Source: an uncultured Methanomicrobiales archaeon (lineage in GTDB: Archaea; Halobacteriota; Methanomicrobia; Methanomicrobiales; Methanospirillaceae). From it: 64,000 bases of DNA. The notes under the pieces were generated by a model. It was not told the origin of the DNA. It saw only the letters and a program-made list of their open reading frames with translations, and searched no databases. Every line of letters starts with the position of its first letter. The first letter of the stretch is position 1. Where the stretch lies: NCBI GenBank assembly GCA_963758915.1, contig CAVWXH010000016.1, positions 192,001 to 256,000 on the forward strand, read 5' to 3'. The position numbers and the translations under genes are program-made. Positions 1 to 64,000 of this stretch are shown here, piece after piece.

Positions 1-49
1 TGCATTTATCCATACTCATAATACTATAGCAGTTTAACGATTCAAGCGA

Positions 50-529
50 ATGAAGGTTATGGTAGGGGGCACATTTGATCCGCTGCATGATGGGCATAAA
101 CAGCTCCTCGCCCGTTCATTTGACCTCGCAACTTCTGATGGTACCGTCGTACTTGGCCTGACAACCGATGCATTCGCAAGCGCAAAAAACCATCCTGTAC
201 GCCCTTATAACGAAAGGGAAAGAAATGTATCCACATTTATTGAAAACCAGGGATATACAACAAAATGGCAGATCGAACCCTTATCCGATCGCTATGGTAC
301 AGCGCTGGATGCAGATTTTGATGCTATCGTAGTCTCGGAGGAGACGCTTCCTGCAGCAACAGAGATTAACCGTCTCCGCCATGCAGCAGGACTGCATAAG
401 GTCGATATTCACCAGATTACCTGCGTTCTCGCTGAAGACCGGCGCTGGATCTCCAGCACTCGGATATACCGTGGTGAAATTGACGAGCATGGACACCTGA
501 CGGGTATAAAACCCGACAGTACCCGTTGA
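50..529 (+). CDS. coaD: Phosphopantetheine adenylyltransferase (archaeal type)
   Basis: GGTFDPLHDGH (HxGH) motif, VVSEET and ISSTRI motifs. Confidence 0.9.
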   Translation: MKVMVGGTFDPLHDGHKQLLARSFDLATSDGTVVLGLTTDAFASAKNHPVRPYNERERNVSTFIENQGYTTKWQIEPLSDRYGTALDADFDAIVVSEETLPAATEINRLRHAAGLHKVDIHQITCVLAEDRRWISSTRIYRGEIDEHGHLTGIKPDSTR

Positions 530-691
530 TGATCATGCCGGGAAAGGCTATGAAGCCCAGGAAACAGGTGTAAATAGTCGGGAATAATGGGAAAACCGGG
601 ATCAATTACAAACCCCCGACAGTAATTCCTGCAAGGGAACTTTCCTGGCTCTTTAGCAACTGTTTTTAATGTGAACCAACGTTATCCCCGG

Positions 692-1162
692 TTATATCAT
701 ATGGCCCGTGATGTCGTTGGTGATAAGCCAGTCACAATACATGCAATGCAGCCCATTTGGAAGGACTTCAAACCTGCTGCTGACCGGTTCATGCGCGTTT
801 GTTATGCATCCCGGGTTTGGGCACCTGACAACACCAAGAAGAAATTTGGGACGCTCTACCCCGCCTTTGGCATAAACCTTGTAATCACGGATGATGTTGA
901 TTGAGACGCGGGGTGCAATAAGTGCGATACGGTCCATCTCCTCTTTTCGGAGTTCCCTGTTCTCAATTTTTACAATGTCTTTCCGTCCGATTTTCCCGCT
1001 TGTAACATTTGTGGCAACACTTACGGACTCTGTAGTAGTCCCGGTAATCCCGATTATTTTCAATACGTTCAGCGCCTCGCCTGATGTAATATGGTCGATG
1101 ACCGTACCATTTTTGATTGGGTTAATCAGGAGACCTTCAACCGGAGGCATAAGGGTCGTCAT
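692..1162 (-). CDS. pyrI: Aspartate carbamoyltransferase regulatory chain
   Basis: IKNGTVIDHI, Zn-binding CPNPGCITN...CMYCD; directly downstream of pyrB. Confidence 0.95.
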   Translation of the reverse strand: MTTLMPPVEGLLINPIKNGTVIDHITSGEALNVLKIIGITGTTTESVSVATNVTSGKIGRKDIVKIENRELRKEEMDRIALIAPRVSINIIRDYKVYAKGGVERPKFLLGVVRCPNPGCITNAHEPVSSRFEVLPNGLHCMYCDWLITNDITGHMI

Positions 1163-2055
1163 TTCAATACCTCCTGGAGCATCGCCATTCTCACCGGGAC
1201 CCCGTTTCTTGACTGTTCAAAATACCTTGCATAGGGGAGGTCATCCACCTCTGGTTCAATTTCATCCACGCGTGGGAGCGGGTGCAATACGATAAGGTGA
1301 CTCCTCACACCATCGAGAAGTCCGGTTGTTATCTTGTAACTGGAAGAGACATCGAAATACGATGCTGAATCAGGGAACCGCTCCCTCTGGATACGGGTCA
1401 CATAGAGGACGTCCAGTTCTTTAATGATGTCCTCAACATGCTCATGCTCGATCACTTCGGTACCACGGTCACGGAGTTCCCCGATAAGCGCGGAAGGGAG
1501 TTCCAGTCCTTTCGGTGATATCACATGGATCCGGCTGCGGTACAACGAGAGGGCATACGCCAGTGAATGTGCTGTCCTTCCGTACCTGAGGTCCCCAATC
1601 ATTCCCACATCGATCCCGTCGAGCGGCAGGGACTGTTGTATTGTATAGAGGTCGAGCAGGGTCTGTGACGGGTGCTGTCCTGCCCCATCCCCGGCATTGA
1701 TGACCGGGACAGAGGCAAATTCACTTGCGAGCCTGGCCGCACCTTCCTTTGGATGCCTAAGGACAATTGCATCGGCGTACCCGCTTACCACCCGTATGGT
1801 ATCGGCAAGGGTCTCTCCTTTTGCCATCGAACTCGCCTCGATACTTCCTACCGATATTGAAGTCCCACCGAGACGGGCCATTGCTGCCTCAAATGACATA
1901 CGGGTCCTGGTACTTGGCTCAAAGAATAGAAGTGCGAGGATTTTATCGCTTAATGAATTCGCATTAAAATGCTGTGACGCAATATGATTGGCGTGGTTGA
2001 TCAGTTCATCGATAAATTGTCGATCAAGATCACGTATTGATATGATATGCTTCAT
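1159..2055 (-). CDS. pyrB: Aspartate carbamoyltransferase catalytic chain
   Basis: FFEPSTRTRMSF, HPSQTLLD and HPLPR motifs. Confidence 0.97.
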   Translation of the reverse strand: MKHIISIRDLDRQFIDELINHANHIASQHFNANSLSDKILALLFFEPSTRTRMSFEAAMARLGGTSISVGSIEASSMAKGETLADTIRVVSGYADAIVLRHPKEGAARLASEFASVPVINAGDGAGQHPSQTLLDLYTIQQSLPLDGIDVGMIGDLRYGRTAHSLAYALSLYRSRIHVISPKGLELPSALIGELRDRGTEVIEHEHVEDIIKELDVLYVTRIQRERFPDSASYFDVSSSYKITTGLLDGVRSHLIVLHPLPRVDEIEPEVDDLPYARYFEQSRNGVPVRMAMLQEVLK

Positions 2056-2305
2056 TTAAAATCCCCATTCTCGTAATGGTCCACGGAATATCGCGCTCCA
2101 TCCCGTTACACAGAAGAAAATCCCCGGGTTGTACCCTACAGGGGTGATTTCTGCTGTGTGGCAGGACTATCATGATGCTATTATCCCGCCGTGATTATGA
2201 AGATATGGAATCATGCCACGGGATTAGGTCACCGGAGTCCCTGTATGGTACCTGACCCCGGATTGGTAACGATACTATTTAACCCGGCAATCAGGTACGT
2301 GGGTA

Positions 2306-3034
2306 TCAGACGAGCGGATTCAGATAGACTGACCGTGTAAAACTCTCCACTTGCGAGGCCATTTCGTCAAGTTCACGTTTATCAGAAGCAACCTGGTCAC
2401 GGTACATACTCGGGTATTGTGAAATCTCCTGTTCGTTGATGATATCGAGCGCATCCATTATCTGGAATTTGGCCTTCCTGAGTTCTGATTTCATTTTCAC
2501 CGGGTCCCCGATGGTTACATACTGTGTGGCATGCCACATGGTGGATACTCCCTCATATTTCAGGATGGTGTAATTCATGATTCCAATGAGTGTTTTTCTT
2601 TCATTTCTTTCAGTCTCACTAACTGGGTTTATCGTGTAAAGGTCAGACCTTAATGACTCAATTCTCTGGACAGCTCCGGGGATCAGCAGGTATCGGAGGT
2701 GATTGACATCATCACTCTTGGAAAAATCAAGTTTCAGGTACTGCTCATTGGTGTCAGTGTTAATGACCCGGAGAGTTTTCCATGCCTTATCAAGTCTGTC
2801 TTTGTTAGTCTCTTCAATATTCCCATTATATTGGTCTCCCTTGCCCTGGTTTTCAGGAGATGTGTTATTCGGGAGAGCTGTAACCATGTCCGGGCTTATG
2901 ACTGCAGGGTTGTCTGAATTGTTGCCATGAAGTGACAGGCCGGTACCCGTGCATCCACAGAGAAGGGTGAAAACAAGAAGGATAAGAGTAAAACTACTCA
3001 TATAGAAGTATTTTTTATGTCTCTGGAATGACAT
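2306..3034 (-). CDS. Hypothetical lipoprotein (start uncertain)
   Basis: Basic N-region, hydrophobic stretch, LLCGC lipobox-like motif, helical C-terminal region. Confidence 0.6.
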   Translation of the reverse strand: MSFQRHKKYFYMSSFTLILLVFTLLCGCTGTGLSLHGNNSDNPAVISPDMVTALPNNTSPENQGKGDQYNGNIEETNKDRLDKAWKTLRVINTDTNEQYLKLDFSKSDDVNHLRYLLIPGAVQRIESLRSDLYTINPVSETERNERKTLIGIMNYTILKYEGVSTMWHATQYVTIGDPVKMKSELRKAKFQIMDALDIINEQEISQYPSMYRDQVASDKRELDEMASQVESFTRSVYLNPLV

Positions 3035-3226
3035 GCTGACTAATTTTCTTCTTGTTAGCCAATAAACATTCTGGCTTAACAATTACCTGTTACAAACAAT
3101 CATTTTTTTAATACAAAGCAGAATCACAGGGTTATTGAAATATCTTCTGTACTATGTTCTCTTATTGCCATTTATTGGGGATGAGGGTTTCATTTGACGA
3201 TTGGTGTCTGATATATTTGAATTCCC

Positions 3227-3477
3227 GGCTCTGTCGAAATGCTCTCAAATTCATCGAGTGGATTAGGGTATTCTCAAATTTACCGACGTAACGGCGGCTT
3301 CGTCGAGCACCCTGGTAACCCCGGTTGGGATAGGGAATGGCCTTTCGCTCCCTGAAATTTTCAGGAATCCTGCACAAAGGATATCTTGTCGTGGGTCGGA
3401 CAGGGACCAGGTGAAACCCCCTCCTGTCTGCGAATATTTCCTTCCTATTTCTAAAAATGCAGTGTTAAAACAAAGCC
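3227..3477. mobile_element. Degenerate MITE with IS5/IS903-like ends (copy 1)
   Basis: Begins GGCTCTGTCGAA and ends AAAACAAAGCC (imperfect inverted repeat); interior aligns by eye with 35428-35685 and 36475-36598. Confidence 0.55.
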
Positions 3478-3559
3478 GGATATCCTGAATGTACCTGCTG
3501 TCAGACCCCAAAAAAGAAACTTTGGCGGCGTGACCCTTGTTCAGGGATCTGCTTCCCGG

Positions 3560-5104
3560 TTATCGCCTGCAAGGCCTGTTCCCGGCTGGCTCGATCCGTG
3601 TTGCCCTTGTTATAAGGAGATTATATGAGTCGTGTTGCGGGTTATATCTGACCAGCACACCGGAAATATCGACCTGTTCCGCGTAGCCGGCTTTCATGAT
3701 ATATTCATTTTCAGATGAAAGATGGTATGACGGCATCACGGCATACACAGGTTTTTGTGGCGTCCCGTCGCAGAGTTTCCAGAGGTGGGTCTTGCTGTTG
3801 CCAAGGTCCCCGGACATAACCGCTGCACCGGTATTGATCCTCCTGTCGACATGGCGTGAAAGCGTCGATAATGCCGCCGTCTTTTTCCGGGCTCCGGTTG
3901 TATAATCCGATGCCTTGTTAGACGGACTTTTTTTCAGGACTGCATAGGAATACTTGATATCCGTATTGAGGAAGCGGTATGACTCCTTGCACGAGGCGAC
4001 CAGTTCCATCAGACGGGTAGGCCGTAGTGGCGGCTTTTCTATGAAACTCCAACAATGCTGTGAATTACAGGTCTTTGTCCATCCTGGAGGACAGGGTGCA
4101 ATGACGTCGAGTCCGGACATGGCGAGTTCCTGGACCGTCTGTCTCATAGTTGTTGAATTAACCATGTCTGCGGGCTCGGTGATCACCAGTACACCGTCCT
4201 GTGACAACACTTCTGACAGGACCTTTACCCGGGCTGCCCTTTGCCTGACCGTCAGCCCTGTAAGTTCATTCAGGACATTCTGGAACACGAGCAGGTCAAC
4301 GTCACGTGGAAGGGCCCCTGTAGAGACCGTGGTGAGGTCTTCAGGTAATGGATCTTTTATAGTGATTCCCGCGACACCGTCTGAAAACCTTCTGGTAAGG
4401 AACGTAAATGCCTCGCGCTGCTCCCCTGAGAGTTCAACAGCATGGAGTGTGGCGTTACCATGTCCGGAACGCGAGAGGAAATCTATCGTCGCTAACGCTG
4501 CCACCCCCGGGCCGCTTCCAATATCAAGGATTGTCATGTCCTCTTTGAGGAGTCCGTAAGAGACAAGCATTCCGAGAATATGTTCAAACTGGATGAAATA
4601 TACAGGGAACTGGTAGGCAAGGTATGCAAATATCCGATACCCCTGCTCATACTGGACCTTTTTCTTCAACCCTTCCCGCCAGTAATCTCCTTTCTGGGCG
4701 ATGACTGCCTGGCGTATTCTTTCAAGAATAACAGGGTCGTCCCACTGTTTTCCGGTCTTTTTTGTGATATATTCCCTGATCAGTTCATCAAGTGGCCGTG
4801 GGACTTTTGGTTCCCCGAAAAATCTCCAGTGCCGCTTCTTATCCTCTGGTGTAAGTGTAAGTTTTTCTTTTACCAGTCCCTTTGAACAGGTAGATATTTC
4901 ATAATCACTCCCTGTGTTTTTCATTGAAAGGCCGAGGTCTGGAAGCTGCTGTTGAATTTTTTCAATAAGGTCCACCGTACAACTATCTTTTTTTGCACCC
5001 TTTAATCCCGGAATAACTTCGGAAAGCATGAAAGTCGTTCTCTCTTTTGATAACCGGCTTATTTTTGAGAAAACGTCATGGTCTGACATCAGCAGTATAT
5101 GCAC
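3560..5104 (-). CDS. Class I SAM-dependent methyltransferase, Rsm22/METTL17-like
   Basis: ILDIGSGPG motif I, NVLNEL, VITEPA, IAPCP..C..CWSF. Confidence 0.7.
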   Translation of the reverse strand: MHILLMSDHDVFSKISRLSKERTTFMLSEVIPGLKGAKKDSCTVDLIEKIQQQLPDLGLSMKNTGSDYEISTCSKGLVKEKLTLTPEDKKRHWRFFGEPKVPRPLDELIREYITKKTGKQWDDPVILERIRQAVIAQKGDYWREGLKKKVQYEQGYRIFAYLAYQFPVYFIQFEHILGMLVSYGLLKEDMTILDIGSGPGVAALATIDFLSRSGHGNATLHAVELSGEQREAFTFLTRRFSDGVAGITIKDPLPEDLTTVSTGALPRDVDLLVFQNVLNELTGLTVRQRAARVKVLSEVLSQDGVLVITEPADMVNSTTMRQTVQELAMSGLDVIAPCPPGWTKTCNSQHCWSFIEKPPLRPTRLMELVASCKESYRFLNTDIKYSYAVLKKSPSNKASDYTTGARKKTAALSTLSRHVDRRINTGAAVMSGDLGNSKTHLWKLCDGTPQKPVYAVMPSYHLSSENEYIMKAGYAEQVDISGVLVRYNPQHDSYNLLITRATRIEPAGNRPCRR

Positions 5105-5360
5105 GAGCTAAGTGGATAAGCATAATGGTTACTAATGGGGTTGCCAGGAACCGGGCAATAGCTGACTCTCCCTGTCAACCGGATGACGTTATCGGGTGTA
5201 ATGAAACAGCGACAATTATATTGTGCCAATGCCGTATTCCTGTGTCAGGTTATCATTATGGCCGCCAGCCTATTCCTGGTTTTAAAAGACACTTACCCCT
5301 GACATCAATGGTGCCGGGAATACGAAAGAATTATCCGGCAGGGTACAAAAAATATTCCTG

Positions 5361-5741
5361 ATGACACTTATTTTTATTATCGAAGATAATGAAAATATCG
5401 CTGATAGCCTGGCCTATTTTATCAAGTACCTTGCCCATTATGACACTCTTATTGCTAACTCGGCAGAGGTAGCGTATGATACCCTTATGAAGGGTGTAAA
5501 TCCTGATCTTATCCTCCTCGATGTAAAACTTCCCGGGATGGACGGAATTGATTTTCTTTCCAGGATCCACAGGGATCCCAAACTGAAGGATGCAAAGGTA
5601 ATAATTTATACCGGTATGCCGGAGAACAAAGTCCGTGAAGAGCTTGAAGGGAGAAATATTTTTGTTCACCATATTATCCAGAAGCCGGCAAGTCCAGCAG
5701 GCCTGATTGCTACTATTGACGCAGAACTGAAAGGAAAATAA
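5361..5741 (+). CDS. Stand-alone response regulator receiver (CheY-like)
   Basis: IIEDN, DLILLDVKLPGMDG, IYTG and QKP motifs. Confidence 0.9.
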   Translation: MTLIFIIEDNENIADSLAYFIKYLAHYDTLIANSAEVAYDTLMKGVNPDLILLDVKLPGMDGIDFLSRIHRDPKLKDAKVIIYTGMPENKVREELEGRNIFVHHIIQKPASPAGLIATIDAELKGK

Positions 5742-5970
5742 TCGCATACCAATTTGTGTGTTTTTTTATGTACTGGTGTACCCGTCACCTGAAAAAATGA
5801 ATTCTTATTACCAATTTCTAAATTGGAGAGTTTAGGTGACGAATCTCGCGTTCACCCATGAATTAATTCGGTAATTCCGGTAATGGCATAACCGTTAATT
5901 CAAGTGCCGCCGGGAGGAGACTCTTCCTGGACAAAAAAAACCGGCATTATTGCCACGGATAAAAAAAATA

Positions 5971-6528
5971 TTATTTCCCCGGGGACATCAGATAGGCACC
6001 CGCACCCAGGGCCCATATGATCAGTGGGTAGGCAATCATTCGTTCCATACCCCCTATACCCAGCCCGAGATAGATTTTTGATGCGAGGAGTATCGTTGCG
6101 ACGAGAGTTATAATGCCGAATATCGGTGAAAGAAGGGAAAAAGGTCCTCTGAACACTTTATATCCGGTGATCGCACAAAGCCCGCCTGATACAAATACGA
6201 TTCCGGCTGCAATTACATGCGGTACTCCCAGTGTTTCCGGGATAAGCCCGACAAGGGTCGCCCCGGCCCCTGCAAGTCCGAGGAGTATGGTGAAATACCT
6301 GTTTGTGCCGATGTTCAGCAACAGATATGCGCTGATAATGAGGGATATGCCGAAAATGAAAATAGTTGAATTAAACAACCATGCAGCAGGGCCTACCCCA
6401 AGGTCACTGATAACCTGCGTTACATGGTACCCGGGATACAAGGCTTCGGATACGATGATACCCAAAAAAAATGTGGCAGTTCCGACAAAGGTCAGCATTC
6501 CCGCTAGCAGTTTATTTGTATATTTCAT
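5971..6528 (-). CDS. DUF998 family membrane protein
   Basis: EALYPGY..ISDLG, several TM segments, GGMERM. Confidence 0.75.
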   Translation of the reverse strand: MKYTNKLLAGMLTFVGTATFFLGIIVSEALYPGYHVTQVISDLGVGPAAWLFNSTIFIFGISLIISAYLLLNIGTNRYFTILLGLAGAGATLVGLIPETLGVPHVIAAGIVFVSGGLCAITGYKVFRGPFSLLSPIFGIITLVATILLASKIYLGLGIGGMERMIAYPLIIWALGAGAYLMSPGK

Positions 6529-6691
6529 GAAAATGATAACCTCCGAGGTAACGATGGGTTTATTGGATATTAGAGGATTGCGAATTAACCAGCGACTGTA
6601 TAACCTTCATCTGTTCAAAACAACAGACTTTCCAATATCCCGGTCTGTCGAGCTTGCTGCTTAATATGGAGAAAGGAGATTATTATCTCTG

Positions 6692-8230
6692 ATGAATATT
6701 CCGCTTCGCCTGCAACAGATTGAAAAAGAGATTGGGCATCTGTCACCAGTGCAAAAAATCCTCCTGGGGACTGATGGCTCAGTAACCCAGTTACTTGAGG
6801 CAATCACCGGAAAACAGATAGTAATAACGACCAGAGTACAGGAAATTATTTCTGCAACTCCCGAGATTGCCCAAAAACTGGAAATATTGGCAGGAAGTCA
6901 CGTCAACCACCGGGTTGTTGAAATAAAAAATGATGATTCCGGGGAGGTGTTAATCTATGCAATTTCATATACCCCAATTGATCGACTGCCACCCGGATTC
7001 CGTAATGACCTTATCAGGGCGGATATCCCCATCGGGAAAATAATTGCCCAACACAGGATAGAAGCCCGCCGTGAAATTCTCTATGCTGATGTAAGGCCTG
7101 CTTCAGGAGAACCAGCAGCGATATTCAGAATGTTTCGGAATGAGCCACTCCTATCAAGAGAATACCAGATAATTCATGGAGGGCAGCCGCTTATTATCAT
7201 CCAGGAGCAATTTCCCTATCATAAATTCCTCGATGAGCGCCGGGTAATTATTGAGACGCCCTCCCGCCTCCATGTAAGTCTGATAGACATGAATGGTATG
7301 GCTGGAAGAGTGGACGGGGGAATTGGAATTGCACTTGAAGAACCCAGTTTACTTCTAGAAGCACGGCTAGCTGGTGAAATAGCAGTAAAAGGAGGTGATG
7401 AATGGTTCAGTAACACTGTCCTTTCAGTGGCCAGAAATGTCCTTGATCAGCTTAAAATCAAGGGAGGTATTGAGTTCACACTTCGAAACCACTTCAGGCA
7501 ACATGCCGGTCTGGGTAGCGGAACGCAGGTTGCACTTGCAACGGCACGGGCGATATGTGAGTTATATGACCGACGACATACAACCAGTGAACTTGCAATC
7601 CTTACCGGACGTGGTGGGACCTCAGGGATTGGAACAGGTGCATTTGAGTTTGGAGGCTTTTTAATCGACGGGGGGCATAATTTTGGCCCGGGCAAGGAAA
7701 AAACAGTGTTCTCTCCTTCCGGGGCATCCAGGGGGGTACACCCTGCTCGTGTAATAGTCCACCATGATTTTCCCCCGGACTGGAACATTCTCCTCGCGAT
7801 CCCCAACCTTCCGCCCGGTGCAAGCGGTGTACGGGAGCAGGATATTTTTTCGCATTATTGTCCAGTTCCTGGTGAAGAAGTACGGGAGATCTGCTATGAA
7901 ATACTCATGCATATGATCCCTGGCATCGTGGAACATGATCTTGATCTTTTCGCACGTGCTGTCAACAGGGTCCAGGATCTCGGATTTAAACAAGTGGAAC
8001 TTGGTCTCCAGCACAAGGATATCCGGGCTTTGTTCAGGATAATGCTTGATGCAGGAGCTGCCTGTGCAGGAATGAGTTCATTCGGCCCTACCCTTTATGC
8101 GATAGGTGATTCTGATTTACTCGCTGTAAACGAGGCAGTTGTAAAACACATGGGACCGCTCGGGGGCGGTACCACCATTCTCACCAGCGCGAGGAATACC
8201 GGTGCTTCTGTCCGTTGCGTGGGAACCTGA
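6692..8230 (+). CDS. Fusion of DUF98/chorismate pyruvate-lyase domain and beta-ribofuranosylaminobenzene 5'-phosphate (RFAP) synthase
   Basis: N-terminal LLGTDGSVTQLLE...ADIPIGKI; C-terminal TPSRLH, HAGLGSGTQ, GRGGTSGIG, GMSSFGP (GHMP-fold RFAP synthase). Confidence 0.88.
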   Translation: MNIPLRLQQIEKEIGHLSPVQKILLGTDGSVTQLLEAITGKQIVITTRVQEIISATPEIAQKLEILAGSHVNHRVVEIKNDDSGEVLIYAISYTPIDRLPPGFRNDLIRADIPIGKIIAQHRIEARREILYADVRPASGEPAAIFRMFRNEPLLSREYQIIHGGQPLIIIQEQFPYHKFLDERRVIIETPSRLHVSLIDMNGMAGRVDGGIGIALEEPSLLLEARLAGEIAVKGGDEWFSNTVLSVARNVLDQLKIKGGIEFTLRNHFRQHAGLGSGTQVALATARAICELYDRRHTTSELAILTGRGGTSGIGTGAFEFGGFLIDGGHNFGPGKEKTVFSPSGASRGVHPARVIVHHDFPPDWNILLAIPNLPPGASGVREQDIFSHYCPVPGEEVREICYEILMHMIPGIVEHDLDLFARAVNRVQDLGFKQVELGLQHKDIRALFRIMLDAGAACAGMSSFGPTLYAIGDSDLLAVNEAVVKHMGPLGGGTTILTSARNTGASVRCVGT

Positions 8231-8463
8231 CAGGGCTGGTAGCAACCGGGTTAGGTACTCCGTTCTGAAATCATCGATGTTGTCTTCAGAAAGATCACGG
8301 TGTACCGATAGTACCGTTCCATGAGTAATGCAGAGTTTTTTAGCAATAGCCCGGGTAGAAAAGTCCTCCCTGATGTGTAACATATGTGGAAGATTGTCAT
8401 AAGGATAGGCCGGAAAAGTACTAATATAAAATGTGAGTAGAATCTTTGAATTTGATGTTCAAA

Positions 8464-8535
8464 AGCCGCTGGAGGGATTTGAACCCTCGACCTGCTGATT
8501 ACGAATCAGCCGCTATACCCCTAAGCCACGGCGGC
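8464..8535 (-). tRNA. tRNA-Thr(CGT)
   Basis: Reverse complement GCCGCCGTGGCTTAGGGGTATAGCGGCTGATT-CGT-AATCAGCAGGTCGAGGGTTCAAATCCCTCCAGCGGC folds as a cloverleaf. Confidence 0.95.
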
Positions 8536-8618
8536 AAAAATATCCCATATCTATTGTAGTTCAGCATTTATTAACATTTAGAGTGGTATGCCGGGATACG
8601 TCCTGAAAAAAACCGGTA

Positions 8619-8915
8619 TCAGGAGTAACCCCTGATCGTCGTTACGTTATCAACCGACGGGCGCTCTCCTTTGGGCTCTATCTTGCCGAATTTTGATTCA
8701 AAATCTGCCATTGTTTTTTCAAGGACTGCAAGGAGGTTCTTTGCATGGGTAGGGGTAATACTCACTATAGCCTTGGCCCTTGCCTGGTTAACACCGGGTA
8801 GCTGGTGAAGGAAGACAAAGGTGAATTCATCTTCCTTGTACGCTATCTGGATCATGTTGCTATAGACCGGGTCGAGAGTCTGTGGAATATTTACGGATAT
8901 TTCCTGATTTGTCAT
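8619..8915 (-). CDS. DUF3467 family protein
   Basis: PVYSNM...EFTFVF...ITPTHAKNLLAVL...FESKFGKI pattern. Confidence 0.75.
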   Translation of the reverse strand: MTNQEISVNIPQTLDPVYSNMIQIAYKEDEFTFVFLHQLPGVNQARAKAIVSITPTHAKNLLAVLEKTMADFESKFGKIEPKGERPSVDNVTTIRGYS

Positions 8916-9201
8916 ACCAGATACTATTGTTCTGAATTCATAAAAACAGTACTAATTTTTTACAAAGGTTCTGGGGTTTGCTTCGTCATGAAAGGATGTA
9001 ATGTAACATACGACTCCCTTCTTTCACCATCGTTATTCATACCGGGGTGTTGGGATAACCAGCAGCCTGCAACAAATAAAGTATCAATTTGCTGTTTTTT
9101 CCAATTCCAAATGATCCAGTATAGTCATTGAGTGAAGATAATGGTATACATTATCATGCATCACTGTAAAGATTAATACTGTTAAGAGGGATGTATTCAT
9201 C

Positions 9202-9633
9202 ATGGCTCAGGATAGTGGTAGAATAAAGAGAAAAGAGATCAGGATACAAATTCCTATTTTTTTCAAACTCATGATTAGCATGCTGTTTGTCGCAACAATC
9301 CCGATATTTCTTCTGGGAATTGTTTCAATGGGAGGTACTGCAAGTATAACAGCAAGTTTGGGTCTCCAGACGACAATTATTCTTCTGACTGTAGTCACCC
9401 TCGCCATCGTCCTTATGTGGAGTTTTTTCCTGGCAAGCAGTATTACGAGCCCTATTGTCAAACTATCAACTATTGCGCAACATATGAGCCAGGGGGAGAT
9501 AAAAACCGCAGAAATTGATGTAATGTCAAATGATGAAATAGGTGAGCTCGTAACTTCGTTTAACAAACTTATTAACACCTACCGCATTCTCGACACACTC
9601 GCAAAGGATGATACCGGTAATAAAGAGGCCTGA
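9202..9633 (+). CDS. Two-TM HAMP-domain protein with no output domain
   Basis: Two hydrophobic helices, then ITSPIVKL...SNDEIGELVTSFNKL. Confidence 0.85.
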   Translation: MAQDSGRIKRKEIRIQIPIFFKLMISMLFVATIPIFLLGIVSMGGTASITASLGLQTTIILLTVVTLAIVLMWSFFLASSITSPIVKLSTIAQHMSQGEIKTAEIDVMSNDEIGELVTSFNKLINTYRILDTLAKDDTGNKEA

Positions 9634-9851
9634 TTAAACGAGGTGAAAATTTTTTCCACCTCCTTTTTGAGATTCCCCGGTTGCTGGTTTAAGCATTCAT
9701 CGTTTTAGGGACATGAGTAATAAGGCCCTCTCCAGGTTTCAGGTGTCAGCCATGCCGGAGTCCAGACCAGTTTTTATACCGTTACTCTGCATGGCCTTCA
9801 TAGACAGTGATATGTATAAAAAGAAGAGACCACAATAATTGAAAAGCGGTT

Positions 9852-10199
9852 ATGTTCGAAGATATCCTTAATAAATTCTTAATAATTGACGGCGTTTCAT
9901 CTGTTACAATTATCCGGGATAATGGAGAGGTTGTGGAAAGCCAGAAAACCGGAGATTTCGATGATGGCCAGCTTGCGGCAGTGATCTCGTTTGTCCTTGA
10001 AGAGTCAAAATCAATGGCTTCAAAACTTGGAAAAGAACCGCTTTCAATGGTATTCATTGAATTCCGTGATCATATCCTCCTCTCCGCACCGTTAAAAGAA
10101 CATACATTCATCGTATTAATTGCAAAACCAAGTGCGAATATAGCCCAGATAAACCTGGAACTGAAAAAGAACCGGGATAAATTATCCATGATATTATGA
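9852..10199 (+). CDS. Roadblock/LC7 domain protein
   Basis: 115 aa; IDGVSSVTIIRDNGEVV...LAAVIS...LGKEPLSMVFIEF pattern. Confidence 0.8.
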   Translation: MFEDILNKFLIIDGVSSVTIIRDNGEVVESQKTGDFDDGQLAAVISFVLEESKSMASKLGKEPLSMVFIEFRDHILLSAPLKEHTFIVLIAKPSANIAQINLELKKNRDKLSMIL

Positions 10200-11167
10200 T
10201 AAAAAATCTGCCGGAAGGAACATCTATTGGAGAGATGCGAGCCTCACTGCAGTGGATACTTTCGCATACTGCGCGGTTTGCCGGTCTCGTACTCGTGACA
10301 ATCCAGGGAAGCAGCGGGTTTATCCTGATTAATATGGGTAAACCACTGGCATATTATTTCAGGCACGGTCAAAATGTCCTGAATGGCCACGCTGCATACG
10401 AGTATTTCCAGAGCCAGCCATTTATCCAGTTTGAACTGAGAAAATATACTGCTTTGGAACTGACCCTTGCTCTTGGTCTTGCTTCTGCAACTGAAGTGCC
10501 TGCAGATCAGCCAACACCAGGAAAACAAACAAGCGGAATGGTGAAGGGGCTTGCCGGGATTTCCGCTGAACCTTCACCCGGTGAAACAACTGCTGATAGC
10601 AGTGGTGATGAGATCCCTCGTTCAGTACCAGAAAACAATCTTTCTTCGTTTGAAACGGGTCCGACTGAGTATTCGACGTTTGCTGACGACACAATTCCAT
10701 ATATCGGGGTATCCCAAAACTTCACGTTATCAGAGGATGACGAAAATGACCTCTCACTTTTCCCGCACGTACCCCTCAGGACCATAGGAAAATTGCTGGA
10801 CTCCAAGAAGACCGATGTAGGGGATCTAATCCTTGGGCAGATAATAAACCTTCCCGGTGTGCTGGCGGTCACCATATTCGGGCGTGGAATAAATGTCCTT
10901 TCAATTGGGGAGATCAATCCTGAAAACCTTGTTGACGTAGCAGAGGACCTGATCAACAGCTCAAAAGGACTATCATCCGTCATGCGAACAGGGCCGTTTA
11001 TCCAGGTGACACTCCAGATACCCGCCGGTAATATTATTATCGCTCCCTACTACGATGAATATGTCTGTATTCTTACCAGCCCGGGTATTAATCTTGGACA
11101 GATAAGGAAAATTATCCGGGAACTCCCCGGGATTGAAACCCCCGGGGAAAATGAAGAGGTATTCTGA
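10196..11167 (+). CDS. DUF2226-like N-terminal domain, acidic linker and C-terminal Roadblock-like domain
   Basis: FAGLVLV...GFILINMGKPLAYY N-terminus; C-terminal LPGVLAVTIF...QVTLQIPAGNIIIAP...INLGQIR. Confidence 0.55.
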   Translation: MIKNLPEGTSIGEMRASLQWILSHTARFAGLVLVTIQGSSGFILINMGKPLAYYFRHGQNVLNGHAAYEYFQSQPFIQFELRKYTALELTLALGLASATEVPADQPTPGKQTSGMVKGLAGISAEPSPGETTADSSGDEIPRSVPENNLSSFETGPTEYSTFADDTIPYIGVSQNFTLSEDDENDLSLFPHVPLRTIGKLLDSKKTDVGDLILGQIINLPGVLAVTIFGRGINVLSIGEINPENLVDVAEDLINSSKGLSSVMRTGPFIQVTLQIPAGNIIIAPYYDEYVCILTSPGINLGQIRKIIRELPGIETPGENEEVF

Positions 11168-11820
11168 TGTATACAGTCCTTGTTGTCGATGATAACCCTT
11201 CGATTGTTGATATTTTTGTCAATATGCTTGAGCAGGGAGGGTACCATGTTCTTTCAGCCACTGGTGGTGAAAGAGCGCTTGAAATCCTGAAAACTTCCAG
11301 GCCTGATGTGATCCTCCTTGATATCCTGATGGAACCAATGGACGGGTGGCAGACATTGGAACAGATAAAATCTGGTCCTCAGTCTATGTCGTCTATTCCA
11401 GTTATGATGCTGACTGCAAAACCCCTGAGTCCTGACGAAGCTAAAAAATTCGGGCTTTCCATCGAGGACTATATTAATAAACCTATCACCCGCCGGGCCC
11501 TCTATGGTGCAATAGAACGCTTTTTTCAGCGTCGCGACCGCATGGAGACCCATATGCAGATTGCGGGAGAAAGTGGCGCAACCCCGGAAACCCTGAAGGA
11601 ATACAGGATGCTGTGTCGGGCTACCGATGTCCAGAAACGGCTTCTTCGTATTCTTGAACACCTTGCGATAAACGATAACCTTGAACCGGGAAAATACGAA
11701 GAAATTACCTCGGCGGTCAGGGATATGAAAGAGAGTCTGGCCGGGAAAAACGAACGGCTTGAGGAGATAAGGCGCCAGTTCTTTGATCTCGGGATAACGC
11801 CTGATGAGGTGCAGCCGTGA
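11167..11820 (+). CDS. Response regulator with C-terminal coiled coil
   Basis: VVDDN, DVILLDILMEPMDG, MLTAK, INKP. Confidence 0.88.
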   Translation: MYTVLVVDDNPSIVDIFVNMLEQGGYHVLSATGGERALEILKTSRPDVILLDILMEPMDGWQTLEQIKSGPQSMSSIPVMMLTAKPLSPDEAKKFGLSIEDYINKPITRRALYGAIERFFQRRDRMETHMQIAGESGATPETLKEYRMLCRATDVQKRLLRILEHLAINDNLEPGKYEEITSAVRDMKESLAGKNERLEEIRRQFFDLGITPDEVQP

Positions 11821-12001
11821 TGCAGTCTGTCCAGGCCCCAAGGTCCAGATTCTATCACCTCTTCAACCGGATTTCCCAAAATAATCCCCGGGAAGCGATA
11901 ATGAGGGCAATCTACCTACGGTTTTCACGGGTAGTACCCTGTATGGATAAAGGATTAAATCGTATTATCCCGTTTTTCTTCTACCCTGGGACCTGATTCT
12001 G

Positions 12002-12670
12002 ATGAATAGTCAGCTCATACCGGTATCAGAGCTCTCTTCAGCTGCAGGATGCCCGGTCAGGGTATTTTTTAACCGGTCAAACCCATGGGTAGAACCTTCC
12101 GAGTACACTATATGTAAGCAGATTTCCTACCACCTTGGAGGCTGCATTGAAAGAGACGAGATATGGCAGGAGATCTGCAGGGTGGCGCCAGGAATTGATC
12201 CATCGTATAGATCGTATTATGATACCTGTGTCGATCACTGTTGCAATAAGGAATGGAGGGTTGCATCCGAGCATGATCTTTTTGTAACGTCCGATCGTTT
12301 CGGGATCTGCGGGACAATTGACAGAATTTATACTGATGCTCCCTTCTTTTCAATAACCCGGTCTGTGAAACCACCGGTCCTGGGTATTTATCCGGGTGAC
12401 CGGATGCGGGTGCTGGGCTATGCCCTCTGCCTGTCGGAACTATCAGGGATGGAGTTGCGTGGAGCTTCAATAGACTATATTCCAGGAGGAATAAGCCGCT
12501 ATTATGAGATCCAACCCCGTGATATGAGGAGGTTTTACACGATACGAAAGGTTCTGGCAAATATGAATGCGGGGAGTGTCCCGAAAAAACCTCTCAATGC
12601 CCCGTGTGATGCCTGCTATTACCAGGGGCGATGTGACCCCGGGCCTACCCGGCTTTCAGACCGGTTCTGA
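12002..12670 (+). CDS. Solo Cas4/Dna2-like PD-(D/E)xK-fold protein
   Basis: N-terminal CP plus C-terminal CxxCxxxxxC (Fe-S), GTIDRI, and GYA at the QxxxY position. Confidence 0.7.
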   Translation: MNSQLIPVSELSSAAGCPVRVFFNRSNPWVEPSEYTICKQISYHLGGCIERDEIWQEICRVAPGIDPSYRSYYDTCVDHCCNKEWRVASEHDLFVTSDRFGICGTIDRIYTDAPFFSITRSVKPPVLGIYPGDRMRVLGYALCLSELSGMELRGASIDYIPGGISRYYEIQPRDMRRFYTIRKVLANMNAGSVPKKPLNAPCDACYYQGRCDPGPTRLSDRF

Positions 12671-12755
12671 CCTGACAAACCATAACAATAACAATCTGTT
12701 TTTTTATGTGGACCCCCGCCGGGAAATGGGCTACCTGCCGTGGATGTATCTCTTT

Positions 12756-13679
12756 TTACTGCTCTAACAGGGTAATGGACTTGATATATTCACCCCTTGC
12801 TTCCCGGGTAGTACCCACGATCAACCAGTATTCGTTCCCGTGGCGTTCGCATATCCCCTGAGCCATAATCCTCTCGCCACGGACTGCCTGTCCGCTATAG
12901 GTGTGGGTAAACGAGAGCACCCTGGAAACTTTTTCGTGTGAAACAGAATATACTGCAGGATTATCGTATGCATATGTGGCATCGGTTACCATGGCTTCGA
13001 TAGTCATTGGCCCGATGATTTCCCCTTTTACAGAAACGGCACTGCCGATCTCCCCATAGCCCCGGGAATACAGAAGATCAAAGTACGTCCCTTCAATCTG
13101 TCCACGGTTCCATTTTCGTTTTTCGTGAATAATAAAATCCTCAAAGGAAATCTCCGGCCTGCGTTTCCTGTATACCGTTTCCCAGAGTTCTTCGCTCATC
13201 GGTTCAAGCAGTCCTTTTCCTACGGACGAGATTAGTTGTTCGCGGGCTGCAAACCAGTCCCTGCCGTATACAATAAAATCAATATCCGAAGATTCTATCT
13301 CCAGCCCACAGAGAAGTGACCCTGTACACCCCATTGATGAAACAGGGACATTAAATAACTTCATAAGTCTTCTTACACGGGGGTCTCTGGATACAATGGA
13401 AGGGAGTTCAATTTCCGGTTTGTAAATCCTTTTCACATCGGTTGGAGGGACCCGGTGCATAACGTCCAGATAGTGCGGTTTTCTCTCTTCGATTAATTTA
13501 AACGCTGGTTCAAAATCAAGTTTCTGGTAACGTGTACCCGTCCTGCTAATTCTGTCTCCGTGAGGATCTGGTATGTAACGTAAAATGCAACCAATACGTT
13601 CGGTATTGTCGTAGGTAGATACCGCATAGAGCCACCCGTCATAGTCTTCGATAAAGTCGCGGAGCCTTAGTGGCAGCAT
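12756..13679 (-). CDS. Pol-beta superfamily nucleotidyltransferase (archaeal COG1665-like)
   Basis: GCTGSLL...SDIDFIVYG motif; N-terminal RLRDF. Confidence 0.75.
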   Translation of the reverse strand: MLPLRLRDFIEDYDGWLYAVSTYDNTERIGCILRYIPDPHGDRISRTGTRYQKLDFEPAFKLIEERKPHYLDVMHRVPPTDVKRIYKPEIELPSIVSRDPRVRRLMKLFNVPVSSMGCTGSLLCGLEIESSDIDFIVYGRDWFAAREQLISSVGKGLLEPMSEELWETVYRKRRPEISFEDFIIHEKRKWNRGQIEGTYFDLLYSRGYGEIGSAVSVKGEIIGPMTIEAMVTDATYAYDNPAVYSVSHEKVSRVLSFTHTYSGQAVRGERIMAQGICERHGNEYWLIVGTTREARGEYIKSITLLEQ

Positions 13680-13685
13680 CCGGGT

Positions 13686-14261
13686 TCACTCCATCATTGA
13701 GAGGTAATTCCTGACCTCTCCGATAAGTGCACCTTCACGGATAATGCACCGGTTCACTAAATCTACCACCGTGCTCGGTGTCCCGGGAAGAATTCCCCCG
13801 TCAATAAGAATATCATACGGGACATGGCATTCACCCGGGGTTATGGGGTCCTTTGCCCCGGACTGGTTTGCACTGGTAGCGGTAACAGGCGAATCGAAAC
13901 GGGAAATCAGGTCGATTGCAACAGGATGTGCCGGATACCGGACACCGATCATCCCTGTCCCAACGGTCAGCATCGCGGGGAGATATGAGCGTGCTTTAAC
14001 AATGACGGTAACGGGTCCGGGTAAAAATTTATTGATGAAGTCCTCTTCACGCGGGCCGATTTGAGTTACCGCGGCCATCATATCCAAATCAGAAACGGCA
14101 ATCGACAGTGGCATTGAAAGGGGTCGGTTTTTTGCCTCATAAACCTTGAGGATTGCGTCTTCGGAAAACGCGTCACCACCCAGACCATAAATCGTTTCGG
14201 TTGGGTAGACTACCAGTCCATCTGTCATCAAAGCTTTGACAGCTTTTTCTATTATATCCAT
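13686..14261 (-). CDS. sua5: L-threonylcarbamoyladenylate synthase (Sua5/TsaC family)
   Basis: YPTETIYGL, AKNRP, PGPVT, TSANQSG, PSTVVD. Confidence 0.92.
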   Translation of the reverse strand: MDIIEKAVKALMTDGLVVYPTETIYGLGGDAFSEDAILKVYEAKNRPLSMPLSIAVSDLDMMAAVTQIGPREEDFINKFLPGPVTVIVKARSYLPAMLTVGTGMIGVRYPAHPVAIDLISRFDSPVTATSANQSGAKDPITPGECHVPYDILIDGGILPGTPSTVVDLVNRCIIREGALIGEVRNYLSMME

Positions 14262-14942
14262 CTAGAACTCCCTGCCGCGGACCCTGTTGATATCGAATAC
14301 TGCCTTACTGCTGACATGCATGACCGCAAAAACTCCTGCCTGTATCGGGTCAGTGACCACGAGGTCGGCATGTTCAGGTACACTCCCTGCCATCTTCAGA
14401 GCGATAACCGGGATCCCCGCTTCCCGGACGCGGTCGACGGCGATTGAAATCTCTCCCCCCATTAATGATCCTGCAAGTACGAGGATAGCTGCCCTTGGAA
14501 GCCTTGCTACCGCATCGACTGCCTGTGCCACAGTTCGTTCACCTACGAGTGGTATGGTATCGACAGAGATCCGTTCTCCTCTGATATTATGCCGGTCAGC
14601 TTCATTTACGGCGCCAAGTGCGACCTGAGCAACCTGGGCTCCACCACCTATGATTATGACCCTGGTCCCGAAAATGTTGGAAAATGGTTTATAGGGCTTT
14701 ACACCCTTCACCGATGGAATCCCTTCCAGCTCACCGATCAGCTCTTCAAAATCAGACCCGCCTTCGTACTCGACATATATCTCTGCGAGGCGGTTCATCG
14801 GTCCCGATTCAAAGACCTCCTGGTGTATCATCATGATATTTGCATCATGACAGGCGACAACGGTGGTGATATCCCGAAGTACACCTTTGGTATTCTCTGC
14901 AATAATCCTGATAGCAAAAAGTTCGTGTTCGTGTTCAGGCAT
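14262..14942 (-). CDS. ACT domain plus DUF5612 protein (methanogen-conserved)
   Basis: N-terminal ACT (ENTKGVLRDIT); GGGAQVAQVA, EADRHNIRGERISVDTIP. Confidence 0.8.
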   Translation of the reverse strand: MPEHEHELFAIRIIAENTKGVLRDITTVVACHDANIMMIHQEVFESGPMNRLAEIYVEYEGGSDFEELIGELEGIPSVKGVKPYKPFSNIFGTRVIIIGGGAQVAQVALGAVNEADRHNIRGERISVDTIPLVGERTVAQAVDAVARLPRAAILVLAGSLMGGEISIAVDRVREAGIPVIALKMAGSVPEHADLVVTDPIQAGVFAVMHVSSKAVFDINRVRGREF

Positions 14943-14949
14943 AAATAGA

Positions 14950-15020
14950 TGCGATAACCGGGGATCGAACCCGGGTTAGAAGCTTGGGAAGCTCCTGTCC
15001 TACCGCTAGACTATTATCGC
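14950..15020 (-). tRNA. tRNA-Gly(CCC)
   Basis: Reverse complement GCGATAATAGTCTAGCGGTAGGACAGGAGCTT-CCC-AAGCTTCTAACCCGGGTTCGATCCCCGGTTATCGCA. Confidence 0.95.
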
Positions 15021-15166
15021 GAAGATTTCACTACGGTATTGTTTGTTTGGACTGATAAAGGTTATTTTATCGGGCTAGGAGGTATCTGGTATCAATGATT
15101 GAATTCTATGGGCAAGAAAAAATTATCTGCTGATTTGTTGAACAATAAATTTGCAGGTCCCCTTTT

Positions 15167-16087
15167 TTACGGGCGTTTTGGTGAATGTATCTTCTGTAAT
15201 TCATACATAACCTCGCGATGATATCCAAGAAGCATATCGCTGATTACGCCAAACATGAAAACCTGGAATCCCACGACAACTAACAAAACGGTAAGAACGG
15301 TAAGAGGCAGGTGATCAATGCCACGGAACCATTCGAAAAGAACATACGTCCCGGTAATAAATCCTGCAATCATGATTATTACACCGATTAAACCAAAATA
15401 GAACATCGGGTTGTTACTTTTTGCAAGCTTATATATGGTTGTCGTAATTTTCAGACCGTCGTGGAACGGGTTTAATTTTGTATTGGTACCGGGTCTTTTA
15501 AAATACCTGATTGGTACAATTTTGATGTTCTGGTCATTTCGTACTGCTTCCGCAGATATCTCGGTCTCAATCTCAAAACCCGTCTCTTTCAGGTGAAGCT
15601 GTTTAATTGACTGAATGGTAAACGCCCGGTATCCTGAAAGGATATCAGATAAGTATTTTCCCTGTGCCAGTTTGAAAAGCCGGTTGATAAGCTGGTTGCC
15701 AAATAAATTGAGCCTTGAAAATGCGGGTTGGTTATCCGGGATCAGCCGGTTCCCAATCACCTGGTCATATCCTTCTAACAGGGGTGCAAGCATGTTTTCT
15801 GCATCCTTTGGTGAGTATGTACCATCACCATCCAGCATCAGGATATAGGGTGAATCGATAGCATGAAATGCTTCTATCAGGGCATTTCCTTTACCCTTTG
15901 CAGACTGCACCATCACCCGTGCGCCGGACTCCGTAGCGATCTCGCGGGTTGCATCACGGCTGTTTCCGTCCATGACTACGATAGTGGGATAACCCAGCCC
16001 TTTGAATTCATTAATAAGGTCCCTGATCGTCGGGGCCTCATTTAATGTCGGGATAAGGATGCAGACCTTATCTTTTTCAATATTCAT
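15167..16087 (-). CDS. aglJ: GT2 glycosyltransferase, AglJ-like (S-layer N-glycosylation)
   Basis: IPTLNE, DGNSRD, LDGDGTY, GFEIETE, two C-terminal TM helices. Confidence 0.8.
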   Translation of the reverse strand: MNIEKDKVCILIPTLNEAPTIRDLINEFKGLGYPTIVVMDGNSRDATREIATESGARVMVQSAKGKGNALIEAFHAIDSPYILMLDGDGTYSPKDAENMLAPLLEGYDQVIGNRLIPDNQPAFSRLNLFGNQLINRLFKLAQGKYLSDILSGYRAFTIQSIKQLHLKETGFEIETEISAEAVRNDQNIKIVPIRYFKRPGTNTKLNPFHDGLKITTTIYKLAKSNNPMFYFGLIGVIIMIAGFITGTYVLFEWFRGIDHLPLTVLTVLLVVVGFQVFMFGVISDMLLGYHREVMYELQKIHSPKRP

Positions 16088-16125
16088 TCAATTACTATAT
16101 TAGATTCATCGACATAAGTGCTTTC

Positions 16126-16695
16126 ATGCATATCTCCAAAAAAGGAATCCGGGCACTGGGTATTGCCGAGAGTTATTCCGGGAGAGAGCAGTCGGTCATC
16201 TGTGGTGTCGCAATGAGGAAAGACCTCAGGATAGATGGTGTCGGGTTTGGGACTGTCACCGTCGGAGGTTCAGATGCAACAGATTCTATACTATCCCTGG
16301 TTAGAAAACTTGCGAGGAGCGATATAAACGTTCTTCTTCTTGGTGGATGCCTTATATCATGGTATAACATTATTGATCCCCTGCGATTGTATAAAGAACT
16401 GAATTTACCCGTTATTTGTGTCACCTACGAGGCATCAGAAGGTCTTACGGAGGATATTGAAAAATATTTTCCAGGTGATTCAGACCGCATTTCAATGTAC
16501 ATGCTTCTTGGTGAACGATTTCCTGTGCTGCTAAAAACCGGCAGGACGATTTATCTCCGCTCCTGGGGGATCACTGATGCGGATGCTGCAAAGATATGTG
16601 ATGATTTCACACTGGATGGCAAAGTTCCGGAGCCCGTAAGGGTGGCAAGACTGAGTGCCCGGGCTTTTATGCGATATGGCTATAACTTGAAATAA
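16126..16695 (+). CDS. DUF99 family (endonuclease V-like) protein
   Basis: RALGIAES, DATD, ISWYNIID, KVPEPVRVA. Confidence 0.8.
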   Translation: MHISKKGIRALGIAESYSGREQSVICGVAMRKDLRIDGVGFGTVTVGGSDATDSILSLVRKLARSDINVLLLGGCLISWYNIIDPLRLYKELNLPVICVTYEASEGLTEDIEKYFPGDSDRISMYMLLGERFPVLLKTGRTIYLRSWGITDADAAKICDDFTLDGKVPEPVRVARLSARAFMRYGYNLK

Positions 16696-17176
16696 GGGCG
16701 CCTGAAGGCTTTTGGTAGACTTCAAACCTGATGGAGTCTCCCGGGTGAAAGGTACCGTCAGTAAAGTCAATCATGATTTGTTCACCAGGCTCCCACCATG
16801 TCCCTGTACACCCTGAGCCCCCCATTGTCTGAATTCCGATGTGGACAGTAGGTATGAAATTATGGCCGTTCATGGTACTGATGCGGCAATCCAGTTTTTG
16901 GTTATTTCTAAAAAATGAAGCCCTGAGGCGGTCATTCTCCAGTCTCTCTGTACCATGATGATAGAGGAGAACCCTGCTGTCGTAGTTTATTGTCCCTGCT
17001 TCATTTGTGCTGTATACTTTTTTTATTTCCAGGAATGAGGGTGGTTTGTATATCTCCATATCTGGCATCTGAAACATAAGATAGGCCAGCATGGCGAGCA
17101 GAATAGTGATTGTTACCATTAGTATTACTGCAATTGAGTGGGAAGACCCGTCTTCCGTGTTTATTCGCCGGTGCAT
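16667..17176 (-). CDS. Archaeal type IV pilin-like protein (class III signal peptide)
   Basis: RR..EDG|SSHSIAVILMVTITILLA resembles the DUF1628 pilin N-terminus. Confidence 0.7.
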   Translation of the reverse strand: MHRRINTEDGSSHSIAVILMVTITILLAMLAYLMFQMPDMEIYKPPSFLEIKKVYSTNEAGTINYDSRVLLYHHGTERLENDRLRASFFRNNQKLDCRISTMNGHNFIPTVHIGIQTMGGSGCTGTWWEPGEQIMIDFTDGTFHPGDSIRFEVYQKPSGALISSYSHIA

Positions 17177-17384
17177 ATGCAAAGTACCAGATGTTGCCGG
17201 GTATTTGGAGATTAAGGTATTGAAATTATTCGGAAAATGCAAGTCCGGGCTGGAAATGGAATCCAGAGATTATTATGGACAATCTATATTGTGAAATGAA
17301 TCGGAATAACCTGGTCCAAAAATCCCTGTCAGTGGGAATCAGCATCAGGGTTATTCTTATCCCAATAAAAAAAAGTGAAAATGT

Positions 17385-17717
17385 TTATTCTTCTTCAATT
17401 TCCCCTGTCCTCACGCGGATCGATTTGGTGACAGGGGATACGAAGATTCTCCCGTCACCAATTTTACCTGTCCGTGCAGCATTGATAATGAGGTCCAGGA
17501 TCATCTGGAGGTCTTTGTCCTTCACCACTACTTCCACTTTACATTTCGGAATAAGGTCGACAGTAATTTCCCCACCCCGGTACTGGAGCACGATCCCTTT
17601 CTGGTCTCCACGTCCCTGGACGTCTGAAACGGTCAGGCCGTAAATTTTGTTCTCTTCAAGCGCTTTTTTTACGAATTCAAACCGTTCAGGTTTTATTATT
17701 GCTTCGATTTTTTGCAT
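17385..17717 (-). CDS. glnK: P-II nitrogen regulator GlnK (copy 1)
   Basis: KIEAIIKP, GRGDQKG, TGKIGDGRIFV, RVRTGE; GAGGTGA Shine-Dalgarno upstream. Confidence 0.95.
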   Translation of the reverse strand: MQKIEAIIKPERFEFVKKALEENKIYGLTVSDVQGRGDQKGIVLQYRGGEITVDLIPKCKVEVVVKDKDLQMILDLIINAARTGKIGDGRIFVSPVTKSIRVRTGEIEEE

Positions 17718-17727
17718 CTGGTTCACC

Positions 17728-18936
17728 TCATGCATTTATCCGTTCGCCGTGTTGGGAGATATCCAGTCCCACATATTCTTCATCTTCCGTTACACGCAGC
17801 CCCATGAATTTGTCAACGACCCATGCAAGCACATACGTGACCCCGAAGGCGTAAATCAGTGCTGCAAATGCTGCTACTGCATTAATGATAAACTGGTTGA
17901 CATTTCCTTCAAGAAGGCCGGAATACCCATTCACTGCGGCTGCTGCAAAGATACCTGTTGCAAGAGCTCCCCATAGACCGCCCATACCATGGATTGCCCA
18001 TGCATCACAACTTTCATCGAGACCTTTCCTCATCCGGAAGAGCATTGCACCATAACATACGAGACCTGCAATCACTCCGATAACAATTGATGCCATTGGG
18101 GTCACATAGCCGGACGCAGGAGTAATTGCTACAAGACCGGCAATTGCGCCTGATATCATCCCCAGAGAACTTGGTTTCCCATGGTACCAGCTTGCAAACA
18201 TCCATGCCAGGGCACCTGCAGCGGCTGCCGTGTTCGTGACGACAAATGCATTCGCAGCAAGACCATTGGCTGCAATTGCACTGCCTGCGTTAAACCCGAA
18301 CCAGCCGAACCAGAGTAACGCTGCCCCGAGCAGGGTCATCGGTATGTTATGCGGCTCCATCATGTACTTGCCGTAACCTGAACGGGCCCCGATTACAAGG
18401 GCAATGGCGAGTGCTCCGAAACCGGAACTGATATGTACAACAGTACCTCCGGCGAAATCAAGTGCACCCATCTGTTGTGCCCATCCACCACCCCATACCC
18501 AGTGTGCGAGAGGATCGTACACAAGTGTGGTCCACAGTAGCGCGAATACTATGAAGGATGAGAGTTTAACCCGTTCGGCCATCCCGGATGTTAATATTGC
18601 CATTGTAACTGTTGCGAAGGTCAGCTGGAAGATCATGTAGAGTAATCCAGGAATTGCGGGACTATATGGTCCGGCCTCCATCCCTACTCCTTCGAGACCA
18701 AGATTTGAAAGGTTGCCAATGAAACCCCCTGTGTCCCCGCCGAACACCAGAGAATATCCAATTAATACCCACTGGATACTGACAAGTGCAAACGCGACGA
18801 ATGCGAGTGCAATCATCGAGATAAAATTTTTCCTGCGTACCAGCCCGCCGTAGAAGAACCCTACACCGGGTGTCATGAGCATTACCAGTGCCGTAGCTGC
18901 AAGGAGCCAGGCCGTTGTTCCCGTATCGATTGCCAT
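17728..18936 (-). CDS. amt: Ammonium transporter (copy 1)
   Basis: [22 protein letters not shown] (twin His). Confidence 0.96.
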
Positions 18937-19129
18937 GTAATTTTCACCATCCTGTTGAACGAAATGTAGTGTACGTAATTAATTTTAGTTTTTCTTCAGG
19001 AGTTAATTGAGATTCTGTCCAATTCTGGAGTTAGGAATTGTTATCAGAGGAGGGACCGGAGAGGTGAATATCCTGATACTTACCTTTAGCCGGGGTATCG
19101 GGGTTTAATTGGTACCTCCTCTGGTAGAA

Positions 19130-19156
19130 GGAAGTTATGTTTCTATCATTATATAA
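19130..19156 (-). promoter_or_regulatory. amt1 promoter: TATA box and NrpR-like operator
   Basis: GGAA-GTTATG-TTTC at 19130-19143 (one mismatch to GGAA-N6-TTCC), 5 nt from TTATATAA at 19149-19156. Confidence 0.65.
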
Positions 19157-19308
19157 TATTTTGTTTTGTTCAAAATTTAAACCTGATAAATGAGAAATTT
19201 TTACTCGTCTAATAAGAAAATCGCGCGGTAAGTGTCCTTATAGTAACTATACTATCCGGTATTTTCCGATACAATTTTTTTCAATAAAAAAAGAAATTTT
19301 TCTTTGAT

Positions 19309-19665
19309 TTAGATATCCAGAATTGTGCGTAATTTTTTTTCGATATGGATACTGATCGGGTAATAACCGGGAATTTCGGTTTCTTCTTCCCGGTAGAGAA
19401 CGGCCTCATCAATATCTTCATCGGTAATGCCATATTGACTGTGGTCAATCACCTCCATCGAATAAAGGCTGCCTCCCGATATGTTTAACCTGCATATTGT
19501 CGGGTCATCCCCGCCTGACCGGATATAATAATATGATGACCCGATATAACTCTCCCGGCGGTCAGAAAGCCACTCGAGGACTTCTGAATAACGCATCGGG
19601 TCCTGAGGCCCCGACCATTCACTGTTATATGCCATATTTCCAGTTGATTTAAACACTTCGACCAT
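19309..19665 (-). CDS. Hypothetical protein inside the nitrogen island
   Basis: 118-aa ORF with strong AGGAGGT Shine-Dalgarno; family not recognised. Confidence 0.7.
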   Translation of the reverse strand: MVEVFKSTGNMAYNSEWSGPQDPMRYSEVLEWLSDRRESYIGSSYYYIRSGGDDPTICRLNISGGSLYSMEVIDHSQYGITDEDIDEAVLYREEETEIPGYYPISIHIEKKLRTILDI

Positions 19666-19712
19666 TTTTATTACCTCCTTCTGACTCTTTAGTTCCGCTG
19701 CTGTACCGCACT

Positions 19713-19935
19713 AAAAAAGACCCGCTATCACCGGATGTTATCGTACCGATCACGGGTAGTGGTCTATGGGGTGGACCGGAAAAAATGTCCCGCCTTTATT
19801 GATTTTATGTATAGGCACCCCCCCGTCTGAACCAATCCGTTGATTTCCAGGTGACAAGAACCCCCTTGTAGAACCGGGATTGTTTTCTGCCTGGGGTAGC
19901 GGGTCGGCTGATAAGTAAAACCAACAGGGAAGATA
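19713..19935 (-). ncRNA. Candidate structured sRNA or leader RNA
   Basis: 9-bp terminal stem (19719-19727 with 19897-19905), internal hairpins, U6 tract at 3' end, upstream TATA and operator. Confidence 0.3.
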
Positions 19936-19938
19936 GAA

Positions 19939-19967
19939 AGAAGAGTATTTCTTATAGTATTATATAA
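19939..19967 (-). promoter_or_regulatory. TATA box and NrpR-like palindrome
   Basis: AGAA-GAGTAT-TTCT at 19939-19952; TTATATAA at 19960-19967. Confidence 0.5.
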
Positions 19968-20177
19968 TTATTTACTTATTTGTACAACTAGGAGTAAATA
20001 TAAAAACTATCCGTGTTTTTTGCGACTTGCTGGAACTTATTTTTAGTATTTCGCCACATTTTTAACAGATAAAACTAAAACAGAGTTAATCCGGGGAAAG
20101 TTGGAGAATAATCCCCGGATTAATGTGTGTAGAGAGCACTACACGAGAGAGTTTGGGAGGATGATATGGGTTACATA

Positions 20178-20519
<342 letters not shown>

Positions 20520-20527
20520 TTACCAGA

Positions 20528-21731
20528 TTATGCACGTTCCCCGTGCTGGGATAGATCAAGTCCCACATACTCCTCTTCCTCAGTCACCCGCAAGCCCAGG
20601 TACTTGTCTATAACTTTTGCCAATACCCAGGTCAGGCCAAATGAATAGACCATAATGAACAGGGCCCCGCCAACCTGGATGAGAAACTGGTAGACATTTC
20701 CATAAATCAGGCCCGTATAACTGTTGATCGCAGCGGAGGCAAAAATACCGACTGCAATTGTCCCCCAGAGCCCTCCTATTCCATGGACTGACCAGGCATC
20801 AAGGCTTTCATCCATACCCTTGTTGATACGCCAGAGCATCGTCCGGTAACAGAGAATTCCTGCGACTGCTCCAATCAGGATTGAGACCAGAGGCCCTACA
20901 TATCCTGCGCAGGGTGTAATTGCACCGAGACCTGCAATCGCCCCGCTCACCATTCCAAGAGAACTGGGATGACCACCTGATCCACGATGCAAACAACCAT
21001 GCGAGTGCCCCGGCAGCGGCTGAGGTATTAGTGACAACGAGGGCATTAACAGCAAGACCGTTTGCTGCGAGCGTGCTCCCCCCATTGAAACCGAACCAGC
21101 CGAACCATAACAGTCCGGCACCAAGGAGGGTCATGGGAATATTGTGAGCTTCCATCGCGTAGGTCCCGAAACCCGCTCTTTTACCGATTACTATTGCAAT
21201 AGCGAGAGCTGAAAACCCTGCAGTAATATGGACAACTGAACCGCCTGCAAAATCAAGGAATCCAAGTGAGCTCAGCCATCCGCCTCCCCAGACCCAGTGT
21301 GCAACAGGGTCATATACGAGTGTAGTCCAGAGGAGTGCAAACAGGATGAATGAGCTCAATTTGACCCGTTCAGCCATACCTGATGTCACGATTGCCATGG
21401 TAACAGCGGCGAACATCAGCTGGTAAGCCATAAAGAGGAGACCTGGAATTGCAACACTGTAGGGGCCAGGTTCCATCCCAACACCTTCGAGTCCTACCAG
21501 GGTAAGATTTCCCATGGCCCCTGATACATCTCCACCAAATGCGATTGAATATCCAATGATAATCCACTGGATACTCACCAGCGCGAATGCCACGAACGAC
21601 ATCGCGACCATGGAGATGAAATTCTTCTTACGAACAAGACCCCCGTAAAAAAGCCCGACACCTGGTGTCATCAGCATCACTAAGGCGGTTGATGCGAGGA
21701 GCCACGCGGTATCTCCACTGTCAATTGCCAT
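20528..21731 (-). pseudogene. amt: Ammonium transporter (copy 2), split by a 1-nt frameshift near 20975 (possible sequencing error)
   Basis: ORFs 20808-21731 and 20528-21124 join into a full Amt (ASWIR|GHPSSLG, compare [12 protein letters not shown] in copy 1) if one base is removed. Confidence 0.85.
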
Positions 21732-22056
21732 CTATATCATCACCTGAATTTTCTGCGAAATTACTCTGCCTGGAACATTCTTCCGGTCCCTTCTTCCGGT
21801 CACGGTGCCACATACATTGGTCCGGATGATTTTTGCAATACCGGGAGATGTCGCATCCATGTTCAAAATCCTCCATGGAAACATGTAACGAAACAAGGCT
21901 CCTTTTACAGGTTACCAGGGAAATTATTGGAGCACTTGCAGTATATTCCATTTCAAACCAGGTTCCATTATCGATCGATAATTGATTACGCAAAGGTGCA
22001 ATGCAGCCACCTGTTTCGGGGAGATGTTCTTCGGTATCATGGCCATGTGGCTTCAT
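21721..22056 (-). CDS. Hypothetical Cys/His-rich protein upstream of amt2
   Basis: 111-aa ORF overlapping the amt2 start and lying downstream of a promoter-like element. Confidence 0.4.
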
Positions 22057-22100
22057 GGGTCATTCCGGTTTTTTTGTCTGATTACTTTCTATCATAGGAA

Positions 22101-22126
22101 GGATCCTATTTACCTATCTATTAATA
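22101..22126 (-). promoter_or_regulatory. amt2 operon promoter with degenerate NrpR-like operator
   Basis: GGAT-CCTATT-TACC at 22101-22114 next to TATTAATA at 22119-22126. Confidence 0.4.
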
Positions 22127-22154
22127 TTTTTCTATTTTGGCGAAATAAAAAAAA

Positions 22155-23487
22155 TTAATAGTTTGCCAGGTAGCGCTCGAGTTCCCATGGGTGGACGGCG
22201 AGACGGAAGGCATCAGATTCCATCTGTGCGGTGCTGGTGAGACTGTCCATAATATGTCCGCCAAGAGTTTTTGTGAGGACTTTATCCTTCATCAGGTGCT
22301 CGTGCGATTCCGTGAGGCTTCCCGGGAGCATTTCAATACCCATTTTCTCCCGTTCTGCTGTAGTCAGGTGGTAAATGTTCTTGTCTGTTGCATCAGGGGG
22401 CATAATCTTATTCCTGACACCATCGAGACCAGCGGCAAGCATGCAGGCAAACATGAGATAGGGGTTGCACATCGGGTCGGGGCTGCGGAATTCTGCACGT
22501 GTACCATTGCCACGGGCAGCGGGGACCCTCACAAGTGCTGACCGGTTAGCATCGCTCCAGGTGATATAACATGGTGCTTCATATCCGGGGACGAGCCGTT
22601 TATACGAATTAATCGTCGGGTTTGCGACCCTTGTAATGGCCTTTGCGTGTTTCAGAAGCCCGCCGATATAATAAAGAGCGATATCACTCAGTTGTTTCGG
22701 GGCCTTTGGGATCGAAGAATGAATTCTTTCCGTCTTTAGAAAGCGACCCGTGTGTATGCATACCGCTGCCATTGATCCCACCGATTGGCTTTGCCATAAA
22801 GGATGCATGGAGGCCATGTTTCAGGGCAATTGCCTTTGTTGCAAATTTCTGGGTCATGATCTGATCGGCGGTGGTGACCGCGTCCCGGTACTTGAAATTG
22901 ATCTCGTGCTGGCTTGCTGCTACTTCGTGGTGGGACATCTCGATCTCAAATCCCATCTCGGTGAGCGCCATCACGATTTCCCGGCGAACATTCTCCCCCT
23001 TGTCATTCGGGGCAAGATCGAAATAACAGCCCTGGTCGGAGAACTGGGTTGATGGTTTTCCATCCACCATGTTGAACAGGAAAAATTCAAGTTCGGGACC
23101 TGTGTTGAAGGAGAAACCCATCTTTGCGGCTTCATCCATTGTCTTTTTCAGGATATACCGTGGGTCCCCTTCGAATGGTTTGTTCCCATACGTGTATACA
23201 TCGCAGACGAACCGTGCAACACGGGTATCATTAGATCTCCAGGGCAGAACTGTGTAAGACGCCGTATCAGGTTTTAAAAGCATATCGGATTCTTCAATCC
23301 GGGTGAAGCCTTCAATAGAAGAACCGTCAAACCAGATTCCCTCCGTGAGGGCTTTTTCTACCTGTTCAACAGGTATTGCGGCATTCTTTGGTTGCCCCTG
23401 CACATCGGTAAACTGGAGGCGTACAAACTTTACAAGGTCTGCATCGATACGCTCGAGCATCTGGTCAACATCTTTCTTGCTTGACAT
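22155..23487 (-). CDS. glnA: Glutamine synthetase type I, split by a 1-nt frameshift near 22703 (probable sequencing error)
   Basis: FDGSSIEGF, ELEFF, HHEVA, NGSGMH in ORF 22684-23487; NSYKRLVPGYEAP, NRSALVRVP, EFRSPD in ORF 22155-22817. Confidence 0.92.
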
Positions 23488-23623
23488 TATGAATAACTAA
23501 ACCCTGACATTATTTATATTTACTTACCCTGGTTTACAACCTTTATCTAATATTTTCGGCTATTTTTAGAAACAGGCTATAATACAATCTTATTTTTTAA
23601 ATTGAATGATTTTAATGGTGGAA

Positions 23624-23637
23624 GGATATTTCTATCC
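23624..23637. promoter_or_regulatory. Palindromic NrpR-like operator in the glnA/glt divergent region
   Basis: GGAT-ATTTCT-ATCC, a perfect 4-6-4 inverted repeat beside an AT-rich TATA-like tract. Confidence 0.5.
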
Positions 23638-23821
23638 TTAATATTTATTATACACTGAAGGGATTAGATCCATAAATTCATGTATTCCAGGGAAATTTCC
23701 AAAACATATGAGTACTAAATCGATGGAAGTTAACTGTACCCCATCTGTGAGATTTATCAACGAGCAAATCAAATTATAGTGAACCCTATAATAATCAGCC
23801 ATCAGGGCATACGTGGTAACA

Positions 23822-24874
23822 ATGTGTGGCATAATTGGTGTTATTGACAGGAAACGCGAATTGATGGATGGCTCCTCAATAAAGCAGGCCCTATCCAGAA
23901 TGGATGAACGGGGCAGCGGAGAGGGGGCGGGTTATGTTGCGTATGGCGTGTTCCCCGAGTTCAAGAATTACTATGCGATTCATGTCTTTTTTGATAATAT
24001 ACATGAATCCAAAGGTTCTGTTGACAGCTTGCTATCTGAGTGGGGGACCGTTGTCCATGATGAGGAAATTCCAACCAGTGACCACGCAAAGATCAGGAAA
24101 GTCCACACTCCCTGGAGATATTTCTTCAAACCTGATGCAACACTGATGCCCCGCAGTACCGCACCTGAAGAGGATATCGTGACACATATTGTCATGAAAG
24201 TGAATACAACGATGCCAGGCGTCCTGGTTTTCTCTTCCGGTAAAAATATCGGCGTATTCAAGGCTTCCGGATGGCCGGAAGATGTAGCCGATTTCTACAA
24301 AATTAACGAGTATAAAGGATATATCTGGCTTGGCCACAACCGGTACCCTACGAATACACCCGGATGGTGGGGTGGTGCTCACCCGTTCAATCTCCTGAAC
24401 TGGAGTGTCGTCCATAATGGGGAAATTACTTCGTACGGCACCAACCGGCGTTATATTGAGAGCTATGGGTACCAGTGCACGATGTTTACCGATACCGAAG
24501 TTGTCGCATACCTGGTTGACCTCCTCGTGCGCAGGCACGGTTTATCTGCCGAAATGGCGGTAAAGGCTCTGGCGCCCCCGTTCTGGGATGAAATTGACCG
24601 CATGCCTGAAAAGGAACGCCTGCTCAATACCGCGATACGACTGACATATGGTCCGGCGCTCATGAACGGTCCGTTTGCAATTGTTGTGGCAAATGAAAAC
24701 TCAATTGTCGGATTTACAGACAGGATAAAACTACGCCCGCTTGTTTCCGGTGAACATGGCAACCGTCTCTATATATCGAGCGAAGAAGCGGCAATCAGGA
24801 CAATGGAACCTGAGGTTGAACGTATTATGATGCCAAGGGCCGGATCGCCCGTAATCGGGAGGCTGATCGCATGA
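23822..24874 (+). CDS. Glutamate synthase amidotransferase subunit (GltB1-type, class II GATase)
   Basis: N-terminal MCGI, HNRYPTNT, AHPF, HNGEI, TDTE, DRIKLRP. Confidence 0.92.
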   Translation: MCGIIGVIDRKRELMDGSSIKQALSRMDERGSGEGAGYVAYGVFPEFKNYYAIHVFFDNIHESKGSVDSLLSEWGTVVHDEEIPTSDHAKIRKVHTPWRYFFKPDATLMPRSTAPEEDIVTHIVMKVNTTMPGVLVFSSGKNIGVFKASGWPEDVADFYKINEYKGYIWLGHNRYPTNTPGWWGGAHPFNLLNWSVVHNGEITSYGTNRRYIESYGYQCTMFTDTEVVAYLVDLLVRRHGLSAEMAVKALAPPFWDEIDRMPEKERLLNTAIRLTYGPALMNGPFAIVVANENSIVGFTDRIKLRPLVSGEHGNRLYISSEEAAIRTMEPEVERIMMPRAGSPVIGRLIA

Positions 24875-26382
24875 GTATCGGCACTGTACCGATGAAATTC
24901 CGGGTGAGTATTGACCAGGAACAGTGCATGGCATGTGGACGTTGTGTTGAAAACTGTTCATACGGGGTATTCCGGATGGAGAACGGCGTTGTCCGGGTCA
25001 GTCCCAGACATTGTGTCGCCTGTCACCGGTGTCTTGCGATGTGCCCGCGGGACGCTATATCTATCGAAGAGCGACCTGTTGATTACAGGACTCACCCGCT
25101 CTGGACGACCGGGGTGAAGGAAGCGATATTCAACCAGGCACGGACCGGAAAAATTATTGTCGCCGGAATGGGCAATGCCCTCCCGTACCCGGTCATCTTC
25201 GATCGGCTGGTACTGGATGCATGCCAGGTCACGAACCCGAGTATCGACCCCCTGCGTGAACCAATGGAGTTACGGACTTACTTAGGGAAAAAACCCTCGC
25301 ACCTCGATCTTCTGACAAAGGGAAACGGGGATGTCGAGTTAATGTCAGCCCTTGTCCCGAATCTCATGTTAGAGACCCCGATTATGATCGGGCACATGAG
25401 TTATGGTGCAATCAGCCTCAATGCCCAGACAAGCCTCGCAAAAGCAGTGAGTGAAATCGGAACCTTCATGGGAACAGGTGAAGGAGGGCTCCATGAGAGC
25501 CTCTACCCGTACCAGGGTAACATGATTGTGCAGGTGGCTTCAGGCCGCTTTGGTGTGGATATCAATTACCTTGAACGCGGCGCCGCAATAGAAATTAAAA
25601 TCGGTCAGGGAGCTAAACCCGGGATAGGCGGGCACCTGCCCGGGGAAAAAGTCAATAAGGAGGTCTCGGTTACCCGGATGATCCCGGAAGGAAGCGATGC
25701 AATCAGTCCGGCACCGCATCATGATATTTACAGTATCGAAGACCTCAAGCAACTTGTCCGGGGTTTAAAGGAAGCAACCGAGTGGAAGAAACCTGTCTTC
25801 GTCAAGATTGCCGCGGTGCATAATTCAGCAGCCATTGCAGCTGGCATCGCCCGGTCTTCTGCGGATGCAATTGTTATAGACGGCTTCCGCGGGGGGACCG
25901 GTGCAGCACCCCGGGTGTTCCGGGACCATGTGGGGATACCGGTGGAAGCAGCTATTGCGAGTGTCGATGCAAAGCTCCGTCAGCAGGGTATCCGGAATGA
26001 GGTATCCATTATCGCGAGTGGCGGGATCCGTGAAAGTGCCGATGTTGCGAAAATCATTGCACTAGGGGCTGATGCAGTATATATCGGTACAGCTGCGTTA
26101 ATTGCCCTCGGGTGCCGGGTATGCGGGACCTGCAATCGAGGTGTCTGTGCATGGGGGATAGCGACACAGCGGGCCGATCTCGTGAGCAGGCTGGACCCTG
26201 AAACCGGTTCAATACAGGTAGCCAACCTCATCCACGGCTGGACCGACGAACTTGCTGAGCTGATGGGTGCAGCAGGAATCAACAGTATCGAGAGTCTCCG
26301 GGGTAACAGGGACCGTTTAAGAAGTTACATGCTCGATGAAGCGCTGATGACCGTGCTTGATGTGAAATCAGTAGGTGCGTGA
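24871..26382 (+). CDS. Glutamate synthase FMN subunit with N-terminal 2x[4Fe-4S] domain (GltB2-type)
   Basis: Two CxxCxxCxxxC motifs, MSYGAIS, TGEGG, QVASGRFG, KIGQGAKPGIGGHLP. Confidence 0.93.
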   Translation: MSIGTVPMKFRVSIDQEQCMACGRCVENCSYGVFRMENGVVRVSPRHCVACHRCLAMCPRDAISIEERPVDYRTHPLWTTGVKEAIFNQARTGKIIVAGMGNALPYPVIFDRLVLDACQVTNPSIDPLREPMELRTYLGKKPSHLDLLTKGNGDVELMSALVPNLMLETPIMIGHMSYGAISLNAQTSLAKAVSEIGTFMGTGEGGLHESLYPYQGNMIVQVASGRFGVDINYLERGAAIEIKIGQGAKPGIGGHLPGEKVNKEVSVTRMIPEGSDAISPAPHHDIYSIEDLKQLVRGLKEATEWKKPVFVKIAAVHNSAAIAAGIARSSADAIVIDGFRGGTGAAPRVFRDHVGIPVEAAIASVDAKLRQQGIRNEVSIIASGGIRESADVAKIIALGADAVYIGTAALIALGCRVCGTCNRGVCAWGIATQRADLVSRLDPETGSIQVANLIHGWTDELAELMGAAGINSIESLRGNRDRLRSYMLDEALMTVLDVKSVGA

Positions 26383-27128
26383 GTCGAATGAAAACTGTCG
26401 AGATCGATGCGAAAGACCTCCATTATACCCCGTTGAACCAGCAGATCCGGAAAGCCGTAAGTGAAGGGGCAAAGGAGATAACCATCATTAATATTATGGG
26501 GCAACGGTTTATCGCGGATGGGTTAAAAGGCCGGGTATCGCTTCTCCTCCATGGGGTCGCCGGTGGGGACCTTGGGATGTTCATGAGCGGGCCGGATGTT
26601 ACGTTGTATGGCAATGCCGACCATGCACCTGGTAATACGATGGATGCCGGCTCTATCGTCATCCATGGGAGTGCAGGGGATGCAGTTTCCCATAGTATGC
26701 GGGGGGGTAAAGTATTTGTCCGTGATAGTATCGGTTATCGTGGTGGCATCCATATGAAGCAATATCTGGACAAGTGCCCGTTACTCGTCCTGGGTGGTTC
26801 GGCACGTTCATTCCTTGGTGAATATATGGCCGGGGGCCTGATCCTGGTCCTCAGGCAGTTCCCTGATTCCATGAATGAAGAACGTGGTATCGGGAGTGGA
26901 ATTCATGGCGGAGAGATATTTATCAGGGGTGAGATTGGCGATGACTGTCTCGGGGTTGGTACAAAAAAAGATATTTGCAGAAGTGGGGAAATTAACCGGA
27001 TAACCCCGTTTATCCACGAGTTTGCAGAAAAATTCGGCATCGATCCTGCTCCGTTTCTGAAATCGGAATACACACGGATATCTCCGGCAAGTGCACGGCC
27101 ATTTGCAAATAAATATACTTGGGAGTAG
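26379..27128 (+). CDS. Glutamate synthase GXGXG subunit (GltB3-type)
   Basis: GQRFI, GNTMDAG, GEYMAGG beta-helix repeats. Confidence 0.88.
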   Translation: MSRMKTVEIDAKDLHYTPLNQQIRKAVSEGAKEITIINIMGQRFIADGLKGRVSLLLHGVAGGDLGMFMSGPDVTLYGNADHAPGNTMDAGSIVIHGSAGDAVSHSMRGGKVFVRDSIGYRGGIHMKQYLDKCPLLVLGGSARSFLGEYMAGGLILVLRQFPDSMNEERGIGSGIHGGEIFIRGEIGDDCLGVGTKKDICRSGEINRITPFIHEFAEKFGIDPAPFLKSEYTRISPASARPFANKYTWE

Positions 27129-27136
27129 TGGTATCA

Positions 27137-28159
27137 ATGGCACATAAAACATACCAGGACTTAAAAAAAGAAGTATGGGAAACCGGAATTTGTTCGGGAT
27201 GCGGGGGCTGTGTTGCAGTATGTCCGGCAGATGCAATAACATTTCGTGAAAGTGGCGATACCTCAGCCCCGGTGCAGTCCGGATATTGTAAGCAGGTAAC
27301 AGACGGTGTGGCATGTGGTGCGTGTTATGCAGTCTGCCCAAGAACTGTTCCCCCTGCTACCGCAACCCTTGGGAATTATATTGACCTTCTCGCAGCAAAA
27401 ACAACCCGCGATATCCCCAGAAGGCAAAGCGGTGGAGCGGTGACGGGAATTCTCGCGCATGCACTTGATACCGGGATGATCGATGCGGTGGTAACCATAG
27501 GCGAAGACCGGTTTACAATGAGACCTGTATCAGTCGTCATTACTTCCAGTGAACAATTAATACACGAGGCCGGTAGCCGGTACAGCTGGTGGGTCCCGTT
27601 TCTCGCTGCGCTTAAAACCGCAGTTGTAAACCGCAAATACAATAAGATTGCAATTGTCGGTGTACCTTGTACCGTGCAGGCAGTCTCAAGGATAAGGACC
27701 TCTGATAATGACCTTTTAAAACCGTATGCCCGCTCCATCCGCCTGGTTATCGGGTTATTCTGTACTGAAAGTTTCGACTACGAATCACTTGTCGGTAAGA
27801 AACTCAAATCCGAGCATAACATAGCGACGTGGGAGATAAAAAAACTCGATGTCCGAGGGAAACTCGAAGTGACCATGAAAGACGGGAGCACGTTTTCATT
27901 CCCTATGAAAGAACTTGATGAAGCGGTACGGACAGGTTGCCATCATTGCACTGATACCACCGCGCTCTTCTCTGATATTTCCGCAGGGTCTGTAGGAAGT
28001 CCAGAAGGATATACCACCCTGATTGTAAGAAACCTTATTGGAAAATCATTCCTTGAAAGTGCTGTGCAGGCCGGTGATCTGGATATATCCGGGGATGTCG
28101 ATCCGGGTGCAATCGAAAAGCTGGCATCCACAAAGATCCGGAAAAATTCTGTCAGCTAA
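27137..28159 (+). CDS. FrhB/FdhB-family F420-binding subunit with N-terminal ferredoxin domain
   Basis: CSGCGGCVAVCP, CGACYAVCP, QSGGAVT, VGVPC, IGLFC, DISAGSVGS. Confidence 0.9.
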   Translation: MAHKTYQDLKKEVWETGICSGCGGCVAVCPADAITFRESGDTSAPVQSGYCKQVTDGVACGACYAVCPRTVPPATATLGNYIDLLAAKTTRDIPRRQSGGAVTGILAHALDTGMIDAVVTIGEDRFTMRPVSVVITSSEQLIHEAGSRYSWWVPFLAALKTAVVNRKYNKIAIVGVPCTVQAVSRIRTSDNDLLKPYARSIRLVIGLFCTESFDYESLVGKKLKSEHNIATWEIKKLDVRGKLEVTMKDGSTFSFPMKELDEAVRTGCHHCTDTTALFSDISAGSVGSPEGYTTLIVRNLIGKSFLESAVQAGDLDISGDVDPGAIEKLASTKIRKNSVS

Positions 28160-28362
28160 TTTTTTTTATGGAGGGAACGTTTTCGGTTTTAGGACCACGT
28201 TTGATAATGTTAAAAAATGCATAGATGATAGAACTTACAGGTTCTGTCAATTCCTTCAGATATTATATCATTACAGCATCAATAGTAATCATAAACAGGA
28301 AATTTTCCGTTACCGGATATTTCCTTTGAAAAAACAAAAGCAATATTTAACAGTGGTAAACT

Positions 28363-30192
28363 ATGAAAATTCGTGCAATACTGTCAATATTTCTAACCCT
28401 CCTTATCCTTGCGGGATTTTCTTGTGCAAATACAGCCAGTGCTTCATCGGCACTTCCTGTAATGGTAAAGGCTGATAGCACCTGTATTGCTCCTTTTAGT
28501 TCTGCCTATAATAACTGGCTCAATACCAGGTCTGCAGTACCATGTGAAGTGCAGGAAGAGCACGGTCTGGGTCTGATTCCTTCACCTGTTGACCTGTTTG
28601 GAGCAACGGATTCAGGAACCTGGGCTAATAATGCAAATACACCTGCCGTTGTCGGTTATGCTTTGCAGAGGGGCACGGGGGGAGTGCAACCCACCAGTAC
28701 AACTGTTACGGCAACTGCGGGCTCTGATCGCTATGATCTCCGTACGCTTGGAAAGTTATCCCCGATCAAAAACCAGGGGCAGGACGGGAATTGCTGGGCT
28801 TTTGCATCCACGGCATCGCTGGAATCGTCCCTGTTACCTGCTGAAAGGTATGATTTTTCTGAGAATAATGAAAAGAACCTTCACGGTTTCGATGTGCCTA
28901 TAAACCTGGGTGGAAATGATTTTATGGCGACGGCATACCTGGCCCGCTGGTCAGGTCCGGTATCAGAAGCTGCGGATCCGTATTCTTACGGTACAACGGT
29001 CTCTGCATCAGGGTCTCCAGCTGAGAAACATGTCCAGGAAGTATTTTTTATTCCCACCCGGAGGGAACCTCTTGACAATGACCTGATTAAGTCCGCAGTC
29101 AGGCAATATGGTGCAGTATATTCCACATTACGGTATGAATCCTCTTACTTCACTCCACGCACCGCAGCATATTACTACCCCGGCTCAGGCGGATTTAATC
29201 ATGCCGTTGATATTGTCGGATGGGATGACGGTTATTCATCCGGGAATTTCGATAACCCTCCCCCCGGGGACGGTGCATTCATCGCCAGGAACAGCTGGGG
29301 CACGACATGGGGTGACGCAGGATATTTCTACATCTCGTATTATGATACCCGCATAGGCAGGGATAATGCGATGTTTACTGCCGAGTCACCAAATAATTAT
29401 TCACGGGTATACCAGTATGACCCACTGGGGTGGGTTGCAAATTTCGGTTTCGGTAGTGATACAGCATATTATGCAAATGTTTTTACCTCTGCCGGAAATG
29501 AACAGCTGAAGGCAGTCGGGTTCTATACATCGGCAACAAATACGGAATATGAGGTAAAGGTGTTTATGAATCCGGATAACGGACCGATCAGTTCCGGTGG
29601 TTATGTGTCAGAAAAGAATGGGACGATCAGTCTTCCCGGGTACCATACTATCCGTCTCGATAACCAGGTGAGCCTTAAAAAGGGTGACCGTTTCTCAGTC
29701 GCGGTTAAGGTGGTATCAGCCGGATGGACTACACCAGTGGCGATAGAATTACCAATAAGCGGGTATTCTGCTGGAGCCACAGCCTCGTCCGGCCAGAGTT
29801 ACATCAGCAGCAATGGTGCAGGGTGGACTGATCTCACGTTGTCCCAGCCGAACACGAATGTTTGTTTAAAGGCATTCACCAGTTCGGGTTCAACTCCTGT
29901 AGCCGTAACCAAACCCGCTTCCACTGGATGGCAAACGCTAAAAAACCTTACCCGGCCTTCATCCACTGTTAAAAGCAATGTTGCCCGGGTTTATCTGAAT
30001 ACAGGCCCTGTTAATCAGTCAAATCCGGTCAGCCGGGTACTCGCCGGGCAGGTATATCCCCGGAACACTCTCCAGTCATTTGCACCGGCACCAGAATCTT
30101 ACATTTCCAGGTACCGGATGATTGCGGGAAATGTGTCATCATCAGGCAGTCCCGCTGAGAAGCTCCTCGCAATGTACCAGGGTTCTGATTGA
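28363..30192 (+). CDS. Secreted papain-like (C1A) cysteine protease with lectin-like domain
   Basis: Signal peptide, QGQDGNCWAF (catalytic Cys), NHAV (His), NSWG (Asn). Confidence 0.9.
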   Translation: MKIRAILSIFLTLLILAGFSCANTASASSALPVMVKADSTCIAPFSSAYNNWLNTRSAVPCEVQEEHGLGLIPSPVDLFGATDSGTWANNANTPAVVGYALQRGTGGVQPTSTTVTATAGSDRYDLRTLGKLSPIKNQGQDGNCWAFASTASLESSLLPAERYDFSENNEKNLHGFDVPINLGGNDFMATAYLARWSGPVSEAADPYSYGTTVSASGSPAEKHVQEVFFIPTRREPLDNDLIKSAVRQYGAVYSTLRYESSYFTPRTAAYYYPGSGGFNHAVDIVGWDDGYSSGNFDNPPPGDGAFIARNSWGTTWGDAGYFYISYYDTRIGRDNAMFTAESPNNYSRVYQYDPLGWVANFGFGSDTAYYANVFTSAGNEQLKAVGFYTSATNTEYEVKVFMNPDNGPISSGGYVSEKNGTISLPGYHTIRLDNQVSLKKGDRFSVAVKVVSAGWTTPVAIELPISGYSAGATASSGQSYISSNGAGWTDLTLSQPNTNVCLKAFTSSGSTPVAVTKPASTGWQTLKNLTRPSSTVKSNVARVYLNTGPVNQSNPVSRVLAGQVYPRNTLQSFAPAPESYISRYRMIAGNVSSSGSPAEKLLAMYQGSD

Positions 30193-30471
30193 GAAACCGC
30201 AAAGTCCCTTCGGGTATTGCGACCTGTCAGCACTATGGTCCCCGATAAAAACCCGGAAGATCCCTGATTTTTTGGTAGTTGGCGAACGATTATCATCCTG
30301 TTTTCATAATAGTGTAGGTATATCTACCGTTGCGGCAACACCCCTGCAACTCTAATACGTGAAAGCTATTCGACTAAGTCCAAATAAAAAAGTGTTTCAC
30401 CACGAGTGTCCAGGTCTCCGGAAAATATGTTATTCAGGCAGGTGAACCAGATTCCGTCAAAGCGGGAAAAG

Positions 30472-31455
30472 ATGAAAAATAATCTCAGTAAAGGTTGCCG
30501 TCTCTGTCAAAAAGGAGCGAAAATGGTCCTTTTTGTCACCGGGATATGTCACCGTACCTGTTGGTATTGCCCGCTATCGGGCGAGAGAAAAGGAAAAGAT
30601 CTAACGTATGCCAATGAATGGATGATTGAAAGCCCGGAGGAAGCGATTGATGTGGCACATCGCATGAGTGCCCTTGGAACAGGAGTAACCGGAGGAGAAC
30701 CGCTCGCACGACCGGAGCGGGTAATCACCTATTGTTCACGATTAAAGGAAGAATTCGGGCCCGAACACCAGATACACCTCTATACCGGACTTGCGCCCGA
30801 CAGTGAAATGCTTAACCGCCTGGCAGGTATTGTCGATGAAATCCGGTTTCATCCACCAGAGGAGGTTTGGGATACTATCCTGACAAGTGATTATGTGGAA
30901 TCTGCCGTGAACGCAAAAGAGATGGGATTTGATATCGGCTTTGAAGTCCCGGCCCTTCCCGAAGTCGGTGTCCTCGGCCAGGCACTCCCTGTACTTGACT
31001 TCCTTAATATTAATGAGTTGGAATGGGGAGGTAACAATGCTGACGGAATGCGTGAACGTAACTATTCGCTCGAGGACGGGCTTCATAACGCAATAGAAGG
31101 AGCAAGGGAATGGGCCTCTCTTATCAGCAAAGAGGAAAAGGTCCATTTTTGCTCCTCCTCGTTCAAGGACTCAGTTCAGCTCAGAAAGCGGTTAATCCGC
31201 ATAGCCAGGAATACCGCCCGATCTTTTGATCATGTCACGAGGGACGGGACGATTATTTACGGTAATCTGGTGCCGGGTGAAAAAGATCGGGAATGGCTTA
31301 AAAGACTGAAAACAGGATCGTTTGAAGACCAGGGAGACCATGTTGAACTTTCATGGAGGGTACTGCGTTCCAGTGCAGAAACGCTTTCAGGTGAGAGTTG
31401 TATTATTGAACGGTACCCTGACCGGGGCATTATTGTCGAGGTGACACCAATTTGA
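30472..31455 (+). CDS. Radical SAM protein (archaeal family)
   Basis: CHRTCWYC motif, TGGEP, N-terminal GCRLC. Confidence 0.88.
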   Translation: MKNNLSKGCRLCQKGAKMVLFVTGICHRTCWYCPLSGERKGKDLTYANEWMIESPEEAIDVAHRMSALGTGVTGGEPLARPERVITYCSRLKEEFGPEHQIHLYTGLAPDSEMLNRLAGIVDEIRFHPPEEVWDTILTSDYVESAVNAKEMGFDIGFEVPALPEVGVLGQALPVLDFLNINELEWGGNNADGMRERNYSLEDGLHNAIEGAREWASLISKEEKVHFCSSSFKDSVQLRKRLIRIARNTARSFDHVTRDGTIIYGNLVPGEKDREWLKRLKTGSFEDQGDHVELSWRVLRSSAETLSGESCIIERYPDRGIIVEVTPI

Positions 31456-32231
31456 GCCTGAGATCTGCGTTAGAACCGTTGTATGAAGCACAGCTCATAC
31501 GCCAGTGTGTATACAGGCCCCGTCATATTGCCATCATACAGGATGGGAACCGGCGATATGCCAGGAATACAGGTATTGATACCGCTGATGGTCACCGGGC
31601 GGGTGCAGATGTAACAGAAAAAGTCCTTGACTGGGTGCATGAACTGGGGATCACGCATATCACCCTCTATTCTTTCTCCACAGAAAATTTCAACCGGGAC
31701 CCAGGCGAAATAGAATCCCTCTTTACACTTTTCAAAGAGAAATTTGTCAGTGTCCTGACTGATGACAGGGTGTCAAAATACCGGATACGGGTCCGGATGG
31801 TCGGGGACAGGACACTCCTGCCTGATGACTTAAAAACGGTAGTTGAGATTGCGGAAGAGGCTACAAAAGAAAATAATGATTTTTTCTTAACGATTGCCCT
31901 GGCATACGGAGGCCGGAATGAGATCCTTCATGCAGCACGGCGGATCCTTGTAAAAGTCAGTGAGGGCACCTGTACTCCGGAAGATATCACCCGTTCAATG
32001 GTGGAATCGCACCTTCACGAGGGGAGTGATTTACCCCCTGTGGACCTCATTATCCGCACTGGAAATGAATGCAGGACTTCTAATTTCCTCCCGTGGCTCG
32101 CAAACGGGCATGAAAGTGCCGTATATTTCTCAGCTCCTTACTGGCCTATGTTCCGGAAAATAGACCTGCTCCGCGCGATAAGAGTATATTCACAACGGAA
32201 AGCAGCCGGAATTACTGCCCAAAACGCCTGA
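31452..32231 (+). CDS. uppS: cis-Prenyltransferase (polyprenyl diphosphate synthase)
   Basis: HIAIIQDGNRRYA, FSTENFNR, DLIIRTG, RTSNFLPW. Confidence 0.93.
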   Translation: MSLRSALEPLYEAQLIRQCVYRPRHIAIIQDGNRRYARNTGIDTADGHRAGADVTEKVLDWVHELGITHITLYSFSTENFNRDPGEIESLFTLFKEKFVSVLTDDRVSKYRIRVRMVGDRTLLPDDLKTVVEIAEEATKENNDFFLTIALAYGGRNEILHAARRILVKVSEGTCTPEDITRSMVESHLHEGSDLPPVDLIIRTGNECRTSNFLPWLANGHESAVYFSAPYWPMFRKIDLLRAIRVYSQRKAAGITAQNA

Positions 32232-32886
32232 CCCGGGACTGGTAATCACGGAGAGCCCGGAGAACGTCCACTTTCCGGATATATTTCCAGTTGGTATCTG
32301 AGAAAAAAAGTTCAGAATACACCGATTGCCATATCAGGAAATCGGTCAGGTGGTCGTCTCCGGTTTTTATCACAAAATCCGGGGTATACTTGAATGTCAG
32401 GTATGATTCGAGAAGCTTTTCGTTGACCTGATCAGGCCGGACATGACAGTCAGCCATTGATTTGATACATTCCGTGATCTCTTCTCTGCCACTCTTTCCG
32501 ATAGCCACGGTAACGGAAAGTCCGGATCCACGTTCTTCAGTCTGTTCCCTGTAATGGATGACCAGGTGGGCAATACTTCCGATTTTTCTGATTACCGGCA
32601 GGTATTTTTCAATGGACGAATTTTCTTTTGTACTGATATGAAATGTCAGGCCCTTTATGGTACTACCATTCCTGGCAGATTTTTCAGTTCCCCTGCTACT
32701 CTCAGTAATTGCGGGATCAGCTGTTCTGGCAGCAACACCTTCGGAAATATCAATACACCACCTTGTACATGCAAGGATCTTATCCGGGGCGTCCTGCATG
32801 TCCTGTTCGGTGATCATTACGCAGATATGGGCCGGGAGGAGCGAGAGCTGACGTTCCAGGCACCGTTCATATATCCAGTAAATCAA
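32212..32886 (-). CDS. UppS-like non-catalytic paralog
   Basis: Lacks DGNRR; keeps PDFVIKTG..LTDFLIWQSVYSE and C-terminal RRFG. Confidence 0.8.
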   Translation of the reverse strand: MIYWIYERCLERQLSLLPAHICVMITEQDMQDAPDKILACTRWCIDISEGVAARTADPAITESSRGTEKSARNGSTIKGLTFHISTKENSSIEKYLPVIRKIGSIAHLVIHYREQTEERGSGLSVTVAIGKSGREEITECIKSMADCHVRPDQVNEKLLESYLTFKYTPDFVIKTGDDHLTDFLIWQSVYSELFFSDTNWKYIRKVDVLRALRDYQSRVRRFGQ

Positions 32887-33031
32887 AACCCTGACCTCCG
32901 GTTGTACTGATTTTTCTAATGCATCCGGCAGGGCAGGTAAAGCAGTTCATACGAGTGATCAAAGGACAATATCCATTATTCTCGCAATCATTAATTGATT
33001 GTTATTATTAGTCAGGTTTCCACCTGATCAT

Positions 33032-34735
33032 TTAAGAAGCCCAGTCATGGAGCTCCTTCAATGTAAGGCTGTTTACAATATCCCTGGCACTGCACCAGCC
33101 GCGTTGTGCGATGGTTATACCGTAACGCATGTGCGAAAATTCATTATCACGATGTGTATCAGTACCGATTGAAATACGGACGCCCTGTTCTTTCGAATGC
33201 CTGATATCCGTGTCATCAAGGTCGAGCCTCCAGGGTGAGGCATTACATTCGAGTGCAGTCCCGGTATCCCGGGCACGATCGATTACCCGGGACATATCTA
33301 TTTCGAATGCAGGCCTCTTACCCAGGAGCCTGCCGGTGGGATGGCCGATAATATCAACGTTTTCATTCTCTAACGCCATTATTATGCGGCGTGTCATTGT
33401 GTCACGGTCCTCTTTAAGCCCGGAATGAACCGAGGCAATAACGAGGTCAAGGTCTGAAAGTGCATGATTTGGGAGTCCCAGTGAGCCATTTGAGAGGATA
33501 TCAACTTCAATGCCATGCAGGAGTGTACAGGTCCCTGCCTTCCTGTTGATTCGTTCAATTTCATGGCCCTGTTGTTGTAGTTTTTCTTCATCGAGGCCAT
33601 GGGTGATGCCGAGGGTTGCAGAGTGATCAGAACAGAGGATATAGTCATACCCAAGCCCCTCACCTTTGGTCGCCAGCTCTTCCAGGGAAAGCGCCCCGTC
33701 ACTCCAGTCAGAATGGACATGGAGATCACCTCTGATGTCGGATGGTCCGACCAGGTGCGGCAACTGGTAATTTTTTGCAAGTTCGATCTCTCCAAGGTTT
33801 TCCCGTAGTTCAGGGATTATAAACTGGAGTCCCAGGAATGCAAACATATCTTTCTCAGAAGAGAATTCATGGAGTTTACCATCTATCCGGTCTTCTATGC
33901 CGTATTCGTTTACCTTCCGGCCTTTTTCAATGGCAATTTCCCGGAGACGTATATTGAATTCTTTAGACCCTGTCAGGTACATCAGCATGGAACCTAACTG
34001 TCGCTCATGGGTGAACCTGATATCAACCCGTTGCCCGAACACACGCACGGAAGTCTTTCGTTCACCTTCATCGATTACCTCGTCGGAACTATTTTTGAGT
34101 TTTGGATTGATAACGGATGGGGATTCAGTTGTGACAATATCGATATCACCTATCGTGCTCCTGCCCCGGCGATAACTGCCGGCAACAACCCATGTTCCTG
34201 GCGTAAGGGATCCTGCAAGCCTGTTGACAACTGCTTCTGCCGCTACCCTGTTCATCCGCCCGCCGGCTGAACGATACAGAGCAATAGACTTAAGAAATCC
34301 CTTTTCTTTTTTTTCACCAAATCCCTTCAGAGACCGTATTCGCCGGCCACGTGCGGCCTTCTCAAGGTCCCCGATACTCTGGATATTCATCTTTTTCCAG
34401 AGCACTGCAATGGTTTTTGGGCCCACTCCTTCCAGGTTAAGGAGTTCTACCAGTGATGGTGGTACCTTTGCCCTGAGTTCTTCGAGTTCACTGCAGGTTG
34501 CGGTATCAACGATCTCCCGGGCATTCTTTGCAATCGCCTGCCCTATCCCCGGGACCAGTTTGAGGTCCTCTTCACTCATTAGTGCTACAGGGTTGTTAAA
34601 TCGTTCAATCACGCCTGCAGCCCTTTCGAATGCCCGGATTTTATAGAAATTGTCACCGGTGATTTCCAGAAGCTGGCCGATTAATAATAATTTTGCTGCT
34701 ATCTCCCTGTTTGAGACATCCATTACTGTGGCCAC
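33032..34735 (-). CDS. polX: DNA polymerase X with PHP domain
   Basis: HhH motifs, GSYRR, GDIDIV, TGSKEFN, DLHVHSDWSDG, HPTGR. Confidence 0.93.
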   Translation of the reverse strand: MATVMDVSNREIAAKLLLIGQLLEITGDNFYKIRAFERAAGVIERFNNPVALMSEEDLKLVPGIGQAIAKNAREIVDTATCSELEELRAKVPPSLVELLNLEGVGPKTIAVLWKKMNIQSIGDLEKAARGRRIRSLKGFGEKKEKGFLKSIALYRSAGGRMNRVAAEAVVNRLAGSLTPGTWVVAGSYRRGRSTIGDIDIVTTESPSVINPKLKNSSDEVIDEGERKTSVRVFGQRVDIRFTHERQLGSMLMYLTGSKEFNIRLREIAIEKGRKVNEYGIEDRIDGKLHEFSSEKDMFAFLGLQFIIPELRENLGEIELAKNYQLPHLVGPSDIRGDLHVHSDWSDGALSLEELATKGEGLGYDYILCSDHSATLGITHGLDEEKLQQQGHEIERINRKAGTCTLLHGIEVDILSNGSLGLPNHALSDLDLVIASVHSGLKEDRDTMTRRIIMALENENVDIIGHPTGRLLGKRPAFEIDMSRVIDRARDTGTALECNASPWRLDLDDTDIRHSKEQGVRISIGTDTHRDNEFSHMRYGITIAQRGWCSARDIVNSLTLKELHDWAS

Positions 34736-34925
34736 GCTCCTGAATAGTTCCTTTGGGTACGTACTGCAATGATGAACAGGTAAATTAGTTTCTTTTTATC
34801 TGTCTGGAATTGGGGTCCCCCAAAAAAATTCCATTCATCAGGAAGTATGGGGAAAAACAGAATGCAGAGCGTCGCAACAGCTGCGAGCTCCCTTACCCCG
34901 ATAGGTTATTGTACCATACTATTGT

Positions 34926-35246
34926 TCAGGGGTTCTTTTTCTCCAGTATCTTAACCGGTATTGGCATAATGCCAGGTCGCGTATCGGTCATCCAGGAAGT
35001 GTACGAAAGTACATGGACATAGTATTCGAGATACCCACGGATGAAGTCAGAGAGGCCTTCACTGCGACGGCCGAGAACGAGGATCACAAACCACTGGATA
35101 ATCATGATAATCCCGGCAATGAACCCGTACACCATCAGGACGATTGCTATTGCAATACTGTAAAATATACGGACTAGGAGTTCCAACCTTCTGGCGTTAC
35201 GCTCATAGGTGAAGAGCTGGGACATATTTTCTTCTGGATCAGACAT
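34926..35246 (-). CDS. DUF4389 family membrane protein
   Basis: RLELLVR...QWFVILVLGRR...YTSWMTDTRP. Confidence 0.75.
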   Translation of the reverse strand: MSDPEENMSQLFTYERNARRLELLVRIFYSIAIAIVLMVYGFIAGIIMIIQWFVILVLGRRSEGLSDFIRGYLEYYVHVLSYTSWMTDTRPGIMPIPVKILEKKNP

Positions 35247-35427
35247 ATAAACTCACCTTAATTTGGCCGGACAGGATGAATACTCTGTTTCTGCCGGTCT
35301 TGTATAACTGTCAACCTTTTACCTAAAATAATCGCTCTGTAGAAACACACATGAATAGGAAGTTCACACCCGGGCTTTGAAAATACCTCGTTCAAAATTT
35401 CTATATATTGGGGTCCGTTTTGATATT

Positions 35428-35685
35428 TTCATAGGAAATCCTCTCAAATCTATCTTGCAGACTGGTAATTCGAAAATTCGTCACGCTCCCGGGGCTCATG
35501 GCCCGCCTCTTTGGCGATCCCGTTAGGGATAGAGACTATCCCTCAATACTCTGAATTTGATGAACCTTCTGGAAACCCTGCACGAAGAATATCTTAATCG
35601 GGATGGGGCAGGAAGAGGGTGAAACCCCCCCTGTCTTCGTATTTCCCTCTTATTTTTTACGACGCCGAAGGGTTTCAACGAAGCC
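35428..35685. mobile_element. MITE copy 2 (left end uncertain)
   Basis: Shares GAAAT.CTCTCAAAT, GGGATAG and CCTGCAC.AAG.ATATCTT...GTGAAACCCCC with copy 1; ends TTTCAACGAAGCC. Confidence 0.55.
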
Positions 35686-35809
35686 TGAATAATGTTATTT
35701 ACCTGAAATGTTCGCGAATAAAAAAAATATTTGATTTCCCTTTGAGGCACATGTTTTTAAACCATTAAAACGAATCTATTGAGTCAGATCCTTGTCTGAT
35801 AACGCCTGT

Positions 35810-35881
35810 GTCCCGGTAGGGTAGTGGATATCCTAGAAGCCTGCGGAGCTTTTGACCCGGGTTCAAATCCCGGCCGGGGCG
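35810..35881 (+). tRNA. tRNA-Arg(GCG)
   Basis: GTCCCGGTAGGGTAGTGGATATCCTAGAAGCCT-GCG-GAGCTTTTGACCCGGGTTCAAATCCCGGCCGGGGCG cloverleaf. Confidence 0.95.
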
Positions 35882-36166
35882 CTATTATCTTCAGGTTAAA
35901 TCTCTTTTATTCGATTATTTATTTGCGCCTCAATATTGAGATCACCTTAACTTTCCGTATTGAGACATTTTAAATAAGCCACCTGATTAGCCGGAGTGAA
36001 ATATTAACCGTGGACAAACAGAAAATACCTGTCCTGGTTCAGGTCAGATAAACCGTTTTCACGGGATACAAGATTATTTAATATTTCAGCATAAAAGTTG
36101 AAATTTAAGTAAGGTGGCAATTTATGAAAAAGAATACATCGAAAATTACTAAGCTATAGACGAGTT

Positions 36167-36430
36167 GTGACAGTTATTGCAATTCTCATCGCTTTGATCT
36201 TTATGGCTGCGCCGGTTTCGGCATCTGCGTGTCATCCGGGCTTCGTTGTCATATACCCCTCAAGTTCATTCGAGTTTGCACAGCCTTCCTTTTCAGGTAT
36301 CGTTATCCAAAGTCCGACTTTGAATCAGGGGAGTGCAATCCAGTTTTCGCGACCCACGTTTTCCAGCAGTGCACCGGGTTTTCTCATCAAAGGCAAGGCA
36401 TATACCCCCGCGAACCCGTTTGGATGGTAA
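36167..36430 (+). CDS. Small secreted hypothetical protein (true start possibly ATG 36124 across a 1-nt frameshift)
   Basis: Signal-peptide h-region ending VSA; upstream MKKNTSK is out of frame by one base. Confidence 0.5.
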   Translation: MTVIAILIALIFMAAPVSASACHPGFVVIYPSSSFEFAQPSFSGIVIQSPTLNQGSAIQFSRPTFSSSAPGFLIKGKAYTPANPFGW

Positions 36431-36474
36431 TCCCTCTCCTTTTTTGCTCTTCGCTATTTATGAGTGGGTAACAT

Positions 36475-36598
36475 TGAGCCTTTGGATAACCCTGCCCGAA
36501 GAATATCTTAATGGGATGGGGCAGGGAAGGGTAAAATCCCCTCATGTCTTCGTATTTCCCTCTTATTTTTTATGACACTGAAGGGCTTCAACAAAGCC
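36475..36598. repeat. MITE copy 3 (right-end fragment)
   Basis: Closely matches 35561-35685; ends TTCAACAAAGCC, the reverse complement of the first 12 bp of the IS903 inverted repeat. Confidence 0.65.
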
Positions 36599-36639
36599 AA
36601 GATTCCTTCACTATTTTCATTAAAAGTCCGGAATTATAA

Positions 36640-36840
36640 TCAGTCTTCTGGTTCAAAACCTCGCGTAAACCCACGTTTATAATCATCTTCGTGGTTCGGT
36701 AACCATGCCGCAGCCTTCAGGTAACCCCTGTCCCCGGCCATTTTTATGATTTTCTGGAAATCCAGGGTGTAATGTACTTCCCTGTTGAGGGGGACGAGCT
36801 CATCATAGACCTTCCGGGGGACCTTGACCTTCTCAATCAT
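36640..36840 (-). CDS. Small hypothetical protein (DUF5049-like)
   Basis: KVPRKVYD...GY..AAAWL..H..DY.RG..RGFEPE pattern. Confidence 0.5.
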   Translation of the reverse strand: MIEKVKVPRKVYDELVPLNREVHYTLDFQKIIKMAGDRGYLKAAAWLPNHEDDYKRGFTRGFEPED

Positions 36841-37008
36841 AGCTGATTCAGATATTTTACTATAATAGTTTAAGATCTTATGGTTCCGTTGAAAGAAAAT
36901 TTCCTGCAAACACAAATAAACTGCAGTTCTGATATGGAACTACATAGACATCTGGCTGAATTATGTGGAAACCTATAAGTAACTCTCTGGTTGATACATC
37001 AATCACCA

Positions 37009-37209
37009 ATGGTCGTTATGGACAGCAGAGGGTGGATATTTTATTCCCTTATATCATTTGTAGCCTTGCTCTGGGCGGGATTTATCTACCAGCAGGGGAT
37101 AATGCTGTGGGTCAGTTTTTTTATCACCCTGACAGTGCTCGGCGTTTCTGCAATCCTCCTTGTATTTCTAATCATGGAGACCCGGGAAAAAGAAAAAGAC
37201 TCCTCGTAG
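37009..37209 (+). CDS. Small two-TM membrane protein
   Basis: Two hydrophobic helices and a charged tail. Confidence 0.5.
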   Translation: MVVMDSRGWIFYSLISFVALLWAGFIYQQGIMLWVSFFITLTVLGVSAILLVFLIMETREKEKDSS

Positions 37210-37391
37210 GTCTTTTCTGGTAAGATCCGTTATGGTCTTAAACTATCAAATCCTGGCCGTGCCACCTTACCGAATATCAAACGAGAATTGAGGTTTAATT
37301 GCAATATAAAGGCTACCTTTCTAAAATTCCTGATTCCTGTAACGGTAAAAGAGAAGAGTATTTATGTTCCATAGTGGAGTAAAATAATCTT

Positions 37392-37637
37392 ATGAGGGTA
37401 AGATCAGGGGAAGTATTCTATATGGCTATCCTGATGATCATTCTCTTATTCGGAATGTTTGTCCTCGTTGCTCTTGCCATGATGATTTCGGCGGACCAGA
37501 GTATGATCGCCGAACGCAAAGGAGCTATTTTCCAGTTGGTTGACCAGCTTACACAGTCACTGCAACCTCTAATAGTTGCTCTTGCCCAGATGACAGAATT
37601 CTTTATTGATCAGTTCTGGCAACTCATCCCCAGTTAG
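37392..37637 (+). CDS. Small membrane protein
   Basis: ATG with upstream GGAG; one strong TM helix. Confidence 0.5.
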   Translation: MRVRSGEVFYMAILMIILLFGMFVLVALAMMISADQSMIAERKGAIFQLVDQLTQSLQPLIVALAQMTEFFIDQFWQLIPS

Positions 37638-37950
37638 TCCTTTTTTTAATGGTATCTAAAATTACAGCTGTGTACCCGGTCAGAAGTGAATATCTGCTGA
37701 TCCTATCGAGAGAAGATAAAACGGATATATAAACCTGATTATTCCATACTCCGCGTATTGAACGGTATATTCCGGAACTGCCATGTCCGGTTACGAGAAT
37801 GCTGGTTTTTCGTTTTGAACAATTAAGGATAAGAGCCGATTGCAATAACATTAACCCGGCATTGCCGCTTAATACTGATTTCCTGGCTATGGAATGAAGG
37901 AATAGTGGAAAATAAGGTCATCAGACCTGATTAGGATCAAACTAATACTA

Positions 37951-38583
37951 TTACCTGGTTTGTTTGTGGTGCCTGATAAGTGATTTGAATTCCCGGGTGG
38001 CCTTGGCAATATCATCAGAACATAGGATAGCCGAAACCAGGGCGACTCCATCGGCCCCTGATACCAGTACTTCCCTGATATTTTCTTTATGAATGCCCCC
38101 TATGCCTATTACCGGGATTGAAATATGTTGCTTAATCGCGGTAATGAGGGTAGTCCCATGTCCCGGGCCTGCATCCGGCTTTGTTCTGGTTCCAAACACC
38201 GGGCTGACTGCTACATAAGCCGCCCCGCCTGCTTCAGCATTCACTGCCTCCGCAACTGATCCCACGGATATACCGATTATAAAATCACCAGGAGCCAATT
38301 TTCTTGCTTCGTTTAATGGCAGGTCATCCTGCCCCAGATGCACTCCGTCCGCACCGGATGCAATGGCAATATCGATCCGGTCATTGACGATGAACAATGT
38401 GCCGGCTCTGCTGGTAATGTCCCTGATTTCGCAAGCTGTAATGAACAGGCTGCGTCCAGTCATATCCTTATCGCGGAGCTGGATAACATCCGCACCTCCG
38501 GATATGGCTTCTTGTGCAATGTGTTTATGAGTCAGTCTTTTTCGGAGTTTTTCATCAGTAACCACATACAGGTCGTATGGCAT
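37951..38583 (-). CDS. thiE: Thiamine-phosphate synthase
   Basis: LYVVTD, QLRDK, IVNDRID, GVHLGQDD, IGGI. Confidence 0.95.
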   Translation of the reverse strand: MPYDLYVVTDEKLRKRLTHKHIAQEAISGGADVIQLRDKDMTGRSLFITACEIRDITSRAGTLFIVNDRIDIAIASGADGVHLGQDDLPLNEARKLAPGDFIIGISVGSVAEAVNAEAGGAAYVAVSPVFGTRTKPDAGPGHGTTLITAIKQHISIPVIGIGGIHKENIREVLVSGADGVALVSAILCSDDIAKATREFKSLIRHHKQTR

Positions 38584-38585
38584 CT

Positions 38586-39377
38586 TCAGAGCATCCTGAT
38601 TTTTGCATCGCGTGCGAGTTCCGCCGGGGTTAGCAGCGACAGGTGATCGAATACTGCAGTTTTGAAAGATCCCGGGCCGGAAGTGGTTGCCGCCGCCCTT
38701 TCGCCTGCAATTCCGAATGCCGCAAGTGATGCTGCGGACGCTTCTGCCATGTCCCGTTGAACTGCGGCGAATGAAGCGATGATGGAAGTTGCCATGCAAC
38801 CGGTCCCTGATATTCTGCCCATCATGGGATGCCCGTTCTCAACGGCGATGAGTTGACTGCCGTCACTTACAATGTCAGTAGCGCCACTTACTACGATGGT
38901 AATCCCGGTCTCAAGGGCAAAATCATGTGCAATACGGGGGAGGTCCCCTTTTACATCCCCGGAATCCACCCCCCTGACCCTTGCATCAGCACCAGCAAGT
39001 GTTCCTATCTCTCCTGCATTCCCTTTGATAACCGATATCTGTAAATCGGTAATCAGGCGTGACATGAAATCTGTCCTGTAACGGGTTGCCCCGGCACCTA
39101 CAGGGTCGACAATTATTGGAATACCAAGGTCATTTGCTGCACGACCTGCAAGGAGCATGGATTTCTCCTGGTAAGAGTCCAGTGTCCCGATATTCAGCAC
39201 AAGGGCACCTGCATGGCGAACCATCTCTTCGACTTCCTCCCATGCATGAGACATAACCGGGGATGCACCAATACAGAGGGTAATGTTCGCACAGTCATTT
39301 ACGGTTACATAATTCGTTATGTGATGAACCAGGGGTTTTTTCTGGCGTATTGATTCGAGCATGGCTGAATATTTCAT
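38586..39377 (-). CDS. thiM: Hydroxyethylthiazole kinase
   Basis: [27 protein letters not shown]. Confidence 0.95.
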
Positions 39378-39490
39378 GGGGCTCACGATTCAACTCCGGC
39401 AATAATATGATTAAAACCTGTCAGTTATTCACTTATTCCGGGTTAGTATTGAATATTCTGCATAAACCCAACAATTAGAAAAAAACAGTA

Positions 39491-39565
<75 letters not shown>

Positions 39566-39657
39566 GCTTTACAAGAAGTTGCTTTAACTAGTTTCTATTA
39601 CACGTAAAAATAGGTTGTGGAACGGGTAGGGGGTAAGGGAGAAAATCTGATATATAA

Positions 39658-40524
39658 TCAGTAGATTGGTGTCCCTTCAGTCTCTGTTATCCTCTTGAAC
39701 GCGGCCATAAATTGCCTTGTCACAGGCCCCGGCTTCCCTGTCCCTATACTCCTTCCGTCGATTATTGTTATAGGTGCAACTTCGGCAGCTGTCCCGGTAA
39801 CAAACACTTCATCAGCCGTATAGAGATCGAAATATCCCATGTTTTGTTCTTTCACGGTGACTCCCATGGATTGGGCAATCTCAAGGACCACGTCACGGGT
39901 TATACCCCGGAGGTTATTGAGGGTGGGCGGGGTAATAATAACCCCGTTTTTCACTGCAAAGATATTATCTCCTGACCCTTCAGAAAGGTAGCCATTTGTA
40001 TCAAAAATGATCGCCTCGTCTCCCCCCTTGTAGTTTGCCTCAATTTTTGCGAGAATATTATTCAGGTAATTAAGACTCTTCACGTTTGGCGGGAGTGCAG
40101 CGGCAGCATTTCTCCTGACAGAAACGGATACCCCGACAAGGCCTTTTTCATAGAGATCACCATACATGGCCCCCCATTCTATGGCGATACAGATGACGGT
40201 TGCTTTTGCGCATTTACGCGGGTCGAGGCCGAGATCCCCCACACCCCTTGTGACAATCGGACGTATATACCCGTTTTTCAGGTTATTCTTCCTTAGTGTC
40301 TCAATAATGACCTTTGCCATCTCTTCCCTTGATATCGGGACGGCAAGATCGATTGTCTTTGCCGAATCAAAAAGCCGGTCAACATGCTCCATGAGCCGGA
40401 ATACTCTTCCGTTGTATGCACGGATCCCTTCAAAAGCCCCGTCCCCGTACAGGAGCCCGTGGTCAAATACAGATATCTTTGCCTGTTCCCGCGGCAAAAA
40501 CTGGCCATCGATATAGATCAGCAT
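39658..40524 (-). CDS. ilvE: Branched-chain amino acid aminotransferase
   Basis: [32 protein letters not shown]. Confidence 0.95.
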
Positions 40525-40677
40525 ATCTTAAGATTGTACATTCCCTAGTATTTTTTACCTCTCAATTGATGTGCACTAGTTACGGTTGTACTAACCCCGT
40601 GAGGAAGGGAATTTGCGAATTACGATAGCTAATAAAATATTGCAGAAAATGGGATGTTAAGGCAATTCTGATTTGTT

Positions 40678-42055
40678 TCACGTACGGGTCCTGCACCTTC
40701 CAACGAAATGCCTGAACATTGCGATTCCCGGCACCGGGTGCAGGTGTGTGTAACTACCCAGGGTCTGTCCAGTCACAGCACCGTCATACATTCCGTCAAT
40801 CCCGGTCCCACGGGTGAGCCTGTATGCGTAATTGGTTTCAGGTGCCAGGCAGACATCGGAGTAATGAAACTCATGGCCTCTGAAACTCCCTGCCCCGAGC
40901 GGGCAGTCTGCCCTGCTCTCCCCCTCTACGTAACTGACTACACGGCGCGCGGGCATCCGCGTTTCACCCGTAAAAACACCTGCCATTTCATATACCCGTT
41001 CTTGTTTATGGCCCTGCCATCCTTCCATCAGGCGTATCCGTTCTGTCAGGTACATCAGCCCGCCGCACTCCGCATAGATCGGCACGCCGTTCCCTGATTG
41101 TTCACGGATCGCCTCCCGCATCCGGGTGTTTGATTCAAGCCCGGGGAGAAATAATTCGGGGTAGCCCCCTCCGATTATATAGCCCTCTGCATCGGGTAAC
41201 CGATCCCTGACAGGGCTGAATGGTATCACATCGGCCCCAAGTGCCGGCAGGACATCAAACAGGTCAGAATAATAAAAATTGAACGCTTCGTCACGGGCAA
41301 CAGCGATCCTGGTATCTGTTTCATGTTCTTTTGGAAAGAGTGGCGCCCCTTTCGGCACATCCGGGATATCAGCTGCAATGCTGGTGAACGCATCGAGTGA
41401 TACATGCTCTCCAATCAGTCCGGTTACCCTGGCTATTCTCTTTTCAAATTCACTGCTGCCCTGCCGTTCTATGAAGGGCACCAGGCCGAGATGCCGCATG
41501 GTAAGTTCCATCTCTTCCATACGTGGAATTGCACCAATAACCGGGACATTGCAATAATGCTCAATTGCAGAGGTTGCCTTATCCGAATGTTTTACGCCCA
41601 TGACATTGTTGAGAATCACTCCCTTAATCTGTATATCAGGAGAAAATGCCTGGAAACCCTTAACGACGGCTGCAGCGCTCCTGGTAATGCTCCGGGCACT
41701 GATTACGAGCACAACAGGCAGGTCAAGGGCACGTGCGATCGCTTCAGTACTTCCAACATCTGTAAGTGCCTCAGCGCCTTCGAACAAGCCCCGCACTCCT
41801 TCCACCAGGGCAAAATCAGCACCCTGGCAGCCATGGGTGAATACCCGTGATATCTCTGAAGGGGACATGACAAAACTGTCAAGGTTCCGGCATGGCCGTC
41901 CTGTGACGCCCGTGAGATACGATGGATCGATGTAGTCCATCCCCGCCTTGAAGGTCTGTACCTGTCATCCTGCGGGAAAGAAGCGATGAAAGTGCAAGAG
42001 AAATACTAGTCTTTCCACAACCTGACCTGTCACCTGATATCAGGACAGCTTTCAT
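40678..42055 (-). CDS. cfbB: Ni-sirohydrochlorin a,c-diamide synthase (F430), 1-nt frameshift near 41962
   Basis: MKAVLISGDRSGCGKT (ATG 42055) joins VQTFKAGMDYIDP; EGVRGLFEG, MRHLGL, AECGG, GHEFH; in the cfb cluster. Confidence 0.88.
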
Positions 42056-43116
42056 GCGAGGCTCCGGAGGACTGCCCCGAACTCACTCTCTACCACGTGC
42101 CGCACCCCGAGTGTTTTCGGATGAAGGTCAATTTCAACAACGACAAACTGGTGGCCGATCTCTTTTAAGGGTGCGACCTGTCGTGGGCCGTTTGTAATAG
42201 AATAACAGCAGATACCTTCTGTATACTCAGGTGGAATCGCATGGGGGACTCCTGCGAGAAGTGCGAAGTCCGGGTCAATTTCCCTGATCCGTTTTCCCAG
42301 CGCCTCCCCGTTTGCACCATATTCATCAAGTGCCCCGATAGTTTCCAGGGGGACTGAGGCATCAGAAAATGCTTTCCTGATTATTCCGGCATCACGCCGT
42401 ACCTTGGGAAGTCCGCGTTCTTCGAGGTTGGCGATGTAGTTGATATCCGCACCAGGACAGACCTCGTGGAGGGCTATCAGTTCATCGGCGAACATGTATG
42501 CGGTCTCTTTTTTCGCGTTCATCACTGCCACGCCCCGTTCACCCATTTTAATACGATTAAGGAGATCGACGGCAACTTTGTGCTTGAGGTCTCCGCGTGA
42601 TGGCTCGATATATGACTGGCTTGCGGCTCCCCTGAGGCGTTCCACCTCGTTCGCTTTTGAAAGTACGTATTTCTGGCGGTCGAGTTCTTCCGGACTGATC
42701 CAACCAGCTTCTGCCGCAGGGACCAGTGTGGCAATCACCCCGTCAATATTTTCAGGATACCCGGCATGGATGTCTACGACAATTGTCGGGGTCGTGATCC
42801 CTGAATCATCCACCGCTGATAACAGGTCTTCACCAATAATCATGGATACACAGGTGCCTACCACGGCCATTCTGTCAGGAGAAAATTCCCTTTCTGCATA
42901 CTGCAGCGCGGTAACCAGCGGGTCATGTCCACCGAAAATAAATTCGTTATCAGCCAGGGAAGTAGTCAGCACCCGTAAACCGTCCTCTTCGAGGAGACGG
43001 GCGTGCTTGAAGGAACAACCCGAAGGACCGTGCAGGATGGCGACATCCACTTCAAGGTCCCTTGCAGTATAAAGCGCGGCAACAATCGAACTCGGCCTTG
43101 GCTGCATGTATTTCAT
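42052..43116 (-). CDS. cfbD: Ni-sirohydrochlorin a,c-diamide reductive cyclase catalytic subunit
   Basis: QPRPSSIVAALYT, HGPSGC, GTCVSMIIGED, DLHPKTLG. Confidence 0.93.
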   Translation of the reverse strand: MKYMQPRPSSIVAALYTARDLEVDVAILHGPSGCSFKHARLLEEDGLRVLTTSLADNEFIFGGHDPLVTALQYAEREFSPDRMAVVGTCVSMIIGEDLLSAVDDSGITTPTIVVDIHAGYPENIDGVIATLVPAAEAGWISPEELDRQKYVLSKANEVERLRGAASQSYIEPSRGDLKHKVAVDLLNRIKMGERGVAVMNAKKETAYMFADELIALHEVCPGADINYIANLEERGLPKVRRDAGIIRKAFSDASVPLETIGALDEYGANGEALGKRIREIDPDFALLAGVPHAIPPEYTEGICCYSITNGPRQVAPLKEIGHQFVVVEIDLHPKTLGVRHVVESEFGAVLRSLA

Positions 43117-43120
43117 CCTG

Positions 43121-44341
43121 TTATCTCCACGATTTAACTGCGAGTACCACGCACGCATCCTCCGGGGTTGCGAGTGCAGCGGACTTCCCCTCACAAAAGG
43201 TACCTGTGTAGGTAATCCTGTTTGTTTCCAGATATCTGGTTAGAGAAGATGCCATATACTCGTTCCTGTACTGTTCTCCGACAATAACAACCCGGCATGG
43301 CCTGACATTTTCTATTGTGCGGATAATCTCTTCAGGAAGGAATCCTTCACATACTGCGTGGGCCTCCTGACCGATGACCAGTACCAGGTCATCTTTACCG
43401 GAAACCGATCGTGCATACCGTGCGGCGTCTACTGTGGTATCCCTTGTTGTCCCACTGTTTGCATTGTCAATAACAAAATGCCCCTGCTCTGTTGTGACCG
43501 CCATTCTCCCTGGCAATGCAGTAAAATTCCGGAGTGAGACGGGATCGAAACCAAGCATACAGCCTGCTGCTGCAGCAACCATCAGTGGTGTTTTGTAACC
43601 GGCAAGTTCGAAGAGCGTGTTTTCAAACGATCCACTCACACCATTATAAGAATAATCACACCGGTCCCCGGATATCCGGACTATCTCATCCGCATGAACC
43701 ACGTCTGCACGTGATAAATAAACTCCCGGGGCAACAAGGAGACGCCGTGCATGTGCTGAAGAATCCATTTTGATGGCAAGTGCAGATTTCTTCCCGGCAG
43801 CGCACCGGTAATCAAGGGCTGAAGTAATTATTGCAAGGTCCCCGGCACCGGTAACCCCCAGCGACTCTTCCGCAACGAGCCAGCCTCCCTGCTTTCTTGC
43901 GGCAGCAACCACGGAGATCAGGGAGGCCGGTGTGATACTGCGCCTGAAAAGTTTTGCCTGTTCCGGGTAACGGTATGTCCCCCCCGAAGTATGGAGGATA
44001 CCGCATCCAGGCAGTATATGTGCTATTGCATGGGCTGTTGTTGTTTTTCCCTGTGCCCCTGTCAACTCGATCATGGGCTGAGGCAATTCGTCCCCGAGAA
44101 TCCATTTTACTGCTTCATGATGAGTGATCCGGGGGGTGCTCCGGTATTGTTGAAGGATTGGATGATCGGGGTTGAGATGCACGGGGACTATCAATCTGTC
44201 GTAGGAATTCCCCCCATGTGTTGAACTATCCCCTGCTGGCCCCCGGTAAACATCTACCATATCCACGTGATGCCCGGCGGCTGTCAGGGCATTGCCTATT
44301 TCTTTACCACCATGGATGGTATCGAGGACAAGGAGGTCCAT
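43121..44341 (-). CDS. cfbE: Coenzyme F430 synthase (Mur-ligase-like)
   Basis: LDTIHGG, ELTGAQGKTTT, SITPAS, EESLG, DNANSG; between cfbA and cfbD. Confidence 0.9.
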   Translation of the reverse strand: MDLLVLDTIHGGKEIGNALTAAGHHVDMVDVYRGPAGDSSTHGGNSYDRLIVPVHLNPDHPILQQYRSTPRITHHEAVKWILGDELPQPMIELTGAQGKTTTAHAIAHILPGCGILHTSGGTYRYPEQAKLFRRSITPASLISVVAAARKQGGWLVAEESLGVTGAGDLAIITSALDYRCAAGKKSALAIKMDSSAHARRLLVAPGVYLSRADVVHADEIVRISGDRCDYSYNGVSGSFENTLFELAGYKTPLMVAAAAGCMLGFDPVSLRNFTALPGRMAVTTEQGHFVIDNANSGTTRDTTVDAARYARSVSGKDDLVLVIGQEAHAVCEGFLPEEIIRTIENVRPCRVVIVGEQYRNEYMASSLTRYLETNRITYTGTFCEGKSAALATPEDACVVLAVKSWR

Positions 44342-44348
44342 TTTTTAT

Positions 44349-44750
44349 TCAGATCAGAGCTAATGCGTTTTTGGCATTTTTAGCCATCAGGTCCGCAAGG
44401 AGTGGGTCTGATCCAATAGGCTCAGCATATACGAGCGGGATTTCCCTGCCATTCATTGCGAAAGTCCCTTTATATGCCCCTTCCGGGAGACCGATTAATC
44501 CTGGAATATCTTTCAGGATATGCACACCTTTGGCAAGGAAGAGTGGGACAATGACAAGTGCATCAATATTTTCCTTTTTGAACTCATTGAGGCTCTCTTC
44601 GATGCTTGGGGAGTTCATATTCATGAAGGCGCATTTCACGACGTACTCGGGGTGCCTTTCCTGGACTATTTTACCTGTTGATTCAACGAGATCCTGATTG
44701 TAGGGGAGTTTGCTTCCATGTCCTACGAGTAACATTCCCTTCCTTTCCAT
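44349..44750 (-). CDS. cfbA: Sirohydrochlorin nickelochelatase
   Basis: GHGSKLPYN, PLFLAKGVH, EPIG (CbiXS type). Confidence 0.9.
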   Translation of the reverse strand: MERKGMLLVGHGSKLPYNQDLVESTGKIVQERHPEYVVKCAFMNMNSPSIEESLNEFKKENIDALVIVPLFLAKGVHILKDIPGLIGLPEGAYKGTFAMNGREIPLVYAEPIGSDPLLADLMAKNAKNALALI

Positions 44751-45159
44751 ATAGTAAATACTGGTGTGGCGAGTCTTAAAATTGTTACCAAATTATCCTT
44801 ACTTCCAATATTTGCTATATTACTCCCTTTCTTTGTAAAATACGGAAAATAATTCACTTGTCACAGGATAAAAAAACCATGTGGTTCGAAGGGATGACTT
44901 CATAACCGGTAACCAAACAGCCAAAACAGGAGTTAATGAGCATGGTTAGTGCCCGGATTATTGGGTTCACACCCTGGTGATACGGTGAAAAAATCCGGTC
45001 AACGCTTTTTAGTCTCAAATTCAAAGCAAATTTTAAAATTAACCATGATTTTCAGTATTATATTGTTATGAGTACAATAGTTTTGTTCTTTGTGAAACAA
45101 CTCCGGTTGACATCACGCCAAAAGTAATTTTGCCTGTGACTTTCAATTTATATGAATCC

Positions 45160-46296
45160 ATGATGGAGCACTTTGAGAGATTCGGACTTCTGATAAATAA
45201 CCAGGTGGTGCGGACACCCGTCGCTATAGCTTCTATGGCAGGATATGTCGATGCGGAGTACGTGCGTGCCCGTGAGAAGCACATCGGTCTGGCATTTATC
45301 GGAGGGTACTCCATCGATGAACCGGCAATGAGGGCAAGTGTGCTGATGGCTTCGGGAGGGAGGGAGGAATTCCTTCGAGAGGATATGATTTCCGAACTGC
45401 ACAGCCAGGTCTCCCGCATGGCCGGAAGTGATGTTGTACTCGGGATCAACATGAGAGGATGTTCTCCCGCAGCCTTTACCACGGTCGCTGAAGAGTTTGG
45501 TGATGGTGTGGTCTATGAAATTGATGCCCATTGCCGCCAGCTACCCATGGTAGAGGCGGGGTCCGGTGAATATTACCTTAAAAACCCTGCAAAGCTTACC
45601 GACATAGTTACAACACTTAAAAAGTCTGGTGTAACTGTTTCTGTTAAAATCCGGGCAGGCGTCGCCACTGATGACCGCGCACTGGCGAAGGCCCTGTGGA
45701 AAGCAGGGGCGGACATTCTTCATGTTGACCTGATGGATTTTGGGTACCTTAAACTTAAGCAAATCAGGAACAGCTGCCCTGTCCTTTTAATTGCAAATAA
45801 CTCGCTGAATACGTTTGACCGCGTAAAGGACATGTTTGCTCATGGTGCAGACATGGTCTCGCTCGCAAGAAAATCAGATGAACGGACATTATCCGGGCTC
45901 GATGCGGCTATTACAAGGTATACCGATGAGCAGGGGTGGTACAATGCGCCAAAACAACTCTGCCGTGGCGGGGATATAAGGGCACTTACCTTCTGCTGTA
46001 TGCCCGTGAAAAGCTGCCCGTTAATTCCCACGCTTGATAGTCTCGGTATAAAGCGGGATGAATATATCAGGCTGAAGGAGGAATCCGTTCTGGGTACTCC
46101 TCTTGAGGCGGGAAAAAATACCTGTTTCGGAAGCCTTGCATGGTGCTGCAAGAACTCATCCCCCTGTATGTTCCGTGATATCACACTTCAACAGGCCGGG
46201 ATTCCCAGCAAGGAATATATGCGGTTGAAACGTCAGCTTTCTGAAAAGATAATTCATCATATCTACAATGACAGGGAAGGGGATGACGCCTGCTGA
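45160..46296 (+). CDS. Dus-like TIM barrel fused to methanogenesis marker 9 domain
   Basis: IASMAG, EIDAHCRQ, SVKIRAG; C-terminal LCRGGD.RALTFCC..K.CP, TCFGSLAWCCK..PC. Confidence 0.85.
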   Translation: MMEHFERFGLLINNQVVRTPVAIASMAGYVDAEYVRAREKHIGLAFIGGYSIDEPAMRASVLMASGGREEFLREDMISELHSQVSRMAGSDVVLGINMRGCSPAAFTTVAEEFGDGVVYEIDAHCRQLPMVEAGSGEYYLKNPAKLTDIVTTLKKSGVTVSVKIRAGVATDDRALAKALWKAGADILHVDLMDFGYLKLKQIRNSCPVLLIANNSLNTFDRVKDMFAHGADMVSLARKSDERTLSGLDAAITRYTDEQGWYNAPKQLCRGGDIRALTFCCMPVKSCPLIPTLDSLGIKRDEYIRLKEESVLGTPLEAGKNTCFGSLAWCCKNSSPCMFRDITLQQAGIPSKEYMRLKRQLSEKIIHHIYNDREGDDAC

Positions 46297-47089
46297 GCAG
46301 GCACAGATGGCAATGATGCTCGAGGTCACCGCATATCCCAAACCAGGGAATGTTGACCGCTGCCATGATTACCCTAGCACCTGCCTCGAACATTTCCTTG
46401 CATCGATTATTCTCTCACGACCTTCATTTGAAAGGGCATCGGAACCAGGTGCCTCGGTGGGCGCACTTATTTATGATGCGGTTCAGCGCACTAATGTCCA
46501 TTCCGGGGGAAATACCCATTTTGGAGCGTTTATGCTCCTTATTCCTCTCATAATGGGGGGGGATATCCCCGGTGCGATGAGGGTTGTCCGTGCTACCACT
46601 GTTAATGATGCTGTGGACTTTTACAAGGCGTTTGGGATGACCCAGGTGAGAGTACTGTCTTATGATAGTCTCGACGTGAATGATCCCTCTGCCCTTGACA
46701 CCATCAGGCAGCAGCAGCTGACCCTGTACGATATTATGGGTCATTCATCGGAAAATGACATGATCGCAAGGGAATGGACAAGTGGATTTAAAAAGGTGAG
46801 AATGGGGGCTGACTGTCTTAAGGCCAACGGGCGAGGAAGAAATTCAATTGTAATGTCTTTTTTAGATCTCCTTTGTGATGAGCCTGACACGTTTATTATC
46901 AAGAAACACGGGTGTGAAATTGCAGAAAAAACAATGGAAAGGGCCCGCGAGGTGCGCAAAGGCACCCTCGAACTCGCTACGTTTGACAGGAATTGTATCT
47001 ATGCCGGCATTAACCCCGGTTCAACTGCAGATATCATTATCGGGTCTCTCTATATTGCAATGGGGGAAGGATGGCAATGGGACTCTTAA
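46283..47089 (+). CDS. CitG-family (triphosphoribosyl-dephospho-CoA synthase-like) protein
   Basis: LEV..PKPGNV, GGNTHFG, NPGSTAD. Confidence 0.85.
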   Translation: MTPAEQAQMAMMLEVTAYPKPGNVDRCHDYPSTCLEHFLASIILSRPSFERASEPGASVGALIYDAVQRTNVHSGGNTHFGAFMLLIPLIMGGDIPGAMRVVRATTVNDAVDFYKAFGMTQVRVLSYDSLDVNDPSALDTIRQQQLTLYDIMGHSSENDMIAREWTSGFKKVRMGADCLKANGRGRNSIVMSFLDLLCDEPDTFIIKKHGCEIAEKTMERAREVRKGTLELATFDRNCIYAGINPGSTADIIIGSLYIAMGEGWQWDS

Positions 47090-47637
47090 ACGAAGGGATT
47101 AACGAAATAATAGCGACAACTCACCTGAATGCAGCCCCTATAGGGATTATCCGGAGAAACGAAAAGCTCCGCATGGTCCTGTACCACGGCTCTCACACTG
47201 CGGAACGGGTAGTTTCCGGAGGCTGGGTTGTTGCAAACTTCATTTTTGATCCGGTACTGTATGTTACCACGGCCTTTGATGACCTGCCTGAAGAGCTATT
47301 TATTGAGGAAAATGCCGGAGAATTCACCGTTGAAAGACTTTCCTCCTGTGAAGCATGGGCGGCTTACAAGGCAAAGGTCGAACGTAGTACCGGGCAGAGC
47401 CTGCTTATCTCACTGGAGCCTGTCAGGGAAGAGATCGGAAATCTCGTGTTACATCCTGTAAACCGGGGCTTTAACAGTATCATTGATGCCACAGTTCATG
47501 GTACACGGTACAAAGTGACCCGTGAAAAGGGATTGCTGGATTTAATTGAATATCACGCGGGAATTATTAAAAAGTGCGGAGGCCCCCGGGAATCAGAAGC
47601 ACTGATACTTCTTTTTGACTATATTGACTATCCCTGA
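47071..47637 (+). CDS. DUF447 family protein
   Basis: EIIATT..NAAPIG, GSHT, NRGFNSIIDATVHGTR. Confidence 0.8.
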   Translation: MAMGLLNEGINEIIATTHLNAAPIGIIRRNEKLRMVLYHGSHTAERVVSGGWVVANFIFDPVLYVTTAFDDLPEELFIEENAGEFTVERLSSCEAWAAYKAKVERSTGQSLLISLEPVREEIGNLVLHPVNRGFNSIIDATVHGTRYKVTREKGLLDLIEYHAGIIKKCGGPRESEALILLFDYIDYP

Positions 47638-47801
47638 TATTTCAGCGAGGGTCTGGAAAATATTAACGTCCTGGCTGATATGAAAAACTCCGGTCAAACA
47701 TCTGAAAGATAACCTTTTTCATGCTCATCTATGAGCCAAAGGCTCATAGCACGCTAATGTTGAAGCACGCATGAACGGGACTAAAAAACAGGGGTGATCT
47801 T

Positions 47802-48797
47802 TCAGCAGACACGGGGTACCGGGTCGCCTATTGGGGGCTCAATGAACCGCTCTCCTCCAATTGGCGTCTCCATAATTACCCCCGATCCCTTTGTGACCAT
47901 CCCAACAATTGCGGCATCCCTGCCATATTTATGGGATTTTATCGCAGCCAGGATGGCCCCGGCATCTGCCTCCGGGACCCCCATTACAACTTTTCCCTCG
48001 TTGGCTACTTCAAGAGGGTCGATACCCAGCATACCAGCAGCACTGCGGACGCTTTTACGCAACGGGAGTGCCTCTTCATATATCCGCACACCAGTACCTG
48101 ACTTTCTCGCCATTTCATTGATTGCGCTGGCAAATCCCCCCCGTGTCGGGTCTTTCATCGCGTGAATACGACCTGCACCAAGGGCTTCCTTTACAAGTCC
48201 CCAGACCGGGGCAACATCGGAACGGATCTGCTCCCCAAGGTCAAAGCCCTCCCTGTGCGCAAGGATTGCTATTCCGTGATCCCCAAGCGTCCCGCTCACA
48301 ATGATCCGGTCGCCGGGAACAAGGCCGTTATCACGAACAATTTCTTCTGCTACACCGATCCCCGAGGTATTGATCATGATTCCATCTAGCGCTCCACGTT
48401 CCATTACCTTTGTATCGCCGGTGACGAGATTCGCACCTGCTTCACCAAGTGCCTCGTCCATTGAAGCAACGATCCGTTCGAGGTCGCTGATCTCGAACCC
48501 TTCTTCAATAACCATCCCGCAGGAGAGGGCGATTGGGCACCCCCCCATCATCGCGAGGTCATTTACCGTCCCGGCAATTGCAATGCGTCCAATGTCGCCC
48601 CCCGGGAAAAAGATCGGTCTCACAATATGCGAATCGGTAGTGAACACAATATTTTTTCCGCCGATTGGAAATACTGCGCCATCATCCAGGGATTCAAGTC
48701 CGATTCCTCCGGCATTGTTATGGGTAATCTTTGTAAGGACGCGAAGAAGTTCACCCATCACTTCCCCGCCGGCTCCGTGCATCATATTGACTTTCAT
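47802..48797 (-). CDS. hypE: Hydrogenase maturation protein HypE
   Basis: HGAGG, TTDSH, GTVNDL, GDTKV, DPTRGG, C-terminal PRVC. Confidence 0.96.
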   Translation of the reverse strand: MKVNMMHGAGGEVMGELLRVLTKITHNNAGGIGLESLDDGAVFPIGGKNIVFTTDSHIVRPIFFPGGDIGRIAIAGTVNDLAMMGGCPIALSCGMVIEEGFEISDLERIVASMDEALGEAGANLVTGDTKVMERGALDGIMINTSGIGVAEEIVRDNGLVPGDRIIVSGTLGDHGIAILAHREGFDLGEQIRSDVAPVWGLVKEALGAGRIHAMKDPTRGGFASAINEMARKSGTGVRIYEEALPLRKSVRSAAGMLGIDPLEVANEGKVVMGVPEADAGAILAAIKSHKYGRDAAIVGMVTKGSGVIMETPIGGERFIEPPIGDPVPRVC

Positions 48798-48800
48798 CGT

Positions 48801-49136
48801 TCAGTCAACCTCTACTTCGATATTTGAGACAAGGACCTCTTTTCCCCTGACTAACTCCGGTAATGCTCCACATACAGGGCAGACATAAAGAGTTGTCCCT
48901 TCATATCCACAGATACACTTTACCTCCGCGGGAATCGTTTTGGTCTCAAGTGTTACCCCCTTAAAAAGCGGGTCTTCTTCTGCAATTGCATGGAACAGGA
49001 ACTCCACCTGGTCTGGATTAACCATGGCCATCTCGCCGATATCGATATATATCCGCTTTACCTGGATCGCCCGGTGTTCGAGTGCCGCTTTCCGTGCTGT
49101 TGCATAGATATCATATGCAATGCTGTATTCATGCAT
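48801..49136 (-). CDS. hypA: Hydrogenase nickel chaperone HypA
   Basis: MHE start, CxC...CPVC. Confidence 0.93.
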   Translation of the reverse strand: MHEYSIAYDIYATARKAALEHRAIQVKRIYIDIGEMAMVNPDQVEFLFHAIAEEDPLFKGVTLETKTIPAEVKCICGYEGTTLYVCPVCGALPELVRGKEVLVSNIEVEVD

Positions 49137-49294
49137 CCGGAAAATACTCCTGCTGTATCCTTAGTTATATACCCATTCTATGGTGATAAAGGCGGGGCAC
49201 CAGGCCCTGGAAACCCCCTGGCTCCCGGGTTCTTTATTACCCATTCATGTCCGTTTATTCAAATACAATCGCAGGTAACTATGACTGTACTTCT

Positions 49295-49945
49295 ATGTTT
49301 CCGGGTCTCCCTGATTTTTTCACACAGATTGATAAGACCGTTCCCATGATGACCGAATCATATGGTTTCTGGGTCTATTGCATATTTTTTATCCTGATCC
49401 TTTTTGAGACCGGCGTGATAATTACACCGTTCCTGCCCGGGGACTCACTGTTATTTGTTGCAGGGATGGTGGCAGCGCAGGGAAGTCTTGATATCGTGTG
49501 GCTGGTTATGACGTTCCTCGTTGCAGGTATTGCAGGTGATACCCTGAACTACTGGATCGGCAACCATATCGGTTTCCGGGTTGTACAGCAACGCTTTCCT
49601 TCAATCGTCCGGAAAAAATATATCAGCCGGACGTATGGATTTTTTGAGCGATATGGCGGGAAAACTATTTTTTTCGCCCGTTTTATACCATTACTCAGGA
49701 CATTTGCCCCGTTCCTTGCGGGAGTGGTCTCAATGGACTACCGGCGGTTTGTTTTTTTCAACGTGGCGGGGGCTATCGTCTGGGCTTTCCTGTTAACCAT
49801 GGCCGGTTACTATCTGGGTTCAATTCCGTTTATCCGGGACAACCTATCCCTTTTCATCACGTTGTTCATTATCCTGACCATGATATCAATCATCATATTC
49901 GCGGCAGGTTTGATCAAAGCTGTAAGGGATGGCAGCATGGAATGA
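49295..49945 (+). CDS. DedA/VTT family membrane protein
   Basis: FETG..PFLPGDSLLF, ARFIPLLRTFAPF. Confidence 0.92.
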   Translation: MFPGLPDFFTQIDKTVPMMTESYGFWVYCIFFILILFETGVIITPFLPGDSLLFVAGMVAAQGSLDIVWLVMTFLVAGIAGDTLNYWIGNHIGFRVVQQRFPSIVRKKYISRTYGFFERYGGKTIFFARFIPLLRTFAPFLAGVVSMDYRRFVFFNVAGAIVWAFLLTMAGYYLGSIPFIRDNLSLFITLFIILTMISIIIFAAGLIKAVRDGSME

Positions 49946-50048
49946 CAGGATGATGGATGATGGGATGCCAGGCGCAGTATCCCGGATATAAGCCTGTATT
50001 ACCAGGAAAATAGTGGGGTATTGGTAGAATATGAGGGTTTCCGGGTTA

Positions 50049-51119
50049 CTATTTAGGTAAATGGACTACACTGAGCCCTTTATTATCCACGTTCGTCCTG
50101 ATTGCAATTTTCAGCCCCAGGGGGTGAAGCACTGATTCAACAAATTCATGACTCCGGTTTGTGATGATGGCAATTGCCGGACCAACCGAACTCATACCCA
50201 CAAACTCAAGCCCGGCATCACGAAGCTGGCTCATGATATGGTAGATGGCGAAACTATGATGTTCCACTTCTGCCCGTTTCGAGCCCCTGAAATCTATCTC
50301 CCATATCACATCACCAACTTTTTTAAGATCCCCGGATTCGATTGCAGGGACCATATCCATCATAATCATATAGGCTTTCAGTTCGCGGTCACGGTAGTCG
50401 AGCATTCTTGCCTTATTCATCAGGAGGTCAAATTCCTGGTCTCCTGCCGATGAGATATCTGTCGGTGGAATAACAATATACACGTGGCTCTCATCGGCAA
50501 ACGGGTGGTGATATATCAAAGAAAGTTCGTCGCCCATTACTGCCATGCCCCCGTGGACACTCACTGCGGGACCGACCCCTGTCTCAAACCCGGATGCGAT
50601 TCTTCCATCTGCGGTTTCTTCAACATAGTTGTAACCAACGAGTTTCCGGAGCTGGTCATCAGTCAGCGGGGACCCGACAGACACATTGAGTGCTTTTGCA
50701 AGTGCAATCATTACCGTACTGGTTGATCCGAGTCCTACATGCTTATGCTCATGGTCCCGTGCCCTGATGCGGAATCCTCCGGTATACCCAATGGTCTTCC
50801 GGAACACACTGACAAAATGCCGGATCAATGCTGCACGGGAGTAATCTATCTCAAGGCCTTCCCGGGTGCACTCAACTGAAACAGTACAGTATACCTGGAT
50901 TGCAAAACCGATCCCTCCTCCCCCCGGGCGATCAGGAGAGAAACGGTTCATATCCAGCACTGTAAGGTGAATCCTTGCCGGTGCGTTAACGGTTATAACT
51001 TCATCCGCCGGTACAAGTGAATAGGACCCTTCATATCCCAGAGTCCTGATATTTTCGCCTGGAGAAAACGATGTAAATTCATACTCGACGAGGTCGAGGT
51101 CCCCGCCGCGTATCTTCAT
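50049..51119 (-). CDS. GHMP-fold protein, RFAP synthase paralog
   Basis: APARIHLTVLDM, GGGIG, HVGLGST, GMSSVGP. Confidence 0.78.
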   Translation of the reverse strand: MKIRGGDLDLVEYEFTSFSPGENIRTLGYEGSYSLVPADEVITVNAPARIHLTVLDMNRFSPDRPGGGGIGFAIQVYCTVSVECTREGLEIDYSRAALIRHFVSVFRKTIGYTGGFRIRARDHEHKHVGLGSTSTVMIALAKALNVSVGSPLTDDQLRKLVGYNYVEETADGRIASGFETGVGPAVSVHGGMAVMGDELSLIYHHPFADESHVYIVIPPTDISSAGDQEFDLLMNKARMLDYRDRELKAYMIMMDMVPAIESGDLKKVGDVIWEIDFRGSKRAEVEHHSFAIYHIMSQLRDAGLEFVGMSSVGPAIAIITNRSHEFVESVLHPLGLKIAIRTNVDNKGLSVVHLPK

Positions 51120-51152
51120 TATTGCCATCCTGGAAATCACCTTTGTTTGCAG

Positions 51153-51715
51153 TTATCTGTCAAAGAATATGTTCTTTCCTGATCCTTTGAGTGGGATACC
51201 ATATACAGATGTACCTCCATTGAGCCACCCAAGGGCACGTGCGGCAACTCCGGCTGAATACATGATCCTGTTATCCACATTATGCACCTGGGCCGTCTTC
51301 ACGGCTGATCCGACCGCGATATCAAGATCTGAAATCCTGATAATGCAGTTAGGCCCGGCAAACGGAACACTGGCAGGTTCTTTTTGGGCGAATGCATCCT
51401 GTAAGTCAGTACAGGTTGGAAAACCACATCCCTGGCAATTGACACCCACAGCCACCGCTCCCCTGATACCGAAAAGGACACAGGCATCGCTTACGGCCAT
51501 GCATTTTCCATCCCTGATAAAAAACGGGACGGCATTTCGTTCACCAATGGCAACCATCTCGTCTGCGAGCTGCTTTAACTCCGTATCCGAGATTTTTTTA
51601 GTTTTAATTTCATCTACGCCCCGTGCTTTCTGGGCCGCCCTCGCCGGAGGACCATCAGGCCAGCCACCGTCCTGATTGCCTCAGTCTCTTCAGTCTGGGG
51701 TATCGTCAGATGCAC
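51153..51715 (-). pseudogene. Ferredoxin-domain protein (DUF2148-like), frameshifted near 51648
   Basis: C-terminal NCQGCGFPTC, GPNC, VDNRIMYSAG, KNIFFDR; upstream EAIRTVAGLM is out of frame with ARAAQKARGVD. Confidence 0.6.
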
Positions 51716-51842
51716 GACAATTTAAATTCGATCTACCCGCCTTCAATTATGGTTAAATGGGTTGAAAAAAAGATTTGGTGACCGATTGTAGTTACCCTTT
51801 CAGTGAGATTTTGTCAGGCAGGTGTCCATCCTTTCAACGACT

Positions 51843-52358
51843 CTATGATGTTACAACAATTTGTGCAAGAACTACTGCGAGGTTCACGGACTCGTTACCG
51901 GTTGCATCCCCTTTTGCGTACAGGTAATCAACAACCCCGATGGTTTGTCCGGAAAGGAATCCGCTTTCACCCTGGTTACCTTTATGCCAGGCATATCCGG
52001 AATCAGCTATTTTTTCTTCACTGACTGAATAATTTCCAAGTTCCTTCTTCATGGAACTGAATGAATTTTGTGCAGCTGAAATTGAGGGATACCTGGTAAG
52101 GGTGACCACTATCGTGTCACCATTAGCCGCGAGAAGTTGCTGCCTGCAGGAACCTTCTGCACAGAGGGAGCTGTTAATATACCAGTCCTGCGGGGACCTC
52201 TCAAGGTAACCGTCAAACATTGACAACCTCTCATACAGATCTGATTTCCCGGTCAGTACCGGGGTATTTTTTTCTTTAGAGGTACCTGATGTGCCCATAC
52301 ATCCCGCTGTCAATAATCCCAGTAGTACAAGTGCAACTAACCAATTGTTACTATTCAT
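51843..52358 (-). CDS. Hypothetical lipoprotein
   Basis: LLTAGC lipobox followed by an S/T/G linker. Confidence 0.65.
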   Translation of the reverse strand: MNSNNWLVALVLLGLLTAGCMGTSGTSKEKNTPVLTGKSDLYERLSMFDGYLERSPQDWYINSSLCAEGSCRQQLLAANGDTIVVTLTRYPSISAAQNSFSSMKKELGNYSVSEEKIADSGYAWHKGNQGESGFLSGQTIGVVDYLYAKGDATGNESVNLAVVLAQIVVTS

Positions 52359-52727
52359 CTCTTCCCCACTATCACTTCTTTTCATTCTCGCCCTGAATAG
52401 TATATAGTTATGAGGGAGACCTTTTGAGTTGACCCGGTTTACCTGGCAGTGATTATTAAAAATCGTTATCAGGGCAGGAAAATATCCAATTCCTTCGCAT
52501 AACGCGTTTCACAATATGTGAAATAACCGGGTGTACCAGGTACCGGCCTTCCAGCCTACCCCCTCCCTCCAAGACTGGAGAAGTACAATGCAGGAAAATT
52601 TAATGCTGGTTTTTTTGGTCAAGCCATTTTTGTAAAGGCCCTCATCTCGAAATCATTTTATTCTGACTAAGACGTATGGTTTCATAGTCATTTGGAGACT
52701 CTTTAACTATACAGGTGATTCGGAAAT

Positions 52728-52889
52728 ATGATGGAAAAGCATGGTAGTCAGGTATGCAGGTATACCTCTGATCCCGCAGAGGGAGATCCGGATGCAGGAA
52801 TAAATCCAGGTACAGCATTTACATCACTTACTGGTACCTGGCATTGCCCGGTCTATGAATCCCCAAAAGAAAAATTTACCATGATGTAA
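52728..52889 (+). pseudogene. Degenerate rubredoxin (two of four Cys lost); not in the ORF track
   Basis: MEKHGSQVCRYTSDPAEGDPDAGINPGTAFTSLTGTWHCPVYESPKEKF aligns with the rubredoxin pattern CxxCG.YDP..GDP..G..PGT.F..L...W.CP.C. Confidence 0.75.
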
Positions 52890-54096
52890 TGGGAAGTGCA
52901 ATAATGGTTTTCAGAACTGTAACTCCGGACTGTTACTCAATTGCTGCGCTCGATTTTGATCGGCGACTTTTTGATGCTCTTATCCCATTACCTGATGGGA
53001 CAAGTTATAATGCATATCTGATCAGGGGGAGTCAGAAGACTGCACTTATTGACACGGTTGACCCCGCAAAAGAGCTGGAACTGGTATCTGATCTGATCCG
53101 TCATGGCGTGGATTCGATAGATTATGTGGTTATTAATCATGCTGAGCAGGACCATTCGGGGTCCCTGCCGATGGTCCTCGAGTTGTTTCCAGTCATCAAA
53201 AGTAGTGACTAATGAGAAGTGCAGGGACCTGCTAATCCATCACCTCGATCTGGAGGAAGACCGGTTTATTACTATTAAGGACCGGGAAACGCTCTCGCTT
53301 GGGAATAAAACACTCGAATTTATCATTGCACCGTGGGTCCACTGGCCTGAAACAATGCTCACCTATCTGAGGGAGGACCGTATCCTTTTTTCATGTGACC
53401 TGTTCGGTATTCATTATGCAACCAGTGACCTGTTCCTGAAAGATGAAAAGACCCTGTATACTGCTGCCAAGCGGTATTATGCAGAAATTATGATGCCTTT
53501 CCGGGCCAGCATCAAAGGGCATATGGAAAAAATCGGAGCACTGGATATTGAGATCATTGCGCCGAGCCACGGTCCTGTCCATAATAATCCAGGTTTTATT
53601 CTCAATGCGTATAATGAATGGATATCAGATTCGGTAAAGAATGAAGTTGTGATCCCCTATGTATCGATGCATGGCAGTACCGAAAAACATGGTGGACCAT
53701 CTGACCAATGCGTTAATTGAGCGGGGGATCGCGGTAAAACCCTTCGATATGACGGTTACCGATACCGGTAACCTTGCAATGTCGCTGGTGGATGCTGCGA
53801 CGGTGGTAATCGCTACCCCTACCGTTCTGTTCGGCCCTCACCCCCAGATTGTTTATGCAACCTACCTTGCGAATATGCTCCACCCCAAAGTAAAATTTGC
53901 ATCGATAATAGGTTCCTATGGCTGGGGTGGTAAGACAACTGATATTTTAAAAGCCATGATGACCCATATCAAACCCGAGCTGCTTGAACCGGTGCTTGTT
54001 CAGGGATTGCCGGGAGAAACCAGTACCAGGGGCCTCGACCGTCTTGCAGATGATATTGCACGGAAACATAAAGAAATCGGACTGCTACCACCATGA
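52889..54096 (+). pseudogene. fprA: Flavodiiron protein FprA, split by two 1-nt frameshifts (near 53191 and 53687)
   Basis: GTSYNAYL, NHAEQDHSG, HWPE, SCDLFG, PSHGP; flavodoxin SMHGST and GSYGWGG across three ORFs. Confidence 0.85.
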
Positions 54097-54441
54097 GTAA
54101 CGGTAGCAGCCATTCACATCTGCATCTATACCCCTGTTTTTTAATCAGGTCATGGAATTCCTGTCAGGATGTTCCCAAGGCCCCGCCCTGCTGAATCTGA
54201 TAGGTGTCAAAGATACCCCGGAAGGTAGTGCTGTTACCTAATCCGGAGGTGACCCGCCAGGAAATTTTCAGGGCAGAAATATAGTTGGAATGTAGATTAT
54301 TGCTTAATTCAAAGGCATAATTGAATAATTTCCCTCCAGAATACTGGCCAATATAATTCCCGCCTGGTACCACAGAAAATCAACTCTTTTTACTTTAACA
54401 TCAGAAAATTGAATAACCTCACAGTCCAACCTGTTATCCCA

Positions 54442-55254
54442 ATGAAGCAGATCGCCCTGTACGGAAAGGGTGGTATCGGCAAGTCCACCACATCGGCCAA
54501 CCTGTCAGCAGCACTGGCAGAGAAGGGACTCGATATTCTCCAGATTGGGTGTGATCCCAAGCGTGACAGCACACGAATGCTGATGCAGGGCAGGTTCATC
54601 CCTACGGTAATGGACCATGTAAGGAAAGAAGGCGATAATGACGTCAGACTTGAAGATATTATGTTCACGGGGTACCGGGGAGTACGGTGCGTCGAGGCAG
54701 GAGGGCCTGAACCCGGTGTAGGGTGTGCCGGACGTGGAATTATTGCCACCTTCCAGATCCTTGAACGCCTTGGTGCTCTGAAAGGGGACATTATTGTCTA
54801 CGATGTCCTTGGAGACGTGGTATGCGGTGGGTTTGCTATGCCGATGCGTGAAGGCTATGCGCAGGAGGTCTACCTTGTCACGTCGGGGGAACTCATGTCC
54901 TTATACGCTGCAAATAATATCTGCAAGGCTATCCAACGCCTGTCCCTGAGGGCGAAGAACCGGTGCCGCCTTGCAGGTGTTATTTGTAATTCAAAAAATA
55001 TGGAAAACGAAGAGGAACTCGTACTCGAATTTTCGAAACGGATCAACAGCCGGCTTATCCATTTCATTCCCCGTGACAGGACTGTCCAGCTGGCCGAACT
55101 TCATAAAAAAACCGTGATTGAATATGCACCCGGGTCTCCTCAGGCAGGGGTATACCGGTCACTTGCAGGGATTGTTGCGACGAATGAACAGTTTACAATT
55201 CCCAATCCGCTGGATACCGATGAGCTTGAATCCCTTGCCTTTGAGTATATCTAG
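54442..55254 (+). CDS. cfbC: NifH-like Fe protein (group IV; probable CfbC-type reductase)
   Basis: [39 protein letters not shown]; the cfb cluster in this window lacks cfbC. Confidence 0.65.
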
Positions 55255-56287
55255 GACCGGCGGGTGCACCCTTACCGGGGCGCTTGCGGTCACCACCGGG
55301 ATTAAGGACTCAGTTACAATAATTCATGGTCCTCCGGGTTGTGCGCATCATAATTTTTCTCTGCTTCATGCGACTATCCTTGATAATGACTGCCTGGTAA
55401 TCCCCAGCGTCATGTCTTCGGGGATGTCTGAACACGATGTGATATTCGGAGGCGAGGAAGCGCTAATGAGGACGATTAAGGAAGTGGCTTCCGGTGATCC
55501 TGGAATAATATTCGTACTTTCGACATGTATCACCGAGACGATTGGTGACGATGTTCTTGCGGTTACTGAGAATGCGGGAGTTCCTGTCTGCATGGTACCT
55601 ACCGGGGGATTTTTAGGAGGAGATTTTGAAAAAGGTTTTTCCAAAGCCCTCATCGCAGTTTCAAATCTTGCCCTGCCGGTGGTCATTATTCCTGAATGTT
55701 ACCAGAAAATTAAGGGCTCGGTTAATCTGATTGGAGAGAAAAACCTCGAATACGAGGTGGAACAAAACTTCTTGGAAGTTAAGCGCCTGGTTTCCCTGCT
55801 AAACCTTACAATCAATCTCCGTTTTGCCCATGATATCATCCGCTCCGATATTAACCGTCTTCCCCTCGCATCGGTGAATATTTTAAGAGAACCTGCACTG
55901 TCTGGGGTTGGTGATCACCTGCAGTCCATGTTCGGGACGCCGTATATCAGTTCATTTCCCCTGGGTATCAGCGGGACGCTGTCTTTTATCAGGAATGTCG
56001 CCGTCCGGTCAGGATTATGTCCGGATGATGCGTTAGAGAGTGAAAAGGAACGTCACAAGGAGATATTAGAAGGATTTTCAGACCTTCATGGCGCTCCGGT
56101 ACGGCTGATTATTCCGGCAGAGGGACCGGAATACCTGCTGATCAAGGAGATCTCCCGTGCAATCGGACTCAGGGAATCACCTGAAGGGACCATATTGCCG
56201 GTGCCTTACCCATTTCCGGTCGGTACAAGTGGTATGAAAAGGATGCTCCATCTTTGGAGGAGGACACTTACATGCCGGGCTGCTTAA
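55220..56287 (+). CDS. Short nitrogenase component 1-like subunit (NifD/E-like)
   Basis: GC...HGPPGC...VIFGGEE.L...[11 protein letters not shown]; about 355 aa. Confidence 0.85.
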
Positions 56288-57408
56288 ACCCTGTATGGCC
56301 ATGTGCGCTGACCGGGGCGGTTGCGGCATTATCTGGCTTCTCTGGTATAGCTGTCGTAATTCACGGCTCAAGTGGCTGTTATTTTTACCCGGCCACGTTG
56401 TTGCACAATGATCTCCACAGCACCTTTCTGGTCGAGCAGGAAGTGATCTTCGGTACGAGTGAACGTCTTGTAGAAGTCGTGAAGGAACTTTCCCGGACCT
56501 ACAAAAAAGTAGCAGTTGTCAATTCGTGTGTCCCTTCCATTCTTGGGGAGGATATCAGGGATATTCTGTCAGAATATAATATAATTTTTGTAGATCGCCC
56601 CGGATTTACCGGAGAATTCGAATCCGGCTATCTTAGTGCAGTGAAGGACCTTCCGGTTTGTGTCGGTCAGGGCACCGACAGGGTGAATATTGAAGGGATA
56701 AATCTCATCGACCCGTTCGTGCGTGGTAACCAGCGGGAGGCAGAACGCCTGCTGCAACTGATGGGGGTTTCTGCAGGTACAATATTCTGCCATGACTCGT
56801 ATGAGTCACTCAGTAGTACGGCCGGTTTTTCAGTCACGGTAAATCCAGACCTTTCTGCAGGAATAGGGCAAGAAATAGGCTCATTTCTAGGTCTTCCTGC
56901 AATAAGTAAAACGGCCTGCACTCTTGCAGACAGCTTTTGTAATGCAGAGACCCGCGGAATTGAAAAAGAGATCATACTTGTTGAAGAACGTATTACAAAA
57001 GCAGCAGATAAATACCTGAAACGATTTGATCCGCCCTCGGTAGCCATTTTTACTACCTGTTCATATTCCAGGTTTGCGGCGGCAACCTTACAGAAGTACC
57101 TTGATGCCGATATTCTCTACTGCGGGTCACGAAATGAACCCGGGAATTCATGTACCGCGGCTACGAAAGTTACTTCCCTGGCAATAATTGAGTCGGCGAT
57201 CCGTAAGCATGCTCCCGACCTGGTTATCGGGTCCACCTTTGAACGTTCGGTTGCAGGAAATGCGGCTTTTATCGGACTTACCCCTCCTATCCGTGGTGAG
57301 TTCCGGCTTTCATCGAAACCACTCGCCGGTACAGAAGGGGAACTGTCCTTCATGGAGGACATTCTGAACGCCTGCATGGACTTCCAACAGCGGAAACCCA
57401 TTAAATAG
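56272..57408 (+). CDS. Short nitrogenase component 1-like subunit (NifK/N-like)
   Basis: NPVWPC...HGSSGC...VIFG...NSCVPSILGED, PDLVIGSTFE; GGAGG Shine-Dalgarno; about 378 aa. Confidence 0.85.
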   Translation: MPGCLNPVWPCALTGAVAALSGFSGIAVVIHGSSGCYFYPATLLHNDLHSTFLVEQEVIFGTSERLVEVVKELSRTYKKVAVVNSCVPSILGEDIRDILSEYNIIFVDRPGFTGEFESGYLSAVKDLPVCVGQGTDRVNIEGINLIDPFVRGNQREAERLLQLMGVSAGTIFCHDSYESLSSTAGFSVTVNPDLSAGIGQEIGSFLGLPAISKTACTLADSFCNAETRGIEKEIILVEERITKAADKYLKRFDPPSVAIFTTCSYSRFAAATLQKYLDADILYCGSRNEPGNSCTAATKVTSLAIIESAIRKHAPDLVIGSTFERSVAGNAAFIGLTPPIRGEFRLSSKPLAGTEGELSFMEDILNACMDFQQRKPIK

Positions 57409-57514
57409 CCCCGAATGAGCGTATCAGTATTTCTTATTTTCTTCCGGTGTTTTTTTATCACTTTCACCCCGCGCATATCGAGATTTTATATACCGTTATA
57501 GTTAGAGAGAATCT

Positions 57515-57955
57515 TTGGCAGACGAGATGACCATGATTTCTAAAGCGGGATACTTTCAACAGAACGGGTATGCGGCACTCGATGACGAAGGAAAGCCAGA
57601 GCACATCGCTGAGTTGAATATCCACGGGACAAAATACGGGATTAGAATAGAAGAACTGAAAGAGGCACTCTATGGGCGCAACCCGGCACGGGTTGAGCGG
57701 GTGTTCCAGAACTGGCAGCAGTACCTGGGGGGCATCGCAGGGCTTGCCCGTATATCCCGTTCGGGAAAGGCATTGAATATTGAACTGGTCGAAGGGGGAA
57801 GATATACTGTCGCTCTTGACTCCCTGGTTTCAGCGCTTTCGCGGCGGGGTGTGTATGCATCGGTCGGAGAGATTCCGGAGACTGTTACTTCGTGGGACAT
57901 CAGTGGACGAAGAATCGCACAGGGTCAGCAGACAATTCCGGTACATGCTACATAA
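57515..57955 (+). CDS. Hypothetical protein
   Basis: 146-aa ORF behind a TTTTATA box; contains SRSGKALNI. Confidence 0.6.
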
Positions 57956-59114
57956 TCCGGGAATATTCGTTAGTACGACATAAAAATGAGAGAGTAATCA
58001 GGTCTTTAATTACTAGATCTGCAATAGCATCACCGACGCCGGATGTCCCCAACAGACCCCCCATATCTTTTGTTACATTTCCTGAAAGAATACATTTCTC
58101 TATTGCACTGACAATTGCAGCAGCAGCTTGATGTTCCCCGATATGGTCGAGGAGCATGGAACCCGCCCAGATGGTGGCCATCGGGTTCGCAACCCCCAAT
58201 CCCTTGTACTTCGGAGCAGACCCGTGAATAGGTTCAAACATCGAGGTCCCTTCAGGATTGATGTTACCGCCCGGGGCAAGGCCAAGACCCCCCTGTATCA
58301 TTGCACCAAGATCAGTGATAATATCACCAAACATGTTCGGGGTGACCACTACATCGAACCATTCCGGGTTCTTTACGAACCACATCGTGATGGCATCGAC
58401 AAAATTAAACTCCGTCGTAACCCCGGGGTGTCCTGATGCACTTTCAAGAAAAACGTCCCGCCAGAGGCCATATATATCAGACAGCACATTTGCCTTGTCT
58501 ACTGAGGTCAATTTCTTCTTACGTCTCTCTGCGAGGTCAAAGGAGTAATCAATTACGCGACGGGCTCCTTCCCTGGTAATAACCCCTATCTGGTAGGCGA
58601 TCTCTTCCGCATCGCTCTCCACATCGAGGTCGAATTTTACGTTATAGAGTTCACGGTTGATTAATAACTCAATGCTCTGTTTCTTTTTGAACCGGGAACC
58701 AATTCCAACGTAGAAGTCCTCGGTGTTTTCTCTCACCACGACAAAGTCGATATCTTCCGGACGCTTTCCGGCAAGTGGTGTTGTCACACCTTCCAGCAGG
58801 CGGATTGGTCGTAGATTAATATATTGATCAAAGTAAAAGCGGAGGCTTAGAAGGATTCCTTTCTCCAGGATTCCCGGTTTAACCCGTTCATCCCCGATAG
58901 CCCCGAAATAGATCGCCGGGAACGCTGATAATTCTTTTAAGTCCGTCTCGGTGAGTAGGGTTCCTGTTTTAAGGTACCGTTCAGCACCGATATCAAAGTC
59001 AGTCCACCGGATGTCAAAGTTGAACCGCTCTCCGGCTGCGTCCAGGACTTTTTTTCCTTCAAGAATAATTTCCGGCCCTATTCCGTCGCCACCTATTGAT
59101 GCGATGCGATACAT
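57948..59114 (-). CDS. leuB: 3-isopropylmalate/homoisocitrate dehydrogenase family
   Basis: [29 protein letters not shown]. Confidence 0.8.
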
Positions 59115-59593
59115 AGCGGCACCTCCTGAAATTCCCGGGCATATTCCACCAGACCACCTGAGTTTACAATTTTCATCAGGAAATCAGGAATAGGCTCTAT
59201 GGGCAGCTTCTTCCCCTCAACAATGAGATGACCCCCTGTTAAATCAACCATTACACTGTTCCCTTCGATAATGGAACCCGCTTTATCGCAGATAACAGGA
59301 AGCAGCCCGACGTTTATCGCATTCCGGTAAAAAATCCGTGCGAATGATTCGGCTATCACCATGGTAATCCCGGCCCCCTTCAATGCAATCGGTGCATGCT
59401 CACGGGATGACCCGCATCCAAAATTCTTACCGGCAACAATAACGTCCCCCATTTTCACTTCACTGGCAAATTCGTCCCGTATGCCTTCAAATGCATGTTT
59501 TGCGAGTTCATGGGGATCGTAAATGGTAAGGAACCTTCCGGGTATTATTGCATCAGTGTCGATATTATCTCCAAATTTCCATATTCGCATCAT
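59093..59593 (-). CDS. leuD: Isopropylmalate isomerase/homoaconitase small subunit
   Basis: [31 protein letters not shown]; LeuD versus HacB not resolved. Confidence 0.75.
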
Positions 59594-60843
59594 CCCACCT
59601 CCCGTGGATCAGTTATTTCACCATACATGGCGCTTGCAGCTGCTGTGGCAGGTGAACAAAGGTAAACTGAAGCACCGGTACTCCCCTGGCGGCCCTTAAA
59701 ATTACGGTTGGACGTTGATAGTGAGACCTCTCCCGGCGCCAGGAGCCCGAATGCACCTCCCATGCATGGCCCGCAGCAGGGGGCTTCAACAAGTGCACCT
59801 GCTGTAACGAAACGTTCTACCAGTCCCGCACGCAGGGTCTTTAAATATTCCTGCCGTGATGCAGGTATGATGATGACCCTGACGTTATCTGAGAACTTGC
59901 GGTTTCCAAGAACTTCGGCAACCTCAATAAAATCTTCAAACCGCCCGTTCGTGCAGGAACCGATAAACACCTGGTCGATGGTTGTCCCGGCAACTTTTGT
60001 CACATCAACTCCAAGGTCGACATTATGAGGTTCTGCGACCTGTGGTGGAAGGTTTGTCACATTATAGGCCCGTTCATCGATGAAAGATGCATTATTATCG
60101 CTTTCCAGCAAAAAAGGTATCACATCCCGTAACCTGCTGATGTAGTCCCATGTAATGGTATCCGGTGGTACTATCCCTGCTTTTGCGCCCATCTCAATTG
60201 CCATGTTACAGCAGGTCATACGCCCTGACATGTCCATGGCCTTCATGGTGTCTCCGGTAAATTCAATCGCCTTGTACGTGGCCCCGTCGGCACCGATATC
60301 TGCTGCTACAGCGAGGATCAGGTCTTTTGGCCCTACTCTTTTCTGAAAAGAACCATTGGTAGTTACCCTGATAGTTTCCGGTACACGGAAATATAATGCT
60401 CCGAATTTCAGGGCAAATCCCATGTCTGTAGAGCCGATACCTGTTGCAAAGGCACCTCCGGCTCCATACATACAGGTGTGGGAATCTGCACCTACGACGA
60501 TCTCACCGGGTGCTGCTTTACCCATCTCCATGGTCACCTGGTGGCATACACCCTCCCGGAGATCATAATTATATATTCCCTGTTCTTTTGCAAAATTTCG
60601 CATATACACATGATTTTCAGCAGCTTCTATTGAGTCAGCAGGGATCTGGTGGTCAAAGAGCATGGTGACCCTTTCCGGACTGTGGACCTGTTTCCCTCCC
60701 ATTTCATAAAATTTCCGGATGGCAAGGGGCCCCGTAATATCGTGGATCATGGCGTTATCCACAGGAGCCATGACTACTTCACCTGCACAGACATCCTTTT
60801 TACATTTCATCGAAAATATTTTCTCAACTATCGTTGCACCCAT
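59590..60843 (-). CDS. leuC: Isopropylmalate isomerase/homoaconitase large subunit
   Basis: DSHTC, GSCTNGR, CGPCMG, NRNF.GRQG; LeuC versus HacA not resolved. Confidence 0.78.
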   Translation of the reverse strand: MGATIVEKIFSMKCKKDVCAGEVVMAPVDNAMIHDITGPLAIRKFYEMGGKQVHSPERVTMLFDHQIPADSIEAAENHVYMRNFAKEQGIYNYDLREGVCHQVTMEMGKAAPGEIVVGADSHTCMYGAGGAFATGIGSTDMGFALKFGALYFRVPETIRVTTNGSFQKRVGPKDLILAVAADIGADGATYKAIEFTGDTMKAMDMSGRMTCCNMAIEMGAKAGIVPPDTITWDYISRLRDVIPFLLESDNNASFIDERAYNVTNLPPQVAEPHNVDLGVDVTKVAGTTIDQVFIGSCTNGRFEDFIEVAEVLGNRKFSDNVRVIIIPASRQEYLKTLRAGLVERFVTAGALVEAPCCGPCMGGAFGLLAPGEVSLSTSNRNFKGRQGSTGASVYLCSPATAAASAMYGEITDPREVG

Positions 60844-61066
60844 GCTCGATCACCTGTTACATTAGATTTTTTATTATATTCCATTTTGGGTTGACTCCTC
60901 TGCTTTCTGTCACAAAAAAAAGTTATCTGTTCTGTTAATGCCTTCTTCCCTGTTGACCGGGGTCTTATTCTTAATTTATTCAAACAGAATCCGGATAAAT
61001 TTGTTGGATTGTACCGTTAATAACCCTTTTAATGCTGAATGCCGTATCTTATCACGGATTTAAATA

Positions 61067-61507
61067 ATGGAAAGAAATATCGGATTCAAAGAAAGGAGAT
61101 ATATTGAGGAATTACGGATCCTCACAAAGTCAACAGCACTTGATTGTGTGATTGATGAGCGTTTCTGCCGGGTAATATATGTTGTAAAAGTTGGTGATAT
61201 GGGTCTGGCCATAGGGAAAAAAGGTGAAAATATCCGGAGGATGCAGAATGTACTTGGAAAAAGGATTGAGATGGTGGAGTACGCCGATTCATTGGATGAA
61301 TTCATCGTGAATATCTTCAGGCCGGCTGAAATAGATCATATCCGGAAAAAGAACGGCGAATTACAGGTAGACATATTTCTAAAGAATAAAAATGATCTTG
61401 GGATTGCTATTGGTAAAGGAGGATGCAATATTGAGAAAGGGCGTATACTTCTGAAACGCTTTTTCGGTTATGATTTATGTGAAGTGCTTGCGGAAGGTGT
61501 AGAATGA
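61067..61507 (+). CDS. nusA: Archaeal NusA (two KH domains)
   Basis: GLAIGKKGENI and GIAIGKGGCNI GxxG loops. Confidence 0.9.
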   Translation: MERNIGFKERRYIEELRILTKSTALDCVIDERFCRVIYVVKVGDMGLAIGKKGENIRRMQNVLGKRIEMVEYADSLDEFIVNIFRPAEIDHIRKKNGELQVDIFLKNKNDLGIAIGKGGCNIEKGRILLKRFFGYDLCEVLAEGVE

Positions 61508-61797
61508 GTGAAACGGAAGTCCTCGACGAACTGTTCAGGGTAATCGATGATAGAATTGTAAACCCGAAACCCGGGTCATATGTGAGCGGTCTTGTTACGG
61601 ACCCGAAAGGGATTGACAAGGTCCTGGAAAAAGTGGGTGAAGAGACTACCGAGTTTATTATTGCCATGAAAAACGGTATCCCGCGGCGTACCATTGAAGA
61701 GGCGGCTGACCTGCAGTTCCACCTCCTTATAGCGCTTCGGCTTGCCGGAATTGATCTCTCCGATCTTATGACCGAGTTAAAAAAACGAAGACGTTAG
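61504..61797 (+). CDS. hisE: Phosphoribosyl-ATP pyrophosphatase
   Basis: SYVS.L, EKVGEE..E, EAADL.FH. Confidence 0.93.
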   Translation: MSETEVLDELFRVIDDRIVNPKPGSYVSGLVTDPKGIDKVLEKVGEETTEFIIAMKNGIPRRTIEEAADLQFHLLIALRLAGIDLSDLMTELKKRRR

Positions 61798-61953
61798 AGA
61801 TTTTCTTAAAAAAACTGATATCTGAATTATTTAAAGGGTAACTATTTTTTTATAACAGGCAACAGTTATATCAATTCTAATAATTTTTTGTATCATTCTG
61901 CTGTGATACTACAGGTAAATTAATTTTCAAAATCCAGGTTTTTCCCCAGTTAT

Positions 61954-62418
61954 TCATCCATAGAGGAACGCCTGTAGTCCAATAAACGGGGGGAGATCTC
62001 TGTTCTGTAACCCGGATGATTCTGCCACCGCTCGTTCAAGGAATATATTGGATTTACATCGTATTGCAATTGCAATTCCATCACTCGGGCGGCAGTCTAT
62101 CATTTCCTCGTGATTGTCCCTGTAGAGCATGAGATTTGCATAATATACCCCTTCCTCGAGAGAGTCGATGTGGAGGGCCCTGAGTGTGACCTGGTAACGG
62201 TTCAGGAATTCGAGAAAAAGGTCATGGGTCAGGGGTCGTGGAGTTATTTCATTATGTAATGCAGTATTGATAGAAATTGCTTCCCAAAGCCCGATATATA
62301 TCGGGAGGCAGGTGTCACAAGCCATATCAAGAATTACTGCAGGTGAAGTACCTGCTTGTGATACCGCAACAAAAACCCCCCTGACACTGCAGGGAATCAG
62401 ATCCATGTGAGGATTCAT
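61954..62418 (-). CDS. Bifunctional nuclease family (DUF151)
   Basis: LPIYIG..EA, RPLTHDL, DCRPSDGIAIA. Confidence 0.9.
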   Translation of the reverse strand: MNPHMDLIPCSVRGVFVAVSQAGTSPAVILDMACDTCLPIYIGLWEAISINTALHNEITPRPLTHDLFLEFLNRYQVTLRALHIDSLEEGVYYANLMLYRDNHEEMIDCRPSDGIAIAIRCKSNIFLERAVAESSGLQNRDLPPFIGLQAFLYG

Positions 62419-62466
62419 CAGTCTGATTGATGATAAGAGTTCGCGTCAGGTCATGTGTCTCATAAA

Positions 62467-63039
62467 TCAGATCGCAAAAAGATCGCGGTTTCCCGTAATC
62501 CTGATAAGGCCTGCCCTGAGCGCGGCATCAAGCCAGCCATGTCCATAACTGAAACAGGCAAGTGCATCCTCGTTCCTCTGCACCTTCAAAAACATTTTCC
62601 CCCCGATCAGATAGGCCGTTGCCACGGCAATCACACGCTCACCTCCATCATACCAGTGGATACCTGTTTCAGAACCTGGTTTTGATGATGTAATGGCGCT
62701 ATCGAGAAGTCGTTCGTACCGGCAGGCTTTTTCAATAAGTTGATGATGATAATGGCTGGGAACCGGGGTCCCTTCTGACAAAAGGTTTCTGCAAAGGGTA
62801 CCGGACGCAAAAATTCCAATATAGTGACCGGTATCCAGCCAGCCCGCAGCATAGGCAAAACTTGCAAGTGCGTTTACAGGGTCACCGTTACCCATAAAAC
62901 ATCCCCCGTCCGCCAGGTAGCATTGAGCCATCCCGAGGATATCCCCGCCTGCGAGTGCAAGCAGGCTTCCACGTGGAGCCAGGATATCTGATTGTTCCAG
63001 GATTGCGGATAGATCCTTATGGAATGTGCTGATTTCCAT
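62467..63039 (-). CDS. Tandem DUF357 domain protein
   Basis: Two repeats: Y..DG..F...[17 protein letters not shown] and [13 protein letters not shown]. Confidence 0.82.
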
Positions 63040-63784
63040 AACCTGCAAACACCTCCAGGTATTCGCGCTCCATATCATGGAGACCTGCGGGGATTACCAG
63101 GATATGAAGCGGCCCGCCGAAATCCGTAGTTCTCATGATATCTGCGTTACCTGCCCTTACCACGGGTTCCCGTGAACCCGCACGGGCTATCCCGACATAG
63201 CAGGAAATTTGAAATCCGGATTCCATAATCATGGGTTCGAGGAGATTTACCGCCTCCCGGATTGTCATATAACGGTTCTCCTGGATATCCAGGTAGACGA
63301 TGGTGTGCAGGTTATCAGCCAGATTTTTCCCGATCACCTGGGCCGGGGTAGTCGGGCACCATTTGCCATGGGGGAATGGAAGTGAACAGGACTTCCCAAA
63401 CCTGTAATTCTGCAGCCCTGAAAGACCACAGACTGCCGATACAATTGATGAACCATGAATAATTTCTGTCTTCACCCCCATGTGCGCAGCCCGTACCCGG
63501 AGATCGATGTGGGTGGTCGAGACCAACGGGTCGCCCCCGGTGAGAAAGACCACCTTCTTTGTCAGCGCTTCTGATAAGAACACTTCAGGGTGCTGTTCAA
63601 CGTCATCTCTTTTCAGGACCTCAAGGTCTTTCCCGTAATACCGCACCATCTCTTCCGGCGAGGTCCCGGTGAGGAGTGAGGTATATGCTTCGAGATAGAC
63701 CCGGTCAGCACTCCTGATAGCCTTTAAACCCTTCGCCGAGACATCTTCAAGGTCATAGAGGCCCAGCCCTACAAACGTAAGCAT
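63017..63784 (-). CDS. dph5: Diphthine synthase
   Basis: [39 protein letters not shown]. Confidence 0.95.
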
Positions 63785-64000
63785 ATTACAATCGCCGCCT
63801 GTTATTGGTTCGCTCTGGTTGAATCAAACCTATACTGCTCACAATCCTGGTACTGATCATTCTGGGTTCTCCCCGTCGCTCTCTTCATAGTGAAGGGGCG
63901 ATTTTCTGGGTCCAAGAAATTCCTGCTCTGTGCTCCATACTACAAAACGCGTTAAGGCAGGGGAAAAGACTGGTGTTTGCCCGCCAGTGATCCCCTGCGT

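Follow-up and report, generated by a model that had tools for sequence, protein, structure and literature searches.

The cfbC-D'-K' operon

Within the 64,000-nt stretch of DNA analysed here (hereafter the window), positions 54442-57408 of the forward strand hold three intact, overlapping ORFs on the same strand, H, D' and K' (Table 1), which form a working operon, cfbC-D'-K'. H overlaps D' by 35 nt and D' overlaps K' by 16 nt; the start codons of D' and K' fit the N-termini of their homologs in alignments, and GGAGGAGG, the Shine-Dalgarno-like site ahead of K', lies inside the end of D', a position that fits translational coupling of K'. The first-pass annotation of this DNA had described three overlapping, translationally coupled genes, and these features bear that description out. 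The T-rich tract downstream of K' may, from its sequence, be an archaeal oligo-T terminator of the operon. In line with the earlier reading that no NrpR-like operator lies upstream, GGAA-N6-TTCC, the consensus of such operators, has 0 matches across the window. The same annotation reported a window free of nifI; two P-II genes do lie in the window, but as amt-glnK pairs 34-37 kb from the trio. The assembly of the window carries frameshifts in genes unrelated to the trio.

Table 1. Features of the trio and of the F430 gene cluster in the window.
Feature	Coordinates	Strand	Description
cfbC (H)	54442..55254	+	ATG 54442 to stop 55254; 270 aa; NifH-type ATP-dependent Fe protein; first gene of the operon
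D'	55220..56287	+	ATG start; 355 aa; alpha-type (NifD/NifE-like) component-1 subunit
K'	56272..57408	+	ATG start; 378 aa; beta-type (NifK/NifN-like) component-1 subunit
Shine-Dalgarno-like site GGAGGAGG	56257-56264	+	8 nt before the K' start, within the end of D'; read from the sequence
T-rich tract	57428..57459	+	7-T run at 57450-57456; begins 20 nt past the K' stop
cfbD	42052..43194	-	Longest ORF; family match from residue 31; TIGR03282 498.6 bits (cut-off 268.4)
cfbE-cfbD-cfbB cluster	40678-44341	-	cfbE 319 bits; cfbB 579 bits

Five RNA runs match the locus, each with a small word share (0.05-0.08), and four RNA runs gave nine short exact contig pieces over cfbC (X2, X3, X4) and K', where a contig from an RNA library covers 56748-56968 (X1, 221 nt, 0 differences); none of the nine pieces from the four runs falls in D'. 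Such RNA-library contigs at cfbC and K' do not demonstrate transcription or co-transcription.

The first gene of the trio is cfbC. Its product has the P-loop GKGGIGKS and cluster Cys residues within GVGCAGRG and VVCGGF, scores 367 bits against Pfam Fer4_NifH, passes NCBIfam F430_CfbC (NF033200; 416.8 bits vs. a cut-off of 402) and stays below the nifH cut-off (TIGR01287; 387.5 vs. 394.35). The gene had earlier been called NifH, which is right as to the type of Fe protein but not as to its identity, since it encodes CfbC, the sole NifH homolog in the genome (2.38 Mb, 94% complete). Because CfbC is the only Fe protein, the D'K' system would draw on the same reductase as F430 synthesis; no other fact about the system is as informative. 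The known client of CfbC is CfbD, which is encoded here about 10-11 kb from the trio, on the opposite strand, in the cfbE-cfbD-cfbB cluster; no tetrapyrrole gene adjoins the trio in the window. D', K' and CfbD are the three PF00148 genes of the whole genome, and a search with that family found no nifD, nifK, nifE or nifN anywhere in it. The lack of nifB, nifE and nifN noted earlier for the window thus extends to the genome for nifE and nifN, but not for nifB, of which there is one copy, on another contig.

Ligands, predicted structure and conservation of D' and K'

Both component-1 subunits belong to Pfam Oxidored_nitro (D', 181 bits, profile positions 1-267 of 399 only; K', 128 bits, positions 1-398 of 399), D' meets no NCBIfam curated cut-off, and its C-terminal domain is short. 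D' carries the pattern C16-x24-C41 followed by STC103..GDD, and K' carries C11-x24-C36 followed by NSC86..GED. C16, C41 and C103 are the only invariant Cys in an alignment of 26 D' sequences; C11, C36 and C86 are present in 11/11 rows of K', and an additional N-terminal C4 is present in 10/11. By comparison, the CfbD of the window keeps two of the three (Cys60 and Cys115) and has Ser at the C16 position. At the position of the cofactor Cys of NifD, NifE, NifEN and Mar-like proteins, D' reads L-R223-E224-P225, residue 224 being E, D or S in 16/16 D' sequences, and no His is conserved after residue 50 among the 26 sequences. The first-pass annotation had listed three P-cluster-type Cys per subunit, two in CfbD and no equivalent of the FeMo-co ligands, and the alignments agree with it.

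AF2 models of D' and K' are confident (pLDDT 86.6 and 89.3, respectively). Foldseek matches D' to NifE, MarD, NifD and BchB at a TM of about 0.7 and K' to NifN, NifK and BchB at 0.8-0.85, and a search of the ESM Atlas gave nothing beyond the archaeal 'nitrogenase component 1' clusters to which the protein itself belongs. D' and K' probably pair as a heteromer, as first proposed: their modelled complex has an ipSAE of 0.68 (runs 0.69, 0.68 and 0.48) vs. 0.00 for the best control, on a mark calibrated such that 58/80 solved complexes and 2/110 mismatched pairs reach it, and this pass may reflect likeness to NifDK, because NifDK-type complexes have already been solved. The runs share at least 71% of contacts with partner pLDDT of at least 87, and the predicted interface contains all ligand Cys of both subunits together with the conserved His43, His44 and His50 of D' and Cys4 of K'.

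The trio is found in 39/41 related genomes. A cfbC ortholog lies directly upstream of D' in 39/39 genomes that carry D', and K' lies directly downstream in 36/39, the exceptions being the three genomes of one genus (g17), in which K' is 2-3.6 kb away on the other strand; the synteny across Methanomicrobiales that had been called for as a check is therefore present. TrkH, phosphoribulokinase, FprA-like and small-ORF genes flank the trio, and in the 13 loci compared only H-D'-K' is conserved, the flanks giving no functional hint. D' orthologs occur in 46/47 sampled genomes of Methanomicrobiales and in 0/253 other genomes of the phylum (best match there, 1e-28). D' and K' are under purifying selection (dN/dS in nine within-genus comparisons, 0.11-0.22 for D' and 0.09-0.26 for K', with 0.02-0.08 for cfbC), and six families share the ligand Cys and many motifs without variation. 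TGA flags in five relatives, considered as a sign of selenocysteine in D', proved to be the gene's own stop codon read through.

In one 99% complete genome, G019, the order is grp7-cfbC-trkH, D' and K' are cleanly missing, cfbC and cfbD are kept, and the single PF00148 match is CfbD; a second genome, G013, has lost the D'K' genes as well. Because G019 lost D'K' yet kept cfbC, the system is accessory and not essential.

Placement among nitrogenase-like systems

With neither the Cys nor the His that bind FeMo-co, and with NifEN missing from the genome, D'K' cannot be a nitrogenase; the view of the first-pass annotation that this is a compact nitrogenase-fold system that does not fix N2 stands on both counts. 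Its scores fall far below the nitrogenase cut-offs (nifD, 70 vs. 653; nifK, 57 vs. 427). The pair shares with NifDK, VnfDK and AnfDK the six P-cluster Cys but differs in that D' has no equivalents of alpha-Cys275 and alpha-His442, and both subunits fall short of NifD and NifK by 100-150 aa. In sequence and in fold the top matches are to NifEN (9i0g E 3e-28; 9i0f/9ian at the top of Foldseek), likewise an alpha/beta heteromer that has a NifH-type protein as its partner and fixes no N2. However, where NifE has its cofactor Cys250, D' has Arg-Glu-Pro, the N-parts of fused NifEN have one Cys where K' has three, and D' scores 104 bits on the nifE model against a cut-off of 505. A clade joining D' to NifE was rejected (AU p 1.3e-6).

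Our trees are quick searches with SH-aLRT support only, and their deep branching is uncertain. In both of them D' lies outside the Mar-like clade, whose rows come from one genome only and include no named MarD, but a deep sister relation between the two was not rejected (AU p 0.10). The first-pass annotation had asked whether the subunits fall inside a characterised clade; for D' the answer is negative with respect to NifE. Like D'K', MarDK (Group IV-C) is a two-component nitrogenase-like (NFL) system with the full six P-cluster Cys, but MarD binds a second cluster through a Cys270/His428 pair and requires MarB or NifB, according to the parts available of two sources (PMC13474568, PMC13753814). 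D' has no equivalents of that pair and is about 160 aa shorter, and none of the 13 loci compared has a MarB/NflB-type radical-SAM gene next to the trio. D' and K' resemble MarDK only remotely (phmmer E 1e-14 for D' against MarD 9d9u and 8e-6 for K'; structural alignments, 17-19% identity), whereas a genuine Mar-like protein, from the relative G017, gives 1e-71.

CfbD (Group IV-B) shares the Fe protein gene cfbC, has short catalytic subunits (about 350-380 aa), lacks FeMo-co and L-cluster ligands and is presumed to reduce its substrate directly from a single interface cluster. It is, however, homodimeric, with a [4Fe-4S] cluster and two Cys on each subunit, whereas D' and K' are a paralog pair with 3 + 3 (+1) Cys; D' and K' score 48.8 and 52.3 bits on TIGR03282 (cut-off 268.4), and D' is 25% identical to the CfbD of the window over 181 residues. 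DPOR (BchNB/ChlNB) also passes electrons from one interface cluster to a tetrapyrrole with no second cluster, and its fold is similar (TM 0.7-0.85), but its NB cluster is held by three Cys and one Asp, K' having Cys rather than Asp at the first ligand position, it has its own Fe protein, BchL, and the scores are low (BchB, 73 vs. 490; BchN, 32 vs. 420). DPOR and COR had been listed under group IV in the first-pass annotation; this was mistaken, as the part available of a 2026 review places both in Group V (PMC13474568).

Nfa, Isr, Group IV-D/E and Group VI were compared by features rather than by tree placement. By description, IsrDK (Group IV-F) is set apart from D', which keeps all three Cys, because IsrD keeps only the Cys88 equivalent, with three Cys in IsrK (PMC11423573, as far as available). 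NfaDK (Group IV-A), described in the review as having six P-cluster Cys plus a Cys257/His pair and acting with NfaB (PMC13474568, in part), is set apart by that cofactor pair, which is missing in D'. Group VI (Elusimicrobia type) resembles D'K' in having no FeMo-co ligands, but by description it has at most four of the six P-cluster Cys and no NifB, against six Cys and a genome with NifB here. Some unnamed bacterial sequences that lie close to D', about 435 aa long, might belong to Group VI. The features of D' match none of Mar, Nfa, Isr, CfbD or DPOR and, by the Cys count, probably not Group VI.

The nearest relatives of D' in both trees are uncharacterised NifH-NifE-like fusions paired with NifN-like proteins, found in Methanolobus, Methanosarcina, Methanomassiliicoccales, Bathyarchaeia, Clostridia and Myxococcota. 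D' and the fusion D-domain (30-35% identity) form one clade at SH-aLRT 96-98, and the K-partner of the fusions groups with K' at a support of 87, under the tree tool's 95% mark. The D-domain has the three Cys and mostly lacks the cofactor Cys (11/13), and the fusion of H to a D-like domain in this sister clade suggests that the D' kind of subunit works with a NifH/CfbC-type partner; the trio differs in having a free CfbC. At the three ligand positions, where K' has Cys throughout, the K-partner shows Asp, Cys and Pro, and with this other ligand set (one Cys + Asp) the function of the fusions may not transfer to D'K'. A single-protein query recovered one fusion locus and an alignment query more; among 13 fusion loci, FecCD (6/13) and ABC ATPase (9/13) genes of FecCD/Peripla_BP_2-type ABC importers adjoin the fusions. 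Importers of this type take up metal chelates and tetrapyrroles, and these neighbours are a weak lead towards a chelate or tetrapyrrole substrate.

Such fusions were already noted in a 2012 survey (Dos Santos et al.; PMC3464626), the available part of which also describes a 'Yellow' class of NifE/N-like pairs that have 3+3 P-cluster Cys but lack FeMo-co ligands, the same feature set as D'K', with Archaea among its hosts. That part gives the class no function and no link to F430 or to CfbC, which was unknown in 2012. We found no paper on a cfbC-linked D/K pair in Methanomicrobiales in a literature search of text apart from figures and supplements, and those of PMC3464626, PMC13474568, PMC13753814 and PMC12176620 may show these sequences in trees. 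The claim that the system is undescribed may thus hold for its cfbC linkage, but not for its sequence class.

Candidate roles of D'K'

Our best reading of D'K', at about an even chance, is a heteromeric reductase that CfbC drives and that has one cluster at each interface. D' and K' would form a heteromer, by analogy an alpha2-beta2 tetramer, with one Fe-S cluster per D'/K' interface. Three Cys from each subunit would hold it (C16, C41 and C103 of D'; C11, C36 and C86 of K'), and C4 of K' may be an extra ligand. The cluster could be a P-cluster-type [8Fe-7S] or a pair of [4Fe-4S], and no second cluster of FeMo-co or L type would be present. CfbC, which also serves CfbD, would dock over the interface cluster and deliver one electron at a time upon ATP hydrolysis, and the cluster would directly reduce an organic substrate, as in DPOR and CfbCD, in the pocket that stays open because D' lacks the cofactor and has a shorter third domain. 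Against this reductase, the flanks of the trio offer no functional hint and include no tetrapyrrole gene, co-transcription with cfbC could merely mirror shared regulation, and, since to our knowledge every characterised enzyme with the six-Cys P-cluster set feeds a second cluster, a P-cluster enzyme without a cofactor would be without precedent.

As to the substrate, our preferred but tentative guess is a nickel hydrocorphinoid or another tetrapyrrole-type cofactor species, for example an F430 derivative or oxidised F430 awaiting re-reduction, such as 12,13-didehydro-F430. The fuller proposal, that D'K' with CfbC is a second hydrocorphinoid/tetrapyrrole reductase specific to Methanomicrobiales and not recognised until now, is one that we regard as rather doubtful; it would either reduce 12,13-didehydro-F430 to F430 in the repair of oxygen damage or make an order-specific F430 derivative. 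IsrDK counts against a tetrapyrrole reading, as an NFL without cofactor ligands that can do C-S chemistry (PMC11423573, as far as available).

It is unlikely, though not implausible, that D'K' and CfbC instead reduce a small non-tetrapyrrole, by organosulfur C-S cleavage as in Mar and Isr or by acting on a small N/C compound. For most bacterial Group IV NFLs the available parts of two sources give a link to sulfur metabolism (PMC13753814, PMC13474568), IsrD too lacks the cofactor Cys and His (PMC11423573, in part), and a deep D'/Mar-like sister relation, not rejected by the AU test (p 0.10), would accord with such a role; yet the 13 loci show no sulfur-metabolism, radical-SAM or NflB/MarB-like gene beside the trio, D' lacks MAR's Cys/His pair, IsrD has one of the three Cys that D' has in full, and MarDK is only distantly similar. 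We think it improbable that D'K' is a NifEN-like scaffold or carrier, for instance of NifB-made [8Fe-9S-C] clusters for the MCR activation complex, with CfbC in a maturation role like that of NifH for NifEN and the P-cluster. The best matches of D' (NifE/NifEN) and K' (NifN), the presence of NifB in this non-diazotroph, and His43, His44 and His50 of D' and Cys4 of K' as potential extra ligands at the predicted interface would all suit a scaffold, as would L-clusters on McrC and Mmp7 and the reported essentiality of NifB in methanogens (PMC12176620, as far as available). Against this role, D' has no NifE Cys250 equivalent and does not group with NifE, K' has three Cys rather than the one of NifN-type subunits of fused NifEN, and MCR activation is universal, unlike this system, which occurs in a single order and which G019 does without.

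A part in F430 biosynthesis itself, with D'K' taking over part of the six-electron reduction, or the ring closure, alongside CfbD, is no more probable than a scaffold. The common operon with cfbC in 39/39 genomes speaks for it, and the review's available part calls the order of the CfbCD reductions and the lactam enzyme unresolved; but in other orders CfbCD by itself yields seco-F430 in vitro, according to the same source (PMC13474568), the cfbD of this genome is intact and far above its cut-off, G019 keeps cfbC and cfbD without D'K', and no other sampled methanogen order has the pair. Least probable by far, in our judgement, is that the genes are what is left of a former nitrogenase or maturase, in decay and now functionless. 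The short subunits, the losses in G019 and G013 and the broken K' or H frames in the drafts G004, G006 and G014 would fit decay, but the frames are intact in the window and in most of the 39 genomes, the broken copies come from 74-93% complete assemblies (1-10 contigs) with possible indel errors, and the low dN/dS, the Cys invariant across six families and the confident AF2 models all point the other way. Order-wide conservation and a dN/dS of 0.09-0.26 speak against the concern of the first-pass annotation that the subunits might be decayed fragments.

If D'K' is the tetrapyrrole reductase, it would be the first case in the nitrogenase family of a seven-Cys P-cluster-type (or other) interface cluster that reduces an organic substrate directly, without a second cluster, and one Fe protein would serve two catalytic partners in cofactor metabolism. 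The available parts of the 2026 review and of a 2026 MAR paper treat CfbCD as the NFL system of methanogens (PMC13474568, PMC13753814), and the review names uncharacterised nitrogenase-like systems as the main open problem of the field. D'K' adds another archaeal system, wired to cfbC and present in almost all of one methanogen order; no characterised example pairs, as it does, the complete set of P-cluster ligands with the lack of a cofactor site. Cultured hosts exist, including Methanoculleus bourgensis and Methanoregula, so the question is directly testable; the answer bears on how nitrogenase clusters and their partners diversified and may bear on how methanogens keep up F430, the cofactor behind nearly all biological methane.

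Gene layout and the Fe protein

The three genes of the trio (the Fe-protein gene H, followed by D' and K', the alpha- and beta-type component-1 subunits) were re-read in the sequence as three ORFs on the same strand, and the gene lengths, overlaps and Cys spacings of the first-pass annotation were all right. Pfam assigns H to Fer4_NifH (PF00142; 367 bits) and the other two to Oxidored_nitro (PF00148), D' (181 bits) over profile positions 1-267 of 399 only and K' (128 bits) over the whole profile length. A T-rich tract that includes a seven-T run lies 3' of the K' stop.

The designation of H as NifH held for the protein type but not for nifH proper: H scored above the cut-off of the NCBIfam CfbC model and below that of the nifH model (416.8 bits vs. 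402, and 387.5 vs. 394.35, respectively). We found no second NifH homolog in the source genome (2.38 Mb, 18 contigs, 94% complete), the next PF00142 matches (40 and 26 bits) being too weak; the Fe protein of the trio is CfbC, the sole NifH homolog of this genome. The genome has exactly three PF00148 genes, namely D', K' and cfbD (TIGR03282, 499 bits), which lies between cfbE and cfbB. Because cfbD sits in that other cluster, cfbC is parted from its known partner and shares a predicted transcript with two other component-1 paralogs. NifB is encoded on another contig (356 bits vs. cut-off 343.65), in agreement with the reported need of methanogens for NifB to supply L-clusters of the MCR activation complex (PMC12176620).

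Features of the window discussed here
Feature	Position	Strand	Remarks
amt-glnK pair	17385-18936	-	ammonium transporter, then P-II
amt-glnK pair	20178-21731	-	amt as two overlapping ORFs, 307 and 198 aa
cfbE-cfbD-cfbB cluster	40678-44341	-	each gene above its NCBIfam cut-off; cfbC outside the cluster
cfbD	42052-43194	-	
Marker 9 ORF	45130-46296	+	single ORF
hypE	47802-48797		near the marker 9 ORF
FprA-like gene	52889-54096	+	directly upstream of cfbC; split over three frames
H (cfbC)	54442-55254	+	ATG 54442, 270 aa
D'	55220-56287	+	ATG 55220, 355 aa, 35-nt overlap with H
GGAGGAGG	56257-56264	+	precedes the K' start
K'	56272-57408	+	ATG 56272, 378 aa, 16-nt overlap with D'
146-aa ORF	57515-57955	+	just 3' of K'; no Pfam or NCBIfam match

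Several neighbours deserve mention in their own right. Both P-II genes of the amt-glnK pairs are GlnK-type by context rather than nifI; the second amt carries an apparent frameshift. The marker 9 ORF joins an MJ0144-type dihydrouridine-synthase-like part to a methanogenesis marker 9 domain (164 bits). The FprA-like gene (an ODP metallo-beta-lactamase domain and a flavodoxin-like part) was matched by the intact 397-aa ortholog of the related genome G014 in pieces in frames 1, 2 and 3 (65-73% identity, tblastn), indicating two frameshifts, and is either a pseudogene or the product of an assembly indel error. Homologs of the 146-aa ORF occupy the same position in three other loci (G014, G023 and G019, the last of which is without D'K').

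Ligand residues, fold and placement

Across 26 aligned D' sequences (36-88% identity to the window copy), C16, C41 and C103 are the only invariant Cys, and no His is conserved beyond residue 50; K' retains C11, C36 and C86 in 11/11 sequences and a fourth Cys, C4, in 10/11, the exception starting later. Position 224 of D', the column of the cofactor Cys in NifD, NifE, NifEN and Mar-like proteins, is E, D or S in 16/16 D' sequences, within a conserved L-R-[E/D]-P motif, and the lack of FeMo-co ligands noticed at first pass is thereby borne out. CfbD of the window was likewise correctly described as a two-Cys protein: it has only Cys60 and Cys115, at the places of D' C41 and C103, and Ser stands where D' has C16.

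The AF2 models were confident (pLDDT 86.6 for D' and 89.3 for K'). D' resembled NifE, MarD, NifD and BchB to about the same degree (TM about 0.7); among its NifD matches were MoFe structures with a disordered third domain. K' matched NifN, NifK, VnfK and BchB (TM 0.8-0.85). The partial Pfam coverage of D' and the short C-terminal part of its model point to a third domain that is reduced and would leave the pocket open. The modelled D'+K' complex reached an ipSAE of 0.68 (0.69, 0.68 and 0.48 in individual runs; best control 0.00), a mark reached by 58 of 80 solved complexes and 2 of 110 mismatched pairs, with at least 71% of contacts agreeing between runs and partner pLDDT of at least 87; however, this pass may reflect likeness rather than binding, because NifDK-type complexes have been solved. 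The predicted interface (D' 12-16, 37-44 and 102-104; K' 2-11, 33-39 and 86-87) encloses every ligand Cys.

Neither subunit passed any curated model (nifE 104 vs. 505 bits, nifK 57 vs. 427, cfbD about 50 vs. 268), and in the PDB D' was closest to a NifEN fusion (3e-28), MarDK reaching only 1e-14. An exhaustive search of 1.84 billion representatives placed a gap below the D' family: its lowest-scoring full-length member reaches 232 bits (38% identity), and the full-length protein after it has 155 bits; many of the next-best matches are ~730-aa proteins in which an N-terminal NifH/CfbC-like domain is fused to a D-like domain (H-D fusions). In two quick maximum-likelihood trees (88 rows, LG+G4; 55 rows, LG+C20 PMSF), D' and K' each formed a clade (SH-aLRT 99 and 100), and D' shared a larger clade (96-98) with the H-D fusions and with some ~435-aa bacterial proteins (Nitrospinae, Chloroflexota, Tectomicrobia, Limnochordia); neither NifD/NifE (99) nor a Mar-like clade (100), labelled by a 245-bit match to 9d9u_A, the MarD chain of a MarDK structure, belonged to it. 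K' grouped with the K-partner of the H-D fusions at a support of 87 only. A clade uniting D' with NifE was rejected (AU p 1.3e-6), with groups chosen after the tree had been seen. Both trees set D' outside the NifD/NifE and the Mar-like clades, but a D' plus Mar-like clade was not rejected (AU p=0.10, groups again chosen after the tree).

Judged by the features that define the published groups, D'K' matches neither Mar, Nfa, CfbD, DPOR nor Isr, and probably not Group VI: Mar and Nfa have a cofactor Cys/His pair that D' lacks, CfbD is a homodimer with two Cys, DPOR has 3 Cys + Asp as ligands, and Group VI, which like D'K' is without FeMo-co ligands, keeps no more than four of the six Cys that D'K' retains (all as given in PMC13474568), whereas IsrD keeps one Cys where D' has three (PMC11423573).

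Conservation in the order and the related fusions

Among 41 genomes compared from the window's order, which span 6 families and 22 genera, 39 have orthologs of D' (E ≤1e-70) and K' (E ≤1e-75). In the synteny check suggested by the first-pass annotation, D' is immediately preceded by the best NifH homolog (68-100% identity) in 39/39 genomes, and K' directly follows D' in 36/39, the exceptions being the three genomes of one genus (g17), in which Usp, bPH and tautomerase genes separate D' from K', encoded 2-3.6 kb off on the opposite strand. The two genomes without D'K' (G019, 99% complete; G013, 85% complete) have one PF00148 gene each, cfbD, and since G019 keeps the order small ORF-cfbC-trkH, the pair was cleanly lost there. 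A sample of 301 genomes from the phylum, the window's own left out of the count, showed a D' ortholog (E ≤1e-67) in 46 of the 47 members of the order and in 0/253 genomes outside it, where the best matches were 1e-28 to 1e-26. Source names on close homologs include Methanomicrobiales archaeon, Methanoregula, Methanoregulaceae and Methanoculleus bourgensis.

Additional NifH copies, 50-57% identical to H, occur in 12/41 genomes; in the one inspected (G017), the two copies belong to a true nif cluster and a Mar-like nitrogenase-like cluster, respectively. This latter locus (L033; G017:C1:2062000-2081900, same family as the window's genome) holds three D/K-like pairs (512+452, 569+468 and 516+448 aa) and the NifH copy within 20 kb, and its 512-aa D protein matches MarD (9d9u_A) at 245 bits, which suggests Mar-like systems in a methanogen. 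G017 also has a true nifHDKEN cluster and the cfbC-D'-K' trio.

The H-D fusions come from archaea (Methanolobus, Methanosarcina, Methanomassiliicoccales, Bathyarchaeia, Thermoplasmata) and bacteria (Clostridium tetanomorphum, Peptococcaceae, Oscillospiraceae, Myxococcota). A K-like gene follows in 11/13 loci, and the remaining two are apparently still longer fusions: in L043 (966 aa, Methanomethylophilus MAG) and L052 (1085 aa, Myxococcota MAG) the ORF is much longer with no separate K-like gene after it, suggesting H-D-K triple fusions. The K-partners of the H-D fusions have Asp, Cys and Pro at the three ligand positions and so, unlike K', probably hold a [4Fe-4S] cluster. Nearby are a FecCD permease (6/13 loci), an ABC ATPase (9/13) and a Peripla_BP_2 binding protein, importer neighbours that hint weakly that the wider clade acts on a metal chelate or a tetrapyrrole.

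A proposed CfbC-driven accessory reductase and its rivals

The best-supported reading is an accessory, order-specific two-component reductase with CfbC as electron source, whose D'K' core, with a single P-type cluster at the interface and none besides, would reduce an organic substrate directly. Its rivals are a sulfur or small-molecule reductase, a cluster scaffold, an aid to F430 synthesis and a relic in decay. On the last, K' occurs as two or three fragments with internal stops in G004 and G006 and truncated in G014, and cfbC is split in G004; these breaks could be assembly errors or real decay, but as all are draft assemblies, and frameshifts mark the window's own assembly too (FprA-like gene, amt gene), we do not read them as decay. 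In nine comparisons within genera for which dS was not saturated, dN/dS lay at 0.11-0.22 in D', 0.09-0.26 in K' and 0.02-0.08 in cfbC; together with the orthologs across the order, these values speak against decayed, unconserved fragments, the case named at first pass as refuting.

For the reductase, the substrate class we prefer, albeit doubtfully, is a hydrocorphinoid or tetrapyrrole, favoured because the reductase is shared, the architecture resembles that of DPOR and CfbCD, and importer genes lie near the fusions of the sister clade. Re-reduction of oxygen-damaged F430 would be one speculative example, prompted by 12,13-didehydro-F430 being a known O2 degradation product (PMC8549059) and by the FprA-like gene being a frequent neighbour of the trio (6/13 loci).

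Our search of the main text of papers returned no published cfbC-linked D/K pair in Methanomicrobiales, and to that extent the system looks undescribed, as first suggested; the feature class is not, since a 2012 survey (Dos Santos et al., 2012; PMC3464626) lists NifE/N-like pairs with 3+3 P-cluster Cys and without FeMo-co ligands from Proteobacteria, Archaea, Firmicutes and Fibrobacteres, the relevant passages assigning them no function. Where they treat the lettered Group IV clades, a 2026 review and a 2026 MAR paper present all except IV-B as bacterial (PMC13474568; PMC13753814), and the latter terms cfb genes 'exclusive to methanogens'. The trio is real and conserved, with CfbC as its Fe protein, and is an uncharacterised variant of the nitrogenase-like family rather than a new kind of system; its combination of ligands and its link to cfbC make it well worth experimental study.
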